Shown piece by piece: positions 1-64,000 of a stretch of DNA of 64,000 nucleotides. The notes beneath the pieces are model-generated. The model searched no databases. It was not told where the DNA came from and saw nothing but the letters and a program-made list of their open reading frames with translations. Source of the stretch: Escherichia coli O127:H6 str. E2348/69. Its GTDB lineage: Bacteria > Pseudomonadota > Gammaproteobacteria > Enterobacterales > Enterobacteriaceae. A program made the translations under genes and the position numbers. Positions within the stretch are counted from its first letter, which is position 1; each line of letters begins with the position of its first letter. The stretch lies in the NCBI RefSeq assembly GCF_000026545.1, contig NC_011601.1; one strand, given 5' to 3'.

Positions 1-2
1 CA

Positions 3-758
3 ACCGTTCCTCAGCACCTGGCAGGAAAGCCTGCTGATTGTCTGGCAGTTACCATGCAGGCGGCGCAATGGGGCATGAACCCGTTCGCTGTTGCGCAGAA
101 GACGCACGTTGTAAACGGAACTCTTGGCTATGAAGCACAACTGGTTAACGCCGTCGTGTCTTCTTCAAACCTGCTTTCAACTCGCCTGAATTACCGCTGG
201 GATGGTGACTGGTCAAAGGTGAATGGCAAGAGCGACAAATCACCATCACTGACCGTTACAGTATCGGCAGTACTGAAAGGCGAAGCAGAGCCGCGCGAGC
301 TTACCATCAGCATGGCTCAGGCAGGTGTCCGTAACTCTCCGCTGTGGGAACAGGATCCACGACAGCAGCTTGCTTACCTGTGCGTTAAGCGTTGGGCTCG
401 TCTGCATGCACCTGATGTTCTGCTCGGAGTATACACCCCTGACGAATTGCAGGAGACAACACCGCGTGTTGAGCGCGACATCACGCCATCTGCGGCAACG
501 GCTCAGGGCATGAACAGCCTGATCAACTCAAAACCAGAGCAGAAGCAGGAAGAGCGTCAGCAGCATAAAGACGATCGCGGTCCTGAAGAGATTTTGCACG
601 CATTTTCCGGCGCGGCGATGAACTACAACACCCAGGCTGACCTGGACAAAGCATACAAATACGTTGCCCAGAAACTGGCTGGTGATGATGACCTGCTGGC
701 AAAAGCAACCGATGTTTACACCATCCGTTGTGACGAACTGAACGAAGTACCGATGTAA
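3..758 (+). CDS. Bet/RecT-family single-strand annealing recombinase (phage), 5'-partial, continues upstream of window
   Basis: Frame is open from position 3 with no stop. Translation 'QWGMNPF...NSPLWEQDPRQQLAYLCVKRWARLHAPDVLLGVYTPDE' parallels lambda Bet 'QYGLNPW...GPWQSHPKRMLRHKAMIQCARLAFGFAGIYDKDE', compared from memory. Confidence 0.55.
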   Translation, partial: TVPQHLAGKPADCLAVTMQAAQWGMNPFAVAQKTHVVNGTLGYEAQLVNAVVSSSNLLSTRLNYRWDGDWSKVNGKSDKSPSLTVTVSAVLKGEAEPRELTISMAQAGVRNSPLWEQDPRQQLAYLCVKRWARLHAPDVLLGVYTPDELQETTPRVERDITPSAATAQGMNSLINSKPEQKQEERQQHKDDRGPEEILHAFSGAAMNYNTQADLDKAYKYVAQKLAGDDDLLAKATDVYTIRCDELNEVPM

Positions 759-801
759 TCACCACTGCGGCGCCACGCGCGCCGCAAATGCAAGAGAGGT
801 A

Positions 802-1053
802 ATGATGAAAAGAGCATTTGGCAAAAAGGAACTGATGGCAGTGGTGCCGGTATCGATGAGCACCATTGACCGCATGGAGCGCAATGGCGAGTTCCCGCAG
901 CGCTTCTGGATCACTGATAAACGTTGTGCATGGAATGCTGAAGAGGTTGAGAACTGGCTTGATGAGCGTCAGGCCACCAGCCCGGCAGAGTTCACCGGAA
1001 AAAAGCCGCCGGTTGATCAGCGTGTTTACCGCCCAGTAAGTAACGCCGCATGA
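802..1053 (+). CDS. AlpA-family phage HTH regulator/excisionase-like protein
   Basis: 83 aa; 'MSTIDRMERNGEFPQRFWITDKRCAWNAEEVENWLDER' fits the AlpA/MerR-type HTH pattern; strong SD 'agagagg' 3-9 nt upstream of the ATG. Confidence 0.6.
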   Translation: MMKRAFGKKELMAVVPVSMSTIDRMERNGEFPQRFWITDKRCAWNAEEVENWLDERQATSPAEFTGKKPPVDQRVYRPVSNAA

Positions 1054-1162
1054 CAGCGCTGATCAGGCACTGGGAAAAATGGTCAGGATGGTACTTATTC
1101 CTGACCGCCGTTTCCGCCTGGCTGTATCTGCTGGCGGTAATTTTCAGAGAAGGCTGGATCCG

Positions 1163-1462
1163 ATGAGCAAATTAACCCGTCTTGAAAAGTATCACCTGAA
1201 CTATGTGTCTCAGCGTCAGGCTTCAAAGGTTGTCGCCGTTACTCCGGCGGCGATAGAGGTAGAAAAGCGCGCTGTTGAGCGTGAATCGAAAGGCCAGTAC
1301 CGCATTGCAGCCCGACTCTGGTTGCTGTGTATGGATGTAGCGGTCGGTGAAGTGGAGCGCGCCAGAATAGCGATACGCCGTGATCAGTGCATATCAAAAG
1401 GTAACGGCCTGCGCCGAGGCGAATATGCAGGGATCGGATGTCGCGGGGTGGTGTATGACTAA
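1163..1462 (+). CDS. hypothetical phage protein (start chosen at internal Met of the 127-aa ORF)
   Basis: ORF only; no recognisable motif; sits in the same-strand gene array between the AlpA-like and ASCH genes. Confidence 0.3.
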   Translation: MSKLTRLEKYHLNYVSQRQASKVVAVTPAAIEVEKRAVERESKGQYRIAARLWLLCMDVAVGEVERARIAIRRDQCISKGNGLRRGEYAGIGCRGVVYD

Positions 1463-1613
1463 TCCTCACGACAATATCAGCGTCGGCAGTATCACGCTGG
1501 TTTATTCAGCTCTGCGCCGCGGGTGGCTTGTACCTGGCGGAAGTGTCATACAGAACCCATTAAAGGCTCAGCGCATTGCTGAGCTGATGAACAGCAAGAA
1601 GGTGGCGGCATGA
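1425..1613 (+). CDS. hypothetical small phage protein
   Basis: ORF whose stop overlaps the next start (ATGA at 1610-1613); start at internal Met 'MQGSDVAGW'. Confidence 0.3.
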   Translation: MQGSDVAGWCMTNPHDNISVGSITLVYSALRRGWLVPGGSVIQNPLKAQRIAELMNSKKVAA

Positions 1614-2323
1614 AAGAGCGCGGAATGATTTTTAACGGAGAGATGGTGCGCGCCCTGCTGGACGGACGGAAGACGCAGACGCGGAGACCTCTCAAATGGA
1701 AGCAAACTCGGTTTACTGAAATAGCTGAACGCGAAGACGGTAGCCATTGGCCGTGGAGTGAGGATGCAGAAAATGTGTGCGATTTCTGGCATCCATGCCC
1801 GTTCGGTGCCGTCGGCGATCGCATCTGGGTGCGGGAGACGTGGGGCGTAGTGAGTCATGAACTGGATGAAGACGGTCGCATTCAGCCATGGATCCCTGAC
1901 CGACCTGCCACAGCCATTCACGAGATGCCGTTTGGTAATGGCTACTATTCTGGTCACGCTATCTACGCCGCAGATGGTGATTTTACATGGGGTGATGATG
2001 ATGGTTATGAAGATGGTCGTTCGTGCTGGAAACCATCTATCCATATGCCACGCGCAGCATGTCGCATTCTGCTGGAGGTTACCGGCGTGCGGGTGGAGCG
2101 CTTGAACGCTATCAGCGAAGAGGATGCGCGAGCAGAAGGAATTATTGACGGTGGCTGTCTCAATTGCGGTGAACCTGAACCATGCGGTTGCGCTAATCCA
2201 GATCCTGACGCGACAGATGCCTTCGCTTACCTGTGGCAATCGATCTATGGGCAGGAAAACTGGAACGCGAACCCTTGGGTATGGGTCATCGAGTTCAAGC
2301 GCGTTGAAGGCGGTGCAGCATGA
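1610..2323 (+). CDS. ASCH-domain protein
   Basis: N-terminus 'MIFNGEMVRALLDGRKTQTRRP' and C-terminus 'WVWVIEFKRV' resemble the ASCH family (e.g. YqfB 'ILAGRKTITIR ... FYVIEFKCL', from memory); SD 'aaggtgg' upstream. Confidence 0.55.
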   Translation: MKERGMIFNGEMVRALLDGRKTQTRRPLKWKQTRFTEIAEREDGSHWPWSEDAENVCDFWHPCPFGAVGDRIWVRETWGVVSHELDEDGRIQPWIPDRPATAIHEMPFGNGYYSGHAIYAADGDFTWGDDDGYEDGRSCWKPSIHMPRAACRILLEVTGVRVERLNAISEEDARAEGIIDGGCLNCGEPEPCGCANPDPDATDAFAYLWQSIYGQENWNANPWVWVIEFKRVEGGAA

Positions 2324-2913
2324 ACGGTAAATACACTCTGATTTATGCTGATCCTCCTTGGTCATACCGCGACAAAGCAGCCGACGGCGAGCGCGGCGCC
2401 GGATTTAAATATCCGGTTATGAACGTGCTGGATATCTGTCGCCTGCCAGTGTGGGATCTTGCCGCCGACGATTGCCTACTGGCAATGTGGTGGGTTCCTA
2501 CTCAGCCGGTTGAGGCGTTGAAAGTGGTCGAATCGTGGGGCTTCAAGCTGATGACCATGAAGGGATTCACCTGGCACAAGACGAATAAGCACAAAGGTAA
2601 CAGCGCGATCGGCATGGGCCACATGACAAGGGCGAACAGCGAAGACTGCCTGTTTGCGGTGCGTGGGAAACTACCGGCCCGCATGGATGCGTCAATCTGC
2701 CAGCACGTCACGGCGCCGCGCATGGAAAACTCGCGCAAGCCTGACATCATCCGCGAAAAACTGGTGCAGTTGCTGGGCGATGTTCCGCGCATTGAGCTAT
2801 TCGCCCGCCAGTCGTCACATGGTTTCGACGTATGGGGCAATCAGTGCGAAGGCCCGTCGGTGCAGTTGCTACCAGGCTGCTCTGTTCCGGTTGTAAGGAC
2901 GGAGGCAGCATGA
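2320..2913 (+). CDS. MT-A70 family DNA N6-adenine methyltransferase (orphan)
   Basis: 'YADPPWSY' DPPW catalytic motif near the N-terminus; 197 aa; start overlaps the ASCH stop (ATGA). No restriction endonuclease gene nearby. Confidence 0.7.
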   Translation: MNGKYTLIYADPPWSYRDKAADGERGAGFKYPVMNVLDICRLPVWDLAADDCLLAMWWVPTQPVEALKVVESWGFKLMTMKGFTWHKTNKHKGNSAIGMGHMTRANSEDCLFAVRGKLPARMDASICQHVTAPRMENSRKPDIIREKLVQLLGDVPRIELFARQSSHGFDVWGNQCEGPSVQLLPGCSVPVVRTEAA

Positions 2914-3089
2914 CAATGTTCAATGAGGCGGAGTTAATCCGCCAACTGGAAGAACAGCGCGCTGTGATTGTGCAGAAAAGTGCTCAAGTTAACTGGTTGC
3001 AAACTGAAAACAGTGTTTTGCACAAGAAATGTGAAGAACTGCAAATGACAGTTGATCTACAGCGAGAATTTATACAATCCAGAAATTAA
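2910..3089 (+). CDS. hypothetical small protein
   Basis: Start at internal 'MTMFNEAELIRQLEEQ' with SD 'aggacggagg'; overlaps the integrase stop by 4 nt. Confidence 0.3.
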   Translation: MTMFNEAELIRQLEEQRAVIVQKSAQVNWLQTENSVLHKKCEELQMTVDLQREFIQSRN

Positions 3090-4339
3090 TCACCTTCACT
3101 CATCCATCGCTCAAACTTCGACGGGGAGAATGGCACCAGATCGGTGTGCTCCCCGCTAATCCAGGCATCAACCATATCTGCCCACTGCTGCAACATGTAG
3201 GCGCGCTGCCTGGCGTACTCCGCTTTGTTGTATACCGCACGCACTCCCTTTTGCTCATGCGCCAGCGCCTTTTCAATCCAGTCTGATGGATAACCAGCCT
3301 CATGCAACAGCGTACTGGCTGTGCGGCGCAGGTCGTGCACAGAGAATTCATCAAGATGCCCACCAGCCTCGCTCACCGCTTCGACGGTGGTATTGATCAG
3401 CCTGTTCAGTGCGCCATTGGATAACGGCTTGCTAACCGAATAGCGCCCGGGCAAAAGGTAATCACTTCCACCAGCGCACATCTGCAGGCCAACAATGAGA
3501 TCCTGCGCCTGCTTTGGCAGATAGATAACGTGTGACCGGCTTCCCTTCATTCGTTCCGCCGGTATCGTCCATGTCCATTTTTTGAAATCGATTTCTGACC
3601 ATGTGGCGTTGGTGAACTCGCTTTTGCGAACCAGGGTGAGCAGCACCAGTTTTAATGCCAGTTTCATTGTGGCCATAGCCCCGACATTATCCAGCGCCCG
3701 GAAGAATACGCCTATCTCTTCAGGTTGCAGCGTGCGGTCGCGCGGCTTGAACATGGCTATTGATGAAGGCTTGATATCAGCAGCAGGATTAAACAGGCCA
3801 TGCCCGCGATCATTAGCGTGACGGTATACACTGCTGATTATCTCTCTGGCTTGCACTGCCGTAGCCCGGCCTCCACGTTCAACAATGCGATCGCACAGGT
3901 CACGCACCATGCCGGTGGTTATCTCAGCCATCATTTTGTTACCCAGCACCGGCATGATGTCGCGATCGATAACGGCCTGTTTCATCGCCCGGGTACTGTC
4001 AGCCAGAATGACGTGCTTCATATAGCTGTCGGTATGTACCGCGAAGGTTTCAGCACCACGGATCTTTTTGATACCGTCACGTTTCGCCGCAGCTGGCGAC
4101 TGGCCTGCCTTTAACAGTTTTTTGGCAGCAATGAGTTCTTCTCGTGCTTCCGCCAGGCTGATACCGTCACGACCGTACTGACCGATGACCAGCGTTTCCC
4201 GGCGCCCGTTAATGCGGTAGTCGTACCGGAAAGAGACAGAACCGGAAGTAAGCACCGCAACATACAGCCCGTCACGATCCGAAACCTTATACAGTTTGTC
4301 CTGCGGCTTGAGGTTTTTCAGTTTGGTATCAGTAAGCAC
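3086..4339 (-). CDS. int: P4-type tyrosine integrase (site-specific recombinase), GTG start
   Basis: 417 aa; N-terminal 'LTDTKLKNLKP...DGLYVAV' arm-binding type domain; C-terminal 'HDLRRTASTLLHEAGY...VRAVYNKAEY' contains the H-x-x-R ... Y catalytic signature. Confidence 0.85.
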   Translation of the reverse strand: MLTDTKLKNLKPQDKLYKVSDRDGLYVAVLTSGSVSFRYDYRINGRRETLVIGQYGRDGISLAEAREELIAAKKLLKAGQSPAAAKRDGIKKIRGAETFAVHTDSYMKHVILADSTRAMKQAVIDRDIMPVLGNKMMAEITTGMVRDLCDRIVERGGRATAVQAREIISSVYRHANDRGHGLFNPAADIKPSSIAMFKPRDRTLQPEEIGVFFRALDNVGAMATMKLALKLVLLTLVRKSEFTNATWSEIDFKKWTWTIPAERMKGSRSHVIYLPKQAQDLIVGLQMCAGGSDYLLPGRYSVSKPLSNGALNRLINTTVEAVSEAGGHLDEFSVHDLRRTASTLLHEAGYPSDWIEKALAHEQKGVRAVYNKAEYARQRAYMLQQWADMVDAWISGEHTDLVPFSPSKFERWMSEGD

Positions 4340-4463
4340 AATTCACCCGTAAAGCATCCATGGTTTGACGGTATGAAGAGTATACCTTTAAGGTAATACC
4401 GTCACCTGTACCGATGAAAAATGTGAGATAGAGTGAATAGATATGATGTGATATAAAGAAAAA

Positions 4464-4490
4464 CCCTCTGTAAAAACAGAGGGTTGATTG
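4464..4490 (-). terminator. guaA intrinsic terminator
   Basis: Hairpin ccctctg/cagaggg (4464-4483) followed on the minus strand by a T-run. Confidence 0.6.
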
Positions 4491-4531
4491 CATAACTGAA
4501 TAGAAATGATTAGCTGTGAGTTAGCTGTACA

Positions 4532-6109
4532 TCATTCCCACTCAATAGTTGCTGGTGGCTTGCCGCTGATGTCATACACCACGCGGGAAATACCATTCAC
4601 TTCATTGATAATGCGGTTGGAAACGCGACCGAGGAAATCGTACGGCAGATGTGCCCAGTGTGCGGTCATAAAGTCGATGGTTTCGACAGCACGCAGAGAA
4701 ACAACCCAGTCATACTTACGACCATCGCCCATTACGCCAACGGAACGTACTGGCAGGAAGACGGTGAACGCCTGGCTGACTTTGTCGTACAGGTCCGCTT
4801 TACGCAGTTCTTCAATGAAGATGGCGTCAGCACGGCGCAGCAGGTCACAATACTCTTTCTTCACTTCTCCCAGAACACGAACGCCAAGGCCTGGTCCCGG
4901 GAACGGGTGACGGTACAACATGTCATACGGTAGGCCCAGCTCCAGACCAATCTTACGCACTTCGTCTTTGAACAGCTCTTTCAGCGGTTCAACCAGGCCC
5001 ATCTTCATCTCTTTCGGCAGGCCACCCACGTTGTGGTGAGATTTGATGACGTGTGCTTTACCGGTTGCAGAAGCAGCAGATTCGATAACGTCAGGGTAGA
5101 TGGTGCCCTGCGCCAGCCACTTCACGTCTTCCAGTTTCAGCGCTTCTTCATCGAATACTTCAACGAAAACGCGCCCGATGATTTTACGTTTTGCTTCCGG
5201 ATCATTTTCGCCAGCCAGCGCTGACAAGAAGCGATCTTCTGCCGGTACGTGAACAATATTCAGACCAAAGTGATCGCCAAACATATCCAGAACCTGCTCT
5301 GCTTCGTTGAGACGCAGCAGGCCGTTGTCGACGAATACGCAAGTCAGGTTTTTACCGATAGCGCGGTGCAACAGCATTGCGGTTACGGAGGAATCCACGC
5401 CACCAGAGAGGCCGAGGATGACTTTATCGTCACCGACCTGCTCGCGGATGCGGGCTACAGCGTCGTCGATAATTTTCGCGGGCGTCCACAGGGCTTCACA
5501 CTGGCAGATATCACGCACAAAACGCTCCAGCATGCGCATACCCTGGCGGGTGTGAGTCACTTCCGGGTGGAACTGTACGCCATAGAAGCGTTTTTCTTCG
5601 TTGGCCATGATGGCAAACGGGCAGCTTTCGGTGCTGGCTACGGTGACAAAGTCGGACGGGATAGCGGTAACTTTATCGCCGTGGCTCATCCAAACGTCCA
5701 GCAGCGGTTTACCATCTGCGGTCAGCGCATCTTCGATACCGCGAACCAGTGCGCTGTCGTTTACGACTTCAACCTGCGCGTAGCCAAATTCACGTTCATT
5801 AGAGGCCTCAACGTGACCGCCCAACTGCATCGCCATGGTCTGCATGCCATAGCAAATGCCGAATACCGGTACGCCTGCTTCAAAGACATACTGCGGCGCA
5901 CGCGGGCTGTTTTCTTCGGTGGTGCTTTCCGGGCCGCCGGAAAGAATAATGCCGCTTGGATTGAAGTCACGAATTTGTGCTTCTGTCACATCCCACGCCC
6001 ACAGTTCGCAGTAAACACCCAGCTCACGCACGCGGCGCGCAACCAGTTGAGTGTACTGAGAACCGAAGTCCAGAATGAGGATGCGATGCTTATGAATGTT
6101 TTCCGTCAT
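4532..6109 (-). CDS. guaA: GMP synthase (glutamine-hydrolysing)
   Basis: 525 aa; '[36 protein letters not shown]...' recognised as E. coli GuaA. Confidence 0.97.
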
Positions 6110-6177
6110 TGACGCTTATTCCGAGGCAAGTGAAACAGATAATATAAATCGCCCGACATGAAGTCGGGCGAAGAGAA

Positions 6178-7644
6178 TCAGGAGCCCAGACGGTAGTTCG
6201 GGGACTCTTTAGTAATGGTCACGTCGTGAACGTGGCTTTCCTGAATGCCCGCACCGCTGATACGTACAAACTCCGCTTTAGTACGCAGTTCGTCGATAGT
6301 ACCACAGCCGGTCAGGCCCATACAGGAGCGCAGGCCGCCCATCTGCTGGTGAATGATCTCTTTCAGGCGACCTTTATAGGCTACGCGACCTTCGATACCT
6401 TCCGGCACCAGTTTGTCGGCAGCGTTGTCGCTCTGGAAGTAACGGTCAGAAGAACCTTTGGACATCGCGCCCAGGGAACCCATACCACGGTAAGATTTGT
6501 AAGAACGGCCCTGGTAGAGTTCGATTTCCCCCGGAGATTCTTCAGTACCCGCCAGCATGGAACCTACCATCACCGCGCTTGCGCCAGCGGCGATAGCTTT
6601 GGCGATATCGCCTGAGAAACGGATACCGCCGTCAGCGATAACCGGAATGCCGGTACCTTCCAGGGCTTCTACTGCATCAGCAACGGCGGTGATCTGCGGA
6701 ACACCGACGCCAGTCACGATACGCGTCGTACAGATAGAACCAGGGCCGATACCCACTTTAACGGCACTGCAACCGGCTTCTGCCAGCGCACGGGCACCTG
6801 CAGCAGTTGCCACGTTGCCGCCGATGATTTGCAGGTCAGGATATTTAGCGCGAGTTTCACGGATACGCTGCAGAACACCTTCAGAGTGACCGTGAGAGGA
6901 GTCGATCAGCAGAACGTCAACGCCTGCGGCAACCAGCGCATCAACACGCTCTTCGTTACCAGCGCCAGCGCCAACCGCTGCACCTACACGCAGACGGCCT
7001 TGTTCGTCTTTACACGCGTTCGGTTTACGTTCCGCTTTCTGGAAGTCCTTCACAGTGATCATGCCGATCAGGTGGAATTCATCATCAACCACCAGCGCTT
7101 TTTCAACGCGTTTTTCGTGCATTTTTGCCAGCACCACTTCACGGGCTTCGCCTTCACGCACGGTTACCAGACGCTCTTTCGGCGTCATGTAAACGCTAAC
7201 CGGCTGGCTCAAGTCGGTCACAAAACGCACGTCACGACCGGTGATAATGCCGACCAGTTCGTTTTCTTCGGTAACAACCGGGTAGCCAGCAAAGCCGTTA
7301 CGCTCGGTCAGTTCTTTCACTTCACGCAGCGTCGTGGTTGGCAGTACGGTCTGCGGATCGGTTACCACGCCAGATTCGTGTTTTTTCACACGGCGAACTT
7401 CTTCTGCCTGGCGTTCAATGGACATGTTTTTGTGGATAAAGCCGATACCGCCTTCCTGAGCCAGAGCAATAGCCAGGCGCGCTTCCGTTACGGTATCCAT
7501 TGCTGCGGAAAGCATAGGGATATTCAGACGAATAGTTTTCGTCAGCTGGGTGCTGAGGTCAGCAGTATTCGGCAGAACGGTAGAATGTGCAGGAACGAGG
7601 AGAACGTCGTCAAACGTCAGAGCTTCTTTAGCGATACGTAGCAT
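6178..7644 (-). CDS. guaB: IMP dehydrogenase
   Basis: '[21 protein letters not shown]...' recognised as E. coli GuaB; start set at the internal Met to give 488 aa. Confidence 0.95.
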
Positions 7645-9391
<1,747 letters not shown>

Positions 9392-9454
9392 CAGAGTTTC
9401 CTGCGTTTTTAATGACGATGTCAAACATTAGCACATGTTTACCAGCATTAAAAA

Positions 9455-9486
9455 CCGCCCCATGTAAACACATGGGAGCGGTTTTC
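9455..9486. terminator. Bidirectional intrinsic terminator between yfgJ and the adhesin island
   Basis: Imperfect hairpin ccgccccatgt/acatgggagcgg flanked by an A-run and a T-run. Confidence 0.5.
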
Positions 9487-9507
9487 TACTACTTACTTAA
9501 CAATGAA

Positions 9508-11811
9508 TTACTGGGCGCAAATCTGGAGAGATGACTGGGCGCCGTACTCTAATCCTCCCGTCAGCATATTCATCCATTGAGTAATGGAAGTCGGATTATT
9601 AGTCCAGTACCCTTTATTGCCGTTCCCCGCAGGCCATCCACCTTTCAGATAATATACATGCAGAAAATCAACTTCAGCGCGAAGCGCACTTAAATCGGCA
9701 ACTGTCGGGTATTTATCTGCGGCACAACCACCACTACCTATAGCTGCTTGCGATGACGTTACCATTGCCCAGTTTTCTGCGACCTGCATACCTAACCGAT
9801 CGCTTGCAAACTTATATGAATCCCCCGCATTTGGTAATTCACTAAAAAGTTTCGGGCGATTAAATGTCCGACCATTCAGCGTTAACGTATCTTCCATATA
9901 CCCCCAAAACTCAGCGTCAGGCGTATCCGGGCTGGTAATTGTCTCAAAAATGACTGGCATTGATCCTTGAGCTGTTCGCTCACTCAGATCCGACTTGTCA
10001 TTCTGGATATATATATCGTGGAGGCTTCCCAAACCGTTTGTATTTTGTGCCAATGTAAATTCAAAGAAACCAGACTTATCCGCTGTCGCATAATAATACC
10101 TCATCTCATCAATACTATGAGTCTTTTGCGTACTATTGACTATAGTCATATCGGCAACCCCACTCTTATTCCCCTGACGGCTTATTGGATAACGATATGT
10201 CATTGTTCCCGGTGCATATGGAACACCTTTCCCACTACCATCCACAGCCTGAAGACGGACCTTCACTGACTGTTTACCAACTGTTTTCCCTTTGAATGCG
10301 TTAAAAGTACCTCTACTGTTACTTCCATGGTTGAAACCAACAACTGAAACCATATCCGACGGATTTATAAGCTTATATTTCGTAATTTTCGGATTCGTAG
10401 TCTGCTGGCACATTACCAAAAAGCCGTTTACTGTTACTGGATCAGGGACAAACTGATCAGAAGTCGTGCTTCTATTACTCAGATTAACCATCAGGAAATT
10501 ACGACTACTAACAACGGCTGAGTCTGACGTTTTTGAATGGTAGTTAGCGCTTACAGGCAAACCTGTTTTGGCCTTCACCCCATCAGGATAAGCATCGATC
10601 AACGAGTTCAGGTTCTGTTGCGTTGGAACATTGAGTGATCCTCCAGGGCCACATCCCCCCCTTTTCTCAACCGCTGTTTCAAGGTGATTATTCCTGACCA
10701 GAACCCAGGATTCATTTGATTCTAAGACACTCTTAAAGGGGTTTTGTACCTCAGTAGCAAGTCTGGGGCGCTTAAACACAATACCGTTACTGGCCTTAAA
10801 CGTTTCACTCATATGGCCCCACATATTGGCGAGCGTGCTGTCCGGGCTGGTGATCACGGTAAAAGTGACATCTTGCGTCAAGGGAGTACTCATGCCGGTA
10901 GCAGTAATGTACAGCGGTGTTTTTACCCCTATCCCCTCATTTTGCGTTACCGCGATGGTCGCGATGCCACCTTCCCCCGTTACCCCTTTGTATTCCGTGG
11001 TGGTGTCGGTCATAACTGTACCGCCCAGCGAAACGGGGGCACCAGTATCATTTGCAACATTCTGACGGTTAGTGGGTACGCCGCGCCTAACAGTAAAAGG
11101 CGTGCCCGCTTTCAGATTGCCATCACAATCTTTCACCGTCAGAGTCAACGTAATGGTCTCCCCAACTTTCGCTTTCGCTGCACTTATGCTGGCGGCAATC
11201 GGCGTTGCCACCGCAGCCGCCACATTCAACGGGAATTTGGTATTCGCTAACGACACAGGCCCATTATCCGGTACACCTGATGTGGTATGCAGTAACAGCG
11301 TTGCCGCACTATTGCTATCGACTTTTGGCCACACTACTAACTGCCCGGAAAGATTTTGCTCACAAAAAGAGAGGGCTATATTCGGTTGTGGATTGAGGGG
11401 CTCATTGGGTTTATCCGCTTTAGCCCAGACCAGACTGACATCTGGGGCAACATCATTTAGCCATGAGAGCTGTGGTATATCATCAAAACGATCCCCTTCG
11501 GCATCTGATGGATTCGTCAGATACAGTTTTTCCGGTGTCGTGTCAGCACTGAATGCTTTCGGCAATGCCGTTGCAACAATGGCAGTCGTAGTTGCAGGAT
11601 CAAGTTTCGTACTTCCCTGATATACTGGAACAGACACACTTTCTGCCGTCGGCGGTGTACCGTTAAGCTTACCTGTGGTTTGGTTCTCGCTTTGCCATAT
11701 GCCAGAGTTATCGGCCTGCACAGGAAAAGCAGCACACATTGATAACAGGATGCAGCTAACGCTGGTTTTTAATCTAAAATTCCCTTCCATGAGTGATCCC
11801 GCTGTAGTCAT
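9508..11811 (-). CDS. Secreted Ig-like (Big) domain protein, RatA-like; start ambiguous (11790, 11811 or TTG at 11823)
   Basis: Signal peptide 'LKTSVSCILLSMCAAFPVQA'; Big-like segment 'TLTLTVKDCDGNLKAGTPFTVRRG'; internal duplication of a ~130-aa domain ('MWGHMSETFKASNGIVFKRPRL...' and 'FWGYMEDTLTLNGRTFNRPKL...'). Confidence 0.65.
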   Translation of the reverse strand: MTTAGSLMEGNFRLKTSVSCILLSMCAAFPVQADNSGIWQSENQTTGKLNGTPPTAESVSVPVYQGSTKLDPATTTAIVATALPKAFSADTTPEKLYLTNPSDAEGDRFDDIPQLSWLNDVAPDVSLVWAKADKPNEPLNPQPNIALSFCEQNLSGQLVVWPKVDSNSAATLLLHTTSGVPDNGPVSLANTKFPLNVAAAVATPIAASISAAKAKVGETITLTLTVKDCDGNLKAGTPFTVRRGVPTNRQNVANDTGAPVSLGGTVMTDTTTEYKGVTGEGGIATIAVTQNEGIGVKTPLYITATGMSTPLTQDVTFTVITSPDSTLANMWGHMSETFKASNGIVFKRPRLATEVQNPFKSVLESNESWVLVRNNHLETAVEKRGGCGPGGSLNVPTQQNLNSLIDAYPDGVKAKTGLPVSANYHSKTSDSAVVSSRNFLMVNLSNRSTTSDQFVPDPVTVNGFLVMCQQTTNPKITKYKLINPSDMVSVVGFNHGSNSRGTFNAFKGKTVGKQSVKVRLQAVDGSGKGVPYAPGTMTYRYPISRQGNKSGVADMTIVNSTQKTHSIDEMRYYYATADKSGFFEFTLAQNTNGLGSLHDIYIQNDKSDLSERTAQGSMPVIFETITSPDTPDAEFWGYMEDTLTLNGRTFNRPKLFSELPNAGDSYKFASDRLGMQVAENWAMVTSSQAAIGSGGCAADKYPTVADLSALRAEVDFLHVYYLKGGWPAGNGNKGYWTNNPTSITQWMNMLTGGLEYGAQSSLQICAQ

Positions 11812-11899
11812 TATCTGGTTCAATATACTTTGCTTAATGGTTGATTAAGCAAAGTATGCTGGTAATGCCACTCCCCGAAGGAAGTGGCATTGGGCATAA

Positions 11900-19991: not shown

Positions 19992-20990
19992 CTAATAGTA
20001 ACTGCGCATCCTTCTTTCTCTGGATATGTTCAAGCGCGCTTTTCTCAGCACCAGCAACAGCGGCTTACTTCTTAACAATTCACAAAGCGTTATCGCCTTC
20101 GGTGAGTACTGTCTGGCTTGCAGCGCCTCTCTACGCTCTACCTCTGCGGCTTTTCTGAGGGCTAGCGTTTGTAAGTTGTAGTATGTTTTATCGCTACATG
20201 TAACGATGATTGGTTTCACATGTGATCGTTCGGGTGAGTCAGCCAGTGTTCGCTGTATCCTGCGGCGCTGCGCTGGTCTTTTTGCTTTTGACGCTTCAAG
20301 TTTCAACTGCGTACGCCGTACTTCAAAGTATCCCGCTGCTTCTGGGGTTATGATCTGCGATGCGTGCGTTGCCCAATTACTGGATGACGCCCATACGGAC
20401 ACTGATAACCAGTCGTACGGGCTTTTTTCTGCTCTGGCATTAAACTCCTTAAGTTTAGTTTTACCTTTTGTAAGGTACGATAGGACTTCAAAACTGTAAA
20501 CGAATCTAACATCTTGATTTTTAATTAAATTATTGCGACCCTCATATGGCTGGCGCTTTACCCACGCAACCAGCAGGTCTCTCGCTATGCTCTCATCTGG
20601 AACTTTCACAATCATGTGTAAATGTAGGGTATCCTGAAACGCCGCCCACTCAACACAATATATCCACGGAATACTGCGTCTCGTAAGCGAGCGTGTGAAT
20701 GTGGTTATCGCCGTTTTCAAAGTCTCCGGCGTGATGCACTGTGCTGGGCGTAAGGTCAGCAAATATACGTTTCCACCTTGTGTAGCATCCAGATCGATAG
20801 AGAGTAGACGTCTTTTGAAGGCTCTAAGCCTGTCAATCGAAAAAGCCACTTTGCGCTTTCTGATGTGGCTGTTTGGGCTTGTTTTCTTTCTTTGCTTGTT
20901 TTGGTTGCGTGGTTTCATGTAAGCGTCAACAAATGCACCACGCTTGCGCACGATGTATTGTTCAGCGCGATCCCCGTGATATAATTTCAT
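19992..20990 (-). CDS. HUH-type rolling-circle replication initiation protein
   Basis: 332 aa; 'TLHLHMIV' gives a His-hydrophobic-His motif; downstream 'SYLTKGK' is a candidate catalytic Tyr; ATG with SD. Confidence 0.55.
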   Translation of the reverse strand: MKLYHGDRAEQYIVRKRGAFVDAYMKPRNQNKQRKKTSPNSHIRKRKVAFSIDRLRAFKRRLLSIDLDATQGGNVYLLTLRPAQCITPETLKTAITTFTRSLTRRSIPWIYCVEWAAFQDTLHLHMIVKVPDESIARDLLVAWVKRQPYEGRNNLIKNQDVRFVYSFEVLSYLTKGKTKLKEFNARAEKSPYDWLSVSVWASSSNWATHASQIITPEAAGYFEVRRTQLKLEASKAKRPAQRRRIQRTLADSPERSHVKPIIVTCSDKTYYNLQTLALRKAAEVERREALQARQYSPKAITLCELLRSKPLLLVLRKARLNISRERRMRSYY

Positions 20991-21042
20991 TGCGAATATG
21001 TTCCTAAAATTACCCGCCTGGCAGGGCGGGTTTTTTTATGTC

Positions 21043-21432
21043 TTACAGGTACTTTTCCCCAATTGCTTGCGTTATCTCTGAGAACGACGATTCAGACACG
21101 TCCCCTCTGATCCCCCTAAGTATTCGTAACGCAGACTCAACCTTGCGTAATATCTTCGTGTATCTTGCATTGGTGCGCCATATACAAAGCATTCCCGCTT
21201 TGTCGAGTCGGTATTTTACCAAATCCCTTTCAGGAATGTGATATGCACCATCCATGCGCTGTTCGACGGGGATACCCCAGTCATTACGTAACAGAGTTAA
21301 AACACGGCTGCGCTCATGTCCACCAGCAGAAGATAAGTACCTGTCAAATTGGGTTGGGGTGAGGCTATGACCATCTAACAGAATATCGCGGATCTGTGCG
21401 GTAGCTTGGTTTCGTGTCAATGCTTTCATCAT
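21043..21432 (-). CDS. hypothetical protein (129 aa; truncated from the 231-aa ORF)
   Basis: Start at internal 'MMKALTRNQ' with SD-like 'aagggg' upstream; the longer ORF form would overlap the HTH gene in another frame. Confidence 0.4.
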   Translation of the reverse strand: MMKALTRNQATAQIRDILLDGHSLTPTQFDRYLSSAGGHERSRVLTLLRNDWGIPVEQRMDGAYHIPERDLVKYRLDKAGMLCIWRTNARYTKILRKVESALRILRGIRGDVSESSFSEITQAIGEKYL

Positions 21433-21439
21433 TTGCCCC

Positions 21440-21622
21440 TTACAGAAACCGGGCTGCGAATTGGTCGAGATCTGCAACCAACCATACTCTGCGCTTTCTG
21501 CCGTTGATAGACTGGACGGTGCAAGTCGGAAAAGCTGGAATGTAACGCTTATATTGGTAAAAGCGTGATAGACAAACGCCAAGATATTGCGCGGATTCTC
21601 GCGCGGTAAGGTAATTTTCCAT
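21440..21622 (-). CDS. AlpA-like excisionase/HTH regulator (60 aa)
   Basis: 'LTARESAQYLGVCLSRFYQYKRYIPAFP...NGRKRRVWLVADLDQFAARF' fits the AlpA/Xis HTH pattern; first gene after the integrase. Confidence 0.6.
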   Translation of the reverse strand: MENYLTARESAQYLGVCLSRFYQYKRYIPAFPTCTVQSINGRKRRVWLVADLDQFAARFL

Positions 21623-21824
21623 AATAACGATCCATGTTTATGTTTTGTCCACATTATGGGGCATCCTGCCCCATAAATACTGTACATAATTTTTTCAATT
21701 ATCCCAAGTCTACAACCAAAAAATCTCCCGCGTAGCAATCCCTATAGTTCGCCCTTGTTCTGTTTCAATTTCATATACGCTAGCTCCACACAAGCTGTAT
21801 CGCCACCATAATTTCGATCTCCGG

Positions 21825-23087
21825 CTAATTACAGTTACTATATTTTTTCATGGGGACGACGTTGTAATCTTCACCACTTTCCAGCGTAACCAGCAGTTCA
21901 GCCCACTGCTCCAATGCAGCTTTTCTCTCTTCAAAATAGTGGTGGCGATTATAAATACCTTCAACACCGGGTATTTTATGATTAAGACATCTTTCAGCTA
22001 TTACAGGATCAATCCCCAATGCTGCCATCTGGGTACGCATCGTACGTCGTAAGTCATGAATGCTAAATGGCTCAACATCAGGCATCTCTTTTAATACTGA
22101 AGGCAAAACCATATTCAGCGTACTGCGACTAACGTGCGATGTAGTCCTCCCCCTCCTTGCCGGAATTAACCAGCGGCTATTACCAGCAAACAGACGGATT
22201 TCCTTGATCCATTCGATAACAGGATCAGCTAGCGGGATGTCTATCTCCTCACCATTTTTTGCTCGATCAGCAGGAAAATGCCAAACTTTTTCATCAAGAT
22301 TAAACTCCGACCACTCGGCAGCGCATAATTCCATCTTGCGAACCCCTAGCGCGAGAATGATTTTAAACGTTAACTCATTCTCTCTGCTAATACCCCGCCC
22401 CTTACGCAGAGCTTTAAAAAACATTACTAGCTCCTCACGCGTGAGTGCTCGCTTACGCCCTTGCTCTTTCCCGCCTGCATCTTTTGAACTAAATGAAATC
22501 GCGGGGTTTACTTCAATCATCCCGCGTACAACAGCATAATCAAAAAGGCGCTTAAGCATTCTTAGCACGTCATTCGCAACGGTAGGAGAACCGCGCTCTA
22601 ATACATTCTGCAAAACATAGTCGATATGTTTCGGGCGTACATCCTCAATTTTCATTTTGCCGATAGATGCGACAATGTTTTTTTGTAAGCTACTGCGAAA
22701 TAACTCCGGATGCTTGTAAGTGGGTTCTATCTGCCGCGAGTAATACTCAGCGGCTAAATCTGATACTCGTTTTGCGTTCTTTTGCGCTTCAATCTTTTCC
22801 AATGCTTCAGCTTTTCGCTTCTGTTTCTCTCCTGCTACGTCATAACCAAGAGAAACACGGGCTGCCAGTTCTCTGGCGACCTCTCTTGCTTTTGCAAGAG
22901 AGAAATCAGTATACGAACCAATCAGCACAACTCGCGATTTTCCGCCTAACTTGTAACGAAAGCGCCAGTTAGGGAGTTTGTCACTTTTCCTAAATCGAAG
23001 ATAAAGCCCGTTTCCGTCTGCCTTACCTTCGAATCTCTCATCGGATTTAATCCAAGCTTTGATTTGTAGGTCAGTTAATTTTGCCAT
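21825..23087 (-). CDS. int: P4-type tyrosine integrase
   Basis: 'MAKLTDLQIKAWIK...GNGLYLRF' N-terminal domain; C-terminal 'HDLRRTMRTQMAALGI...GIYNRHHY'; start set at ATG 23087 with SD 'aggtg' (track start is a GTG at 23096). Confidence 0.85.
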   Translation of the reverse strand: MAKLTDLQIKAWIKSDERFEGKADGNGLYLRFRKSDKLPNWRFRYKLGGKSRVVLIGSYTDFSLAKAREVARELAARVSLGYDVAGEKQKRKAEALEKIEAQKNAKRVSDLAAEYYSRQIEPTYKHPELFRSSLQKNIVASIGKMKIEDVRPKHIDYVLQNVLERGSPTVANDVLRMLKRLFDYAVVRGMIEVNPAISFSSKDAGGKEQGRKRALTREELVMFFKALRKGRGISRENELTFKIILALGVRKMELCAAEWSEFNLDEKVWHFPADRAKNGEEIDIPLADPVIEWIKEIRLFAGNSRWLIPARRGRTTSHVSRSTLNMVLPSVLKEMPDVEPFSIHDLRRTMRTQMAALGIDPVIAERCLNHKIPGVEGIYNRHHYFEERKAALEQWAELLVTLESGEDYNVVPMKKYSNCN

Positions 23088-23131
23088 TACGAACACCTGA
23101 ATACGTTACATCGGGTACGCAAAGCCATCGT

Positions 23132-23216
23132 CACCGTGTACCCAATTTCTAACACCGTGTACCCAAACCGCAAGAACCTCTCTTTGGGTACACTTTTGTG
23201 TACACAATATCTTGCA
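23132..23216. repeat. Integrase-proximal repeat cluster: two direct 'caccgtgtacccaa' copies 21 bp apart, inverted 'tgggtacac', palindrome GTGTACAC; includes right boundary repeat (23185-23216)
   Basis: Read directly from the sequence; position between the integrase start and the der terminator suggests arm-type or regulator binding sites and attachment-site sequence. Confidence 0.5.
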
Positions 23217-23250
23217 TCTTTATGAACTGTTATGACAACTAGTGATAATA

Positions 23251-23280
23251 AAAAAGCCCGCAATATGCGGGCTTATAAGG
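23251..23280 (-). terminator. der intrinsic terminator
   Basis: Hairpin agcccgca-ata-tgcgggct followed on the minus strand by 'tttttatt'. Confidence 0.6.
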
Positions 23281-23312
23281 TTTTGTAGTGTTTAGTGAAT
23301 CGTGATGATTCG

Positions 23313-24785
23313 TTATTTGCTTTTCTTGATATGCTTCATCAAACGCTTACGCTTGCGCATCTGGGTTGGCGTCAGGGTATTACGCTTGTTCGCATACGGG
23401 TTTTCCCCTTCTTTGAACTGAATACGAATCGGCGATCCCATTACGTCCAGCGATTTGCGGAAGTAGTTCATCAGGTAACGCTTGTAGGAATCCGACAGGT
23501 CTTTCACCTGATTACCGTGAATCACCACAATCGGCGGGTTATAACCACCGGCGTGGGCATATTTCAGCTTCACACGACGACCGCGTACCAGCGGCGGTTG
23601 GTGATCTTCAACAGCCATCGTCATGATGCGCGTCAGCATAGAGGTCCCCACACGACGGGTGGAGCTGTCATACGCTTCACGTACTGATTCAAACAGGTTA
23701 CCAACACCACTGCCGTGCAAGGCAGAGATAAAGTGCACACGAGCAAAATCGATAAAACCCAGACGGAAGTCCAGCGTTTCTTTCACCTGCTCTTTCACTT
23801 CCTGGCTCAGGCCATCCCACTTATTCACCACAATGACAAGTGAGCGCCCACTATTGAGAATAAAGCCCAGCAGCGAGAGATCCTGATCGGAAATACCTTC
23901 GCGGGCGTCAATCACCAACATCACCACGTTGGCATCTTCAATGGCCTGCAACGTTTTGATTACCGAGAACTTCTCTACCGCATCGGTGATTTTGCCGCGT
24001 TTACGTACGCCAGCGGTGTCAATGAGCACATACTCACGTCCGTCGCGTTCCATTGGAATGTAGATACTGTCACGCGTCGTGCCAGGCATGTCGTAAACAA
24101 CAACGCGCTCTTCACCAAGAATACGGTTAGTGAGTGTAGACTTACCTACGTTCGGGCGACCCACAATCGCCAGTTTGATCGGCAGACTTTGCGGGTCGAA
24201 GTCGTCTTCCTCTTCTTCTTCGCCGTTCTCTTCCGCTTCAAATTGCGCCCAGTATTCGGCGTCTTCGTCGACTTCTTCTTGCGGTGCGAGATCTTCCATC
24301 CACGGCAGCAGCACGTGCTCCAGCAGACTTAATACGCCACGACCGTGAGACGCGGCGATCGGGTAGATTTCACCTAAACCAAGCGCGTAGAAATCAACCA
24401 CTGCCTGATCGGGATCCAGACCGTCAGTTTTGTTTGCCACCAGGAAGGTCGGTTTTTCACGGGAGCGCAGATGTTTGGCAATCGCTTCATCTGCCGGCAT
24501 AAGGCCCGCGCGCGCATCCACCATAAACAGTACGACGTCCGCTTCTTCAATCGCCAGCAGCGACTGTTCCGCCATGCGGGTTTCTACACCGTCTTCTGTG
24601 CCATCAATCCCGCCGGTATCAATGCAGATAAACTCACGGCCTTCAATTTCCGCACGACCGTACTTACGGTCACGAGTCAGACCCGGGAAATCCGCAACCA
24701 GCGCATCTCGGGTGCGAGTTAGACGGTTAAATAACGTGGATTTTCCTACGTTAGGGCGCCCGACAAGCGCGACCACAGGTACCAT
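23313..24785 (-). CDS. der: Ribosome-associated GTPase Der (EngA)
   Basis: Two GTPase domains ('[14 protein letters not shown]', '[14 protein letters not shown]'); start at internal Met gives 490 aa. Confidence 0.95.
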
Positions 24786-24902
24786 GTTTAAAGCCTCATT
24801 TTTATAAATCATCAGACAACGCACGCTATATTCGTGTCGTTGTTAAAAACAGGAAAACGGCCCCTGTCCAGGAGCCGTTTTCAAAGTGAACGACAGAGAC
24901 GA

Positions 24903-26081
24903 TTAACGTGTAATAGAGTACACGGTTCCGTCTTTTGCCTGGATCAGCAGTTTGCCGTCAGCAGCAACCGGTTCAGTCTGGAAACCGGAACTATCAACTT
25001 TTTGCTGGGCAACGAAACGACCATCTTCGACGTTAATCCAGTGCAGATAACCTTCACTGTCACCTACCACCAGGTTGCCATTATACAGCACCGGAGAAGT
25101 CAGCAGGCGATGCAGCAGATCGCTTTGTGTCCACAGCGTAACGCCGCCATCAATGGTCAACGCCATCACCCGGTCATTTTGATCGACCAGATAGATGCGA
25201 TTGCCGTCGACGATGAAATCATTCACCGAACCCAGTTCGCGTTTCCACATAATCTGACCGCTGCGCAGATCAAGCGCCGTCAGGTTACCATTATAGGCCA
25301 GCGCGAAAACAACGCCGTTAACAACGACGGGAGTCGTGTCAACATCGCTCAGACGGTCAATTTCGGTAGAACCGGTCGCCTGGGAAATACGCTGCTGCCA
25401 AATCATCTGGCCCTGTTCCATCAGCACTGCGCTGACGCGACCATTATCGCCACCCACGACGGCCGCACCAAAAGCCGTTGCCGGCGCAGACTCGCCACGC
25501 AAAGAGAGCGAAGGCATATCGAGGTTAACTGTCCATTTGACAGCGCCGTCAGCTTCGTTCAGCGCTTGTAACTGACCGTTACTGGTGTGGATTAACACCA
25601 GACCGTCGCTGACCACCGGGCGCGAAAGTGCTTCACCCGCGACTTTAGTTTGCCATGCCACAGTACCATCGCTGGTATTCAGCGCGTAAACCTGCGCCTT
25701 TTCGGTGCCAATGTAGACATGCCCACCAGACACGGTCACGCCGCCAGAAAGTAATGCAGGATCTTTAGAGAACCAGCCATCTTTCTCGGCCAGGTTGACA
25801 GACCAGATTTCTTTGCCGTCATCCGCATTCAGCGCTTTTACTAAACCAGCGCGGTCCGCTGCATAGACAACGTTGTCCGCCAGTGCCGGATGAAGATTGG
25901 AATAGAAGTTGCCAATGCCGCTACCAACGGAAGTGCTCCACACAGTAGTCGGCGTAAACTGGTTTTCAACGGTTGGCAATGGGGACATCTTTACCACATC
26001 TTCTTCGCTGTTAAACAGCGAACAGCCGCTTAAAAGGGTAACGGAAAGCAGTCCTGGCAGCAGTAATTTACGCAATTGCAT
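24903..26081 (-). CDS. bamB: Outer membrane protein assembly factor BamB
   Basis: 392 aa lipoprotein ('LLSGCSLF'), recognised as BamB. Confidence 0.93.
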   Translation of the reverse strand: MQLRKLLLPGLLSVTLLSGCSLFNSEEDVVKMSPLPTVENQFTPTTVWSTSVGSGIGNFYSNLHPALADNVVYAADRAGLVKALNADDGKEIWSVNLAEKDGWFSKDPALLSGGVTVSGGHVYIGTEKAQVYALNTSDGTVAWQTKVAGEALSRPVVSDGLVLIHTSNGQLQALNEADGAVKWTVNLDMPSLSLRGESAPATAFGAAVVGGDNGRVSAVLMEQGQMIWQQRISQATGSTEIDRLSDVDTTPVVVNGVVFALAYNGNLTALDLRSGQIMWKRELGSVNDFIVDGNRIYLVDQNDRVMALTIDGGVTLWTQSDLLHRLLTSPVLYNGNLVVGDSEGYLHWINVEDGRFVAQQKVDSSGFQTEPVAADGKLLIQAKDGTVYSITR

Positions 26082-26091
26082 CGGGTCCCTC

Positions 26092-26712
26092 TCAGATGGA
26101 CAAATTATTAATTTTCATCTGCATCATTTCGCTCAGTGCCGGGGTAACATCGCTTTTCACGCCTGCTTCCCATGCACTACGCGCACCTTGCTTATCACCT
26201 TTGCTCAGCAATGCTTCACCACGCAGGTCGGCAACAATGGCAGCCCACCCTTCACCTTTGATGGTATCAAGGGTTTTTAACGCGGCATCAGCCTGCTTGA
26301 GCTGTACCTGAACGCGAGCAAGACGCAGATTTATCACGGCTTTGAGATTTTCATCGCTCGTGTCTGCCAGCCCCTGTTGTAACTGGGCGGCAGCTTTCTC
26401 TAGTTCATTTTTGTCAACAAATTGCTGCGCAAGTTCCAAAGAAGCCAGCACACCATAAGTATTTTTATTTTCAGCAGCAAATTTTTCCGCCGCTGGGATG
26501 CTATCCGGTTTGCCTTCGCTCACTGCGGTAACCGCATTTTGATAGGCAAGAGAAGCGGAGCGTGCAGAATCAACCTGATGGCTGTTCCAGTAGCGCCAGC
26601 CAATCAGTGCGCCAACGCCCAAAATCACCCCAACAGCCAGTGCTTTGCCATTTTCAGCAAAAAAGCGTTTAACCGCTTCAACCTGGTCGTTTTCGTTCTC
26701 GTAAATTTCCAC
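26092..26712 (-). CDS. yfgM: Membrane-anchored TPR-like protein YfgM
   Basis: 206 aa; conserved position between bamB and hisS. Confidence 0.85.
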   Translation of the reverse strand: MEIYENENDQVEAVKRFFAENGKALAVGVILGVGALIGWRYWNSHQVDSARSASLAYQNAVTAVSEGKPDSIPAAEKFAAENKNTYGVLASLELAQQFVDKNELEKAAAQLQQGLADTSDENLKAVINLRLARVQVQLKQADAALKTLDTIKGEGWAAIVADLRGEALLSKGDKQGARSAWEAGVKSDVTPALSEMMQMKINNLSI

Positions 26713-26729
26713 GCTGTCCTTCTCCTTCC

Positions 26730-28004
26730 TTAACCCAGTAACGTGCGCAAATGCGCGGCTACGCTATCCTGCGCAACTGCAGTTTGCTCACCAGAGCGCA
26801 AATCCTTCACTACTGCTGTGCCGTTAGCCACTTCAGACTCACCCAGCACCACAGCAACGCGGGCACCCCATTTATCAGCACGGGCAAACTGTTTCTTAAA
26901 GTTGCCGCCGCCGTGGTTGGTCATCAGTTTCACGCCCGGTAATTCATCACGCAGACGCTCTGCTAATGCCATAGCCGCAGATTGTGTGTCAGCACCTGAA
27001 GCCACCAGGTATATATCGACAACAGGATCGGCTTTAAATTCCGGATTAACGGCCTGAACTAACAATACAAGACGTTCGAGGCCCATAGCAAAACCGACTG
27101 CCGGTGTTGCACGACCACCCAGTTGTTCCACCAGACCGTCATAACGACCACCTGCACACACGGTGCCCTGGGAACCGAGGCTGTTAGTCACCCACTCGAA
27201 AACGGTACGGTTATAGTAATCCAGACCGCGCACCAGACGCTGGTTTACGGTGTAAGCGATCCCCGCGCTCTCAAGCAGTTTGCACAGACCGGCAAAGTGC
27301 TCACGAGATTCCTCGTCCAGATAATCGCCTAATGCCGGAGCGTCGTTGAGAAGCACCTGCACTTCCGGATTTTTTGAATCCAGTACGCGCAGCGGGTTAG
27401 TGTACATGCGGCGTTTGCAGTCTTCGTCCAGCTTTTCTTTATGCTGCTCAAGGAATGCCACCAGCGCATCGCGGTAATTCGCACGAGCTTCCAGCGAACC
27501 GATAGAGTTCAGCTCAAGAGTTACGTGCTCGGAAATACCCAGCGCGCGCCACCAGCGGGCAGTGAGCATAATCAGTTCGGCGTCGATATCCGGACCTTGC
27601 AGACCGAAAACTTCGCAGCCCAACTGATGGAACTGACGATAACGCCCTTTCTGCGGACGCTCGTGACGGAACATAGGCCCGATATACCACAGACGCTGTT
27701 CCTGATTGTACAGAAGACCATGCTCGATGCCGGCGCGTACACAGCCCGCCGTCCCTTCAGGGCGCAGAGTCAGGCTGTCGCCATTGCGATCCTCAAAGGT
27801 GTACATCTCTTTTTCAACCACGTCGGTGACTTCACCAATCGCACGTTTGAATAGCGGGGTCTGCTCTACAATCGGCAAGCGGATTTCACTGTAACCGTAG
27901 CTGCCGAGCACGTTTTTCAGTGTGCCTTCAATGCGCTGCCAGATGGCCGTTTCGCCAGGCAGGTAATCGTTCATGCCGCGAATGGCTTGAATGTTTTTTG
28001 CCAC
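26730..28004 (-). CDS. hisS: Histidine--tRNA ligase (GTG start)
   Basis: '[18 protein letters not shown]...' recognised as HisS; 424 aa. Confidence 0.95.
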
Positions 28005-28114
28005 GTTTATTCTCTTTCTGAATATAAAAATGAACCCTCAACGCTTCCCTCAATGTTTCGGGAGCCATGCGGGTTCAATCATACACGGGAAGCGAGGCGC
28101 TTCCCATCACGTTA

Positions 28115-29233
28115 TTATTTTTCAACCTGCTGAACGTCAATTCGACGCGCTTCGTCCAGCTGACTGGCTTTCGCACGAATGCGTGCTTCCAGCTGGTCGA
28201 TCATATCGTTGTTGTCCAGACGGTCTTTGCGCACGCCATCTTCATAGAGGCCGCTTTTCTTGTTGCCGCCGGTGACGCCGAGTGTAGAAACCAGCGCCTC
28301 ACCAGGGCCATTCACCACGCAGCCGATAATCGAAACGTCCATCGGAGTGATGATATCTTCCAGGCGTTGCTCCAGCGCGTTAACCGTACCGATAACATCA
28401 AATTCCTGACGCGAACAGGTCGGGCAGGCGATGAAGTTGATCCCGCGCGAACGGATACGCAGCGATTTCAAAATATCGAAACCGACTTTGATCTCTTCGA
28501 CCGGATCGGCCGCCAGCGATACGCGCAGCGTGTCGCCGATGCCTTCAGACAGCAGCAGACCTAAACCAATAGCGGATTTTACTGCCCCGCTACGCGCACC
28601 ACCGGCTTCGGTGATCCCCAGATGTAGCGGCTGATCGATTTGTTTTGCCAGCAAACGATAAGACTCAACAGCGAGGAAGACGTCAGACGCTTTCACGCTG
28701 ACTTTGAACTGATCGAAGTTCAGGCGATCGAGATGATCAACATGACGCATGGCAGATTCCAGCAACGCCTGCGGCGTCGGTTCGCCATACTTTTCTTGCA
28801 GATCTTTTTCCAACGATCCGGCGTTAACGCCAATACGGATCGGAATGTTTTTATCGCGCGCACAGTCAACCACCATGCGAATACGCTCTTCATTACCGAT
28901 ATTGCCAGGGTTAATACGCAGACAATCGACGCCGTATTCCGCTACTTTCAGCGCAATGCGATAGTCGAAGTGGATGTCAGCCACCAGCGGCACGTTAACC
29001 TGCTGTTTGATGAGTTTGAACGCTTCTGCCGCGTCCATCGTCGGTACGGAGACACGGACGATATCAGCGCCAACACGTTCCAGCGCCTTGATTTGATTGA
29101 CCGTTGCTTCGACGTCTGTCGTACGCGTATTGGTCATGGACTGTACGGCGATGGGAGCACCATCGCCAATCGGCACATTCCCAACGTAAATACGTGTTGA
29201 TTTTCTACGTTGAATTGGAGCCTGGTTATGCAT
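28115..29233 (-). CDS. ispG: 4-hydroxy-3-methylbut-2-en-1-yl diphosphate synthase
   Basis: 372 aa; '[36 protein letters not shown]...' recognised as IspG. Confidence 0.95.
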
Positions 29234-29259
29234 GAAAAATCTCCCGCGTTACCCGTCTG

Positions 29260-30267
29260 TTACTGCGCCGGTGATTGTTCGGCATTGAGGGTCAGACGCG
29301 CAACCTGGTTAGTTCTGATAAAACGACTCAGATCGACAGGTTTCCCTTGATACTGGATCTGTACTGCGGCTGGCGCACCAATTTTCAGTTTGTACGGTGC
29401 CTGGCCGGTTAAGTTCAAATTACCGTCTTTACGCTGCATACCGCTAAACAGTTTTTTACCGGTAGCATCGGTGACTTCCAGCCAGCAATCGGCAGTAAAG
29501 TTCATCACCAGCGCATTCGGGTCAACCGCCGGCGTGGTCACGCCAGCCTGATCGGTTGGCAACGGCGCAGCGCCATCTGGTGTTGTTGTTGCCGCTGGTG
29601 CCGGAGTCGCAGCGGTATCAACATTTGCCTGCGAAGGTGGAACAACCGCATTCTGTTGCGGATCAACAGCTGGTGCTGGCGCAGTTACGGCAGGTGTTTG
29701 CGTGTTGGTTGCGGTGGTATCCACAGGTGATGTCGGCGTGGTCGCCATAGCCTGATCTGTGGTTGTCGACGTATCTAACGGTACACTCTGGCTTTGATTA
29801 TTATTCAGTTCCGCAGAAGATTGATCGGCCATAGTGGTGATCTCTTCCTGCTGAGCTTTGTGGTCTTGCCACCACCAGGCACCGCTCAGGCCAATAACCA
29901 CAAACAACACCAGCCAGGTGAAGGTCATCAGCCAGCCGTCACGTTTTTTGCGGCGTTTACCGAGGGAAAAACTCTGCATCGGCGCAACTTTTGCAGCCCG
30001 TAGTGGAGCCTGCTTTTCCAGCCCTGGCAGCAGTTCTTCTTCTGGAATATGTACCAGACGCGCATAAGAGCGGATATATCCGCGCAGGAATGTTGAAGCA
30101 AGATCGGCGGGTGCCTTATCTTCTTCAATGTCGCGTACCGTGGAAACCTTCAGGCAAAGTCGCTCGGCAACGGCCTGTTGACTAAGTCCTAGTTGTTCGC
30201 GAGCATTACGCAGGCGAGCGCCGGTAGTAAGTGCTTCATTTTGGTCGTGCGTGGCTTCAGTATTCAT
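29260..30267 (-). CDS. rodZ: Cytoskeleton protein RodZ
   Basis: N-terminal HTH '[19 protein letters not shown]', TM segment and Pro/Thr-rich periplasmic region. Confidence 0.9.
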
Positions 30268-30551
30268 TCGCTGCAGGTACGTTTAAATGAGAATTGAGAT
30301 GCCGGTGAACCATCATGCTCACCCACACCGCGAAACATCCGTTAAGTTAACCGTTATCATACAGTATAAGACCGTCTGTGTGCTCGTGACAAAGCCCACA
30401 TTCGCTAAGGCTAACTTACTGTTGCATCGTTACATACTGCCTTAAAGTCAGCAAAAACGCACCGTTAATATTGACCAGACAATTGCAACTTAATACTTCA
30501 TTCATAAAAGATTACGCCACGGTACATAAAGTAACCGTGGCGTAATGGCTA

Positions 30552-31706
30552 TCAGACCGCTTTAATGTCGATGGCTTCACCCTGCATCCGTTTACGCAGG
30601 GTACGTTTCGTACGGTCGATAACATCGCCCGCCAACTGACCACAGGCAGCATCAATGTCATCACCACGCGTTTTACGCACAATAGTGGTGAAACCGTAGC
30701 TCATCAGCACTTTTGAGAAACGGTCGATACGGCTGTTCGAACTGCGTCCATACGGCGCGCCCGGGAACGGGTTCCACGGGATCAGGTTGATCTTACACGG
30801 CGTATCTTTCAGCAGTTCTGCCAGTTGGTGCGCGTGTTCAGTGCCGTCGTTAACGTGGTCAAGCATCACGTATTCAATAGTGACTCGGCCCTGATTGGCG
30901 TTGGATTTCTCCAGATAACGGCGCACCGCCGCAAGGAACGTTTCGATATTGTACTTTTTGTTGATCGGCACAATTTCGTCACGAATTTCGTCGTTCGGCG
31001 CGTGCAGGGAGATAGCCAGCGCAACGTCGATCATATCGCCCAGTTTATCCAGCGCCGGAACCACACCGGAAGTGGAAAGCGTGACGCGACGTTTTGACAG
31101 GCCAAAACCGAAATCATCAAGCATGATTTCCATCGCCGGAACGACGTTGTTCAGGTTGAGCAGCGGCTCGCCCATCCCCATCATCACTACGTTAGTGATT
31201 GGGCGCTGACCGGTGACTTTTGCTGCGCCGACAATTTTCGCCGCACGCCACACCTGGCCGATAATTTCCGATACCCGCAGGTTGCGGTTAAAGCCCTGCT
31301 GGGCGGTGGAACAGAATTTACACTCCAGCGCACACCCCACCTGCGAAGAGACGCAGAGCGTGGCACGGTCGTCTTCCGGGATATACACCGTTTCAACGCG
31401 CTGATCGCCAACGGCGATCGCCCATTTAATGGTGCCGTCAGATGAACGCTGTTCTTCAACCACTTCCGGTGCACGGATTTCCGCCACCTCTTTCAGTTTG
31501 CCGCGCAACACTTTATTGATGTCGGTCATCTCATCAAAGTTGTCGCAGCAATAGTGATACATCCACTTCATCACCTGATCGGCGCGGAAGGGTTTTTCAC
31601 CTAAATCTTTAAAAAACTCCCGCATCTGCTGACGGTTGAGATCCAGCAGGTTGATTTTTCCATCTTTCGTGGTGACGTTTTCAGGTGTGACTAATTGTTC
31701 AGACAT
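30552..31706 (-). CDS. rlmN: Dual-specificity RNA methyltransferase RlmN (radical SAM)
   Basis: 384 aa; '[12 protein letters not shown]' radical-SAM cysteine motif. Confidence 0.93.
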
Positions 31707-31855
31707 ATGCTATTCCGGCCTCGTTATTACACGTTATGGCCCCTGGAGGGTTGAAAAAAGAAACGCCCCGGTGAGCGGCTGCTCGTCCGGGGGCGCTGCA
31801 TTGTACAAATTCTGGCGCACGGATGCCACGTTTGCACGCGGCATTTACGAAATTA

Positions 31856-32287
31856 TTAACGGGTGCGCGGGCACACTTCGCCTTCGCCGAAGAAATAAGC
31901 GATTTCGCGAGCGGCAGATTCGACGGAATCAGAACCGTGGGTACCATTTTCGGTCAGGCTGTCAGCGTAATCAGCACGCAGAGTACCGGCCAGTGCATTT
32001 GCCGGATTGGTCGCGCCCAGCAGATCGCGGTGACGCTGAACAGCATTTTCACCTTCCAGCACGGAAACAACGATCGGGCCAGAAGTCATGAATTCAACCA
32101 GACCATCAAAGAACGGTTTTCCATCGTGTTCAGCATAAAAGCCACGAGCCTGTTCAACGGTCAGGTGCAGCATTTTGGTGCCGACAATTTTGAACCCTGC
32201 AGTTTCAAAGCGCGCAAAGATACTACCAATCACGTTTTTTGCTACCGCGTTCGGTTTGATGATGGAAAAAGTACGTTCAATAGCCAT
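31856..32287 (-). CDS. ndk: Nucleoside diphosphate kinase
   Basis: 143 aa; '[21 protein letters not shown]...' and 'NGTHGSDS'. Confidence 0.95.
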
Positions 32288-32435
32288 TTTTACCTCTGTA
32301 AATTGTTCTGTTGTTGTCTGTACCAGCGTACGAGATGGCGCGGATTATAATGAGCAACAGAGCCGTTGACTATTGATGAAGGTAACATTTTTTTAAAATA
32401 AACCCAGTTTAAGCAACAATCAGGGACAAAACAGA

Positions 32436-34748
32436 CTATTGCATGACAAATTTCACTGTCGCTATTTGCCCCACGTCATCCATCACCAGCAATTGATAAT
32501 CGCCTTTATCCGTCAAATGCAGGGTCACGTTGCGCCCACGTTCAGTTAACGGTTCGCCGTTCAGAAACCACCAGCGTTCACCTGCCCCTCCACTTGATTG
32601 CAACGGCAAAGTCGCTTCCGCTGCGCCCGGTAAACGTTTAATAATCGCGCCATCGCGCACACCTGTTAGCTGCAGCGGGAGTTGTGCATCGTGACCGTAT
32701 GGCGGGCAAATTGTCGAGGCCGGTGGCAAGCGCACAGCGCGACGTTCTGATGCGGGCAGCCAGGGTTCCAGCGGTAGCGGCCAGACATTTATCATTTCTT
32801 GTCGCGCCTGAGGGCAATCAGCGGCAACACGTTTGCCGTTTTCATCCAGCCAGATGGGGAAACGAATGCCATTAATGCCTTCCTGCTCCGGCAGTAATAG
32901 AGTTGGCGGCTGGCTCCCGTCCAGCAGCCAGGTTGCCAGGCGGCGGCGACAGTTACCGTCACCTTCCGGCAAAGACTGTCCGCCCGGCCAGCAGATAACG
33001 CCACGACTTACAGAGTCAGGACGTGGGTCTTCCGGCAAATTCACACTGCGCGACAGTAAGATATTATTAACCTGATTCAACAGCGGTACGGCACAGGCAA
33101 AGCCAAACTGACCAACAACGGGCGTACCGTCCGGTCTGCCAGTCCAGATCCCGATGACATAGCGAGCGTTAACCCCAATCGCCCAGGCATCACGATAGCC
33201 ATAGCTGGTGCCCGTTTTCCATGCCAGTGGGGCGACGCGCGGCAAGGCACCATCCGGCAAGGGTTGCGCTTCATCAGCCATAATCCGGCGAATGATCCAC
33301 GCAGCCCCCGACGACATTAAAGGCCGTTCAAGCAGCGGATCGTCAGGCTGTAAGCGCAATTTGCCTGCCTTGCCGTGGCGAGCAAACGCGGTATACGCTG
33401 CCGCCATATCTTCCAGTTTTGCGCCAGCGCCGCCGAGAATGAGCGAAAGATTTGGTGCAGCACCGTTGGGCAAATACAACGGCAATCCAACATTGCGTAA
33501 CTTTGCCGCAAACCGTTTCGGTCCATAGGCTTCCAGCACCTGCACAGCAGGTAAGTTCAGCGATCGCACCAGCGCCTCACTCATGCTGATCGGACCATGA
33601 AAACCGCTGTCAAAGTTGCCAGGTCGGTAATCACCGGTGCGTCGGGGGACGTCTTGCAACAGCGATGCCGGATGGATCAAGCCTTCATCCAGCGCCAGAC
33701 CATAAACAAACGGTTTGAGCACCGATCCTGGCGATCGGATCGCATTGACCATATCAACATGACCAAAGCGTGAATCATCGTTGAGATCAACCGATCCCAC
33801 CCAGCCGCGAACACGCATATCGGTATGATCAACCACGATCATCGCCAGTGAGCTGCGCGGTGGCAATCGTCCTTTCCAGTTTTGCGCCAGTTCTTCCAGA
33901 CGTCGTTGAAGACCGGCATCCAGCGTAGTAACGATTTTGTCGCTTTTGCTTTTACCGAGCATCATGCGCGAAAACAGCGGTGCCAGTTGCGGCATTTGTC
34001 GGGGTGCCAGCCAGATGGGTTCTTCCCTTGACTCTTTTACCCGCTCACGGGACCACACACCTTGCACGGCCATCCGTTCGAGCACTTTATTACGCGCGGC
34101 TTCGGCACGCTCCGGCCAACGATCCGGGCGAAGACGGCTGGGCGCTTGCGGCAAAACCGCCAGCATTGCCGCCTCGGAATAGCTTAAATTCGCAGGCGAT
34201 TTCCCGAGGTAAGCCCAACTTGCCGCACCAATCCCCTGCAACGTACCGCCAAACGGGGCACGGTTAAGATACAAGGTCAGAATTTCACGTTTAGACAGAT
34301 GCCATTCCAGTTGCAACGCGCGCCAGAGCTGGCGAATTTTGCCGCCAAACGTTTTGGGGTGAGGATCAAGCAGGCGCGCCACCTGCATGGTGAGCGTGCT
34401 GCCGCCGGAAATGACCCGACCCGACGTGAGATCTTGCCAGGCTGCACGCGCCACCGAGAACGGATTCACCCCCGGATGCTTCCAGAACCAGCGATCTTCA
34501 TAATTGATCAGCGCTTCAAGGTAACGTGGAGAAACATCTTCGATTGTTACCGGATAACGCCAGATGCCGTCAGCATCGGCGAAACGCCAGAGTGGCGTAC
34601 CATCCTGCGCCACCACCACGCGTGCAGGATTCACTTCTTGCAATGGCAGAGGCCAGAGTTTATCTGCTGCCCATGCTGCCAGAATGATGATAAAAGGCGC
34701 GGCTGCCAGCATTATCCAGCAGCCGCGTTTGGTTAACAGGCGAGGCAT
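32436..34748 (-). CDS. pbpC: Penicillin-binding protein 1C
   Basis: 770 aa; transglycosylase and transpeptidase modules; start abuts the yfhM stop (34748/34749). Confidence 0.9.
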   Translation of the reverse strand: MPRLLTKRGCWIMLAAAPFIIILAAWAADKLWPLPLQEVNPARVVVAQDGTPLWRFADADGIWRYPVTIEDVSPRYLEALINYEDRWFWKHPGVNPFSVARAAWQDLTSGRVISGGSTLTMQVARLLDPHPKTFGGKIRQLWRALQLEWHLSKREILTLYLNRAPFGGTLQGIGAASWAYLGKSPANLSYSEAAMLAVLPQAPSRLRPDRWPERAEAARNKVLERMAVQGVWSRERVKESREEPIWLAPRQMPQLAPLFSRMMLGKSKSDKIVTTLDAGLQRRLEELAQNWKGRLPPRSSLAMIVVDHTDMRVRGWVGSVDLNDDSRFGHVDMVNAIRSPGSVLKPFVYGLALDEGLIHPASLLQDVPRRTGDYRPGNFDSGFHGPISMSEALVRSLNLPAVQVLEAYGPKRFAAKLRNVGLPLYLPNGAAPNLSLILGGAGAKLEDMAAAYTAFARHGKAGKLRLQPDDPLLERPLMSSGAAWIIRRIMADEAQPLPDGALPRVAPLAWKTGTSYGYRDAWAIGVNARYVIGIWTGRPDGTPVVGQFGFACAVPLLNQVNNILLSRSVNLPEDPRPDSVSRGVICWPGGQSLPEGDGNCRRRLATWLLDGSQPPTLLLPEQEGINGIRFPIWLDENGKRVAADCPQARQEMINVWPLPLEPWLPASERRAVRLPPASTICPPYGHDAQLPLQLTGVRDGAIIKRLPGAAEATLPLQSSGGAGERWWFLNGEPLTERGRNVTLHLTDKGDYQLLVMDDVGQIATVKFVMQ

Positions 34749-37700
34749 TTACGGTCTGACTATCAACAGATCGTCAGCCGCACCAGTCGCCCGCCATTGG
34801 GGAACATACATTGATTCCACCATCGGTTGCGGTACCTGATACGTTCCCGGCGTCACCGCCCGCGCCAGATACACCAGCGTTACCGGTTGGTATTCATCAA
34901 CGGCAACCGCCGCCACAAAGCGATCGTCACGGAACTCAATGTGCTTAATGCTCGCCTGCTGCATCTGGTTCAGTAAGTTTTGCACTTCGCCACCACTTTG
35001 CTCCAGGCTGGCGCTACCGTTCGCCAGATTCTGATTTTCCAGTTCCAGACCCGCAGGCAGCAGATCAACGACTAACGCATCCGGCACGCTGTTACTGGCT
35101 TTAACCTGCAACCAGACCAGCACCAGATCGCCGCTACGTAACGAGTCCAGCGATTTGCTCTTACCATCAGTACCAAGAATATGACGCTCGATTTGCAGCA
35201 CATTGTTCGCCGGTAAAGGTGCGGATTGCGGATAACCGCTGGCATCCACACGCAGCCATAACGGCTGATCGCCACTGTTGGTCACCTGCAAGGTGGCAAG
35301 TTGATCGCTATTCAGATTGCTGTTTTGCGCTTTCTCGCCTGTCAGCGGCTCAGTTGAGAAAGAGGTTTGCGCCTGCCATTTACCCGGTAAATCCTGGATC
35401 GTACGGGCAGCCAGGAACAACGCGTTACTTTCCTGCGTCGATAGCCAGCGTTCACCAAACGCCTGCTGCGAAAGCGTGTTCAGCAAAGTGTTTTGCTCAT
35501 CGGGTAGCAGTTTATTTTCTTCCAGCAAGGAGAGCATCAACGCGTTGTCGCGCAGTGGACTACCGTAATCACCCAGCCATATCCGCTCATCACTATTACG
35601 CGGCGTTTTCAGCGCCAGCACAATCGCTTCATCACCACGCGTTGCATCACCCATGGTTTTCAGCGCAACGCCAAGTTGCAGCAGCGGTAATCCAGAAGCA
35701 GCATCTGCACGATGCTCCCAGATTTCACGCAGCGCACCCAGTGGTGCTTTTTGCTGACGGGCCAACACCAGTGCAGCGTAAGACTGTACGGCGAATTTAC
35801 TGGCTTTGAGATTATCCGCATACGGGATCGACATCATGCCCGGATCTTGTAAATAGCGCAGCAGACGCTCATTACCCCGGTTAATGGCGTCTGTCGGCAC
35901 GCTGTAACCCTGTTCGCCTGCGCGGACCAGGAAATCCATCACGTAAGCCGTCAGCCAGTACTCTTCGTCACCGTTTTTATCCCACAACGCAAAGCCGCCG
36001 TTATCACGTTGCATTTGCAGCAAACGGGAAATGCCGATATCGACCGATGCACGGCGTTTCTCATCACTGTCGCCTTTGATGCCCAACGCCTGCAGTTGGG
36101 CTGCATTGGTATAAAGTGACGGGAACAGGCCGCTGGCGGTTTGCTCGAGACAGCCGTACGGATACGCTTTTAACTCTTTGATATAACGTGCGATGTTCAG
36201 CGGTGGTTTGCCACTCAACAACAATTGCCCTTCCAGCGTAACAGGCGAGAAGTTTTGCAATCCATCAGCCGGGAGCGCCCAGGTTTCACCAGGCTGTAAC
36301 GCCGTACCGTAATTGACCGTTTGTGCCGGGAATGCCGGACGGACGCCGATTTTCCACTGCTTATGCTGATCGGCAACGGTTTCCCCCGGTAACGCTAACC
36401 CGCTAATGGTGGCCTGAATGTCTCCATCGCCATAACCCGGCAATGCACGCACCGGGATAAACAGCGTAGTACGCACCCCTGGCGCTAATTCAACAGGTGC
36501 GGGGGAATTACTCACCAGTTCAAGCAAGCCACTGGCGGTCAGAGCAACATTAAGTTTTTGCGGTTTATCGGTAAGATTAGTGATATCCAGCGTCAGGCGC
36601 GAGGTATCGCCACTCGCCATAAAGCGCGGCATGTTCAGTTCAGCAATCACCGGTGCGGCAACAATCACTTTGCTTTCGTTGCTTCCGAAGTCATCTGCCG
36701 TCCAGGCTTGCGCCATGACGCGCAATTCACCGTTAAAATCGCCAATTGGCAGTGTAACCGAGCCTTCGCCCTGTTCATTGAGCGTTACCGGCAGCGCCTG
36801 CTGCGCGACAATATTGACGTGATTGACCGGCGGTTTACCACCACGTTTCAGCTCATCACCATCGCCACCAAAACGCAGAGCTGCCAGACGCCCCTGACCT
36901 TCAATGACCTGACCGTAAATATCGTAAATGTCTGCGCCATAGCGTTTCTGACCAAAGAACGCCTGCCACGGATCTGGCGTGACGTAATCAGTAATATTCA
37001 GCACACCGCTATCAACCGCAGACACCAGCACATTCACCTGTTTTGGCATCTCACCATTTTTATTGCTGGCTTTAATTTTCACGGTTAATGGCTGATTGGG
37101 GCGCATTTTGGTGGGGGTTTCCAGCGCCAGATCGAGGCGACGGTTTTCATCACCAAGCGGCAGATGCAACACCCCAACCGCGCGTTTTGGCGTCGCGGAG
37201 CGAGATTTATCGCCAGGACGTACCACCAGCGTACTTAAATACAGATCATGACGATTCCAGGTTTTATCGACCGGAATCGTCAGATCCAGCCCTTGAGCCG
37301 GAACATCAATCTCTTGCCACCACAGCGGCCCTTCACTGGACTCGACCATCGCATAACCTTTACCCGCCGTTGGCGCGGCAATATGCAACTTAATGGTATC
37401 GCCAGGGCAATAGCTGGCTTTATCCAGTTTCAGCGTGACACGGTCGGGTCGCACTGCACCACCCCCGTCGCTGTTATCCTGCCAGCTATACCCAGCCCAG
37501 AAACGCACACTACTGACCGCTTCATTCGGCGCTTTAACTTCCAGACGATAAGCGCCCCACTCTACCGGGAAACTGACCTTACCGGTTTCGTCCGCTTTCA
37601 GATCCAGAGTTTGTTCATTTTCGATCAGATCTTTTTGATCAAACTGTGACTGCCAGCCTTCATATTCCGACCAGTTCCAGTAGTAATCGCGGCGTTCGCG

Positions 37701-39710
37701 AATCAAGCGCACCTGCAAGCCCGACACGGCTTTTTTCACGCCTTGCGCATCGCTATAAACGATGTCAAAAGCGGCGTTACTACCTTCATCAACAATGGGC
37801 TGTTTCACCGTGCTGTCGGTGCGATAATCGTAAACCGATTTCGAGGCGAACTGCGGACGGATCCCTGGCAATGCATCAGCAGGCCAGATAGCCTGCTCAG
37901 CACGGCGCGTCACCGGGCGACCGCCCGATTCCAGCAAACTACCCTGGAAAATAACCTGTAATGGGGAATGCGTTTCCTTCCACTGGCTTTCTGTAGAAAC
38001 TTCGCCGCGCCCTTTATCATCCAGCGTCAACTGAACTTCATCCAGCGTGCGGGAAAGATTTTCGGCAGCTATATCTCCGAATTCAAAACCAGGTAAGGCT
38101 GACACAGCTTCACGCAGTGGGCGCAGGAAAAGTTGCCCTTGCAAAGTATTACCATTAGCAGGTGCACCATACAGGTAGTACCCCACCACGGAGAATTTCA
38201 CTTCATCTTTCGGCGTTAGCGGGGTTTTCTCACCGGTCAGATTCAGCGCCATACGCTCTGGCATAAAATCTTCGACGTGGAAATCCCACATCCGATACTG
38301 GTTATCGCCCGTGTTAGCGCGAATATGCCACATACCGGTTGCCGCATTGCTATCGAGTGGCCAGGTAAAGTGGTAGAGGCCATTCTCCGGCTGACTAACG
38401 ACACTCCTGAGTACCTGCCCGTCGGGTTTAATCACGTCTAACTTGATGGGTTGATCGGGCAATGCTTTACCGTCTGCATCACGCAGCAAACCATTGAGGA
38501 TGACCGTTTCACCCGGGCGATAAAGATCGCGCGGGCCAAACATGAAAAACTGTTTGCTATAGCCCGGCGCGCCAGCAATGTTAAATTCCGCTAAGTCCAG
38601 CGCCGGGAGTTTTAAATCGAGCAGCGTTGTCTGACCGTTTTTACGCGCCAGCAGTAATGCCGCGTTTTTATCATTTTCCAGCTGCACATGCCCCTGAGCG
38701 TCACTGGTTGCCTGAGTCAGAGTCTGCCCTTTCTCATTTAATAAAGAGACTTCAATTCCTTGCTGGGCTGCGCCGTTTTCCAGACTTTGGGTAAAGATAT
38801 CCAGACGATTGTGATAACGGTGAGCTGAAACGCCAATATCACTTAACGTAAACAGCGTTGCGGGATTACTGTAATCGTAACGTCCAGCCTGATTCATCAC
38901 AGCCAGATACACGCCCGCCTGCTGAAGCGGTTTGATATCGCCCAGCGGCAGCAATAATTTTTCACGGGTGTTACGCGCAGGATTGAGATCAAACCGTCCG
39001 GTGTAGACCAGATCCGCCATCTGCAGCAGTTTGTCTGACTGCCAGTTCGCCAGCGAATTGCGGTATTCCCATTGGCTAATGAATGCTGGCAGAGATTCTG
39101 GCTTAACGCGGAAGAAGTTAACATCGACATTATTAACGTTGAGCGCCATTACCGGCAGCCCTTCAACGACTTTGCCAGGCAGCAGCGAACCACGGCTGGC
39201 AAAACCGACGCTGGGTTGGATATCGCGGGTAGTTATAGTTTTTTCGTCATCTTTACTAAAGGTTGCGTTATTGAGCGCTTTGACCTCCTTGCCAATAGTG
39301 ACGATCAAATCACGTTTCGGTTCGAGGTGGCGTAAACGCAGCTCTTTAAGATTATCTGACAGCTCCCAGGCACCATCCACTTTGCCGCTTTTTTTATCGA
39401 CGACATGAATAACGCGTGAGAAATCCTGATCCGGGTCGAGAGGTATGGAGAACGTCAGCACCAGCGTGGCTGCGCCATCGAGTTGAACTTCAGAGAGATC
39501 CAGCAATGTCAGCGCCTTACCGGCACTCTGTTGGGCCAGTTTTTGTCGCTCCGGCGCGGAAAGTTTTGCTGAACTCACGTTTTCTGAAGAGGCCGCTTTA
39601 GTAACTTCAGAAGGCGCATCTTTTTTCACCGCTGTTGGCGCGTTATCGTTGTTGTCGCACCCTGCCAGCGCCAGCATTAGCATGCAGGCGGCTACGCGTA
39701 ACTTTTTCAT
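34749..39710 (-). CDS. yfhM: Alpha-2-macroglobulin family lipoprotein YfhM
   Basis: 1653 aa; lipoprotein signal 'LALAGCDN'; thioester-like 'GCLEQ' motif. Confidence 0.9.
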   Translation of the reverse strand: MKKLRVAACMLMLALAGCDNNDNAPTAVKKDAPSEVTKAASSENVSSAKLSAPERQKLAQQSAGKALTLLDLSEVQLDGAATLVLTFSIPLDPDQDFSRVIHVVDKKSGKVDGAWELSDNLKELRLRHLEPKRDLIVTIGKEVKALNNATFSKDDEKTITTRDIQPSVGFASRGSLLPGKVVEGLPVMALNVNNVDVNFFRVKPESLPAFISQWEYRNSLANWQSDKLLQMADLVYTGRFDLNPARNTREKLLLPLGDIKPLQQAGVYLAVMNQAGRYDYSNPATLFTLSDIGVSAHRYHNRLDIFTQSLENGAAQQGIEVSLLNEKGQTLTQATSDAQGHVQLENDKNAALLLARKNGQTTLLDLKLPALDLAEFNIAGAPGYSKQFFMFGPRDLYRPGETVILNGLLRDADGKALPDQPIKLDVIKPDGQVLRSVVSQPENGLYHFTWPLDSNAATGMWHIRANTGDNQYRMWDFHVEDFMPERMALNLTGEKTPLTPKDEVKFSVVGYYLYGAPANGNTLQGQLFLRPLREAVSALPGFEFGDIAAENLSRTLDEVQLTLDDKGRGEVSTESQWKETHSPLQVIFQGSLLESGGRPVTRRAEQAIWPADALPGIRPQFASKSVYDYRTDSTVKQPIVDEGSNAAFDIVYSDAQGVKKAVSGLQVRLIRERRDYYWNWSEYEGWQSQFDQKDLIENEQTLDLKADETGKVSFPVEWGAYRLEVKAPNEAVSSVRFWAGYSWQDNSDGGGAVRPDRVTLKLDKASYCPGDTIKLHIAAPTAGKGYAMVESSEGPLWWQEIDVPAQGLDLTIPVDKTWNRHDLYLSTLVVRPGDKSRSATPKRAVGVLHLPLGDENRRLDLALETPTKMRPNQPLTVKIKASNKNGEMPKQVNVLVSAVDSGVLNITDYVTPDPWQAFFGQKRYGADIYDIYGQVIEGQGRLAALRFGGDGDELKRGGKPPVNHVNIVAQQALPVTLNEQGEGSVTLPIGDFNGELRVMAQAWTADDFGSNESKVIVAAPVIAELNMPRFMASGDTSRLTLDITNLTDKPQKLNVALTASGLLELVSNSPAPVELAPGVRTTLFIPVRALPGYGDGDIQATISGLALPGETVADQHKQWKIGVRPAFPAQTVNYGTALQPGETWALPADGLQNFSPVTLEGQLLLSGKPPLNIARYIKELKAYPYGCLEQTASGLFPSLYTNAAQLQALGIKGDSDEKRRASVDIGISRLLQMQRDNGGFALWDKNGDEEYWLTAYVMDFLVRAGEQGYSVPTDAINRGNERLLRYLQDPGMMSIPYADNLKASKFAVQSYAALVLARQQKAPLGALREIWEHRADAASGLPLLQLGVALKTMGDATRGDEAIVLALKTPRNSDERIWLGDYGSPLRDNALMLSLLEENKLLPDEQNTLLNTLSQQAFGERWLSTQESNALFLAARTIQDLPGKWQAQTSFSTEPLTGEKAQNSNLNSDQLATLQVTNSGDQPLWLRVDASGYPQSAPLPANNVLQIERHILGTDGKSKSLDSLRSGDLVLVWLQVKASNSVPDALVVDLLPAGLELENQNLANGSASLEQSGGEVQNLLNQMQQASIKHIEFRDDRFVAAVAVDEYQPVTLVYLARAVTPGTYQVPQPMVESMYVPQWRATGAADDLLIVRP

Positions 39711-39916
39711 TTTTCATCCCTGCCACAATGGCCCGTTAGCAACGTCGAATAATTATTATGCGTGAGAATTTACGTTATGTAATTCAGTATCACGCCCATA
39801 CAATCCGAATTTTAGTGAGAATTGTGGCTCAGACAGCCAAATCAGCCTCTTTTGCTTGTCGCTTTTCACTAAACATCCGACAATTTAGCCTAACCCCGGC
39901 AAAAATGGAGATGCCT

Positions 39917-40762
39917 ATGTCCACGACATGGTTTGTAGGAGCCGACTGGCTCGCCGAACATATTGATGACCCGGAAATTCAGATTATCGATGCCCGCATG
40001 GCGTCGCCTGGACAGGAAGATCGTAACGTTGCTCAGGAGTATCTGAATGGACATATTCCCGGCGCAGTGTTTTTTGATATCGAAGCGCTTTCTGATCACA
40101 CTTCCCCGCTTCCGCACATGCTGCCGCGCCCGGAAACGTTCGCCGTGGCGATGCGTGAATTAGGCGTTAACCAGGATAAGCACCTGATTGTCTATGACGA
40201 AGGTAATCTTTTCTCAGCCCCACGAGCATGGTGGATGCTGCGCACCTTTGGTGTAGAGAAAGTGTCGATTCTGGGTGGTGGACTTGCAGGCTGGCAGCGT
40301 GATGATCTGCTATTAGAGGAAGGCGCAGTAGAGCTGCCGGAAGGAGAGTTTAACGCCGCGTTTAATCCTGAAGCCGTGGTGAAAGTAACCGATGTATTAT
40401 TGGCAAGCCATGAAAATACGGCGCAAATTATTGATGCCCGCCCGGCTACACGTTTTAACGCAGAAGTTGATGAACCTCGCCCAGGTTTACGTCGCGGACA
40501 TATTCCCGGTGCATTGAACGTTCCGTGGACGGAACTGGTACGTGAAGGCGAACTAAAAACGACTGATGAACTGGATGCGATATTTTTTGGTCGCGGTGTC
40601 AGCTACGACAAACCAATTATCGTCAGCTGCGGTTCTGGTGTAACAGCAGCCGTGGTTTTGTTGGCACTTGCGACGCTGGATGTGCCAAACGTGAAACTGT
40701 ACGACGGCGCATGGAGTGAATGGGGCGCACGAGCAGATTTACCGGTTGAGCCAGTGAAATAA
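39917..40762 (+). CDS. sseA: 3-mercaptopyruvate sulfurtransferase
   Basis: Rhodanese active-site 'CGSGVTA'; start at internal Met 'MSTTWFVGADW' gives 281 aa. Confidence 0.9.
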   Translation: MSTTWFVGADWLAEHIDDPEIQIIDARMASPGQEDRNVAQEYLNGHIPGAVFFDIEALSDHTSPLPHMLPRPETFAVAMRELGVNQDKHLIVYDEGNLFSAPRAWWMLRTFGVEKVSILGGGLAGWQRDDLLLEEGAVELPEGEFNAAFNPEAVVKVTDVLLASHENTAQIIDARPATRFNAEVDEPRPGLRRGHIPGALNVPWTELVREGELKTTDELDAIFFGRGVSYDKPIIVSCGSGVTAAVVLLALATLDVPNVKLYDGAWSEWGARADLPVEPVK

Positions 40763-40780
40763 GCTTTATACAGGCAATAA

Positions 40781-40808
40781 AAAACCGCCGAATCTGGCGG
40801 TTTTTTAT
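40781..40808 (+). terminator. sseA intrinsic terminator
   Basis: Hairpin ccgccgaatctggcgg followed by tttttt. Confidence 0.65.
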
Positions 40809-40949
40809 TGCTGGTCTGGTTCGCGGCCTTTCCAGCAGGTTGTATTACCGTAGTAATGCAAGCGCGTCTCAGCGGACACAATACTCGCCAGTAACTCTCT
40901 TTTTGTCAAGTAAAAGAGAGTTATTATTGTTCTGTTAGTGTATTATCCA

Positions 40950-41256
40950 CTGCGGCCCTTTCCGCCGTCTCGCAAGCGGGCGCTGGCTTAAGGAAAGGAT
41001 GTTCCGCGACCGTTAGGGCAAGCGCGTCTCAGCGCTTGCTATCGCGGCAATATCGCCAGTGGTGCTGTCGTGATGCGGTCTTCGCATGGACCGCACAATG
41101 AAGATACGGTGCTTTTGTATCGTACTTATTGTTTCTGGTGCGCTGTTAACCGAGGTAAATAATAACCGGAGTCTCTCCGGCAACAATTTACTGGTGGTTA
41201 ACAACCTTCAGAACAGCAAGTAAGCCCGAATGCCGCCCTTTGGGGCGGCATGTTTT
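40950..41256 (+). ncRNA. ryfA: Candidate RyfA-like sRNA locus in the sseA-sseB intergenic region; boundaries approximate
   Basis: ~490-bp intergenic region with repeated motif 'gcaagcgcgtctcagcg' (at about 40858 and 41018) and a terminator hairpin gccgccc-ttt-ggggcggc at 41232-41249; placement of RyfA here is from memory. Confidence 0.3.
41098..41223 (+). CDS. Candidate 41-aa small hydrophobic protein (TimP-like toxin candidate), below the ORF-track cutoff
   Basis: Hand-translated: MKIRCFCIVLIVSGALLTEVNNNRSLSGNNLLVVNNLQNSK*; ends 9 nt before the terminator hairpin. Confidence 0.3.
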   Translation: MKIRCFCIVLIVSGALLTEVNNNRSLSGNNLLVVNNLQNSK

Positions 41257-42031
41257 AAATTATCCGGTTCTGTTTAAAGTCACGCAAAAAACCACCCCAG
41301 CGACGTTCATAGAATGGCGCAATATGTTCGGTAATAAAGTGGCTAATTCCTTTTTCCCCTTTTTTCACCTGACAAATATCGATGGGTTCATCGCCAGGTA
41401 ATGTATCGGTCGCTACACTTCCCGCAGCCTGAATAATTTCTTCGATATCACCATCGGCTTCAATGCCAATAAGTAAATTAGGCTGTGCCTCTTCGTTCTC
41501 TTTAATTGAACAAATAAAAGCACGCTTCACCGGCTTAATGGTTTTAAATAAGGTGGTAAGTGAATCAATCATTTGCGCTGGCGGCTCTGCGACCTCCGAT
41601 AATATCAGCGATTCACCGCCTTCCAGTACTTCCTGACTGCTCAGCGGATTCCCTTCTTCACCAATCAGCAAACTGATTTCACGCGGCATAAATTCTTTAC
41701 CGGTTGGCAGTTTGGCATTAAGGAAGAGCGTTTCGCCAAGGGTCATCTCAAACAATGTGCGAACAGGCATTACGACAAATGCCTGTTCGCCTTCAACCGC
41801 CTGTTGAAGTGCTTCTAACGAGGTGAAAAAAGGAATGACGCTGGTGCCGTCTTCTTTTTTCCAGTGCTGTAAATCAAGTGCGCTATCTTCAACCACAGCC
41901 TCGCCCTGTGCCGCCGTACCAGGCACCCAGACGGTGGATTCCAGTAGAGTACGGAAAAAGGCCGGGCGGTGCGCCGGTTCGGTTGCTGCTTTTTCCAGCA
42001 GGTCTTCAAGTTCGTTTTTTGTTTCGGACAT
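41255..42031 (-). CDS. sseB: Enhanced serine sensitivity protein SseB
   Basis: Recognised from sequence and synteny; start at internal Met 'MSETKNE'. Confidence 0.85.
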   Translation of the reverse strand: MSETKNELEDLLEKAATEPAHRPAFFRTLLESTVWVPGTAAQGEAVVEDSALDLQHWKKEDGTSVIPFFTSLEALQQAVEGEQAFVVMPVRTLFEMTLGETLFLNAKLPTGKEFMPREISLLIGEEGNPLSSQEVLEGGESLILSEVAEPPAQMIDSLTTLFKTIKPVKRAFICSIKENEEAQPNLLIGIEADGDIEEIIQAAGSVATDTLPGDEPIDICQVKKGEKGISHFITEHIAPFYERRWGGFLRDFKQNRII

Positions 42032-42064
42032 AAGAACCATAATTCATTCAACGTTCGGGGCGTA

Positions 42065-42170
42065 AGTGCCTGATGCGCTACGCTTATCAGGCCTACAAGG
42101 GAACCGCAATATATTGAATTTGCAATACTTTGTAGGCCGGATAAGGCATTTACGCCGCATCCGGCATATT
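42065..42170. repeat. REP/BIME element (two inverted REP units)
   Basis: 'gcctgatgcgctacgcttatcaggcctaca' and 'tgtaggccggataaggcatttacgccgcatccggca'. Confidence 0.8.
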
Positions 42171-42173
42171 AGT

Positions 42174-43457
42174 TTACGCCGTTAACAGATTAGCAATCGT
42201 GCGCACACCAAGTCCCGTAGCACCCGCAGACCACTGTTCAACCGGCGCTTTACGGTAAGTCGCCGAGCAGTCGATATGCAGCCAACCTTGCTGATAGTTC
42301 TCAACAAAGTGCGACAGGAAGCCCGCCGCTGTGCTCGCGCCTGCCGGATACGCCGCGCTTCCGGTGTTGTTCAGTTCGGCAAAGTTAGACGGCAATTGAT
42401 TGCGGTGGAACTCCGCCAGCGGCAGACGCCAGAACGGTTCATTCTCCTGCGCGGCACTCGCCAACAAGCGACCGGCAAGCGCATCGTCAAAACTGAACAG
42501 CGCGTGATAATCATTACCCAGCGCGGTTTTCGCCGCCCCGGTGAGGGTCGCCGCATCAATGATCAGTTCCGGTTTCTGCGCACTGGCATCAATCAGGCCA
42601 TCGGCCAGCACCAGACGCCCTTCGGCATCAGTGTTCATCACTTCAACTTTTTTACCGTTGCGATAGGTAATAATATCGCCCAGTTTGAACGCGTTGCCGC
42701 TGATCAGGTTATCCGCACAACAGAGGAACAGCTTCACGCGCTTGTTCAGTCCGCGCGTAATGGCAAATGCCAGCGCCCCTGTAACCGTTGCCGCACCGCC
42801 CATGTCCGACTTCATCGAGTCCATAAACGCGGTCTGTTTGATGCTGTAGCCGCCGGAATCAAAGGTGATGCCTTTACCAACCAGGCACGCGTACACTGGC
42901 GCTTCTTTATCGCCAGTTGGGTTGTAATCCAGCGCCAGCAATACCGGAGAACGTTCTGAACCGCGCCCGACCGTGTGCAGCCCCATATAACCTTGCTCAC
43001 GCAGATCTTCGCCTTTGGTGATCCGGTAAGTCACACGATCGCCTGCGACGTTGCTGATCAGATCAACAGCACGCTGTGCCAGTTGCGATGGCCCCAGCTC
43101 TTCTGCCGGTGCGTTGATGGTGTCACGCACCCAGTCGATGATCATCAGGCGGTTATCCAGTTCCTGACGCTGGGCATCGTCCAGATCCGGCCACTCCACT
43201 TTACGTATGCCTTTCGGGGCTTTGTAACCTTGCCAGAATGCCCAGCAGCGATCCGCATCCCAGCCTTCACCGCTTAACTGAACATGCTTGATGCCCAGAC
43301 CGTCAATCTTGCGCGCCGCACGCTGGATCAACCCCAGATCGTCTGCCCCGTTCAAATGCAGGGTAATGCCATCATTATTAATGCTGTAAGTCGCTTTTTC
43401 TCCCCAACGTGCGTCGGCAGGTTGGGGAGAGAGGGTAATCTTCATCGCTTCTGTCAT
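42174..43457 (-). CDS. pepB: Peptidase B (M17 aminopeptidase)
   Basis: 427 aa; 'NTDAEGRL' M17 signature. Confidence 0.93.
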
Positions 43458-43515
43458 TTTAGTTATCCTTATTCGTTTAACAGCAAAACGGGCTACCCCC
43501 AGGCAGCCCGTTCAT

Positions 43516-43716
43516 TCACTCGGCTTCGTCCAGCCAGACCAACAAAATCGCTTCGAGGATTTTCTCGTTGGATGCCTGCGGGTCGTCGTCGAAATCTTCC
43601 AGATCGCAAATCCACTGATGCATATCGGTGAATCGAACCGTTTTCGGATCAATATCAGGATACGCATCGTACAGTGCTTCGCCAATTTCGCGGCTATCCG
43701 TCCACTTAAGTCCCAT
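43516..43716 (-). CDS. iscX: Fe-S cluster assembly protein IscX
   Basis: 66 aa; '[36 protein letters not shown]...'. Confidence 0.9.
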
Positions 43717-43727
43717 ACTAACCTCTG

Positions 43728-44063
43728 TTAATGCTCACGCGCATGGTTGATAGTGTAACGCGGGATTTCGACCACTAAATCTTCGTCGGTAACGCGCGCC
43801 TGGCAGCTTAAACGGCTTTCCGGCTCCAGTCCCCAGGCTTTGTCCAGCATGTCGTCTTCCTGCTCTGTGCTTTCCGGCAGCGAGTCAAAACCTTCACGAA
43901 CGATGCAGTGGCAGGTGGTGCAAGCACAGGATTTTTCACAGGCGTGTTCAATCTCGATACCGTTACGCAGCGCAACGTCGAGAATGGTTTCACCGCTATT
44001 CGCTTCCAGAACAGCGCCATCAGGGCAGAGATCCTGATGAGGCAAAATAACAATCTTTGGCAT
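43728..44063 (-). CDS. fdx: [2Fe-2S] ferredoxin
   Basis: 111 aa; cysteine ligands '[12 protein letters not shown]'. Confidence 0.93.
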
Positions 44064-44064
44064 A

Positions 44065-45915
44065 TTAAACCTCGTCCACGGAATGGCCTTTCAGCGCACG
44101 ACGAACCGACTGGTCCATGCGGCGAGCGGCGAAATCCTGGGTTTGTTTGTCTACGTTTTTAATCGCTTGTTCGATGGCGTCAACATCATCGCCCTGCGCC
44201 ACTTCACTCAGGTGAGCGGCAGCATCGTCGATAGCCTGACGTTCAGCGGCGCTTAACAGCGCGGCATCAGCAGCCAGCGCACCGTGCAGACTTTCCAGCA
44301 CACGCGCCGCTTCTACTTTTTGTTCTGCCAGCATTCGGGCTTTTACGTCCTGCTCGGCATAGCTCATTGAGTCTTTGATCATCGAGGCGATTTCGCTATC
44401 GGTCAGGCCATAAGACGGTTTGACCTGAATAGACGCCTCAACGCCGGTGGATTTCTCCATCGCCGTCACGCTCAAAAGACCGTCGGCATCGACCTGGAAC
44501 GTCACGCGAATATGCGCACCGCCAGCCGGTAGCGCCGGAATACCTCGCAGCGCAAAACGCGCCAGCGAGCGGCAGTCCTGCACCAGTTCGCGCTCACCCT
44601 GCATCACATGGATAGACATCGCCGTCTGACCATCTTTAAAGGTGGTAAAATCCTGGGCGCGGGCCACCGGAATCGTGGTATTACGCGGGATCACTTTCTC
44701 CACCAGGCCGCCCATCGTTTCGAGGCCCAGCGACAGCGGGATCACATCCAGCAACAGCATTTCGCTGTCCGGCTTGTTACCCACCAGAATATCCGCCTGA
44801 ATCGCCGCGCCAATAGCGACGACTTTATCCGGGTCGATAGAAGTCAGCGGTGGACGACCGAAAAATTCGCCTACTCGTTCACGCACCAGCGGCACGCGAG
44901 TAGAACCGCCCACCATCACCACTTCCAGCACTTCATCAGCTTCTACGCCCGCATCTTTCAGCGCGCGACGACAAGCCAGTAAGGTTCGTTTTACCAGTGG
45001 CGCGATCAGTTCATTGAATTGTTCACGGCTGATTTCGCCCTGCCAGCCCGCAACGTTAACGGTCACAGAGTCCGCATCGCTCAGCGCGATTTTGGCCGCA
45101 ATGGCAGCATCGAGCAGTTCACGCTGAACGCGGTTATCGCTACGATCAGGAATGCCCGCCTGCTCGCGAATGTAATCCGCCAGCAGATGGTCGAAATCAT
45201 CGCCGCCGAGCGCGGAATCACCACCGGTCGCCAGCACTTCAAACACGCCGCGACTTAAGCGCAGAATGGAAATATCAAACGTCCCGCCGCCGAGGTCATA
45301 AACAGCGATCACGCCTTCCTGGCCGGAATCCAGCCCGTAGGCAATAGCCGCAGCGGTCGGTTCATTAAGTAAGCGCAGAACATGCAGCCCCGCCAGACGC
45401 GCCGCGTCTTTGGTGCCCTGACGCTGGGCATCGTCAAAGTACGCCGGAACGGTGATAACGACACCATCCAGCTCGCCTGCCAGGGCTTCAGTTGCCCGCG
45501 CCGCCAGTGCTTTGAGGATGTCCGCAGAAACGCGCACCGGGTTCAGCAGCCCCGCCGCCGTTTCAATCATCGGCAGGCCATTTTCGCTGGCCTGGAATTG
45601 ATAAGGCAGATGCGGATAGCGTTGCTGGATATCAGCCAGCGAGCGCCCCATCAGGCGTTTAACAGAACTAATGGTGTTGGCAGTGTCGAGCGCTGCGTTA
45701 GTACGCGCGTCATAACCCACCGAATGCCCTTGCTGTTGATAGTGAACAACAGATGGCAGCAGGTGACGGCCTTCATGGTCAGCTAACGTTTCGGCCTGAC
45801 CGCTGCGCACTGTTGCCACCAGCGAGTTGGTTGTGCCCAGGTCAATACCGGCCGCCAGGCGACGCTGATGCGGCGCAGCACTCAAACCAGGTTCACTAAT
45901 TTGTAATAAGGCCAT
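44065..45915 (-). CDS. hscA: Fe-S cluster chaperone HscA (Hsp70 family)
   Basis: 'IDLGTTNS' Hsp70 motif; start at internal '[10 protein letters not shown]' gives 616 aa. Confidence 0.93.
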
Positions 45916-45931
45916 GTTTAGCTTCCAGAAA

Positions 45932-46447
45932 TTAAAAATCGAGCAGTTTTTCTTCGAGTTGTTCGGCACTGCTCCGCAGTTTATCGAGAAAACGCAGCTT
46001 ACGCACGGTATCCGCCGCCGCGTCCCACGTCTCGTTGTCTAACTGTTCAACCATCAACTGATGGCGGGTATCAAACATCTTTTTCACACGTTTGATAAAG
46101 CTTTCCAGCCGCGCTTCATCTTTCGCCTGTTCGATCTCGTCCAGTTCTTCGCGCAGTTCCAGCTGTTCCATCAGGAACGCGGTGTCGCGCACAGTATGCT
46201 GCTCGCTGGCGAGATCAAAACCGTGCAAAGAAAGCAAATATTCCGCGCGCATTAACGGATGACGCAGCGTTTGCCAGGCCTGGTTAATGGTCGCGGATTG
46301 CTGTACGGCGGCGAGTTGTTCCGCCTGGCTTCCGCTGGCGAATTTATCAGGATGATACTGACGTTGTAGATCCTGAAAACGCAGGCTCAGCGCCTGGGTA
46401 TCGAGTTGATAACGGGCAGGCAAGCCAAAGAGGGTGAAGTAATCCAT
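45932..46447 (-). CDS. hscB: Co-chaperone HscB (J-domain)
   Basis: 171 aa; J-domain 'HPD' motif ('YHPDKF'). Confidence 0.93.
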
Positions 46448-46542
46448 AACATTCTCAGGGCTGCGATCCGCCGCGATAACGGCGAATCAGGTAAAACAAA
46501 CCCCACGCGCAGGCGACCACGGTGGGGTTATCGGTATGCGCA

Positions 46543-46866
46543 TCAAACGTGGAAGCTTTCGCCGCAACCACACTCATCTTTGACGTTCGGGTTGGTGAAT
46601 TTAAACCCTTCGTTAAGGCCTTCTTTGACGAAGTCCAGCTGCGTACCGTCCAGAAATTGCAGGCTTTTGCCATCGACCACGACTTTCACGCCTTTGTCTT
46701 CAAACACGATGTCTTCCGGCGTCGGTTCGTCAACAAATTCCAGTACATAAGCCATACCTGAACACCCGGAGGTTCTCACGCCCAGACGCAGGCCAAACCC
46801 TTTACCGCGGTTAGCCAGAAAGGTATTTACTCGCGCTGCTGCACTGTCGCTCAGTGTAATCGACAT
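46543..46866 (-). CDS. iscA: Iron-binding A-type carrier IscA
   Basis: C-terminal 'CGCGESF' motif; 107 aa from the internal Met. Confidence 0.93.
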
Positions 46867-46882
46867 AACCAAACCTCAACTC

Positions 46883-47269
46883 TTATTTTGCTTCACGTTT
46901 GCTTTTATAGTCCGCAATGGCGGCTTTGATCGCGTCTTCTGCCAGAATAGAACAGTGAATTTTCACCGGCGGCAGTTCAAGTTCTTCAGCAATATCGGTG
47001 TTTTTGATCGCCTGCGCTTCGTCGAGAGACTTCCCTTTCACCCATTCGGTGACCAGGGAGCTGGAAGCGATAGCGGAACCGCAGCCGTAAGTTTTAAAAC
47101 GCGCGTCTTCAATGATACCTTCATCGTTGACTTTAATCTGCAACTTCATCACGTCGCCACAGGCCGGTGCACCCACCATGCCGCTGCCGACGTTCTCGTC
47201 GTTGTTGTCAAAGGAACCCACGTTACGCGGATTCTCGTAATGGTCGATAACTTTTTCGCTGTAAGCCAT
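46883..47269 (-). CDS. iscU: Fe-S cluster scaffold IscU
   Basis: 128 aa; 'GAPACGDVMKLQ', 'LPPVKIHCS'. Confidence 0.95.
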   Translation of the reverse strand: MAYSEKVIDHYENPRNVGSFDNNDENVGSGMVGAPACGDVMKLQIKVNDEGIIEDARFKTYGCGSAIASSSLVTEWVKGKSLDEAQAIKNTDIAEELELPPVKIHCSILAEDAIKAAIADYKSKREAK

Positions 47270-47296
47270 TATAAATTCTCCTGATTCCGATACCGA

Positions 47297-48511
47297 TTAA
47301 TGATGAGCCCATTCGATGCTGTTCAGATCCACGCCCTGCTTGTACATTTCCCACAGCGGAGAAAGGTCACGCAGACGACCGATGGATTTACGAACTAACT
47401 CGATGGTGTAGTCGATCTCTTCTTCAGTAGTAAAACGACCTAAAGAGAAACGGATAGAGCTATGTGCCAGCTCGTCGTTCAGCCCCAGCGCGCGCAGCAC
47501 GTAGGACGGTTCGAGGCTTGCTGACGTACAGGCGGAACCTGAAGAAACCGCGAGGTCTTTCAGCGCCATAATCAGCGACTCACCTTCAACGTAGTTGAAG
47601 CTGACGTTGAGAATGTTCGGCGCACCGTGTTCCAGGTCACCGTTCAGGTAAACTTCTTCGATATCTTTGATGCCGTTCCACAGACGGTTACGCAGGCCGC
47701 GCAGGCGTTCCATCTCGGTCGCCATCTCTTCTTTTGCGATACGGTAAGCTTCGCCCATACCGACGATCTGGTGAACAGGCAGAGTGCCGGAACGCATACC
47801 GCGCTCGTGACCGCCGCCATGCATTTGTGCTTCGATACGTACGCGCGGTTTACGACGCACATACAGCGCACCAATACCTTTCGGGCCATAGATTTTGTGA
47901 CCGGAGAAAGACATCAGGTCAACTTTCAACTGGCTCAGATCGATAGGCAGTTTGCCCACGCTCTGGGTTGCATCAACGTGATAGATAATGCCACGAGCAC
48001 GGCACATTTCGCCGATAGCCGCGATATCCTGCACCACGCCGATTTCGTTATTTACGTGCATGATGGAAACAAGGATGGTGTCATCACGCATCGCTGCTTC
48101 CAGTTCTTTCAGGTCGATAATGCCGTTACGCTGCGGTGCCAGGTAAGTGACTTCAAAACCTTCGCGCTCCAGCTGACGGCAGGTATCCAGTACCGCTTTA
48201 TGTTCGGTTTTACTGGTGATGATGTGCTTGCCTTTTTTCTGATAAAAGTTGGCTGCACCTTTGATCGCCAGGTTGTCAGATTCGGTTGCACCAGAGGTAA
48301 AGACGATTTCACGCGGATCAGCGCCGACCAGATCGGCAATCTGATTACGGGCGATATCTACCGCTTCTTCAGCCTGCCAGCCGAAACGGTGAGAACGGGA
48401 GGCCGGGTTACCAAAGGTTCCGTCCATCGTCATAAACTGCATCATTTTCTCGGCAACACGCGGGTCCACCGGCGTGGTTGCGGAGTAGTCGAGATAAATC
48501 GGTAATTTCAT
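47297..48511 (-). CDS. iscS: Cysteine desulfurase IscS
   Basis: '[16 protein letters not shown]...', '[10 protein letters not shown]' PLP-lysine motif, 'SSGSACTS'; 404 aa from the internal Met. Confidence 0.95.
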
Positions 48512-48622
48512 TGCTCTATAAACTCCGTACATCACTCAATGCAAGGAACCAGGCTACCGGCTGGATGTACGACCGTGTTTACGGAGTGTTTAGCACTCCG
48601 GCCTGATTCTGAATTCTTTTTA

Positions 48623-49111
48623 TTAAGCGCGTAACTTAACGTCGATCGCGTCTTGTGTGCGGGTGCGTGGCGCGTCGTGAGTATGCTGACGACCAGACAC
48701 ATCCAGCACTTCCTGGTTATTAACCAGTTCGCCTAAAGTAATGTTATTGAGAAAACCGGTGAGACGGTCGCTCAAATCACGCCACAGCGCGTGGGTCAGG
48801 CACTTATCGCCGCCCTGACAACCGCCTTTACCCTGACAACGGGTGGCATCTACAGATTCATCAACGGCGCTAATCACTTCGCCAACGGCGATGCTGCTGG
48901 CATCTTTGCCTAACAGATAACCACCGCCTGGTCCACGTACGCTGGAAACCAGACCATTTTTACGCAGACGGGAAAACAGTTGTTCCAGATAAGAAAGGGA
49001 AATTCCCTGACGTTCGGAAATATCAGCCAACGGTACCGGGCCCGCTTCAGAGTTGAGCGCAACGTCAAGCATTGCGGTCACGGCATAGCGCCCTTTAGAT
49101 GTCAGTCTCAT
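48623..49111 (-). CDS. iscR: Fe-S cluster regulator IscR
   Basis: 162 aa; Rrf2-family HTH; cluster-ligand region '[16 protein letters not shown]'. Confidence 0.95.
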
Positions 49112-49250
49112 GTCTTACTTCACCTCAAACTCGCCCCTGCCCGGGGTTTTTTATTGTAAAAGTGGGGGTATTGCATAGCAGGGTCAAGTCTGACATTCCC
49201 GAGTAAATTGGTCAACTATTTACTTGACTGATTTAGTCGGGTATTTAACC
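49112..49250 (-). promoter_or_regulatory. iscRSUA promoter/operator region
   Basis: Intergenic region directly upstream of iscR; IscR autoregulation at this position is established; specific boxes not delimited. Confidence 0.5.
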
Positions 49251-49289
49251 TTCAGTGCCATTTTTTATCGTGGCGTTTGTACCTGTTGT

Positions 49290-49375
49290 CGGATGCGGTG
49301 TGAACACCTTATCCGACCTGGGATTCCGTGCACTTACAGGCCTGATAAGACGCGTTAAGCATCGCATCAGGCAAC
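49290..49375. repeat. REP element(s) between iscR and trmJ
   Basis: 'cggatgcggtgtgaacaccttatccgacc' and 'caggcctgataagacgcgttaagcatcgcatcaggca'. Confidence 0.75.
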
Positions 49376-49380
49376 CACTA

Positions 49381-50121
49381 TTATTCGGCCTTGTTACCTT
49401 TATTCTGCTGCTCAATAGAAGCCAGAATCCCGCGCAGGATATTCAATTCCTGGCTTTCCGGGCGTGCACGGGTAAACAGACGGCGCAATTTATTCATCAC
49501 CTGCCCCGGATGGTTTTCACGGATAAAACCGGTTGCCAGCAGCGTTTGCTCCAGATGACCATAAAAACGCTCCAGATCATCGACCAGCGGATACGGCGTC
49601 TCTTCATGCTCGACCTGCTCGCCATTTTCCTGAGTTGCCAGCCAGGCCATGCGCACTTCATAGGCAATAACCTGAACCGCCATCGCCAGGTTCAGCGAAC
49701 TGTATTCCGGGTTAGCCGCAATCGCGACATGATAATGGCATTTCTGCAACTCTTCATTGGTCAAGCCGACGCGCTCGCGACCAAACACCAGCGCCACCGG
49801 GGTATTTGCCGCTTCAGCGACGCTTTTCAGACCGCATTCGCGCGGGTCGAGCATCGGCCACGGCAGCGTGCGGGAGCGAGCGCTGGTGCCCACCACCAGA
49901 CTACAACCGGCTAACGCTTCGTCGAGCGTATCGACGATGTGAGCATTACCAATCACATCGCTGGCCCCTGCTGCCAGGGCAATCGCCTGGGAGTCAGGTT
50001 TCACTAGTGGATTAACCAGCCACAGATTGGTTAATCCCATTGTTTTCATGGCACGGGCAACAGAACCCATATTGCCGGTGTGTGACGTCTCCACCAGCAC
50101 AATTCGAATATTTTGCAGCAT
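49381..50121 (-). CDS. trmJ: tRNA (cytidine/uridine-2'-O)-methyltransferase TrmJ
   Basis: 246 aa SPOUT-family methyltransferase; synteny. Confidence 0.9.
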
Positions 50122-50239
50122 TGTCTTTCTTCATCTAAAGATTATTCACGCATCTTATCATAAAACGAAGACAGATGCCGATCTCGCTGCTATACTCTGC
50201 GCCGTTTTCCCGTTCTTTAACATCCAGTGAGAGAGACCG

Positions 50240-51043
50240 ATGCATCCGATGCTGAACATCGCCGTGCGCGCAGCGCGCAAGGCGGGTAATTTAATTGCCA
50301 AAAACTATGAAACCCCGGACGCTGTAGAAGCGAGCCAGAAAGGCAGTAACGATTTCGTGACCAACGTAGATAAAGCTGCCGAAGCGGTGATTATCGACAC
50401 GATTCGTAAATCTTACCCACAGCACACCATCATCACCGAAGAAAGCGGTGAACTTGAAGGTACTGATCAGGATGTTCAATGGGTTATCGATCCACTGGAT
50501 GGCACTACCAACTTTATCAAACGTCTGCCGCACTTCGCGGTATCTATCGCCGTTCGTATCAAAGGCCGTACCGAAGTTGCTGTGGTATACGATCCTATGC
50601 GTAACGAACTGTTCACCGCCACTCGCGGTCAGGGCGCACAGCTGAACGGCTACCGTCTGCGCGGCAGCACCGCTCGCGATCTCGACGGTACTATTCTGGC
50701 GACCGGCTTCCCGTTCAAAGCAAAACAGTACGCCACTACCTACATCAACATCGTCGGCAAACTGTTCAACGAATGTGCAGACTTCCGTCGTACCGGTTCT
50801 GCGGCGCTGGATCTGGCTTACGTCGCTGCGGGTCGTGTTGACGGTTTCTTTGAAATCGGTCTGCGCCCGTGGGATTTCGCGGCAGGCGAGCTGCTGGTTC
50901 GTGAAGCAGGCGGCATCGTCAGCGACTTCACCGGTGGTCATAACTATATGCTGACCGGTAACATCGTTGCTGGTAACCCGCGCGTTGTTAAAGCCATGCT
51001 GGCGAACATGCGTGACGAGTTAAGCGACGCTCTGAAGCGTTAA
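50240..51043 (+). CDS. suhB: Inositol monophosphatase SuhB
   Basis: 267 aa; 'WVIDPLDGTTNF' inositol monophosphatase motif. Confidence 0.95.
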   Translation: MHPMLNIAVRAARKAGNLIAKNYETPDAVEASQKGSNDFVTNVDKAAEAVIIDTIRKSYPQHTIITEESGELEGTDQDVQWVIDPLDGTTNFIKRLPHFAVSIAVRIKGRTEVAVVYDPMRNELFTATRGQGAQLNGYRLRGSTARDLDGTILATGFPFKAKQYATTYINIVGKLFNECADFRRTGSAALDLAYVAAGRVDGFFEIGLRPWDFAAGELLVREAGGIVSDFTGGHNYMLTGNIVAGNPRVVKAMLANMRDELSDALKR

Positions 51044-51187
51044 TGACTCAGGCGGGTGATATCACTCACCCGCCCTCGCCTTTCAGGCGCTATTCCGAAA
51101 TACTTCCTCACCGCTTTACTTTCTTTCGTCACTCTCCCACCATCTTTCCCCGATTAATGGATGATAAAGAAGTCGCAAGGAAAGATT

Positions 51188-52042
51188 ATGGCGCTGCCAG
51201 TGAACAAACGCGTTCTCAAAATTCTGTTTATTCTCTTTGTTGTTGCCTTCTGCGTTTATTTAGTGCCGCGCGTCGCCATCAACTTCTTCTATTATCCTGA
51301 CGATAAAATATACGGTCCCGACCCCTGGTCGGCGGAATCCGTCGAATTTACGGCTAAGGACGGTACTCGTCTGCAAGGCTGGTTTATTCCTTCTTCGACG
51401 GGCCCTGCTGACAACGCCATCGCAACCATCATTCATGCTCACGGCAATGCCGGAAATATGTCCGCCCACTGGCCGCTGGTCAGTTGGTTACCCGAGCGTA
51501 ATTTCAACGTTTTTATGTTTGATTATCGCGGGTTTGGTAAATCAAAAGGCACGCCGTCCCAGGCCGGATTGCTGGACGATACGCAAAGTGCCATCAATGT
51601 GGTGCGCCATCGCAGCGATGTAAACCCACAACGGCTGGTGCTGTTCGGGCAGAGTATTGGCGGGGCGAATATTCTGGATGTTATTGGTCAGGGTGATAGT
51701 GAAGGCATACGTGCGGTGATCCTCGACTCCACATTTGCCTCTTATGCGACCATTGCCAACCAGATGATCCCCGGCAGTGGCTACTTACTTGATGAGAGTT
51801 ACAGCGGCGAAAATTACATCGCCAGCGTCAGCCCGATCCCGCTTTTACTCATTCACGGTAAAGCTGATCACGTTATCCCATGGCAGCACAGTGAAAAGTT
51901 GTATAGCCTGGCAAAAGAACCAAAACGGTTGATCCTAATCCCGGATGGCGAACACATTGATGCTTTTTCCGATCGTCACGGCGATGTTTATCGCGAACAG
52001 ATGGTGGATTTTATCCTTAGCGCATTGAATCCGCAGAACTAA
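51188..52042 (+). CDS. yfhR: Alpha/beta-hydrolase YfhR
   Basis: 'GQSIGG' nucleophile-elbow motif; start at internal 'MALPVNKR'. Confidence 0.85.
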   Translation: MALPVNKRVLKILFILFVVAFCVYLVPRVAINFFYYPDDKIYGPDPWSAESVEFTAKDGTRLQGWFIPSSTGPADNAIATIIHAHGNAGNMSAHWPLVSWLPERNFNVFMFDYRGFGKSKGTPSQAGLLDDTQSAINVVRHRSDVNPQRLVLFGQSIGGANILDVIGQGDSEGIRAVILDSTFASYATIANQMIPGSGYLLDESYSGENYIASVSPIPLLLIHGKADHVIPWQHSEKLYSLAKEPKRLILIPDGEHIDAFSDRHGDVYREQMVDFILSALNPQN

Positions 52043-52232
52043 CCCATGATCGCTAGCACGATAATCATTCACAAAACCACCTTAAGACATGCTAATCCAC
52101 TGGTCAGAACAGTTTAAGATGAGAAAAATTCTGTGATGCTTGCCAACATTTCTGATGATTAGCATTCCCTTCGCCATTTCCCTGAGCAAACTTTAGCTAT
52201 TCTTATCAATTATGCTTATGGGAGATCTACAG

Positions 52233-53513
52233 ATGATGCCTACGCTTGCTCCACCATCTGTCCTTTCGGCTCCCCAGCGCCGCTGCCAGATCTTGCTGAC
52301 GCTCTTTCAGCCGGGGTTGACCGCCACCACGGCAACTTTCAGCGAGCTTAATGGTGTGGATGATGATATTGCCAGTCTTGATATCAGCGAAACAGGACGG
52401 GAGATCCTGCGCTATCATCAACTCACACTGACTACTGGTTATGACGGCAGCTACCGGGTTGAAGGTACAGTGCTTAACCAACGCTTGTGTTTATTTCACT
52501 GGCTACGACGTGGTTTCCGTCTGTGTCCGTCATTTATTACCAGCCGATTCACCCCCGCCCTGAAGAGTGAACTGAAGCGGCGCGGAATTGCGCGTAACTT
52601 TTACGACGATACCAATCTACAAGCGTTAGTGAATCTCTGCTCTCGACGGCTGCAAAAACGCTTTGAAACGCGCGATATTCATTTCCTGTGTCTGTATTTG
52701 CAATATTGTTTGTTGCAACATCACGCTGGAATTACGCCTCAGTTTAATCCGCTCCAACGTCGCTGGGCAGAATCCTGCCTTGAATTTCAGGTAGCGCAGG
52801 AAATTGGACGCCACTGGCAGCGTCGGGCGCTCCAGCCTGTACCGCCTGATGAGCCACTATTTATGGCACTACTTTTTTCCATGTTGCGGGTTCCCGATCC
52901 ACTGCGGGATGCGCATCAGCGGGACAGACAACTGCGTCAGTCTATCAAACGTCTGGTAAACCACTTTCGTGAGCTGGGAAATGTTCGTTTTTATGATGAA
53001 CAGGGGTTATGCGATCAGCTTTATACCCACCTCGCCCAGGCGTTAAATCGCAGTTTGTTTGCCATCGGTATTGATAACACCCTGCCGGAAGAGTTCGCCC
53101 GCCTGTATCCACGCTTGGTGCGCACCACCCGCGCGGCGCTGGCTGGATTTGAAAGTGAATACGGCGTCCATCTTTCTGATGAGGAAAGCGGTCTGGTCGC
53201 GGTGATTTTTGGTGCCTGGCTAATGCAGGAAAACGACCTGCATGAGAAACAGATTATTCTACTGACCGGGAATGATAGCGAGCGAGAAGCGCAGATTGAG
53301 CAGCAGCTACGCGAACTAACGTTACTGCCGCTCAACATTAAACATATGTCGGTAAAGGTATTTTTGCAGACAGGCGCTCCGCGCGGCGCGGCACTGATTA
53401 TTGCTCCTTATACCATGCCGTTACCGCTCTTTTCACCACCGCTGATCTATACGGACCTGACGCTGACAACACATCAACAGGAGCAGATCCGCAAAATGCT
53501 CGAATCAGCATGA
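52233..53513 (+). CDS. csiE: Stationary-phase inducible protein CsiE
   Basis: Start at internal 'MMPTLAPPSVLSAPQRRCQILL' gives 426 aa; synteny. Confidence 0.85.
   Translation: MMPTLAPPSVLSAPQRRCQILLTLFQPGLTATTATFSELNGVDDDIASLDISETGREILRYHQLTLTTGYDGSYRVEGTVLNQRLCLFHWLRRGFRLCPSFITSRFTPALKSELKRRGIARNFYDDTNLQALVNLCSRRLQKRFETRDIHFLCLYLQYCLLQHHAGITPQFNPLQRRWAESCLEFQVAQEIGRHWQRRALQPVPPDEPLFMALLFSMLRVPDPLRDAHQRDRQLRQSIKRLVNHFRELGNVRFYDEQGLCDQLYTHLAQALNRSLFAIGIDNTLPEEFARLYPRLVRTTRAALAGFESEYGVHLSDEESGLVAVIFGAWLMQENDLHEKQIILLTGNDSEREAQIEQQLRELTLLPLNIKHMSVKVFLQTGAPRGAALIIAPYTMPLPLFSPPLIYTDLTLTTHQQEQIRKMLESA

Positions 53514-64000: not shown

Follow-up and report, generated by a model that had tools for sequence, protein, structure and literature searches.

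The stretch of DNA analysed here (64,000 nucleotides, hereafter the window) begins inside a prophage, and its positions 1-4546 are the integrase-proximal end of a complete epsilon15-like (Uetakevirus) temperate phage of about 40.3 kb in EPEC E2348/69, to which this part is 100% identical. This prophage was already known and is a full one, not just the "prophage-like" element described in an earlier reading of the sequence alone (the sequence-only reading). The order of the genes is recT (3' part), xis/alpA, perC, DUF1317, ASCH-like, MT-A70 and orf59, convergent with a P4-type integrase gene (Table 1). All genes described in the sequence-only reading were recovered at its coordinates or close to them. 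It correctly had the integrase reading inward from the guaA junction, and the recombinase and the AlpA-type HTH on the opposite strand, but the recombinase, which it called Bet-like, in fact belongs to the RecT family. The genes for the PerC-family activator, the DUF1317 protein and the 59-aa product were not mentioned in it.

Table 1. Features at the integrase-proximal end of the prophage (window coordinates)
Feature	Position	Strand	Evidence and remarks
recT, single-strand annealing recombinase, 3' part (C-terminal ~252 codons)	1..758	+	PF03837 RecT 2.1e-25; phrog_561 2e-103
AlpA-type HTH, likely excisionase/regulator	805..1053 (alternative ATG 802)	+	PF05930 1.2e-5; phrog_66 2.8e-15; RefSeq CDS
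PerC-family transcriptional activator	1163..1462	+	PF06069 8.2e-5; phrog_868 3.7e-55; RefSeq CDS
DUF1317 small protein	1455..1613	+	PF07026 1.6e-22; stop overlaps ASCH-like start (ATGA 1610)
ASCH-like (PUA-like fold) protein, 237 aa	1610..2323	+	TGA overlaps methyltransferase ATG as ATGA 2320-2323
MT-A70 (class beta) N6-adenine methyltransferase, predicted, 197 aa, catalytic core only	2320..2913	+	PF05063 2.8e-25
orf59, 59-aa ORF	2910..3089	+	phrog_4701 4.6e-33; coupled to methyltransferase by ATGA at 2910
P4-type tyrosine integrase, 417 aa, GTG start at 4339	3086..4339	-	PF00589 2.2e-22; PF13356 2.9e-20; PF22022 9.5e-12; phrog_1
Intrinsic terminator hairpin, 10-bp stem + T run	4462..4485	-	Terminator scan; just downstream of guaA
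att core ATCATTCCCACTCAAT	4531..4546	.	guaA stop codon + last 4 codons; prophage/chromosome junction
guaA	4532-6109	-	Adjoins integrase start

Insertion of the prophage at the 3' end of guaA, as previously proposed, was confirmed by the att repeats and by an empty site. The attachment site has a core of 16 bp, which makes up the final five codons of guaA (stop included). Homology begins at position 4531 in 4859 of 5426 E. coli genomes, and strain 675SK2 carries the empty site, with the arrangement yfgI-94 bp-guaA. A second, exact copy of the core lies 40.3 kb away beside yfgI (L002 18837-18852), where it adjoins a hairpin (CCCTCTGT-AGTA-ACAGAGGG) similar to the one at the guaA end. The hairpin next to guaA is supplied by the phage and replaces the native guaA terminator, which was left at the other end of the prophage. 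Upstream of the genes of the integrase end, the prophage encodes portal, capsid and tail proteins as well as lysis and replication functions; the direct repeats, empty site, integrase and full structural set of an integrated temperate phage are thus all present.

The recT gene begins 123 nt before position 1 (RefSeq CDS WP_000063813.1, L001 19877-20758), so that the apparent ORF start at position 54 is an artefact. The phrog_66 family matched by the AlpA-type protein is labelled "excisionase and transcriptional regulator". No Pfam match was obtained for orf59, the stop codon of which overlaps that of the integrase gene; a homologue follows the methyltransferase in 69 of 80 related loci. Each of the three ATGA overlaps along the plus strand (at 1610, 2320 and 2910) has a G-rich, Shine-Dalgarno-like run 5' of the next frame, and no sigma-70-like promoter was found inside this gene run, against 4.1 expected in shuffled sequences. 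The seven genes from recT to orf59 are read as the distal portion of a single early operon. The ATGA overlap between the ASCH-like and methyltransferase genes that had been pointed out before is real but not peculiar to them: four successive genes are chained in this way, and the coupling is therefore not specific to the pair.

The methyltransferase matches PF05063 with 89.7 bits (cut-off 23.9) over all 172 profile positions (1-172). Motif IV, DPPW, is placed at residues 11-14 (YADPPWSY, residues 8-15) and RIELFAR...WGNQ at the C-terminus, which is the permuted order of class beta. The protein is colinear with the catalytic domains of Tetrahymena MTA1 (1.5e-13) and METTL3 (5e-8) among PDB matches, and matches the PADLOC model MTase_II (1e-75). 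It is 98.5% identical to the methylase of phage SPN1S and 92.7% identical to that of epsilon15. Its identity to the methylase of the Stx phage VT2phi_272 (Oslovirus PA2) is 72.7% over residues 1-186; this protein stood in for the enzyme of Stx phage phiPA8 in the comparison. No recognisable target-recognition domain was seen in the 197 residues. The immediate neighbours are the ASCH-like gene, orf59 and the integrase gene, and not the adjacent restriction endonuclease gene of a type II restriction-modification system. A cognate restriction gene just outside the window would have spoken against the orphan status claimed earlier, but none was found in the whole prophage of about 40 kb, including the part beyond the window, by annotation or by Pfam and PADLOC searches of the hypothetical proteins, several of which received no assignment. 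The methyltransferase can thus be regarded as an orphan.

The product of the upstream gene has the ASCH beta-barrel fold, and its earlier designation as an ASCH-domain protein holds at this level but not at that of sequence models, as neither PF04266 nor the NCBIfam ASCH model matched it at E<=0.01 (27 of 63 homologues match weakly, at best with 1.3e-4). A YqfB-type octapeptide, G19-RKTQT-R26, agrees with the ASCH motif GxKxx[E/T/S]xR (octapeptide definition from bioRxiv 10.64898/2026.02.27.708502); its residues G19-R-K21-T-Q-T24-R-R26 are conserved at 90% or more in 63 diverse homologues and align with residues 19-26 of YqfB. The constellation K21/T24/R26/E176 appears to be retained and would correspond to the catalytic K21, T24, R26 and E74 of YqfB (PMC6972931). 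Three large and variable inserts (residues 27-62, 79-139 and 178-204) interrupt the domain, the last one with a Cys-x2-Cys-x5-Cys-x-Cys cluster.

A closer inspection of the slot upstream of the methyltransferase was made in 80 viral loci with methyltransferases at least 89% identical. The slot was empty in 30 of them, with DUF1317 directly abutting an intact methyltransferase gene, and held an ASCH-like gene in 21, a DndB-like gene in three, and other cassettes, or no DUF1317, in 26. Identical methyltransferases occur both with and without the ASCH-like gene, no residue of the enzyme in these 80 loci separates the two groups, and the nearest relatives of the E2348/69 allele (99% identical) have an empty slot. 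In SPN1S a DndB-like gene (PF14072, DndB 1.3e-42) sits exactly in the place of the ASCH-like gene, with nucleotide identity of 92-96% on both flanks and breakpoints at exactly 1613/2319. Seen from the other side, about 25 of 80 ASCH-like genes lie directly beside a methyltransferase gene, of five or six unrelated families, and about 70% have no methyltransferase adjacent; an MT-A70 gene is the neighbour in only 10 of the 80. Adjacency at this level exceeds that expected from uniform placement within +/-3 kb (about 11%, a rough estimate); it points to a functional theme more than to chance alone and counts against a purely facultative association. Linkage amounts to about 30% of ASCH-like loci adjoining some methyltransferase gene and 26% of methyltransferase loci carrying an ASCH-like gene. 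From this distribution the ASCH-like gene appears to be an optional, swappable cassette and not a fixed or obligate partner. The co-function that had been deduced from the overlap of the two genes is not upheld by the chaining of four genes, the 21 of 80 loci with ASCH upstream and the identical enzymes with and without it.

The explanation preferred here, with a probability of roughly 0.6, is that of a prophage end carrying an orphan methyltransferase that acts on its own, next to a facultative ASCH-like cassette. The methyltransferase, a core-only enzyme of the M.EcoGV / M.EcoPA8orf6770P clade, is a constant member of the methyltransferase-orf59-integrase module, and the slot before it is a hot spot that is empty or holds ASCH-like, DndB-like or nuclease-like genes, small proteins or another small methyltransferase, with cassettes exchanged at the conserved gene-junction sequences. 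As to timing and substrates, the enzyme would be made upon transcription of the early operon, at infection or induction, and would add m6A to nucleic acid by itself, probably through DNA methylation that is Dam-like (GATC) or of low specificity, the kind reported for M.EcoGV on overproduction, with RNA as a possible additional substrate. The ASCH-like protein may be a YqfB-like enzyme or reader that most likely acts on N-modified bases of RNA or DNA, either binding them or removing the modification, its hypervariable inserts tuning the choice of target. With a known complete prophage, a lone MT-A70 gene and an optional ASCH-type cassette, the finding is largely ordinary and of modest interest.

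The ASCH-like protein might instead be the substrate-targeting subunit of the core-only enzyme, with the ASCH-like, DndB-like and PNB-2 genes as exchangeable cassettes that retarget one catalytic subunit, in the ASCH case through an RNA-binding module to rRNA, tRNA or modified sites and not to phage DNA. Its direct precedent is M.EcoPA8orf6770P of phiPA8, homologous to M.EcoGV of O104:H4 (Gong, Chakraborty and Koudelka, NAR 2024, PMC10810198), which alone is nearly inactive and weak on DNA, even on unmethylated GATC DNA, and requires the product of the upstream, co-transcribed gene, PNB-2, for specific activity; the 1:1 complex has a >13-fold preference for RNA and is specific for 16S rRNA/30S. 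By analogy, this slot-encoded partner would count against the view of ASCH as facultative. Characterised MT-A70 enzymes (METTL3-14, MTA1-MTA9) likewise act as heteromers (PMC7544214), and the lack of a recognisable target-recognition domain, the translational coupling, the nucleic-acid or modification association of other slot occupants such as DndB, the hypervariability of the inserts (a trait to be expected in a specificity module) and the published ASCH-methyltransferase linkage (PMC4738411) all favour such a complex. It nevertheless seems unlikely in view of the intact and even identical methyltransferases at empty slots, the lack of co-varying residues, and the ASCH-like genes that stand alone or pair with unrelated methyltransferase folds; the E2348/69 allele is also devoid of the STEC-type C-terminal tail linked to PNB-2 binding. 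An AlphaFold2 model of the fused pair (pTM 0.49) gave no confident interface or fixed orientation, a weak negative because of the linker fusion, the shallow methyltransferase alignment and the absence of PAE.

Another reading is doubtful: a Dam-like or promiscuous enzyme would serve solely to methylate the DNA of progeny phage in advance and so shield it from restriction in the following host, with ASCH doing no more than helping it to bind DNA. Phage orphan methyltransferases are generally assumed to be protective (PMC5778455), and the orphan status and early-operon position agree with this, as does the GATC assignment of M.EcoGV (PMC6602927), which its homologues share in REBASE; for the present allele GATC specificity would be transferred from a 73%-identical enzyme. 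On the other hand, the phenotype described for the Stx-phage homologue concerns a change in prophage induction and not an escape from restriction (PMC10810198), and no evidence for ASCH assisting the methyltransferase emerged from the 80-locus comparison. An anti-restriction or epigenetic role, as put forward in the sequence-only reading, therefore stays plausible but not as the sole reading, the homologue being weak on DNA alone and preferring 16S rRNA with its partner, so that a simple anti-restriction function is not assured. In E. coli and Salmonella hosts GATC is already methylated by Dam, which makes added protection doubtful and masks the GATC activity of an enzyme like M.EcoGV, so that the methylome check proposed earlier would probably be uninformative. 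That these genes are decaying cargo, non-functional remnants of a defective prophage, is very improbable: the nin-like region of the prophage, away from this end, does contain some annotated pseudogenes and a pseudogenic tRNA, but the seven ORFs in the window are all intact and 92-99% conserved with SPN1S, the catalytic motifs are unaltered, and the full structural, lysis and integration gene set is kept along with intact att repeats.

Like the phiPA8 enzyme, the methyltransferase of E2348/69 is a prophage-borne, core-only, orphan MT-A70 enzyme, encoded where the early-left region ends, only a few genes away from int, translationally coupled to an upstream gene and followed by a small ORF. Here, however, the upstream gene is ASCH-like and not the winged-helix PNB-2, the gene is carried by an epsilon15-like podovirus inserted at guaA and not by an Stx phage at a tRNA-Arg site, and the protein has 197 and not 208 residues, diverging after WGNQC..PG (...PGCSVPVVRTEAA against ...PGIVKFLEKTNERKNDVDKGITS in VT2phi_272; alignment ending at residue 186), without the C-terminal tail of about 27 residues tied to PNB-2 association by Gong et al. 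A phmmer search with the VT2phi_272 upstream protein revealed no PNB-2 homologue in the window or among the upstream ORFs of the 80 related loci, and the A1 profile did not match that protein. M.EcoGII and Hia5-type enzymes (PMC5778455) are also prophage-encoded, orphan class beta m6A methyltransferases, silent in the lysogen, but of another family (N6_N4_Mtase, with a DPPY motif and a TRD in the middle of the 349 aa), the sequence relation being limited to the class beta motif order.

E. coli YqfB is an ASCH-domain N4-acetylcytidine amidohydrolase (PMC6972931; PDB 9kyf), and ASCH proteins have been described as ac4C deacetylases (bioRxiv 10.64898/2026.02.27.708502). The phage protein differs from it in its 237 residues, with about 135 residues of inserts (the four-Cys cluster included) that are hypervariable between phages, and in D172 at the place of H70; some phage variants, unlike YqfB, are without K21 and T24 (GSMTQVRR). 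The Salmonella phages SPN1S and epsilon15 (Uetakevirus) share the order recE/recT-regulator-perC-DUF1317-[slot]-methyltransferase-59 aa-int, their methyltransferase being annotated as "putative adenine methylase", a function predicted there too, and SPN1S differs in its DndB-like gene. Iyer, Zhang and Aravind (BioEssays 2016, PMC4738411) drew attention to fusions and operons of ASCH with N6A methyltransferases and put forward the idea that ASCH discriminates modified bases. The present locus resembles those cases in having an ASCH-fold gene beside an N6A methyltransferase gene on a prokaryotic mobile element; theirs is a general comparative-genomics statement, whereas in the present analysis the linkage was put to the test and proved facultative.

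The E2348/69 chromosome (O127:H6, enteropathogenic) matches positions 1–4600 of the window with 100% identity, and the RefSeq annotation, read also over the 20–35 kb past the window edge, places a full set of phage genes between guaA and yfgI. The set encodes a repressor-type HTH protein, replication proteins, the small and large terminase subunits, portal, a capsid with epsilon15-type 'capsid staple' and cement proteins, a tail spike, an O-antigen acyltransferase, holins, an endolysin and an Rz-like product. A 16-bp repeat, ATCATTCCCACTCAAT, is found at window positions 4531–4546 and again 40.3 kb away, adjoining yfgI. The window copy spans the final four codons of guaA together with its stop codon, and integration therefore regenerates the end of this gene. 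Homology to the window starts exactly at 4531 in 4859 of the 5426 complete E. coli genomes, and the flank on the integrase side is present in 567 (10%), which therefore carry a related element at the same guaA site; the empty site (yfgI – 94 bp – guaA) is seen in strain 675SK2. The hairpin that the phage supplies downstream of guaA resembles the native guaA terminator, now stranded at the far prophage end (~18880–18905 of the yfgI-side locus, L002). In the lysogen guaA thus keeps a terminator and read-through into the integrase gene is blocked. A pseudogenic tRNA-Gly (9033–9145 of L001, the chromosome region numbering in which the window lies about 20 kb in, and outside the window) and several truncated ORFs occur in the late, nin-like region of the same prophage and suggest that the prophage has decayed somewhat, although its gene set is otherwise complete. 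A literature search returned no paper tying E2348/69 to a guaA prophage, to epsilon15 or to a methylome.

A second integrative island occupies window positions ~9500–23100 (L001 29500–43100), between the xseA/zinc-ribbon gene and der. Besides the genes listed in the table it contains an adhesin, SinI, an IS4 remnant, an HTH regulator and two hypotheticals, and its GC content falls to 0.33–0.40 at 15–19 kb.

Features at the integrase end of the guaA prophage and in the neighbouring island (window coordinates)
Feature	Position	Strand	Remark
recT, 3' part	window start; gene begins before it	+	RecT family
AlpA-type HTH		+	PHROGs class: excisionase/regulator
PerC-family activator	1163–1462	+	
DUF1317 gene		+	between the PerC-family and ASCH-like genes
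ASCH-like protein, 237 aa	1610–2323	+	
MT-A70 methyltransferase	2320–2913	+	
orf59, 59 aa	2910–3089	+	phrog_4701, unknown function
P4-type tyrosine integrase	3086–4339	-	start beside guaA
Phage terminator hairpin for guaA	4462–4485	-	CCCTCTGT-loop-ACAGAGGG + T run
SinH	12904–15108	-	second island; intimin-like inverse autotransporter
Nucleotidyltransferase	17065–17724	-	second island; Hailong anti-phage pair
halA	17726–18847	-	second island; Hailong anti-phage pair
Tyrosine integrase	21825–23087	-	second island; adjoins der

The gene arrangement described at the guaA 3' end in the sequence-only reading is confirmed with corrections. The integrase does read inward from the guaA junction, and the gene taken there for a Bet-like recombinase belongs to the RecT family instead. 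The ATGA overlap between the ASCH-like stop and the methyltransferase start is real (at 2320), and equivalent overlaps are present at 1610 and 2910, each with a G-rich, Shine-Dalgarno-like run ahead of it. A scan of 1–4700 gave no sigma-70-like promoter, where shuffled sequences predict 4.1. The simplest reading is a single early transcript carrying a chain of translationally coupled genes; in such a chain the overlap is uninformative on any specific tie between the ASCH-like protein and the methyltransferase, and as evidence of one it was rejected, the same junction being found at three gene boundaries. LEE expression in EPEC and EHEC is controlled by PerC/Pch-type regulators, and the PerC-family copy of the prophage might cross-talk with EPEC virulence regulation.

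The methyltransferase is a bare MT-A70 catalytic core of 197 residues (PF05063, 89.7 bits) with the DPPW motif at residues 11–14 and no extra domain. The solved structures closest to it are those of the Tetrahymena DNA m6A methyltransferase MTA1 (1.5e-13) and of METTL3 (5e-8). Among the proteins of sequenced phages it shares 98.5% identity with the 'putative adenine methylase' of SPN1S, a Salmonella phage, 92.7% with the methylase of an epsilon15 isolate and, over residues 1–186, 72–73% with the integrase-adjacent methylase of many Stx2 phages, VT2phi_272 (species Oslovirus PA2) included. M.EcoGII-type non-specific methylases were considered and rejected as another family (DPPY, 349 aa). An endonuclease was sought in the whole prophage, including the parts beyond the window, by annotation, Pfam and PADLOC with the hypotheticals included, several of which drew no assignment, and none was detected. 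A restriction-modification system was rejected on this ground, and the earlier description of the enzyme as an orphan is supported; PADLOC likewise matched no defence-system model to the ASCH-like protein, to orf59 or to the hypotheticals of the prophage.

The Stx-phage enzyme of this clade, M.EcoPA8orf6770P of phiPA8/phiPA2, was studied by Gong, Chakraborty and Koudelka (PMC10810198). With its gene disrupted, spontaneous induction of the prophage and virulence are both reduced. Purified without its partner, the enzyme is weakly active and non-specific; it co-purifies 1:1 with PNB-2, a winged-helix protein encoded immediately upstream by a co-transcribed gene. The complex favours RNA over DNA more than 13-fold, with 16S rRNA in 30S subunits as the preferred substrate. 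Overproduction of the O104:H4 homologue M.EcoGV in the absence of PNB-2 is reported to give GATC methylation (PMC10810198), and methylome studies list M.EcoGV-type genes as GATC, where they are indistinguishable from host Dam (PMC6602927). A label of 'DNA adenine methylase, GATC', or a methylome screen in a Dam+ background, cannot by itself establish the function of an MT-A70 gene. The anti-restriction role first proposed for the E2348/69 enzyme is possible, and is rivalled by the partner-dependent RNA methylation and control of induction of its closest studied relative.

The position between the DUF1317 gene and the methyltransferase gene (the slot), filled by the ASCH-like gene in E2348/69, was inspected in 80 viral loci with methyltransferase proteins at least 89% identical. 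The downstream module of methyltransferase, orf59 and integrase is constant: an orf59 homologue follows the methyltransferase in 69 of the 80 loci, and most of the others stop at the edge of a contig. The slot itself is empty in 30 loci, with DUF1317 abutting the methyltransferase, and holds an ASCH-like gene in 21 and a DndB-like gene in three. In the remaining 26 there is some other cassette or DUF1317 was not detected; the readable cassettes include ones for a 63-aa protein, for two proteins of unknown function (168 and 289 aa) and for another small protein that resembles a methyltransferase and has a DPPH motif. Some of the 26 instead have a recombination or replication gene (e.g. SSB or exonuclease) nearest upstream. 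SPN1S is 92–96% identical to the window on both flanks of the slot, with homology breaking exactly at 1613 and 2319. A DndB-family gene (PF14072, 1.3e-42; 3009–4004 of the SPN1S locus), DNA-sulfur-modification-associated and ParB-like, replaces the ASCH-like gene exactly there, joined to the methyltransferase start by a 4-nt overlap. Identical methyltransferases are seen both with and without the ASCH-like gene, the slot is empty in the three closest relatives (99%) of the E2348/69 allele, and no methyltransferase residue separating the two kinds of loci was found in the 80. Among complete E. coli genomes the full ASCH cassette appears only in the three E2348/69 assemblies, and short segments of it recur elsewhere.

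The ASCH-like protein matches nothing in Pfam or NCBIfam, nor in the PDB by sequence. Its family, PHROG 874 ('unknown function'), is very large (43,401 representative clusters at 50% identity, E<=0.001). A plain homologue search yielded close Klebsiella relatives only, and diverse members were taken from the representative search; 27 of 63 of these match PF04266 weakly. An AlphaFold2 model built from family homologues is confident (pLDDT 92.6, pTM 0.87), and all nine of its best Foldseek matches in the PDB are ASCH proteins. GRKTQTRR (residues 19–26) fits the threonine (YqfB) form of the ASCH octapeptide, is at least 90% conserved in the family and aligns position for position with Lys21, Thr24 and Arg26 of YqfB, whose alanine mutants are inactive (PMC6972931). 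On this evidence the ASCH assignment holds. The core is split by three inserts (residues 27–62, 79–139 and 178–204), the last of which holds a Cys-x2-Cys-x5-Cys-x-Cys cluster. Beside near-identical methyltransferases (loci L085–L164) the core is almost invariant while the inserts are hypervariable or swapped wholesale, and two variants carry GSMTQVRR, with the loss of Lys21 and Thr24. Compared with YqfB, an ac4C amidohydrolase, the phage protein appears to keep the catalytic residues and has shuffled variable inserts. The near-invariant core, the exchanged inserts and the two variants fit a part in binding or specificity no worse than that of a housekeeping enzyme.

Seen from the ASCH side, in 80 viral loci with ASCH-like proteins at 42–73% identity, MT-A70 lies downstream in four and upstream in six, and other methyltransferase families (Dam PF05869, D12, N6_N4, C-5 and a small class-I type) adjoin in about 15 more. 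This adjacency, roughly 25 of 80, exceeds a rough estimate of ~11% of loci with a methyltransferase nearby under uniform placement; over half of the loci lack any methyltransferase-like ORF within 3 kb. Four distant members sampled from metagenome contigs lie in phage early or replication contexts (SSB, AAA_24, dCMP deaminase), one of them with a methyltransferase (N6_N4) two genes away. Klebsiella phage 2 LV-2017 (L167, 2495–5095) shows another layout near the integrase, with the ASCH-like gene (1.5e-77 to our ASCH-like profile, A1) behind an MT-A70 and a C-5 cytosine methylase and followed by excisionase and integrase genes. Iyer et al. had earlier pointed out fusions and operons of ASCH with N6A methyltransferases, and suggested that ASCH discriminates modified bases (PMC4738411).

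That the methyltransferase stays intact and nearly unchanged with or without the ASCH-like gene indicates, at the level of sequence comparison, that the ASCH-like protein is not an obligate subunit. The co-function proposed from the ATGA overlap is not supported as stated: the junction recurs, the slot is variable and identical enzymes do with and without the neighbour. The ATGA junctions, with the similar ...EGGAA-type tails that end each cassette, look like conserved boundaries for lambdoid-type module exchange. The constant coupled neighbour of the methyltransferase is orf59 (ATGA at the methyltransferase stop), which makes a better candidate for a fixed partner than the ASCH-like protein. 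A looser tie stays alive, because the only studied member of the clade takes its specificity from an upstream gene product and because ASCH-like genes adjoin methyltransferases of unrelated fold above the uniform-placement prediction. A fusion, ASCH-(GGGGS)6-methyltransferase, was modeled with AlphaFold2 from ten natural pairs, 37 ASCH-only homologues and seven distant methyltransferases brought into register by fusing them to the query ASCH. Both domains fold, but the pTM of 0.49 is that expected of two halves with no fixed mutual orientation, and the methyltransferase C-terminal tail is disordered. The model gives no support for a complex, which by so crude a method is no disproof; since the same modeling also failed for the methyltransferase–PNB-2 pair, shown by Gong et al. 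to interact (PMC10810198), it is weighed lightly. An improbable extension is that the slot serves as a plug-in adaptor site where ASCH-like, DndB-like and PNB-2-type proteins interchangeably retarget one MT-A70 core to various nucleic acids. If so, a YqfB-like ASCH adaptor, through its shuffled hypervariable inserts, would direct m6A to host RNA (such as rRNA or tRNA), or couple m6A with de-modification, and the ASCH-directed mark on host RNA would tune prophage induction or translation.

An orphan phage methyltransferase in a sequenced prophage of a published genome is a largely ordinary finding of modest interest; a functional assay on one ASCH-like member would annotate very many phage genes. 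The E2348/69 allele parts from the STEC-type enzyme after WGNQC..PG and falls 11 residues short of it, which probably places it with the shorter non-STEC isoform, described as lacking the C-terminal 27 residues and PNB-2 (PMC10810198). In Stx phages, partner-dependent rRNA methylation by enzymes of this clade has been shown to alter prophage induction and virulence, and the EPEC allele, of the same clade with a different upstream gene, offers a natural test of whether the slot sets substrate choice.

Follow-up and report, generated by a model that had tools for sequence, protein, structure and literature searches.

Three probably independent accessory modules around guaA, guaB and xseA in Escherichia coli O127:H6 E2348/69: a prophage, a rare adhesin haplotype and a small island at der with a putative Hailong system

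The guaA-der region of Escherichia coli O127:H6 strain E2348/69, contained in the window (the whole 64,000-nucleotide stretch analysed here, which matches this genome at 100%), is best read, with a probability that we put at roughly 85% on the basis of sequence comparison, as a short core made up of guaA, guaB and the first (5') half of xseA, around which three accessory modules were acquired independently. The first would be a prophage whose own P4-like tyrosine integrase recombined at a 16-17-bp crossover core over the last four guaA codons and the stop; the second, an integrase-less segment (~8500-15841, comprising the 3' half of xseA, yfgJ, a ratA-like gene, sinI, sinH and an IS4 remnant) brought in by homologous replacement; and the third, a small island inserted by its own P4-like integrase through a crossover within TTTTCTTGATRTG, among the last codons of der. 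An earlier note on this DNA had described a guaBA-xseA-yfgJ core block flanked by two unrelated P4-type islands in intergenic DNA, which would make the neighbourhood a recombination hotspot.

Two P4-type integrase genes are indeed present, and both read inward as had been claimed:

3086-4339, minus strand: prophage integrase, 417 aa, P4-like domain layout (Pfam)
6178-7644, minus strand: guaB (annotation)
21825-23087, minus strand: integrase of the der island, 420 aa with the ATG at 23087 as start codon or 423 aa with the GTG at 23096

Each ORF carries, above the Pfam cutoffs, an N-terminal Arm-DNA-bind_3, a central Phage_int_M and a C-terminal, catalytic Phage_integrase domain. Both align over their full length with P4 Int (28% identity, E 4e-41, for the prophage enzyme; 25%, E 5e-18, for that of the der island), and both alignments show VR(K/S)SE, H(D/G)(L/F)R and the terminal H...Y at the catalytic R..HxxR..H..Y positions. 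The 5' end of each gene adjoins the guaA or the der junction, at 192 bp and 217-226 bp, respectively, from the att core, and each gene reads into its own element; guaA, guaB, xseA and the yfgJ-like gene sit between the two. The elements are not unrelated as far as their integrases are concerned, these being by alignment distant homologues (27% identity, E 2e-40), while the elements themselves, a prophage and a small island, are of different kinds. The targets are, as the note had it, no tRNA genes: a tRNA scan found no tRNA or tmRNA gene in the 64-kb window and no Rfam family matched in 1-25000, so that a hidden RNA gene is ruled out as the integration target.

On the guaA side, the site and the integrase of the proposed left island stand, but the element is a 40.3-kb prophage of which only the right end falls within the window:

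1-4530: right (integrase-proximal) end of a Uetakevirus-like prophage (annotation), the remainder lying left of the window, up to yfgI
within 1-4530: RecT gene, truncated by the window edge
within 1-4530: HTH gene and DUF1317 gene
1163-1462: gene for a PerC-family regulator
2320-2913: MT-A70 methylase gene
4462-4485, minus strand: prophage-supplied terminator hairpin, now 3' of guaA (repeat search, alignment, terminator scan)
4531-4546: attR core ATCATTCCCACTCAAT, the last four guaA codons, stop and flanking bases
4532-6109, minus strand: guaA, intact (ORF and annotation)

The attL copy of the core (L002 9448-9463, outside the window) is identical to attR over 16 bp, in direct orientation and 40,297 bp away, and alignment with the empty site of K-12 confirms the placement of the core. 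It comprises 16 of the 17 bases of the att core published for phiV10, epsilon15 and ZX5 at the 3' end of guaA (attgagtgggaatgatt; PMC9782041). The structural half of the prophage matches Salmonella phage SPN1S at 91.6% identity over 68% of its length, SPC32H and SPN9TCW match the virion/lysis module at the same identity and coverage, and phiV10 follows at 77.8%. By these matches the element is an epsilon15/phiV10-like (Uetakevirus) prophage. With epsilon15, phiV10, vB_EcoP_ZX5 and SPN1S it has in common the att core in the last guaA codons at ~190 bp from the int start, and the gene set of a ~40-kb podovirus, with an O-antigen acyltransferase among its genes. The RecT, PerC and MT-A70 genes of its early region are common to other guaA prophages, unlike its integrase allele, to which the common integrases of E. 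coli guaA prophages, in 563-570 genomes, show ~82% nucleotide identity and which occurs at 99% identity or more in E2348/69 only. guaA has stayed intact because the phage side brings a look-alike terminator, the hairpin at 4462-4485 being a 93% copy of the displaced native one. Three annotated gene fragments lie inside the prophage, which may therefore not be inducible. PP6 and IE5 are located elsewhere in the E2348/69 genome.

The guaA site is widely used: an insert of more than 1.5 kb lies at yfgI|guaA in 858 of 5,425 complete genomes. guaA-yfgI is entered as integration hotspot #10 in the E. coli defence-island survey of Hochhauser, Millman and Sorek 2023 (PMC10121019), with matching core-gene flanks and an occupancy of similar order (121/1,276 genomes there). 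Those supplementary files of the survey that were searched contain no hotspot flanked by yfgJ, xseA, der or bamB, and a literature search found no der- or yfgJ-associated island.

Between xseA and der, the second module comprises the following features:

7806-9179, plus strand: xseA, mosaic (sliding identity)
9176-9391, minus strand: divergent yfgJ-like zinc-ribbon gene, 64% amino acid identity to YfgJ of K-12 and CFT073
9508-11790, minus strand: RatA-like adhesin, 760 aa, BIg21 and InvE adhesion domains (Pfam)
11900-12856, minus strand: SinI-family protein (annotation)
12904-15108, minus strand: SinH, intimin-like inverse autotransporter (Pfam IAT_beta, E 1.7e-107)
15568-15833, plus strand: IS4-family transposase remnant (annotation)

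The supposed core block is core up to ~8500, where xseA is typical B2 sequence; beyond, identity to CFT073 and K-12 is 63-78%, and the 3' half of xseA and yfgJ form part of a divergent haplotype that is rare, with 7 of 5,426 genomes; 4,774 genomes match 8400-9290 at 60-80% identity only. The segment (~8500-15841, ~7.3 kb) is without an integrase and, judging from the identity profile, probably entered by homologous replacement. The sequence of the IS4 remnant also occurs in strain A25, which is free of the integrase island, and the remnant is part of the adhesin haplotype. Homologues of sinH, sinI and ratA occupy the same neighbourhood (xseA..yfgJ) in the Salmonella CS54 island and the ExPEC ila cluster; there, however, the cluster lies between xseA and yfgJ, and in E2348/69 between yfgJ and der (xseA-yfgJ-ratA'-sinI-sinH-der, as against xseA-ratA-sinI-sinH-yfgJ-der in CFT073 and AH50). 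The proteins have diverged as well, with identities to their CFT073 counterparts of 70.5% for SinH, 40% for SinI and 34% for RatA, which has 2,683 aa there. Across E. coli, the xseA-der interval exists in three haplotypes, so that the pan-genome comparison that the earlier note had suggested, together with the guaA inserts, bears out its expectation that the region is not invariant.

The third module, of 7,471 bp (15842-23333), is delimited as follows:

15842-15862: attL TTACTTACTTTTCTTAATATG, a displaced 3' fragment of the native der (aligned with the ETEC junctions and the empty sites of A25 and K-12)
15924-15945: likely integrase arm-type site, TGGGTACAC..GTGTACAC, at the island end far from int (repeat search)
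23132-23206: likely arm-type cluster, CACCGTGTACCCAA twice plus TGGGTACAC and GTGTACAC, between int and the att core
23254-23274, minus strand: island-supplied terminator hairpin, now 3' of der (terminator scan)
23313-23333: attR TTATTTGCTTTTCTTGATATG, the der stop and last six codons, the first 8 nt island-derived
23313-24785, minus strand: der, intact, C-terminus ...KKSK

The crossover falls within TTTTCTTGATRTG, 8-21 nt inside der from its stop codon, and in all six occupied genomes compared der itself has the island-type TTATTTGC end, the native der end being at the distant junction. On integration the island would supply replacement codons (..K-S-K-stop) and its own terminator, leaving the native 21-bp der end at the far junction; the hairpin downstream of der differs from the native sequence there in K-12 and A25. 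Neither insertion, then, is intergenic, both crossover cores lying within the last codons of guaA or der.

That the second island would cover all of yfgJ-der, and both would be intergenic, agrees with the two inward integrases, with the low GC throughout 9.5-23 kb in the composition profile and with the absence of tRNA genes. It is nonetheless very improbable, given that both cores overlap coding 3' ends, that the left element is a full prophage, that the island edge is the der-end repeat at 15842 and not yfgJ, and that the modules occur separately: A25 carries the adhesin segment alone, ETEC 2011EL-1370-2 combines the prophage with the der island but lacks that segment, ST70, MB50 and PS2C have the der island without it, and K-12 has none of the three. 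The yfgJ-der stretch thus divides into the integrase-less adhesin segment and a separate 7.47-kb island bounded by the 21-bp der-end repeat, and 9.5-23.1 kb as a single island was rejected on account of A25 and ETEC 2011EL-1370-2; no att-like der-end repeat was found beside yfgJ, at ~9400-9500. A 39-nt imperfect repeat (15924-15962/23185-23223) was also considered as the att pair and ruled out by the empty-site alignments, the duplication being the 21-bp der end at 15842/23313. That repeat is internal to the island and probably made of arm sites: the four exact GTGTACCCA sites of the 64-kb window all fall within the two der-island ends, where they likely serve as arm sites, and Klebsiella michiganensis has a similar GGTGTACCCA cluster.

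In its organisation the island resembles those that target tRNA or tmRNA genes (the Islander logic), with a P4-like integrase beside att, the 3' end of the target restored and the displaced fragment at the far end; it differs from them in that the target, der, is protein-coding. Its backbone consists of int, a gene for a 203-aa protein, an HUH-like Rep gene and an AlpA-family gene:

15959-16558, minus strand: AlpA-family HTH protein, 199 aa (Pfam Phage_AlpA; phrog_66)
19992-20990, minus strand: Rep-like protein, 332 aa, putative HUH-type replication initiator
21043-21654, minus strand: backbone gene, 203 aa (annotation; conserved in E. albertii)

The AlpA-family protein is likely an excisionase or a regulator, and would act as such on the island. 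The Rep-like protein, which could replicate the excised circle, scores 27.1 bits against Pfam REP_ORF2-G2P, below the cutoff of 27.8, and has the motifs HLHMIV and YLTKGK; its only distant homologues, which are weak, are on 5-13 kb Klebsiella plasmids, and no relative was found in the PDB. The 203-aa protein matched no family in Pfam, PADLOC-DB, PHROGs or NCBIfam. The integrase is present in 19 of 5,426 genomes, and 5,401 of the remaining ones, which lack it, show the junctions of one or other of the three haplotypes intact. Use of the der site is rare, and the hotspot claim holds for the guaA site and the polymorphic xseA-der interval but not for der. The integrase lineage also adjoins der in E. 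albertii, and an 84%-identical homologue does so in K. michiganensis.

Is the copy in E2348/69 an active mobile element or an immobile, decaying remnant? The left backbone arm (15842-~16859, including the AlpA gene) is 91-99% conserved in five genomes, and such identity of the backbone in unrelated strains, in contexts of both K-12 and B2 type as well as in E. albertii, points to recent horizontal spread. Moreover, the int, Rep-like and AlpA genes are full length in E2348/69 and the catalytic motifs VRKMEL, HDLRRT and LNH..GIY of the integrase are present. On the other hand, the far-side repeat core has a G-to-A mismatch in E2348/69 (CTTAATATG vs CTTGATATG), in the closest relative (ETEC) int is frameshifted, IS1 has inserted and the repeat has lost 1 bp, and other copies have an IS3 insertion or an int split by IS1, from which the island may be decaying; one genome keeps only a 25% fragment of the integrase, and occupancy, at 0.35%, is very low. 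As to the mismatch, recombination often tolerates one such change in the core if it falls outside the overlap region. Taken together, we regard decay in E2348/69 as somewhat unlikely.

Between the two conserved backbone arms, blastn of six islands delimits a 2.5-kb cargo slot, which would carry different anti-phage systems depending on the strain:

16860-19373: variable cargo slot, ~33% GC (blastn of six islands, composition profile)
17065-17724, minus strand: HalB-like nucleotidyltransferase (PDB HalB 9dbh, E 4e-19)
17726-18847, minus strand: HalA-like effector, a pentapeptide-repeat part followed by a membrane part

In E2348/69 the cargo is a putative Hailong system. The HalA-like protein scores 295.2 bits against the NCBIfam equivalog anti_phage_HalA (cutoff 250) and matches PDB HalA 9nyi (E 8e-35) over residues 87-372; the HalB-like protein reaches 187.7 bits against anti_phage_HalB, 2.3 bits short of the cutoff of 190. 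In PADLOC-DB 2023, HalA had no match and HalB generic nucleotidyltransferase matches only. The two genes abut (17724/17726), and Hailong (9nyi, 9dbh) likewise has adjacent nucleotidyltransferase and membrane-effector genes, although the proteins encoded here are divergent from the solved ones, as the E values indicate. In Hailong, according to the account that a review gives of Tan et al. 2025, phage protection works through a HalB-made DNA signal that gates HalA. Elsewhere the slot contains CBASS (cyclase and 2TM effector), PDC-M43, or a PDC-M26A-like ATPase with DUF2357.

A conserved backbone with swappable defence cargo is likewise found in P4-like satellites with defence hotspots, and a backbone of int, AlpA-family protein and Rep, a small size and a defence slot are, as described for such elements in PMC10121019, the pattern of PICIs and P4-like satellites. 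The der island could accordingly be a helper-phage-dependent (PICI-like) satellite and not a self-contained integrative element, and the full-length matches of HalA and HalB to PHROG families are in line with this. However, searches of Pfam, PHROGs and NCBIfam found no packaging, capsid-remodelling or terS-like genes, and the P4 genes for alpha primase, sid, psu and delta are absent from the island. The Rep-like protein, moreover, has no match among 50,697 phage records, its distant homologues being confined to small Klebsiella plasmids, and typical E. coli PICIs are larger than 7.5 kb. Dependence on a helper is, on balance, unlikely. Our tentative proposal, to which we give rather less than even odds, is that the der element represents an undescribed family of small integrative islands, possibly satellite-like or rolling-circle-replicating, in which a fixed int/203-aa/HUH-Rep-like/AlpA backbone is directed, throughout Escherichia (and Klebsiella, through a related integrase), to der, the gene of an essential GTPase, and swaps a single defence cassette: Hailong, CBASS, PDC-M43 or the ATPase with DUF2357.

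The two integrase elements exist and are of ordinary kinds; the correction concerns the map of an EPEC reference genome in wide use, on which the guaA element becomes an ordinary prophage at a published att site, and the yfgJ-der stretch a rare adhesin haplotype next to a separate small defence island. More generally, integrases of the P4-like family use the 3'-terminal codons of protein-coding housekeeping genes (guaA and der) as targets, and the logic of bringing one's own 3' end and terminator, known for tRNA targets, applies there as well. The natural Hailong system predicted in E2348/69 may affect phage work with this strain. Furthermore, the der island offers a clean natural case of one backbone with four alternative defence cassettes, and der-type backbones could be mined for new systems, PDC-M43 and the ATPase-DUF2357 pair being candidates.

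The stretch from the guaA-side prophage to der was noted earlier as two islands flanking a core block and forming a recombination hotspot, in an interval that could be compared across E. coli. Three assemblies of EPEC O127:H6 E2348/69 match the first 24 kb of the window at 100% identity. RefSeq annotation together with a list of ORFs gives the following gene order.

Features of the window between the guaA prophage and der
3086-4339, minus, integrase gene closing the right end of the prophage
4532-6109, minus, guaA
6178-7644, minus, guaB
7806-9179, plus, xseA
9176-9391, minus, yfgJ-like zinc-ribbon gene
9508-11790, minus, RatA-like adhesin
11900-12856, minus, sinI
12904-15108, minus, sinH
15568-15833, IS4 remnant
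15959-16558, minus, AlpA-family gene
17065-17724, minus, nucleotidyltransferase gene (HalB-like)
17726-18847, minus, pentapeptide-repeat gene (HalA-like)
19992-20990, minus, 332-aa gene
21043-21654, minus, 203-aa gene
21825-23087, minus, second integrase gene
23313-24785, minus, der

The two inwardly oriented integrase genes are real, each of them starting close to its junction and reading into its own element. Both products carry Arm-DNA-bind_3, Phage_int_M and Phage_integrase domains, and full-length alignment to P4 Int gives 28% identity (E 4e-41) for the guaA-prophage integrase and 25% (E 5e-18) for that of the der island, so that the label "P4-type" is fair in the family sense. With a mutual identity of 27% (E 2e-40), the two proteins are distant homologues and not unrelated, the word that the earlier note had used for the two islands. 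Its statement that no tRNA gene is involved agrees with the absence of tRNA and tmRNA genes from the whole window and of Rfam families from positions 1-25000. The sites are nonetheless not intergenic: both elements sit in 3' coding ends, those of guaA and der, and each restores the gene end and the terminator.

The left element, which had been called an island, is instead a prophage of a familiar type, and its att site has already been published. In the full E2348/69 record, the yfgI-guaA block of ~40 kb contains the guaA-side integrase together with genes for lysis, tail, a T7-gp14-like core, capsid, portal and terminase, and also for replication (P/DnaT-like), a repressor, RecT/nuclease, a PerC-family protein and MT-A70. 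Its structural half is 91.6% identical to the Salmonella phages SPN1S, SPC32H and SPN9TCW over 68% of the length, and ~78% identical to phiV10. The element is a Uetakevirus prophage of the epsilon15-like kind. Its two ends share an exact direct repeat of 16 bp, ATCATTCCCACTCAAT, with a spacing of 40,297 bp, and the alignment with the empty K-12 site places the switch between bacterial and phage DNA exactly at it. [quoted passage not shown] The phage side has a hairpin (4462-4485) that is 93% identical to the terminator hairpin native to guaA and replaces the displaced original. The PerC-family transcriptional regulator gene lies at 1163-1462 (+) of the window, inside this prophage of an EPEC strain, and PerC-like genes also occur in sister guaA prophages (comparison loci L005, 1891-2142, and L016, 2423-2722). 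RefSeq furthermore annotates a pseudogenic tRNA-Gly inside the prophage, outside the window (34271-34383 of L002, the E2348/69 record beyond it).

A 2-kb K-12 query spanning the empty junction was compared with 5,425 complete genomes of E. coli. It matched without interruption in 4,567, and in the remaining 858 (15.8%) it was broken precisely where guaA ends, BLAST places having been joined at a 1.5-kb gap limit, so that inserts below 1.5 kb are scored as empty. An integrase ~82% identical in nucleotides to that of the guaA prophage is present in 563-570 genomes; the allele of E2348/69 was seen only in assemblies of that strain, and ~290 of the 858 occupied sites have no integrase within megablast range. 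Among the occupied sites sampled, that of isolate 624 holds a sister prophage, and that of strain ET350 (L017, 1386-4615) a 3.6-kb integrase-less insert encoding two DUF262-domain proteins, likely defence cargo. The variable occupancy of this site is already known: guaA-yfgI appears as hotspot #10 in a published survey, with inserts in 121 of 1,276 genomes (Hochhauser et al. 2023, PMC10121019).

The stretch between yfgJ and der, previously taken for one island, consists of two independent modules, as follows from two strains: in A25, which lacks both integrase elements, nothing separates der from the adhesin segment with its IS4 remnant, and in ETEC 2011EL-1370-2, which has a guaA prophage and no adhesin genes, the integrase island alone separates der from a yfgJ of K-12 type.

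The first of these modules begins within xseA. CFT073, another B2 strain, shares at least 97% identity with E2348/69 between guaA and ~8000, 89-91% at 8000-8300 and 98-100% at 8300-8500, and then 63-78% from ~8500 to the end of xseA; the comparison with K-12 is similar. The yfgJ-like protein is 64% identical to YfgJ of both K-12 and CFT073, and the CFT073 counterparts of SinH, SinI and RatA are 70%, 40% and 34% identical, respectively. The gene order also differs, being xseA-yfgJ-ratA'-sinI-sinH-der in E2348/69 and xseA-ratA-sinI-sinH-yfgJ-der in CFT073 and AH50; the latter corresponds to the ila cluster, or region xseA..yfgJ, which according to the literature derives from Salmonella CS54. Neither an integrase nor an att repeat was found in the adhesin segment, and we infer that a divergent donor contributed it by homologous replacement, with limits inside xseA on the left and at der on the right. 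The E2348-type segment is present at 95% identity or more in only 7 of 5,426 genomes. Positions ~8500-15841 (xseA 3' half, yfgJ, ratA-like gene, sinI, sinH and IS4 remnant) are a third, very rare xseA-der haplotype, whose xseA'/yfgJ part is 63-78% identical in nucleotides to other E. coli.

The second module, the der island, spans 15842-23333 (7,471 bp with the repeat counted once). Alignments of the junctions, and a search for the motif in six genomes with an occupied site, revealed that 21 bp of the der 3' end, TTAYTTRYTTTTCTTGATRTG, recur as an imperfect direct repeat. On the side away from the integrase gene, the copy is followed by island DNA (AAACAC...) and is the native host version (TTATTTAT... 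in hosts of K-12 type, TTACTTAC... in those of B2 type). The copy on der is always the island version, TTATTTGC..., which places the crossover within TTTTCTTGATRTG, inside der at 8-21 nt from its stop codon. From the island come the last der codons, K-S-K-stop, and a new terminator (23254-23274). On integration, the Der C-terminus changes from ...KKNK to ...KKSK in K-12-type hosts, the change being synonymous in B2 hosts (window 23313-23320 against 9885-9892 of comparison locus L003). The 64-kb window has four exact GTGTACCCA sites, all of them close to the two cores (within ~70-190 bp); our arithmetic gives ~0.5 exact sites expected by chance, which makes these four probable arm-type binding sites.

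Among six islands, two backbone arms (15842-~16859 and ~19374-23333) are 91-99% conserved, and enclose a variable slot of ~33% GC (~16860-19373). The 199-aa backbone protein has a C-terminal AlpA domain. For the 332-aa protein, which has no relatives among phage records or in the PDB, a role in replication is only suggested, because the REP_ORF2-G2P match is sub-threshold (27.1 bits vs 27.8), the motifs reminiscent of HUH initiators (HLHMIV and YLTKGK) are short and the homologues on 5-13 kb Klebsiella plasmids are weak.

By their profile scores and their matches to solved chains, the two slot genes of E2348/69 are identified as Hailong, with HalB as the less certain partner: HalA scores 295.2 bits (cutoff 250) and HalB 187.7, just below its cutoff of 190, and the solved chains matched are 9nyi (E 8e-35) and 9dbh (E 4e-19), respectively. 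A review citing Tan et al. 2025 describes short DNA signals from HalB that keep the HalA channel closed, their removal by phage nucleases letting HalA depolarise the membrane. The slot holds a CBASS cyclase and a 2TM effector in AH50 and PS2C, PDC-M43A/B in ST70 and relatives (L006, 9796-11551), and an 849-aa ATPase (PDC-M26A-like) with a 618-aa DUF2357 protein in MB50 and six others (L007, 7253-11670); a defence role for the last two candidates is supported by the slot being otherwise filled by Hailong or CBASS. Contig DXAP01000044.1 (L012) is filed under a MAG of "Candidatus Ligilactobacillus excrementavium" and holds the end of an E. coli der gene, the der island and a yfgJ of K-12 type; it almost certainly comes from E. 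coli and was mis-binned. The slot in this contig is larger (~3455-9012).

The integrase and att region of the der island occur in only 19 of 5,426 genomes (16 strains and one fragment), and the der junction is contiguous in 5,401, namely 3,652 with the K-12 form, 1,744 with the CFT073 form (sinH-yfgJ-der) and 5 with the A25 form. Since almost nothing else uses it, the der site is not a hotspot by occupancy, and the hotspot proposed for the neighbourhood holds for the guaA site. The guaA-der interval is, as these genome counts show, not invariant: the neighbourhood is variable, with one known hotspot and three haplotypes between xseA and der. In a wider scan of one genome per species, E. albertii NBRC 107761 (L011) has an E. 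coli-type island backbone beside der, and Klebsiella michiganensis DSM 25444 (L014, 9753-21239) an 84%-identical integrase directly downstream of der, in an element that shares the GGTGTACCCA arm repeats but is otherwise different and larger, its far end lying beyond the locus. No published name for the der island was found in a literature search; it probably appears among the integrative elements of the E2348/69 genome paper. A der-targeting family of mini-islands with an exchangeable defence cassette is the only new item here, and a mildly new one.

Follow-up and report, generated by a model that had tools for sequence, protein, structure and literature searches.

The window, as we call the whole 64-kb stretch of Escherichia coli E2348/69 DNA that was analysed, carries an island of 7.47 kb, and the repeats considered here lie within it. 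Across the locus the gene order runs sinH, an IS4 remnant, an HTH protein with an AlpA domain, HalB, HalA, two genes of no known function, an integrase and der, with the AlpA-domain gene, der and every gene between them on the minus strand and located as follows.

15959–16558, minus strand: AlpA-domain protein of 199 aa, with a C-terminal AlpA/excisionase-type HTH (Pfam Phage_AlpA, residues 145–191, 3e-08)
17065–18847, minus strand: Hailong pair, HalB (17065–17724) and HalA (17726–18847)
19992–20990 and 21043–21654, minus strand: two conserved genes of no known function (332 and 203 aa)
21825–23087, minus strand: P4-type tyrosine integrase of 420 aa (Pfam Arm-DNA-bind_3, residues 4–90; Phage_int_M, 110–197; Phage_integrase, 215–383)
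From 23313, minus strand: der (RefSeq)

The order comes from RefSeq annotation combined with family searches. The integrase matched Arm-DNA-bind_3 with E = 1.1e-16 in Pfam, and the AlpA-domain protein additionally matched PHROG families named 'excisionase and transcriptional regulator', such that we regard it as a candidate recombination directionality factor or regulator. HalA scored 295 bits against its NCBIfam model and HalB 188 bits, slightly below the cutoff of 190. The 332-aa and 203-aa backbone proteins gave no NCBIfam or PADLOC match and one PHROG match, to a family of unknown function; they may be part of a mobility or maintenance module, because a 7-kb mini-island inserted at yicC of Klebsiella quasipneumoniae (locus L016) has homologues with 34–37% identity beside its integrase. 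RefSeq annotation and family searches revealed no primase, replication or packaging gene in the island, which thus shares with PICIs its int, AlpA-domain protein and dedicated att site and falls outside their definition (a primase/replication module plus helper-interference or packaging genes, in ~10–15 kb).

The conserved backbone comprises 15839–16671 and 19545–23400, which are 91–98% identical among sister islands. About 450 bp of it (19545–19991) has no ORF of ≥85 aa, contains the window's only other cluster of three 9-mer copies (AAAAACAAT at 19666, 19678 and 19706) and twice carries the GC hairpin unit CGCCGCCYYTGGCGGCTTTCTC (19833–19854 and 19886–19907); a regulatory region and an origin are both possibilities for this segment. 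An Rfam scan of 15500–23500 returned chance matches below threshold only. Between yfgJ and the island (window 12904–15800; 509–6834 of locus L001) lies a locus encoding sinH, sinI and an adhesion-domain protein, together with the IS4 transposase remnant. As the der-yfgJ gap of K-12 is just 69 bp, two independent acquisitions have occurred in the gap of E2348/69.

The repeat blocks

The repeats fall in two blocks. One occupies the 49–119 nt upstream of the integrase ATG (23087; RefSeq CDS 21825–23087), the side of the gene to which the original prediction had assigned it, and contains CACCGTGTACCCAA at 23132–23145 and 23153–23166, the two direct copies having the claimed start-to-start interval of exactly 21 bp, followed by an inverted copy TGGGTACAC (23185–23193) and the perfect palindrome GTGTACAC (23198–23205), both of which read as had been described. 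The far block holds TGGGTACAC at 15924–15932 and GTGTACAC at 15937–15944 and is situated downstream of the last island gene (15959–16558, minus strand), with 14 bp between the end of the block and the stop of that gene. The imperfect far-end copy that had been proposed about 7.3 kb away was recovered by a repeat search as a gapless direct repeat of 39 nt (15924–15962 versus 23185–23223) with 77% identity and a spacing of 7261 bp.

The placement of these repeats is more than chance. Exact GTGTACCCA occurs four times on the two strands of the 64-kb window against ~0.5 expected from base composition, GTGTACAC occurs twice, once in each block, and a check of motif density elsewhere in the window found every exact copy of either confined to 23136–23205 and 15924–15944. 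When the window was simulated 100 times under a first-order Markov model, only 2 runs produced any 9-mer cluster of this density (three copies in 85 bp, none overlapping). The doubled form of the motif described below, allowing ≤3 mismatches, was found once per arm and nowhere else in ~20-kb loci from relatives. The palindrome GTGTACAC was also considered as the operator of a dimeric regulator and was rejected: the corresponding sequence in relatives is TGGGTACAC, which is not palindromic. The palindrome is thus incidental, a one-base variant of the second half-site of a tandem pair.

Junctions and the reconstructed attachment site

To locate the ends of the island, we compared it with the empty-site strains Z1323HEC0423 and Z1323HEC0067, which have the same sinH/IS4-remnant neighbourhood and match the window up to 15862 before running straight into der. 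Alignment of the empty site with both island ends revealed that the duplicated core is a 21-bp sequence, the 3' end of der. The left core copy, where the island meets the sinH/IS4-remnant side, consists of the crossover heptamer and the native 3' end of der in its displaced position. Across six island copies, the left copy varies in its first eight bases with host lineage (TTACTTAC or TTATTTAT) and the right copy is always TTATTTGC; with host variants on the left and the island variant on the right, crossover is therefore confined to TTTTCTT and insertions have been repeated and independent. The C-terminus of der is KHIKKSK* with and without the island, whose own part rebuilds the last codons and the stop synonymously. 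The der 3' end is thus the insertion target, for which we found no earlier record: a literature search for der/yfgJ as an island site returned nothing relevant.

These comparisons refine the earlier reading of the repeats as marking the attachment site. The repeats do flank the att site; the junctions themselves lie in the last codons of der, outside the repeats. Empty-site genomes extend 62 bp past the left copy of the 39-bp repeat, and der starts 108 bp past the right copy, so the direct repeat that integration created is a different one from the 32–39-bp repeat.

A metagenomic contig of 7.3 kb (L153), from an island with CBASS cargo, has the AlpA-domain gene, P' arm, core, P arm and int contiguous, and its arms and core are gaplessly colinear with the attP predicted by joining the ends of the E2348/69 island at TTTTCTT (predicted junction of the excised circle: ...CGTTATTTGCTTTTCTTAATATGAAACAC...). 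Because this contig matches the predicted attP, an excised circle or a tandem array with the mapped junction exists in nature, and the island appears to be still mobile. The features of the reconstructed site are listed below, with distances taken from the centre of TTTTCTT.

15842–15862: left core copy, TTACTTAC-TTTTCTT-AATATG, with the heptamer at 15850–15856
15880–15892, minus strand: IHF-like sequence AATCAAATGTATA, a weak match (1 mismatch) of low confidence in the interval that separates the core from the P' arm sites
15924–15944, minus strand: doubled site of the P' arm, TGGGTACAC-CCT-TGTGTACAC, centred +81 bp from the crossover
23112–23120, minus strand: degenerate copy cGGGTACgC (2 mismatches), of doubtful functional status
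23136–23144, plus strand: int-proximal single site GTGTACCCA, inverted relative to the doubled sites and beginning 49 bp before the doubled motif
23157–23165, plus strand: second int-proximal single site GTGTACCCA, beginning 28 bp before the doubled motif
23185–23205, minus strand: doubled site of the P arm, TGGGTACAC-TTT-TGTGTACAC, centred -129 bp from the crossover
23238–23233 (TTGTCA) and 23214–23209 (CAAGAT), minus strand: putative weak int promoter with an 18-nt spacer and 8 of 12 consensus positions, overlapping the phased boxes
23212–23246: four boxes with an exact 10-bp period (TTGCA 23212, ATGAA 23222, ATGAC 23232, GTGAT 23242)
23254–23274, minus strand: intrinsic terminator supplied by the island for der, a 9-pair stem followed by a T run, kept in the P arm of every relative
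23313–23333: right core copy, TTATTTGC-TTTTCTT-GATATG, with the heptamer at 23321–23327

The doubled motif has the form TGGGTACAC-N3-TGKGTACAC, that is, two half-sites with a 12-bp period, and the centres of the two doubled sites are 210 bp apart in E2348/69. Among six E. coli-type islands the P' doubled site is invariant except for one spacer base, with most P'-arm substitutions falling between the core and the doubled motif and the half-sites unchanged; the segment ATTTGATTTTAAAT is likewise invariant in the six copies, and the bases adjacent to it vary. On the P arm, the first half-site reads TGGGCACAC in five of seven E. coli/E. albertii-type copies (a T-to-C change at alignment column 111, window 23189), with the T kept in E2348/69, T28R and K. 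michiganensis, and so not every half-site is under strict constraint. The equivalent of roughly 23112–23120 is an exact TGGGTACAC in K. michiganensis and is missing from the other relatives.

The 10-bp-phased boxes have equivalents (ATGCG, TTGCG, ATGAT, ATGAT) at the same P-arm positions in all 10 elements compared, which makes 23212–23246 a candidate binding array for an AlpA-type factor. A scan with the IHF consensus gave the single 1-mismatch match at 15880–15892 on the P' arm, against window-wide counts near chance, and no match on the P arm.

Conservation in relatives and likeness to known systems

The integrase is present in 19 of 5,426 complete E. coli genomes and adjoins der in all of them. 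Further der-inserted relatives, with integrases 80–85% identical, were found in Salmonella, Leclercia, Enterobacter, Buttiauxella and Klebsiella michiganensis, where they sit in larger, satellite-like islands with int, an unknown gene, AlpA, a primase and SSB. Relatives at other genes (mipA in Citrobacter, yicC in Klebsiella quasipneumoniae) have the same GTGTACCCA motif. The diverged P arms of the five der relatives retain the doubled motif together with one to three inverted single copies, and the distances of the doubled motif from the crossover are +81/82 bp (P') and -129/130 bp (P) throughout, the latter being seen in E. coli, K. michiganensis, Leclercia, Enterobacter and Buttiauxella. 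A single copy begins at -49/-50 relative to the doubled motif in five of five (K. michiganensis, Salmonella, Enterobacter, Buttiauxella, Leclercia) and at -28 in four of five (all of these except Leclercia), such that the interval between single copies is kept at 21–22 bp in der-targeting relatives. The far end of the Salmonella island, sought through its SSB protein, led to other islands; the same route reached the Buttiauxella P' arm, which has the doubled motif at +81 bp. Wherever both arms are available (L016, L026 and L027), both carry the doubled motif. Two of these, L026 and L027, are viral-collection contigs with similar integrases, and in them attP is contiguous, with 212 bp between its doubled motifs.

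We then asked which protein the motif follows. Residues 1–90 of the integrase are 69–77% identical to the E2348/69 protein in every relative, whereas the remainder is 81–88% identical in der relatives and 57–63% at other sites; the AlpA proteins of the relatives are 36–43% identical to that of E2348/69 and have 66–76 aa versus 199 aa. As the motif is constant in relatives whose arm domain stays this similar, it follows the arm domain of the integrase, not core specificity and not AlpA. Part of this conservation is descent, since all P arms compared share one ancestor.

Several sequences fell outside this comparison. Decayed copies of the island have IS1 in the integrase region, or the arm-domain end of the integrase alone beside der (strains SL124 and OW1E2). 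A 9907-bp contig binned as 'Candidatus Ligilactobacillus excrementavium' (L005, DXAP01000044.1) carries the island, its integrase 99% identical and its two arms bordered by core sequence of the der type, and is most likely an E. coli contaminant from binning. High-GC phage contigs of ~61 kb (L017, 1631–1925; L018; L020) share the 9-mer TGGGTACAC as a tandem pair and a tandem triple ~220 bp apart, which surround an apparent tRNA-gene fragment (judged by eye; ARAGORN calls no tRNA) and adjoin a 428-aa integrase with no Arm-DNA-bind_3 match; the likeness of their arm sites looks like convergence or coincidence.

The closest layout among well-known elements is that of phage P4, whose attP was reportedly described by Pierson and Kahn in 1987. 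The P4 record (NC_001609) annotates 12-mers as 'attP arm sequence repeat' in tandem pairs at 3942–3965 and 4151–4174 around a core at 4078–4097, with an inverted copy of the arm repeat at the start of int. P4 and the island share an N-terminal arm domain, co-oriented tandem 12-bp pairs flanking the core with centres 209 bp (P4) and 210 bp (island) apart, an oppositely oriented copy beside the start of int, an int that abuts attP, and an AlpA/Vis-type excisionase. Their half-sites agree at 7 of 10 positions (ATGCCCCCAA in P4, GTGTACCCAA here), and P4 Int is 25% identical to the island integrase over ~400 residues (E 5e-18). The two differ in target, P4 inserting at a tRNA gene and the island at the 3' end of the protein gene der; in the number of int-proximal single sites, one in P4 and two in the island; and in the distance from the doubled P-arm site to the int ATG, ~16 bp in P4 and ~100 bp in the island. 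If the half-sites are homologous, the orientation of the tandem pairs relative to core and int appears flipped between P4 (L152, 3915–4174) and 23136–23205; the motif here is quasi-palindromic around GTAC, which may blur orientation in this comparison.

A similar arrangement has been published for HE-PICIs, in which two co-oriented copies of the doubled motif tgTGTATTGCantgTGTATTGCa are found at 81 ± 2 and 132 ± 2 bp from the centre of attP, a motif that was reported as absent from other PICIs (Mageeney et al. 2023, PMC10111431). These elements resemble the island in having a tandem 12-bp unit, in its distances (81 and 132 bp, 213 apart, versus 81 and 129–130 bp) and in pairing a P4-type integrase with AlpA. 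Their half-site is TGTATTGC as opposed to GTGTACCCA, the integrases beside the HE-PICI motif in viral contigs are 25–30% identical to that of the island, and their targets are prophage late genes as opposed to der. The GTGTACCCA motif of the island is not described in that study (PMC10111431). The L026 integrase is 61–62% identical to that of the island; L026 has the same GTGTACCCA motif and geometry, and its P arm and core closely match, compared by eye, the attachment sequence of the yicC-inserted Gram-negative PICI CfCIP10159 in the supplement of PMC10111431. Relative to Gram-negative PICIs, the der relatives at 80–85% identity have the typical order int, AlpA, primase and SSB, whereas the E2348/69 island is without primase, replication and packaging genes.

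In the lambda attP, as outlined in PMC2951348, a heterobivalent integrase uses sites on both arms (P1, P2, P'1–P'3) that are unrelated to the core, with direction-specific subsets; the island is alike in these respects and differs in arm-domain family, motif, site number and spacing. IntS of KplE1 (CPS-53) was considered as a relative with the same motif and was excluded, its arm sites sharing TAAA (PMC2951348). A tblastn search of the integrase against deposited phages gave nothing above ~31% identity among the matches listed, with all 788 matching records below 60%, and the integrase has no characterised close phage relative in these comparisons. Searching the literature for the literal motif strings returned unrelated primer sequences only.

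Probable binder of the repeats and possible wider role of the island

Taken together, the observations at this locus include an arm-domain integrase beside the site, a shared core with a mapped crossover and tandem repeats on both arms, which is the composition of a P4-type attP. The layout is ordinary and P4-style, with no new type of element and no new mechanism. We consider it likely that the repeats are the arm-type accessory sites of such an attP, now split between the ends of the 7.47-kb island. The original prediction had offered integrase arm-type sites or AlpA operator sites as readings; sequence comparison supports this pairing and favours the first, and we infer that the repeats are bound by the arm domain of the integrase.

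The second of these readings takes the GTGTACCCA repeats as operator or directionality sites of the AlpA-domain protein, whose role would be either arm bending during excision or control over the transcription of int. The single copies are direct repeats 21 bp apart upstream of int, an arrangement often used by directionality factors, an AlpA-domain gene lies at the far end of the island, and AlpA proteins occur in all relatives. However, each arm has the motif at a set distance from the crossover, and integrase arm sites are typically on both arms, whereas directionality factors usually occupy one. The motif also stays the same where the AlpA proteins have diverged to 36–43% identity and differ in architecture, although a conserved recognition helix could still read the site. 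Moreover, the neighbouring 10-bp-phased array (23212–23246) is a better candidate for a directionality factor, and the equivalent repeats of P4 are annotated as arm repeats. For the analogous HE-PICI motif, the choice between the Int arm domain and AlpA as binder was left open, with AlpA named as possible (Mageeney et al., PMC10111431). On balance we find binding of these repeats by AlpA unlikely.

Still less probable, and in our estimate a slim prospect, is that the repeats are iterons of a replication origin, or else a duplication, by chance or as a relic, that has no function today. Short iterons do occur in P4-like satellites (the 'ori type 1' repeats of P4), and the T-to-C change is tolerated in the first P-arm half-site. 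Against iterons, the island is without a primase or replication gene, and in six genera and at three target genes the repeats keep a fixed position relative to the crossover, not to a replication gene; against chance, the copy number is far above expectation. Finally, that the 32–39-bp end repeat is the attL/attR core made by integration, as its being the longest direct repeat flanking the gene set might suggest, is refuted by the empty-site genomes, which run 62 bp past the left repeat with der 108 bp past the right and show the duplicated core to be the 21-bp der 3' end, and by the excised-form contig, which joins the arms at that core.

Returning to arm-type sites bound by the integrase, a mechanism can be proposed in which the 420-aa integrase would be heterobivalent, its catalytic and core-binding parts recombining DNA at the 7-bp overlap TTTTCTT in the last codons of der and its N-terminal Arm-DNA-bind_3 domain contacting a half-site of 9–10 bp, GTGTACCCA(A). 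The two tandem pairs of half-sites would provide four arm contacts, one per protomer of an integrase tetramer, such that the arms could fold back onto the core. The copies in opposite orientation at 23136 and 23157 probably would serve as alternative contacts for one reaction direction, for int autoregulation, or for both. The AlpA-domain protein would act as directionality factor at the 10-bp-phased boxes, not at the GTGTACCCA motif.

Integrase bound at the doubled P-arm site would also repress int, as suggested by the position of this site at the putative transcription start, directly downstream of a -10-like hexamer that is conserved, reading CAAGAT in this island and CATAAT in the majority of relatives. 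A scan of the P arm with the sigma-70 consensus found no promoter, and this step is therefore weakly grounded. There are parallels elsewhere. In KplE1 the intS promoter is located within the att arm, where it shares sequence with arm sites for IntS and with sites for the directionality factor TorI, and each of the two proteins represses it, which amounts to negative autoregulation (Panis et al. 2010, PMC2951348). In P4, Int reportedly acts as a repressor of its own gene, contacting the DNA directly close to where int transcription begins (Piazzolla 2006, as cited in PMC2951348).

The slot between the two backbone segments (16672–19544) is where the island carries its cargo, in E2348/69 the Hailong anti-phage pair. 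Sister islands have in this slot a DncV-type CBASS (AH50 and L153), an ATPase with a DUF2357 protein (MB50) or a pair of unknown genes (T28R). With the same backbone and differing slot content, the island reads from its gene content as a small defence-cassette carrier in a family of mini-islands that swap defence cargo.

For the Hailong island of the prototype enteropathogenic strain E2348/69, the exact ends and the crossover are now defined together with the putative accessory sites, and the 3' end of der emerges as a site dedicated to insertion, occupied in at least six enterobacterial genera. The attachment site is a standard P4-type attP with a half-site sequence of its own and a previously unrecorded target, and it extends to a second integrase clade a doubled-motif layout that had been published for one satellite group and P4. 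In practice, paired 12-mers ~210 bp apart around the 3' end of a gene provide a signature for P4-type attP sites and island boundaries.

More broadly, we tentatively put forward two readings together, holding their combination as possible but short of probable. In the first, P4-type integrases may in general share a modular architecture, marked by a doubled motif with a 12-bp period at ~81 and ~130 bp from the crossover, in which half-sites (GTGTACCCA, TGTATTGC, ATGCCCCCA) may co-vary with the arm domain and core specificity (der, yicC, mipA, tRNA and prophage genes) may evolve independently. In the second, the E2348/69 element may be a distinct, minimal and still-active 'defence-cassette shuttle' derived from satellites, consisting of int, two conserved genes of no known function, a cargo slot and an AlpA-domain protein, in which the slot has a fixed place and Hailong, CBASS and other systems may replace one another.

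Follow-up and report, generated by a model that had tools for sequence, protein, structure and literature searches.

The 64-kb stretch of DNA analysed here (the window), which E. coli E2348/69 matches at 100% identity, very probably carries between sseA and sseB that strain's version of timPR, an enterobacterial module resembling a type I toxin-antitoxin pair, as judged from its sequence. The content of this spacer, the ryfA/timP toxin gene and the divergent TimR RNA, has already been described; nothing in it is new, and current understanding of the module is unaltered. The spacer measures 492 bp between the stop codons of sseA (40762) and sseB (41255), matching the ~490 bp given by a first-pass annotation of this DNA. 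That annotation had named a "RyfA-like locus", which placed ryfA correctly but was too weakly worded, since ryfA itself is present: the RNA scores 317.7 bits against Rfam RF00126 (gathering score 80 bits; E = 4.7e-89) and covers model positions 1-296 of 296. The RefSeq record of E2348/69 annotates the ORF as timP (WP_001363539.1) and contains no timR; at the equivalent MG1655 locus timR (b4811), ryfA (b4440) and timP (b4812) are all annotated. The proposed resemblance to a TimP/TimR-type toxin and small RNA agrees with RefSeq timP, with the MG1655 annotation, and with the NCBIfam TimP and Rfam ryfA models. It agrees equally with the repeat described below, one copy of which lies at the TimR 5' end while the other is SL2, the published TimR-binding site (PMC11228461). 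The annotation had made its reading depend on conservation of the ORF and on the position of ryfA; the ORF is found in 17 of 17 loci and ryfA lies here.

Table 1. Features of the sseA-sseB spacer, in window coordinates.
Feature	Position	Strand	Basis or remark
Bidirectional intrinsic terminator, GCAATAAAAAACCGCC-N6-GGCGGTTTTTTATTGC	40774..40811	both	16-nt perfect inverted repeat
timR (TimR = RyfB, STnc2070), ~95 nt	about 40779..40873	-	homology to MG1655 b4811 and Salmonella TimR
TimR hairpin 2, GCUGG...CCAGC; loop contains GGAAAGGCCGC	40810..40836	-	nearly invariant loop
TimR hairpin 1, AUUAC-UACG-GUAAU	40844..40857	-	conserved, compensatory changes; ACGGU complementary to timP site 2
TimR seed (repeat copy 1), 5'-(C)GCUGAGACGCGCUUGC-3'	40858..40874	-	exact repeat, cofold pairing
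TimR promoter	40881..40909	-	-35 TTGACA 40909..40904, 17-nt spacer, -10 GAGTAT 40886..40881
Perfect 12-bp inverted repeat, TAACTCTCTTTT-N8-AAAAGAGAGTTA	40892..40923		brackets TimR -35, reaches timP -35 region
timP/ryfA -10 element, TATTAT	40941..40946	+	TAYNAT-like in all loci
ryfA RNA = timP mRNA, 305 nt	40952..41256	+	Rfam RF00126; fold z = -6.74
SL1, with pseudoknot site 1 CGCUGGC at 40981-40987	40958..40997	+	helices 96-100% paired, 14 sequences
Site 2, GACCGU	41008..41013	+	pairs with site 4, frees Shine-Dalgarno (role: PMC13000454)
SL2, GCAAGCGC-GUCUCA-GCGCUUGC, TimR-binding stem-loop	41018..41039	+	role: PMC11228461
SL3, with pseudoknot site 3 GCCAGUG at 41055-41061	41041..41074	+	alignment pairing
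SL4, GCGGUCU-UCGCAU-GGACCGC; site 4 = 41075-41080	41075..41094	+	role: PMC11228461, PMC13000454
timP CDS, MKIRCFCIVLIVSGALLTEVNNNRSLSGNNLLVVNNLQNSK, 41 aa + stop	41098..41223	+	ATG 41098, TAA 41221-41223
timP/ryfA intrinsic terminator	41230..41256	+	stem 41230-41251, ATGCCGCCC-TTTG-GGGCGGCAT, then GTTTT

The two RNAs are linked by the 17-nt sequence GCAAGCGCGTCTCAGCG, which occurs on the + strand in two exact copies, 40858-40874 and 41018-41034, as had been noted from the sequence. Even with up to two mismatches allowed, the 64-kb window contains just these 2, where 0.03 would be expected, and two or more copies arose in 0 of 100 shuffles; the match does not extend into the flanks. Copy 2 spans the 5' stem and loop of SL2 in the timP 5'UTR. 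The direct repeat exists because the 5' half and loop of SL2 recur, on the other strand, within timR, which makes TimR nt 1-16/17 a perfect complement of timP nt 67-83. This complementarity (40874..40858 with 41018-41034) is unbroken over 17 nt and ends 64 nt before AUG 41098, in line with the ~18 nt, over 60 nt upstream of the RBS, that define this pairing in timPR modules. The cofold minimum-free-energy structure contains a 16-bp duplex of TimR nt 1-16 with timP nt 67-82 (ddG -15.3 kcal/mol), together with five further intermolecular pairs (40847-40851 : 41009-41013).

The same pairing is seen across species. Long-fragment RNAduplex energies (-65 to -80 kcal/mol) were inflated and blurred the cognate ranking, because they ignore intramolecular structure and because the two genes are colinear copies, and we replaced them by a contiguous-helix count and by cofolding. 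The longest TimR-SL2 helix averages 16.4 Watson-Crick pairs for cognate partners against 7.8 for non-cognate ones (14 Enterobacterales loci, 182 non-cognate pairs). An exact repeat of at least 10 nt joins positions -75 to -97 upstream of ryfA to 5'UTR positions 66-73 in 12 of 17 Enterobacterales loci; its position is constant across those 12 and its sequence differs by lineage. On these alignments the TimR seed changes in step with its SL2 target from species to species, and the 17-nt repeat is, by the same evidence, the site where the TimR and timP RNAs pair, a role that the first-pass annotation had not spelled out. Consistent with this, the 18-nt TimR-timP pairing of Salmonella has been proved by compensatory mutants, together with inhibition of translation in vitro (PMC7667032).

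The boundaries of timR were taken over from MG1655 timR b4811 and from the Salmonella TimR in vitro transcript, so that the 5' end is placed by homology only, within 40872-40875 (to ~3 nt). For Salmonella, the TimR sequence and parts of timP were reconstructed from the oligos listed in PMC7667032. The comparison with Salmonella timPR and K-12 ryfA that the first-pass annotation had suggested bears out its reading: the candidate TimR is identical to the Salmonella TimR of Andresen et al. at 77 of 103 aligned columns (75%), and MG1655 timR, ryfA and timP are orthologous. The TimR consensus fold comprises the seed, hairpin 1, hairpin 2 and the terminator, with compensatory change at 8 pairs, and the single-sequence fold has z = -4.26. 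Hairpin 2 is near-invariant in Escherichia, Citrobacter, Superficieibacter, Yersinia, Rahnella, Erwinia and Salmonella. Both promoter hexamers are conserved in the 15-row alignment, and in Salmonella TTGACA-N17-GAGTAT likewise stands directly upstream of the TimR 5' end (oligo EHO-1349). A generic promoter scan, which demanded at least 4/6 matches in the -10 element, made no call at this promoter, because GAGTAT matches 3/6 consensus positions.

At its 3' end, TimR (-) shares its terminator with sseA (+), and all TimR candidates finish in this conserved hairpin, which shows compensatory changes; the MG1655 timR annotation stops at the equivalent A-run. The left edge of the earlier annotation, 40810, falls within this terminator. 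The 12-bp inverted repeat near the two promoters is found in both K-12 units, and a related repeat occurs in Salmonella. As expected of the sRNA gene of a timPR module, the predicted timR lies upstream of timP, diverges from it, does not overlap it and ends at an intrinsic terminator. TimR (40779-40873) and the timP mRNA (40952-41256) share no overlap, and the locus does not belong with the cis-antisense type I systems (hok/sok, ldr/rdl). By its sequence layout it works like the trans-encoded subclass (tisB/istR-1, zor/orz), with complementarity supplied by a separate copy of the repeat.

The 5' end of the ryfA/timP RNA may lie at 40954, by homology to Salmonella, where TATTAT sits 7 nt before timP +1 (oligos EHO-1348, EHO-1421). 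An alternative + strand promoter call, TTGTCA-16-TATTGT at 40903-40930, would start transcription ~15 nt upstream of the mapped 5' end; it was rejected because the conserved TATTAT fits the Salmonella and K-12 5' ends better. Downstream, SL1-SL4 are 95.9% paired overall in 14 sequences. The 7-bp stem of SL4 (41075-41081 / 41088-41094) is invariant and 100% paired in the same set, and its 3' strand holds, and so sequesters, the Shine-Dalgarno GGA (41088-41090). SL2 contains the "variable region" CGCGT, a region described in PMC5333039. The 9 nt that had been stated to separate the ORF from a strong terminator are counted from the last sense codon (6 nt from the stop codon), and the terminator T-run does overlap the sseB stop codon (41255-41257, minus strand), as claimed.

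Two long-range pairings in this leader are also preserved. The pseudoknot between sites 1 and 3 (40981-40987 with 41055-41061) forms 7/7 pairs in the window, and 100% of cells are paired in 14 sequences, with three pairs changed on both sides in compensatory fashion; sliding the partner by 1-3 columns left 29-70% paired. Sites 2 and 4 (GACCGU, 41008-41013, with GCGGUC, 41075-41080) form 6/6 pairs, including one G·U, and are 100% paired in 14 sequences, although covariation support is weak because these pairs hardly vary. For the site 1-2 pairing, which would lock the inactive conformer, the inferred register (pairs 33-61 to 37-57) is 94.3% paired overall and did not exceed its shuffle control; C36×A58 is unpaired in the window and in three other Escherichia rows with A58 (two a-type, two c-type).

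The 41-codon plus-strand ORF reported earlier is RefSeq timP. Its product scores 84.2 bits against NCBIfam NF040796 toxic_TimP (curated cutoff 45 bits), with residues 1-39 on profile positions 1-39 of 40; Pfam has no family for TimP. All 17 of 17 loci, from seven genera, preserve a frame of 38-42 aa that starts at an invariant AUG, with indels in multiples of three. The N-terminus, MKIR followed by CFCIVLIVSGALL, is predicted to form a signal-anchor-like hydrophobic segment (mean Kyte-Doolittle values: residues 5-18, 2.61; residues 19-41, -0.80). Its pattern MK(I)R-x-x-CI-x-L-x-V-x-G is conserved in the 17 loci, more so than the C-terminus, and the C-terminal half is fast-evolving (non-synonymous differences within Escherichia affect 2-6 codons, synonymous ones 0-3). 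A 45-aa version starting at the in-frame ATG 41086, used in PMC8205139, was rejected as the native start because this codon lies inside SL4 and is AAG in Rahnella and Erwinia, and because the NCBIfam profile begins at MKIR. The toxicity and inner-membrane location of Salmonella TimP have been demonstrated (PMC7667032); evidence for TimP translation and toxicity so far comes from Salmonella, and timR deletion in APEC had minimal effect (PMC13188913).

These data allow us to propose how the locus would operate in E2348/69. The + strand would yield a ~305-nt ryfA/timP mRNA encoding a 41-aa, signal-anchored inner-membrane TimP, and a divergent promoter ~80 bp upstream is predicted to drive the ~95-nt TimR on the minus strand, ending at the sseA terminator read backwards. 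[quoted passage not shown] TimR would bind the SL2 loop of the active conformer, melt SL2 and prevent the pseudoknot, blocking translation, so that TimP synthesis should be confined to conditions in which the level of TimR drops relative to that of timP mRNA. PMC11228461 describes the Salmonella pseudoknot and how TimR disrupts it, and the site 1-4 switch is treated in PMC13000454; in Salmonella, timP translation is repressed by TimR, and the mRNA needs no nuclease processing to be active (PMC7667032, PMC11228461). TimR expression, translational repression and membrane toxicity in E2348/69 would be expected from these Salmonella experiments.

TimR might also make contacts with timP mRNA outside the published SL2 site, although we consider this unlikely. 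One candidate is the nearly invariant TimR hairpin-2 loop GGAAAGGCCGC (40833..40823, minus), which could pair with the timP 5' extreme and the lower SL1 strand GCGGCC(C)UUUCC (40952-40963) in an 11-bp helix interrupted by one bulge; translation depends on the lower SL1 stem. The other, in this allele, is TimR ACGGU (40851..40847) with site 2 ACCGU (41009-41013), which has an equivalent of 5-6 bp in Salmonella, Citrobacter and Yersinia; its target, site 2, has to base-pair with SL4 for the Shine-Dalgarno sequence to be released. If real, either contact would directly explain how TimR at SL2 dismantles the pseudoknot, a question from the 2024 and 2026 papers, and would offer an alternative reading of the TimR-induced protection of site 2 that the C57G mutant loses.

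Among the closest known systems is timP/TimR of Salmonella Typhimurium (formerly ryfA/STnc2070; Andresen 2020, Eleftheraki 2024, 2026). It too adjoins sseB downstream of sseA as a divergent, non-overlapping gene pair, with the same TimR promoter, a TimR of the similarity given above and an N-terminal signal-like segment in TimP. The seed and SL2 are, however, entirely different (GCAAGCGCGUCUCAGCG here, CGCAGGCACACCGUAG-like there; 17 nt against 18 nt), and Salmonella TimP has 38 aa rather than 41. Unlike Salmonella TimP, the window protein has a divergent, Asn-rich C-terminus without an Ala-X-Ala-like site. STM2534 lies between sseA and the module in Salmonella and is missing here, and in the present allele the site 1-2 pairing has a C·A mismatch. 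Functional assays were done in Salmonella, whereas the E2348/69 allele is known from sequence. Protein searches for Salmonella TimP returned only Escherichia/Shigella proteins (with two fragments labelled Klebsiella) and Citrobacter proteins. A genome-contig scan with the SL4 pattern GCGGTCNNNGCANNGACCGCAC gave at least 120 matches, mostly in unrelated high-GC genomes; among the matches listed were 15 Enterobacterales loci, none from Salmonella. The scan was unspecific because the pattern is too GC-rich and palindromic.

Shigella dysenteriae ryfA1/ryfB1 (Fris 2017) represents the same locus and RNAs, with a ~100-nt divergent RyfB whose ~17 nt of complementarity overlap the variable region (PMC5333039). 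The window carries the "ryfA1-like" variable region CGCGT, which Fris et al. linked to enteropathogens, and E2348/69 is itself EPEC. Whereas the window has a single unit, S. dysenteriae carries two complete ones in tandem (ryfA1/ryfB1 and ryfA2/ryfB2), and Fris et al. read RyfA/RyfB as one sRNA regulating another (PMC5333039). K-12 MG1655 has the orthologous sseA-sseB locus, with a TimP differing at 2 of 41 residues and the same 5'UTR structure, but it contains ~325 extra bp, in which the first unit consists of a cognate b-type TimR, a truncated ryfA' and the Rfam 'IS128' region. The TimR copy of its second unit is unannotated and a-type, like that of the window. Because K-12 SL2 differs (GCAGGUGUUUCACAGCG, variable region TGTTT), K-12 timP pairs with the distal TimR (17 Watson-Crick pairs) and not with the adjacent one (8).

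More distantly, the trans-encoded type I pairs tisB/istR-1, shoB/ohsC, zorO/orzO and dinQ/agrB share with timPR the divergent, non-overlapping genes, a perfect complementarity of ~17-20 nt derived from a DNA direct repeat, a small hydrophobic membrane toxin and an antitoxin that binds far upstream of a sequestered ribosome-binding site. They have no sequence homology to timPR. According to the Salmonella work they also differ in that timP mRNA is activated by a structural switch rather than by nuclease processing, and in that TimP carries a Sec-type signal sequence in place of a simple transmembrane helix.

Several other calls in the spacer were set aside. Minus-strand Rfam matches at 40730-40887 (AgrB at 28.9 bits, RNAI, rimP leader) stay under their gathering scores and owe their signal to the terminator hairpin, and a match to IS128 (29 bits against 80) is the terminator shared with the K-12 inter-unit region. 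Nor was there support for the spacer's small frames or for two minus-strand ORFs, 41013-41204 (63 aa) and 40603-40881 (92 aa).

A different account of the locus is that the main, or an additional, role of E. coli RyfA is that of a trans-acting sRNA in stress resistance, fimbriae, ompC and virulence, with TimR/RyfB as its partner or antagonist, the ORF irrelevant to those roles, and the 17-nt pairing titrating or destabilising RyfA. ORF-destroyed ryfA alleles complement all ryfA-mutant phenotypes in UPEC CFT073 (PMC8205139). In S. dysenteriae RyfB1 lowers RyfA1 levels, overproduced RyfA1 abolishes ompC mRNA, and a RyfA1 protein was looked for with none detected (PMC5333039); according to the title of PMC10664665, RyfA is bound by ProQ. 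An sRNA acting in trans nevertheless leaves unexplained why a 38-42-codon frame with an invariant AUG persists in 17 of 17 loci from seven genera, and why the fully conserved SL4 and the site 2-4 and 1-3 switch surround that AUG. We think this account somewhat unlikely; the two roles are not mutually exclusive, and a dual-function RNA would be compatible with the timPR explanation.

The repeat could instead be a functionless remnant of a local duplication, the TimR region being a shortened copy of the ryfA 5' part and the ORF a chance frame in a structured RNA. Such an origin would fit the colinearity of timR with a compressed ryfA nt 1-83 (GCGGCC(C)TTTCC, then ACCGT, then the 17-mer), and K-12 demonstrates that the unit can duplicate in tandem. 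Yet the 17-mer is exact though its flanks have diverged, and in other species the two sites differ in sequence from those here, match each other and occupy the same positions. A conserved promoter moreover reads the upstream copy in antisense, the compensatory mutagenesis in Salmonella proves the pairing functional (PMC7667032), and the open frame has been kept in ~6 independent lineages, where we estimate the chance for 40 codons at ~0.15 per lineage. A remnant without function is already contradicted by these observations, and we judge it exceedingly improbable.

Read as timPR, the whole sseA-sseB spacer is accounted for by a single known module, in which timR (~40779-40873, -) is the only unannotated gene. 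The module is a model of toxin control by an RNA structural switch, not by RNA processing, and RyfA has also been tied to virulence phenotypes in UPEC, APEC and Shigella. E2348/69 represents the commonest E. coli configuration, a single unit whose a-type TimR and SL2 are perfectly matched; SL2-a occurs in 2,980 of 5,426 complete genomes. Because K-12 timP adjoins a second, non-cognate TimR, E2348/69 offers a cleaner background than K-12 for studying TimP production and toxicity in E. coli.

The stop codons of sseA (40762) and sseB (41255-41257, minus strand) bound a 492-bp spacer in the gene order yfhM, sseA, spacer, sseB, pepB, and a 541-bp query from the window was 100% identical to E. coli E2348/69. 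The Rfam ryfA model RF00126 matched 40952-41256 end to end with 317.7 bits (gathering score 80). NCBIfam NF040796 matched the product of the small ORF with 84.2 bits (cutoff 45), Pfam having no family for TimP, and the orthologous MG1655 locus is annotated with timR (b4811), ryfA (b4440) and timP (b4812). These data confirm the likeness to ryfA and TimP/TimR proposed by the first-pass annotation, whose other elements, an exact 17-nt plus-strand repeat, a 41-codon hydrophobic ORF and a terminator overlapping the sseB stop, are likewise genuine and lie where it placed them. The locus is an already described and annotated module, correctly recognised from raw sequence, and is not novel; what remains of value is the timR gene, missing from the E2348/69 record, and a few testable details of TimR action.

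The two exact copies of the 17-mer (GCAAGCGCGTCTCAGCG) are the only ones with up to two mismatches in the 64 kb (0.03 expected), and none of 100 shuffle controls gave two copies. Copy 2 falls in SL2, a stem-loop of the timP 5'UTR that in Salmonella is the site of TimR binding (PMC11228461). Several features mark copy 1 (minus-strand reading 5'-CGCUGAGACGCGCUUGC-3') as the putative 5' end of the gene for this antitoxin sRNA. Both hexamers of the TimR promoter are conserved in a 15-row alignment from six genera, and Salmonella TimR carries an identical TTGACA-N17-GAGTAT right before its 5' end (oligo EHO-1349). RNAalifold on TimR gave 28 pairs, eight with compensatory changes. Alignment with the Salmonella transcript, reconstructed from oligos EHO-1419 and EHO-1420, resulted in 77 identical columns out of 103 and placed the Salmonella 5' end at 40872. 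Perfect complementarity joins TimR nt 1-16/17 to timP nt 67-83 and stops 64 nt 5' of the AUG, in agreement with the published pairing, an 18-nt stretch >60 nt away from the RBS. Given that copy 2 is SL2 and copy 1 the TimR 5' end, the 'direct repeat' is the trace left in the DNA by an antisense pair encoded in trans. In Yersinia similis (locus L070, 4361-4467), Rfam calls Ysr224 on the plus strand with 133.9 bits, 87 nt upstream of ryfA, the expected place for TimR; this hit may represent TimR of Yersinia, named differently or called on the opposite strand.

Features of the timR-timP locus in the window (SL, stem-loop; sites 1-4, switch elements; SD, Shine-Dalgarno sequence)
Feature	Position	Strand	Details
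Repeat copy 1	40858-40874	+	Exact 17-mer
Repeat copy 2	41018-41034	+	Exact 17-mer; SL2 5' strand (41018-41025), loop (41026-41031) and first 3 nt of 3' strand
TimR promoter	-10, 40886..40881; -35, 40909..40904	-	GAGTAT and TTGACA, 17-nt spacer; directly upstream of seed
TimR 3' of seed		-	Two hairpins, then sseA terminator reversed (40811..40774)
TimR gene (putative)	about 40873 to 40779	-	~95 nt; MG1655 timR boundaries transferred
SL1	40958-40997
Site 1	40981-40987
Site 2	41008-41013
SL2	41018-41039	+	timP 5'UTR; GCAAGCGC-GUCUCA-GCGCUUGC
SL3	41041-41074
Site 3	41055-41061
SL4	41075-41094
Site 4	41075-41080
SD (GGA)	41088-41090
timP ORF	ATG 41098 to TAA 41221-41223	+
timP/ryfA terminator	41230-41251	+	9-bp GC-rich hairpin, then GTTTT; T-run overlaps sseB stop

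Across the compared ryfA loci, an exact repeat of at least 10 nt joins the region -75 to -97 with 5'UTR positions 66-73 in 12 of 17. At these same positions its sequence differs by lineage, reading CACCCCACAGTG in c-type E. coli, CAGGCACACCTCAGTG in Citrobacter, GCACACTCTCGTGCT in Y. aldovae, AAGCACGACCTCGTGC in Erwinia and GCGCAGACTAGCG in Rahnella (a-, b- and c-type denote SL2/TimR seed versions, the window being a-type and K-12 b-type). When scored by the Watson-Crick pairs within the longest contiguous TimR/SL2 helix, cognate partners averaged 16.4 pairs in contrast to 7.8 for 182 non-cognate combinations, where high scores came from sister species only. RNAcofold of window TimR with timP nt 1-160 placed a 16-bp duplex in the minimum-free-energy structure (ddG -15.3 kcal/mol), independently matching Fig. 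8B of Andresen et al. Both this covariation of TimR and SL2 and published compensatory mutagenesis contradict the alternative that the repeat is left over from a duplication and has no function.

We mapped the window on the Salmonella 5'UTR model, whose numbering equals window position minus 2 (oligo EHO-1421). In a 14-sequence alignment SL1-SL4 were 95.9% paired, against 38-47% with slid partners. The pseudoknot between sites 1 and 3 was 100% paired, with both sides changed in three pairs, and the site 2-4 helix was 100% paired but nearly invariant. At the level of sequence and comparison, the predicted TimR-SL2 pairing and the switch elements are present in E2348/69. Pairing of the site 1-2 'inactive lock', in a register inferred from published mutants, was not above controls, and the window allele carries a C36×A58 mismatch in it. 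In this helix (40984-40988 / 41008-41012; columns 35-39 / 59-63 of the 5'UTR alignment A1), a- and c-type Escherichia share the C·A mismatch; K-12, Citrobacter, Yersinia, Rahnella and Erwinia keep the pair. The window allele may thus have a less stable inactive conformer.

By homology with the Salmonella experiments (PMC7667032, PMC11228461, PMC13000454), full-length timP mRNA would first adopt an inactive fold that locks the SD within SL4. Rearrangement would then form the 1-3 pseudoknot and allow site 2 to invade SL4, exposing the SD. TimR would bind the SL2 loop of this active form, melting SL2 and preventing the pseudoknot, so that no TimP is made. TimP itself would be an uncleaved, signal-anchored inner-membrane peptide, overproduction of which would lead to membrane leakage. 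For E2348/69, we infer TimR transcription, repression and toxicity by analogy with Salmonella.

Among the matches listed, we compared 17 ryfA loci from Escherichia, Citrobacter, Superficieibacter, Yersinia, Rahnella and Erwinia. All 17 hold a 38-42-codon frame from an invariant AUG, ending 24-35 nt from the RNA 3' end. The TimP N-terminus is conserved and hydrophobic (MK(I)R-x-x-CIVL-x-V-x-GALL), and the C-terminus is variable and Asn- and Ser-rich. An upstream in-frame ATG (41086-41088), giving 45 aa, was rejected: Rahnella and Erwinia have AAG in its place, and it sits in the SL4 loop / 3' strand. We therefore place the timP start at 41098. The 45-aa version of the peptide used in PMC8205139 begins at this upstream ATG.

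A real caveat is the view, taken in E. coli and Shigella studies, of RyfA as a regulatory sRNA. A CFT073 ryfA mutant was complemented by alleles with the ORF destroyed (PMC8205139), and Fris et al. saw no peptide (PMC5333039); however, a regulatory sRNA leaves unexplained both the conservation of the frame and the conserved apparatus for SD control. The toxin and sRNA views are reconciled most economically by an RNA with both functions.

In strain 29A20CPO013 (L124, 933-1834) timP is interrupted by IS1A, leaving two annotated pseudogene fragments; the toxin gene can therefore be lost in natural isolates. In strain P276M (L128, 1528-1900) the seed region of the proximal TimR-like copy (…GCAGTAATGTGCTGTCTCGAAGCGG…) is of a fourth type that differs greatly from the others; the annotation lacks timP, the 3' end of ryfA is apparently shortened and sseB is a pseudogene with a frameshift.

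Fris et al. described a 5-nt 'variable region' of ryfA in four versions (CACCC, CCCCC, CGCGT, TGTTT), overlapped by the RyfB (TimR) complementarity (PMC5333039). The window has CGCGT, their 'ryfA1-like', enteropathogen-associated class (PMC5333039). Of 5,426 complete E. coli genomes, 2,980 carry a-type SL2, 1,975 b-type SL2 and 4,534 an a-type TimR gene. BLAST counts (4,534 minus 2,980) thus give a K-12-type layout in ~1,550 of the 5,426, in line with 1,565 extra match places in the E2348/69 query search. This layout is a tandem, partly decayed unit duplication (L002 1003-1512; L129, MG1655, 257-755; L125), in the order sseA, TimR-b, truncated ryfA' fused to the Rfam 'IS128' region, TimR-a, timP-b. 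As this order puts TimR-a next to timP-b, the TimR adjoining timP is non-cognate: timP-b forms 8 Watson-Crick pairs with adjacent TimR-a and 17 with distal TimR-b ~400 bp off. The proximal K-12 TimR-a, directly upstream of the b-type timP, has the same seed as the window's and is unannotated, the MG1655 annotation covering the distal copy only (timR b4811).

The cofold minimum-free-energy structure held five further pairs, between TimR ACGGU (40847-40851, minus strand) and site 2 ACCGU (41009-41013), whose pairing with SL4 is required for SD release. Equivalents of 5-6 bp are possible in Salmonella, Citrobacter and Yersinia and were absent from Rahnella, Erwinia and b- and c-type E. coli in the helix comparison. 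The TimR hairpin-2 loop GGAAAGGCCGC (40823-40833, minus strand) is nearly invariant in seven genera, from Escherichia to Erwinia and including Salmonella, and is complementary to timP nt 1-12 (40952-40963; 5' end and lower SL1 strand) over 11 bp with a 1-nt bulge. The cited timPR/RyfA literature makes no mention of this complementarity. Either the loop or the site 2 complementarity could reflect an additional TimR-timP contact, but both may equally be left over from the duplication that gave rise to timR.

A perfect 12-bp inverted repeat, TAACTCTCTTTT-N8-AAAAGAGAGTTA (40892-40903 / 40912-40923), has the TimR -35 (TTGACA) between its arms and extends with the right arm into the timP -35 region. 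Both K-12 units carry this inverted repeat, and the Salmonella TimR promoter spacer has a related one, CTCCCTT-AAAA-GGGAG (CTCCCTTAAAAGGGAG); the repeat could serve as a shared operator or form a cruciform. Elsewhere in the window, the sseB-pepB spacer holds a borderline Rfam ES036 (CssrF) sRNA (42089-42131, minus strand; 38.6 bits, gathering score 37.6). Two known elements on the minus strand, sroE (28024-28115, 116.6 bits) and the iscRS stability element (48513-48622, 136.5 bits), are ordinary for the region.
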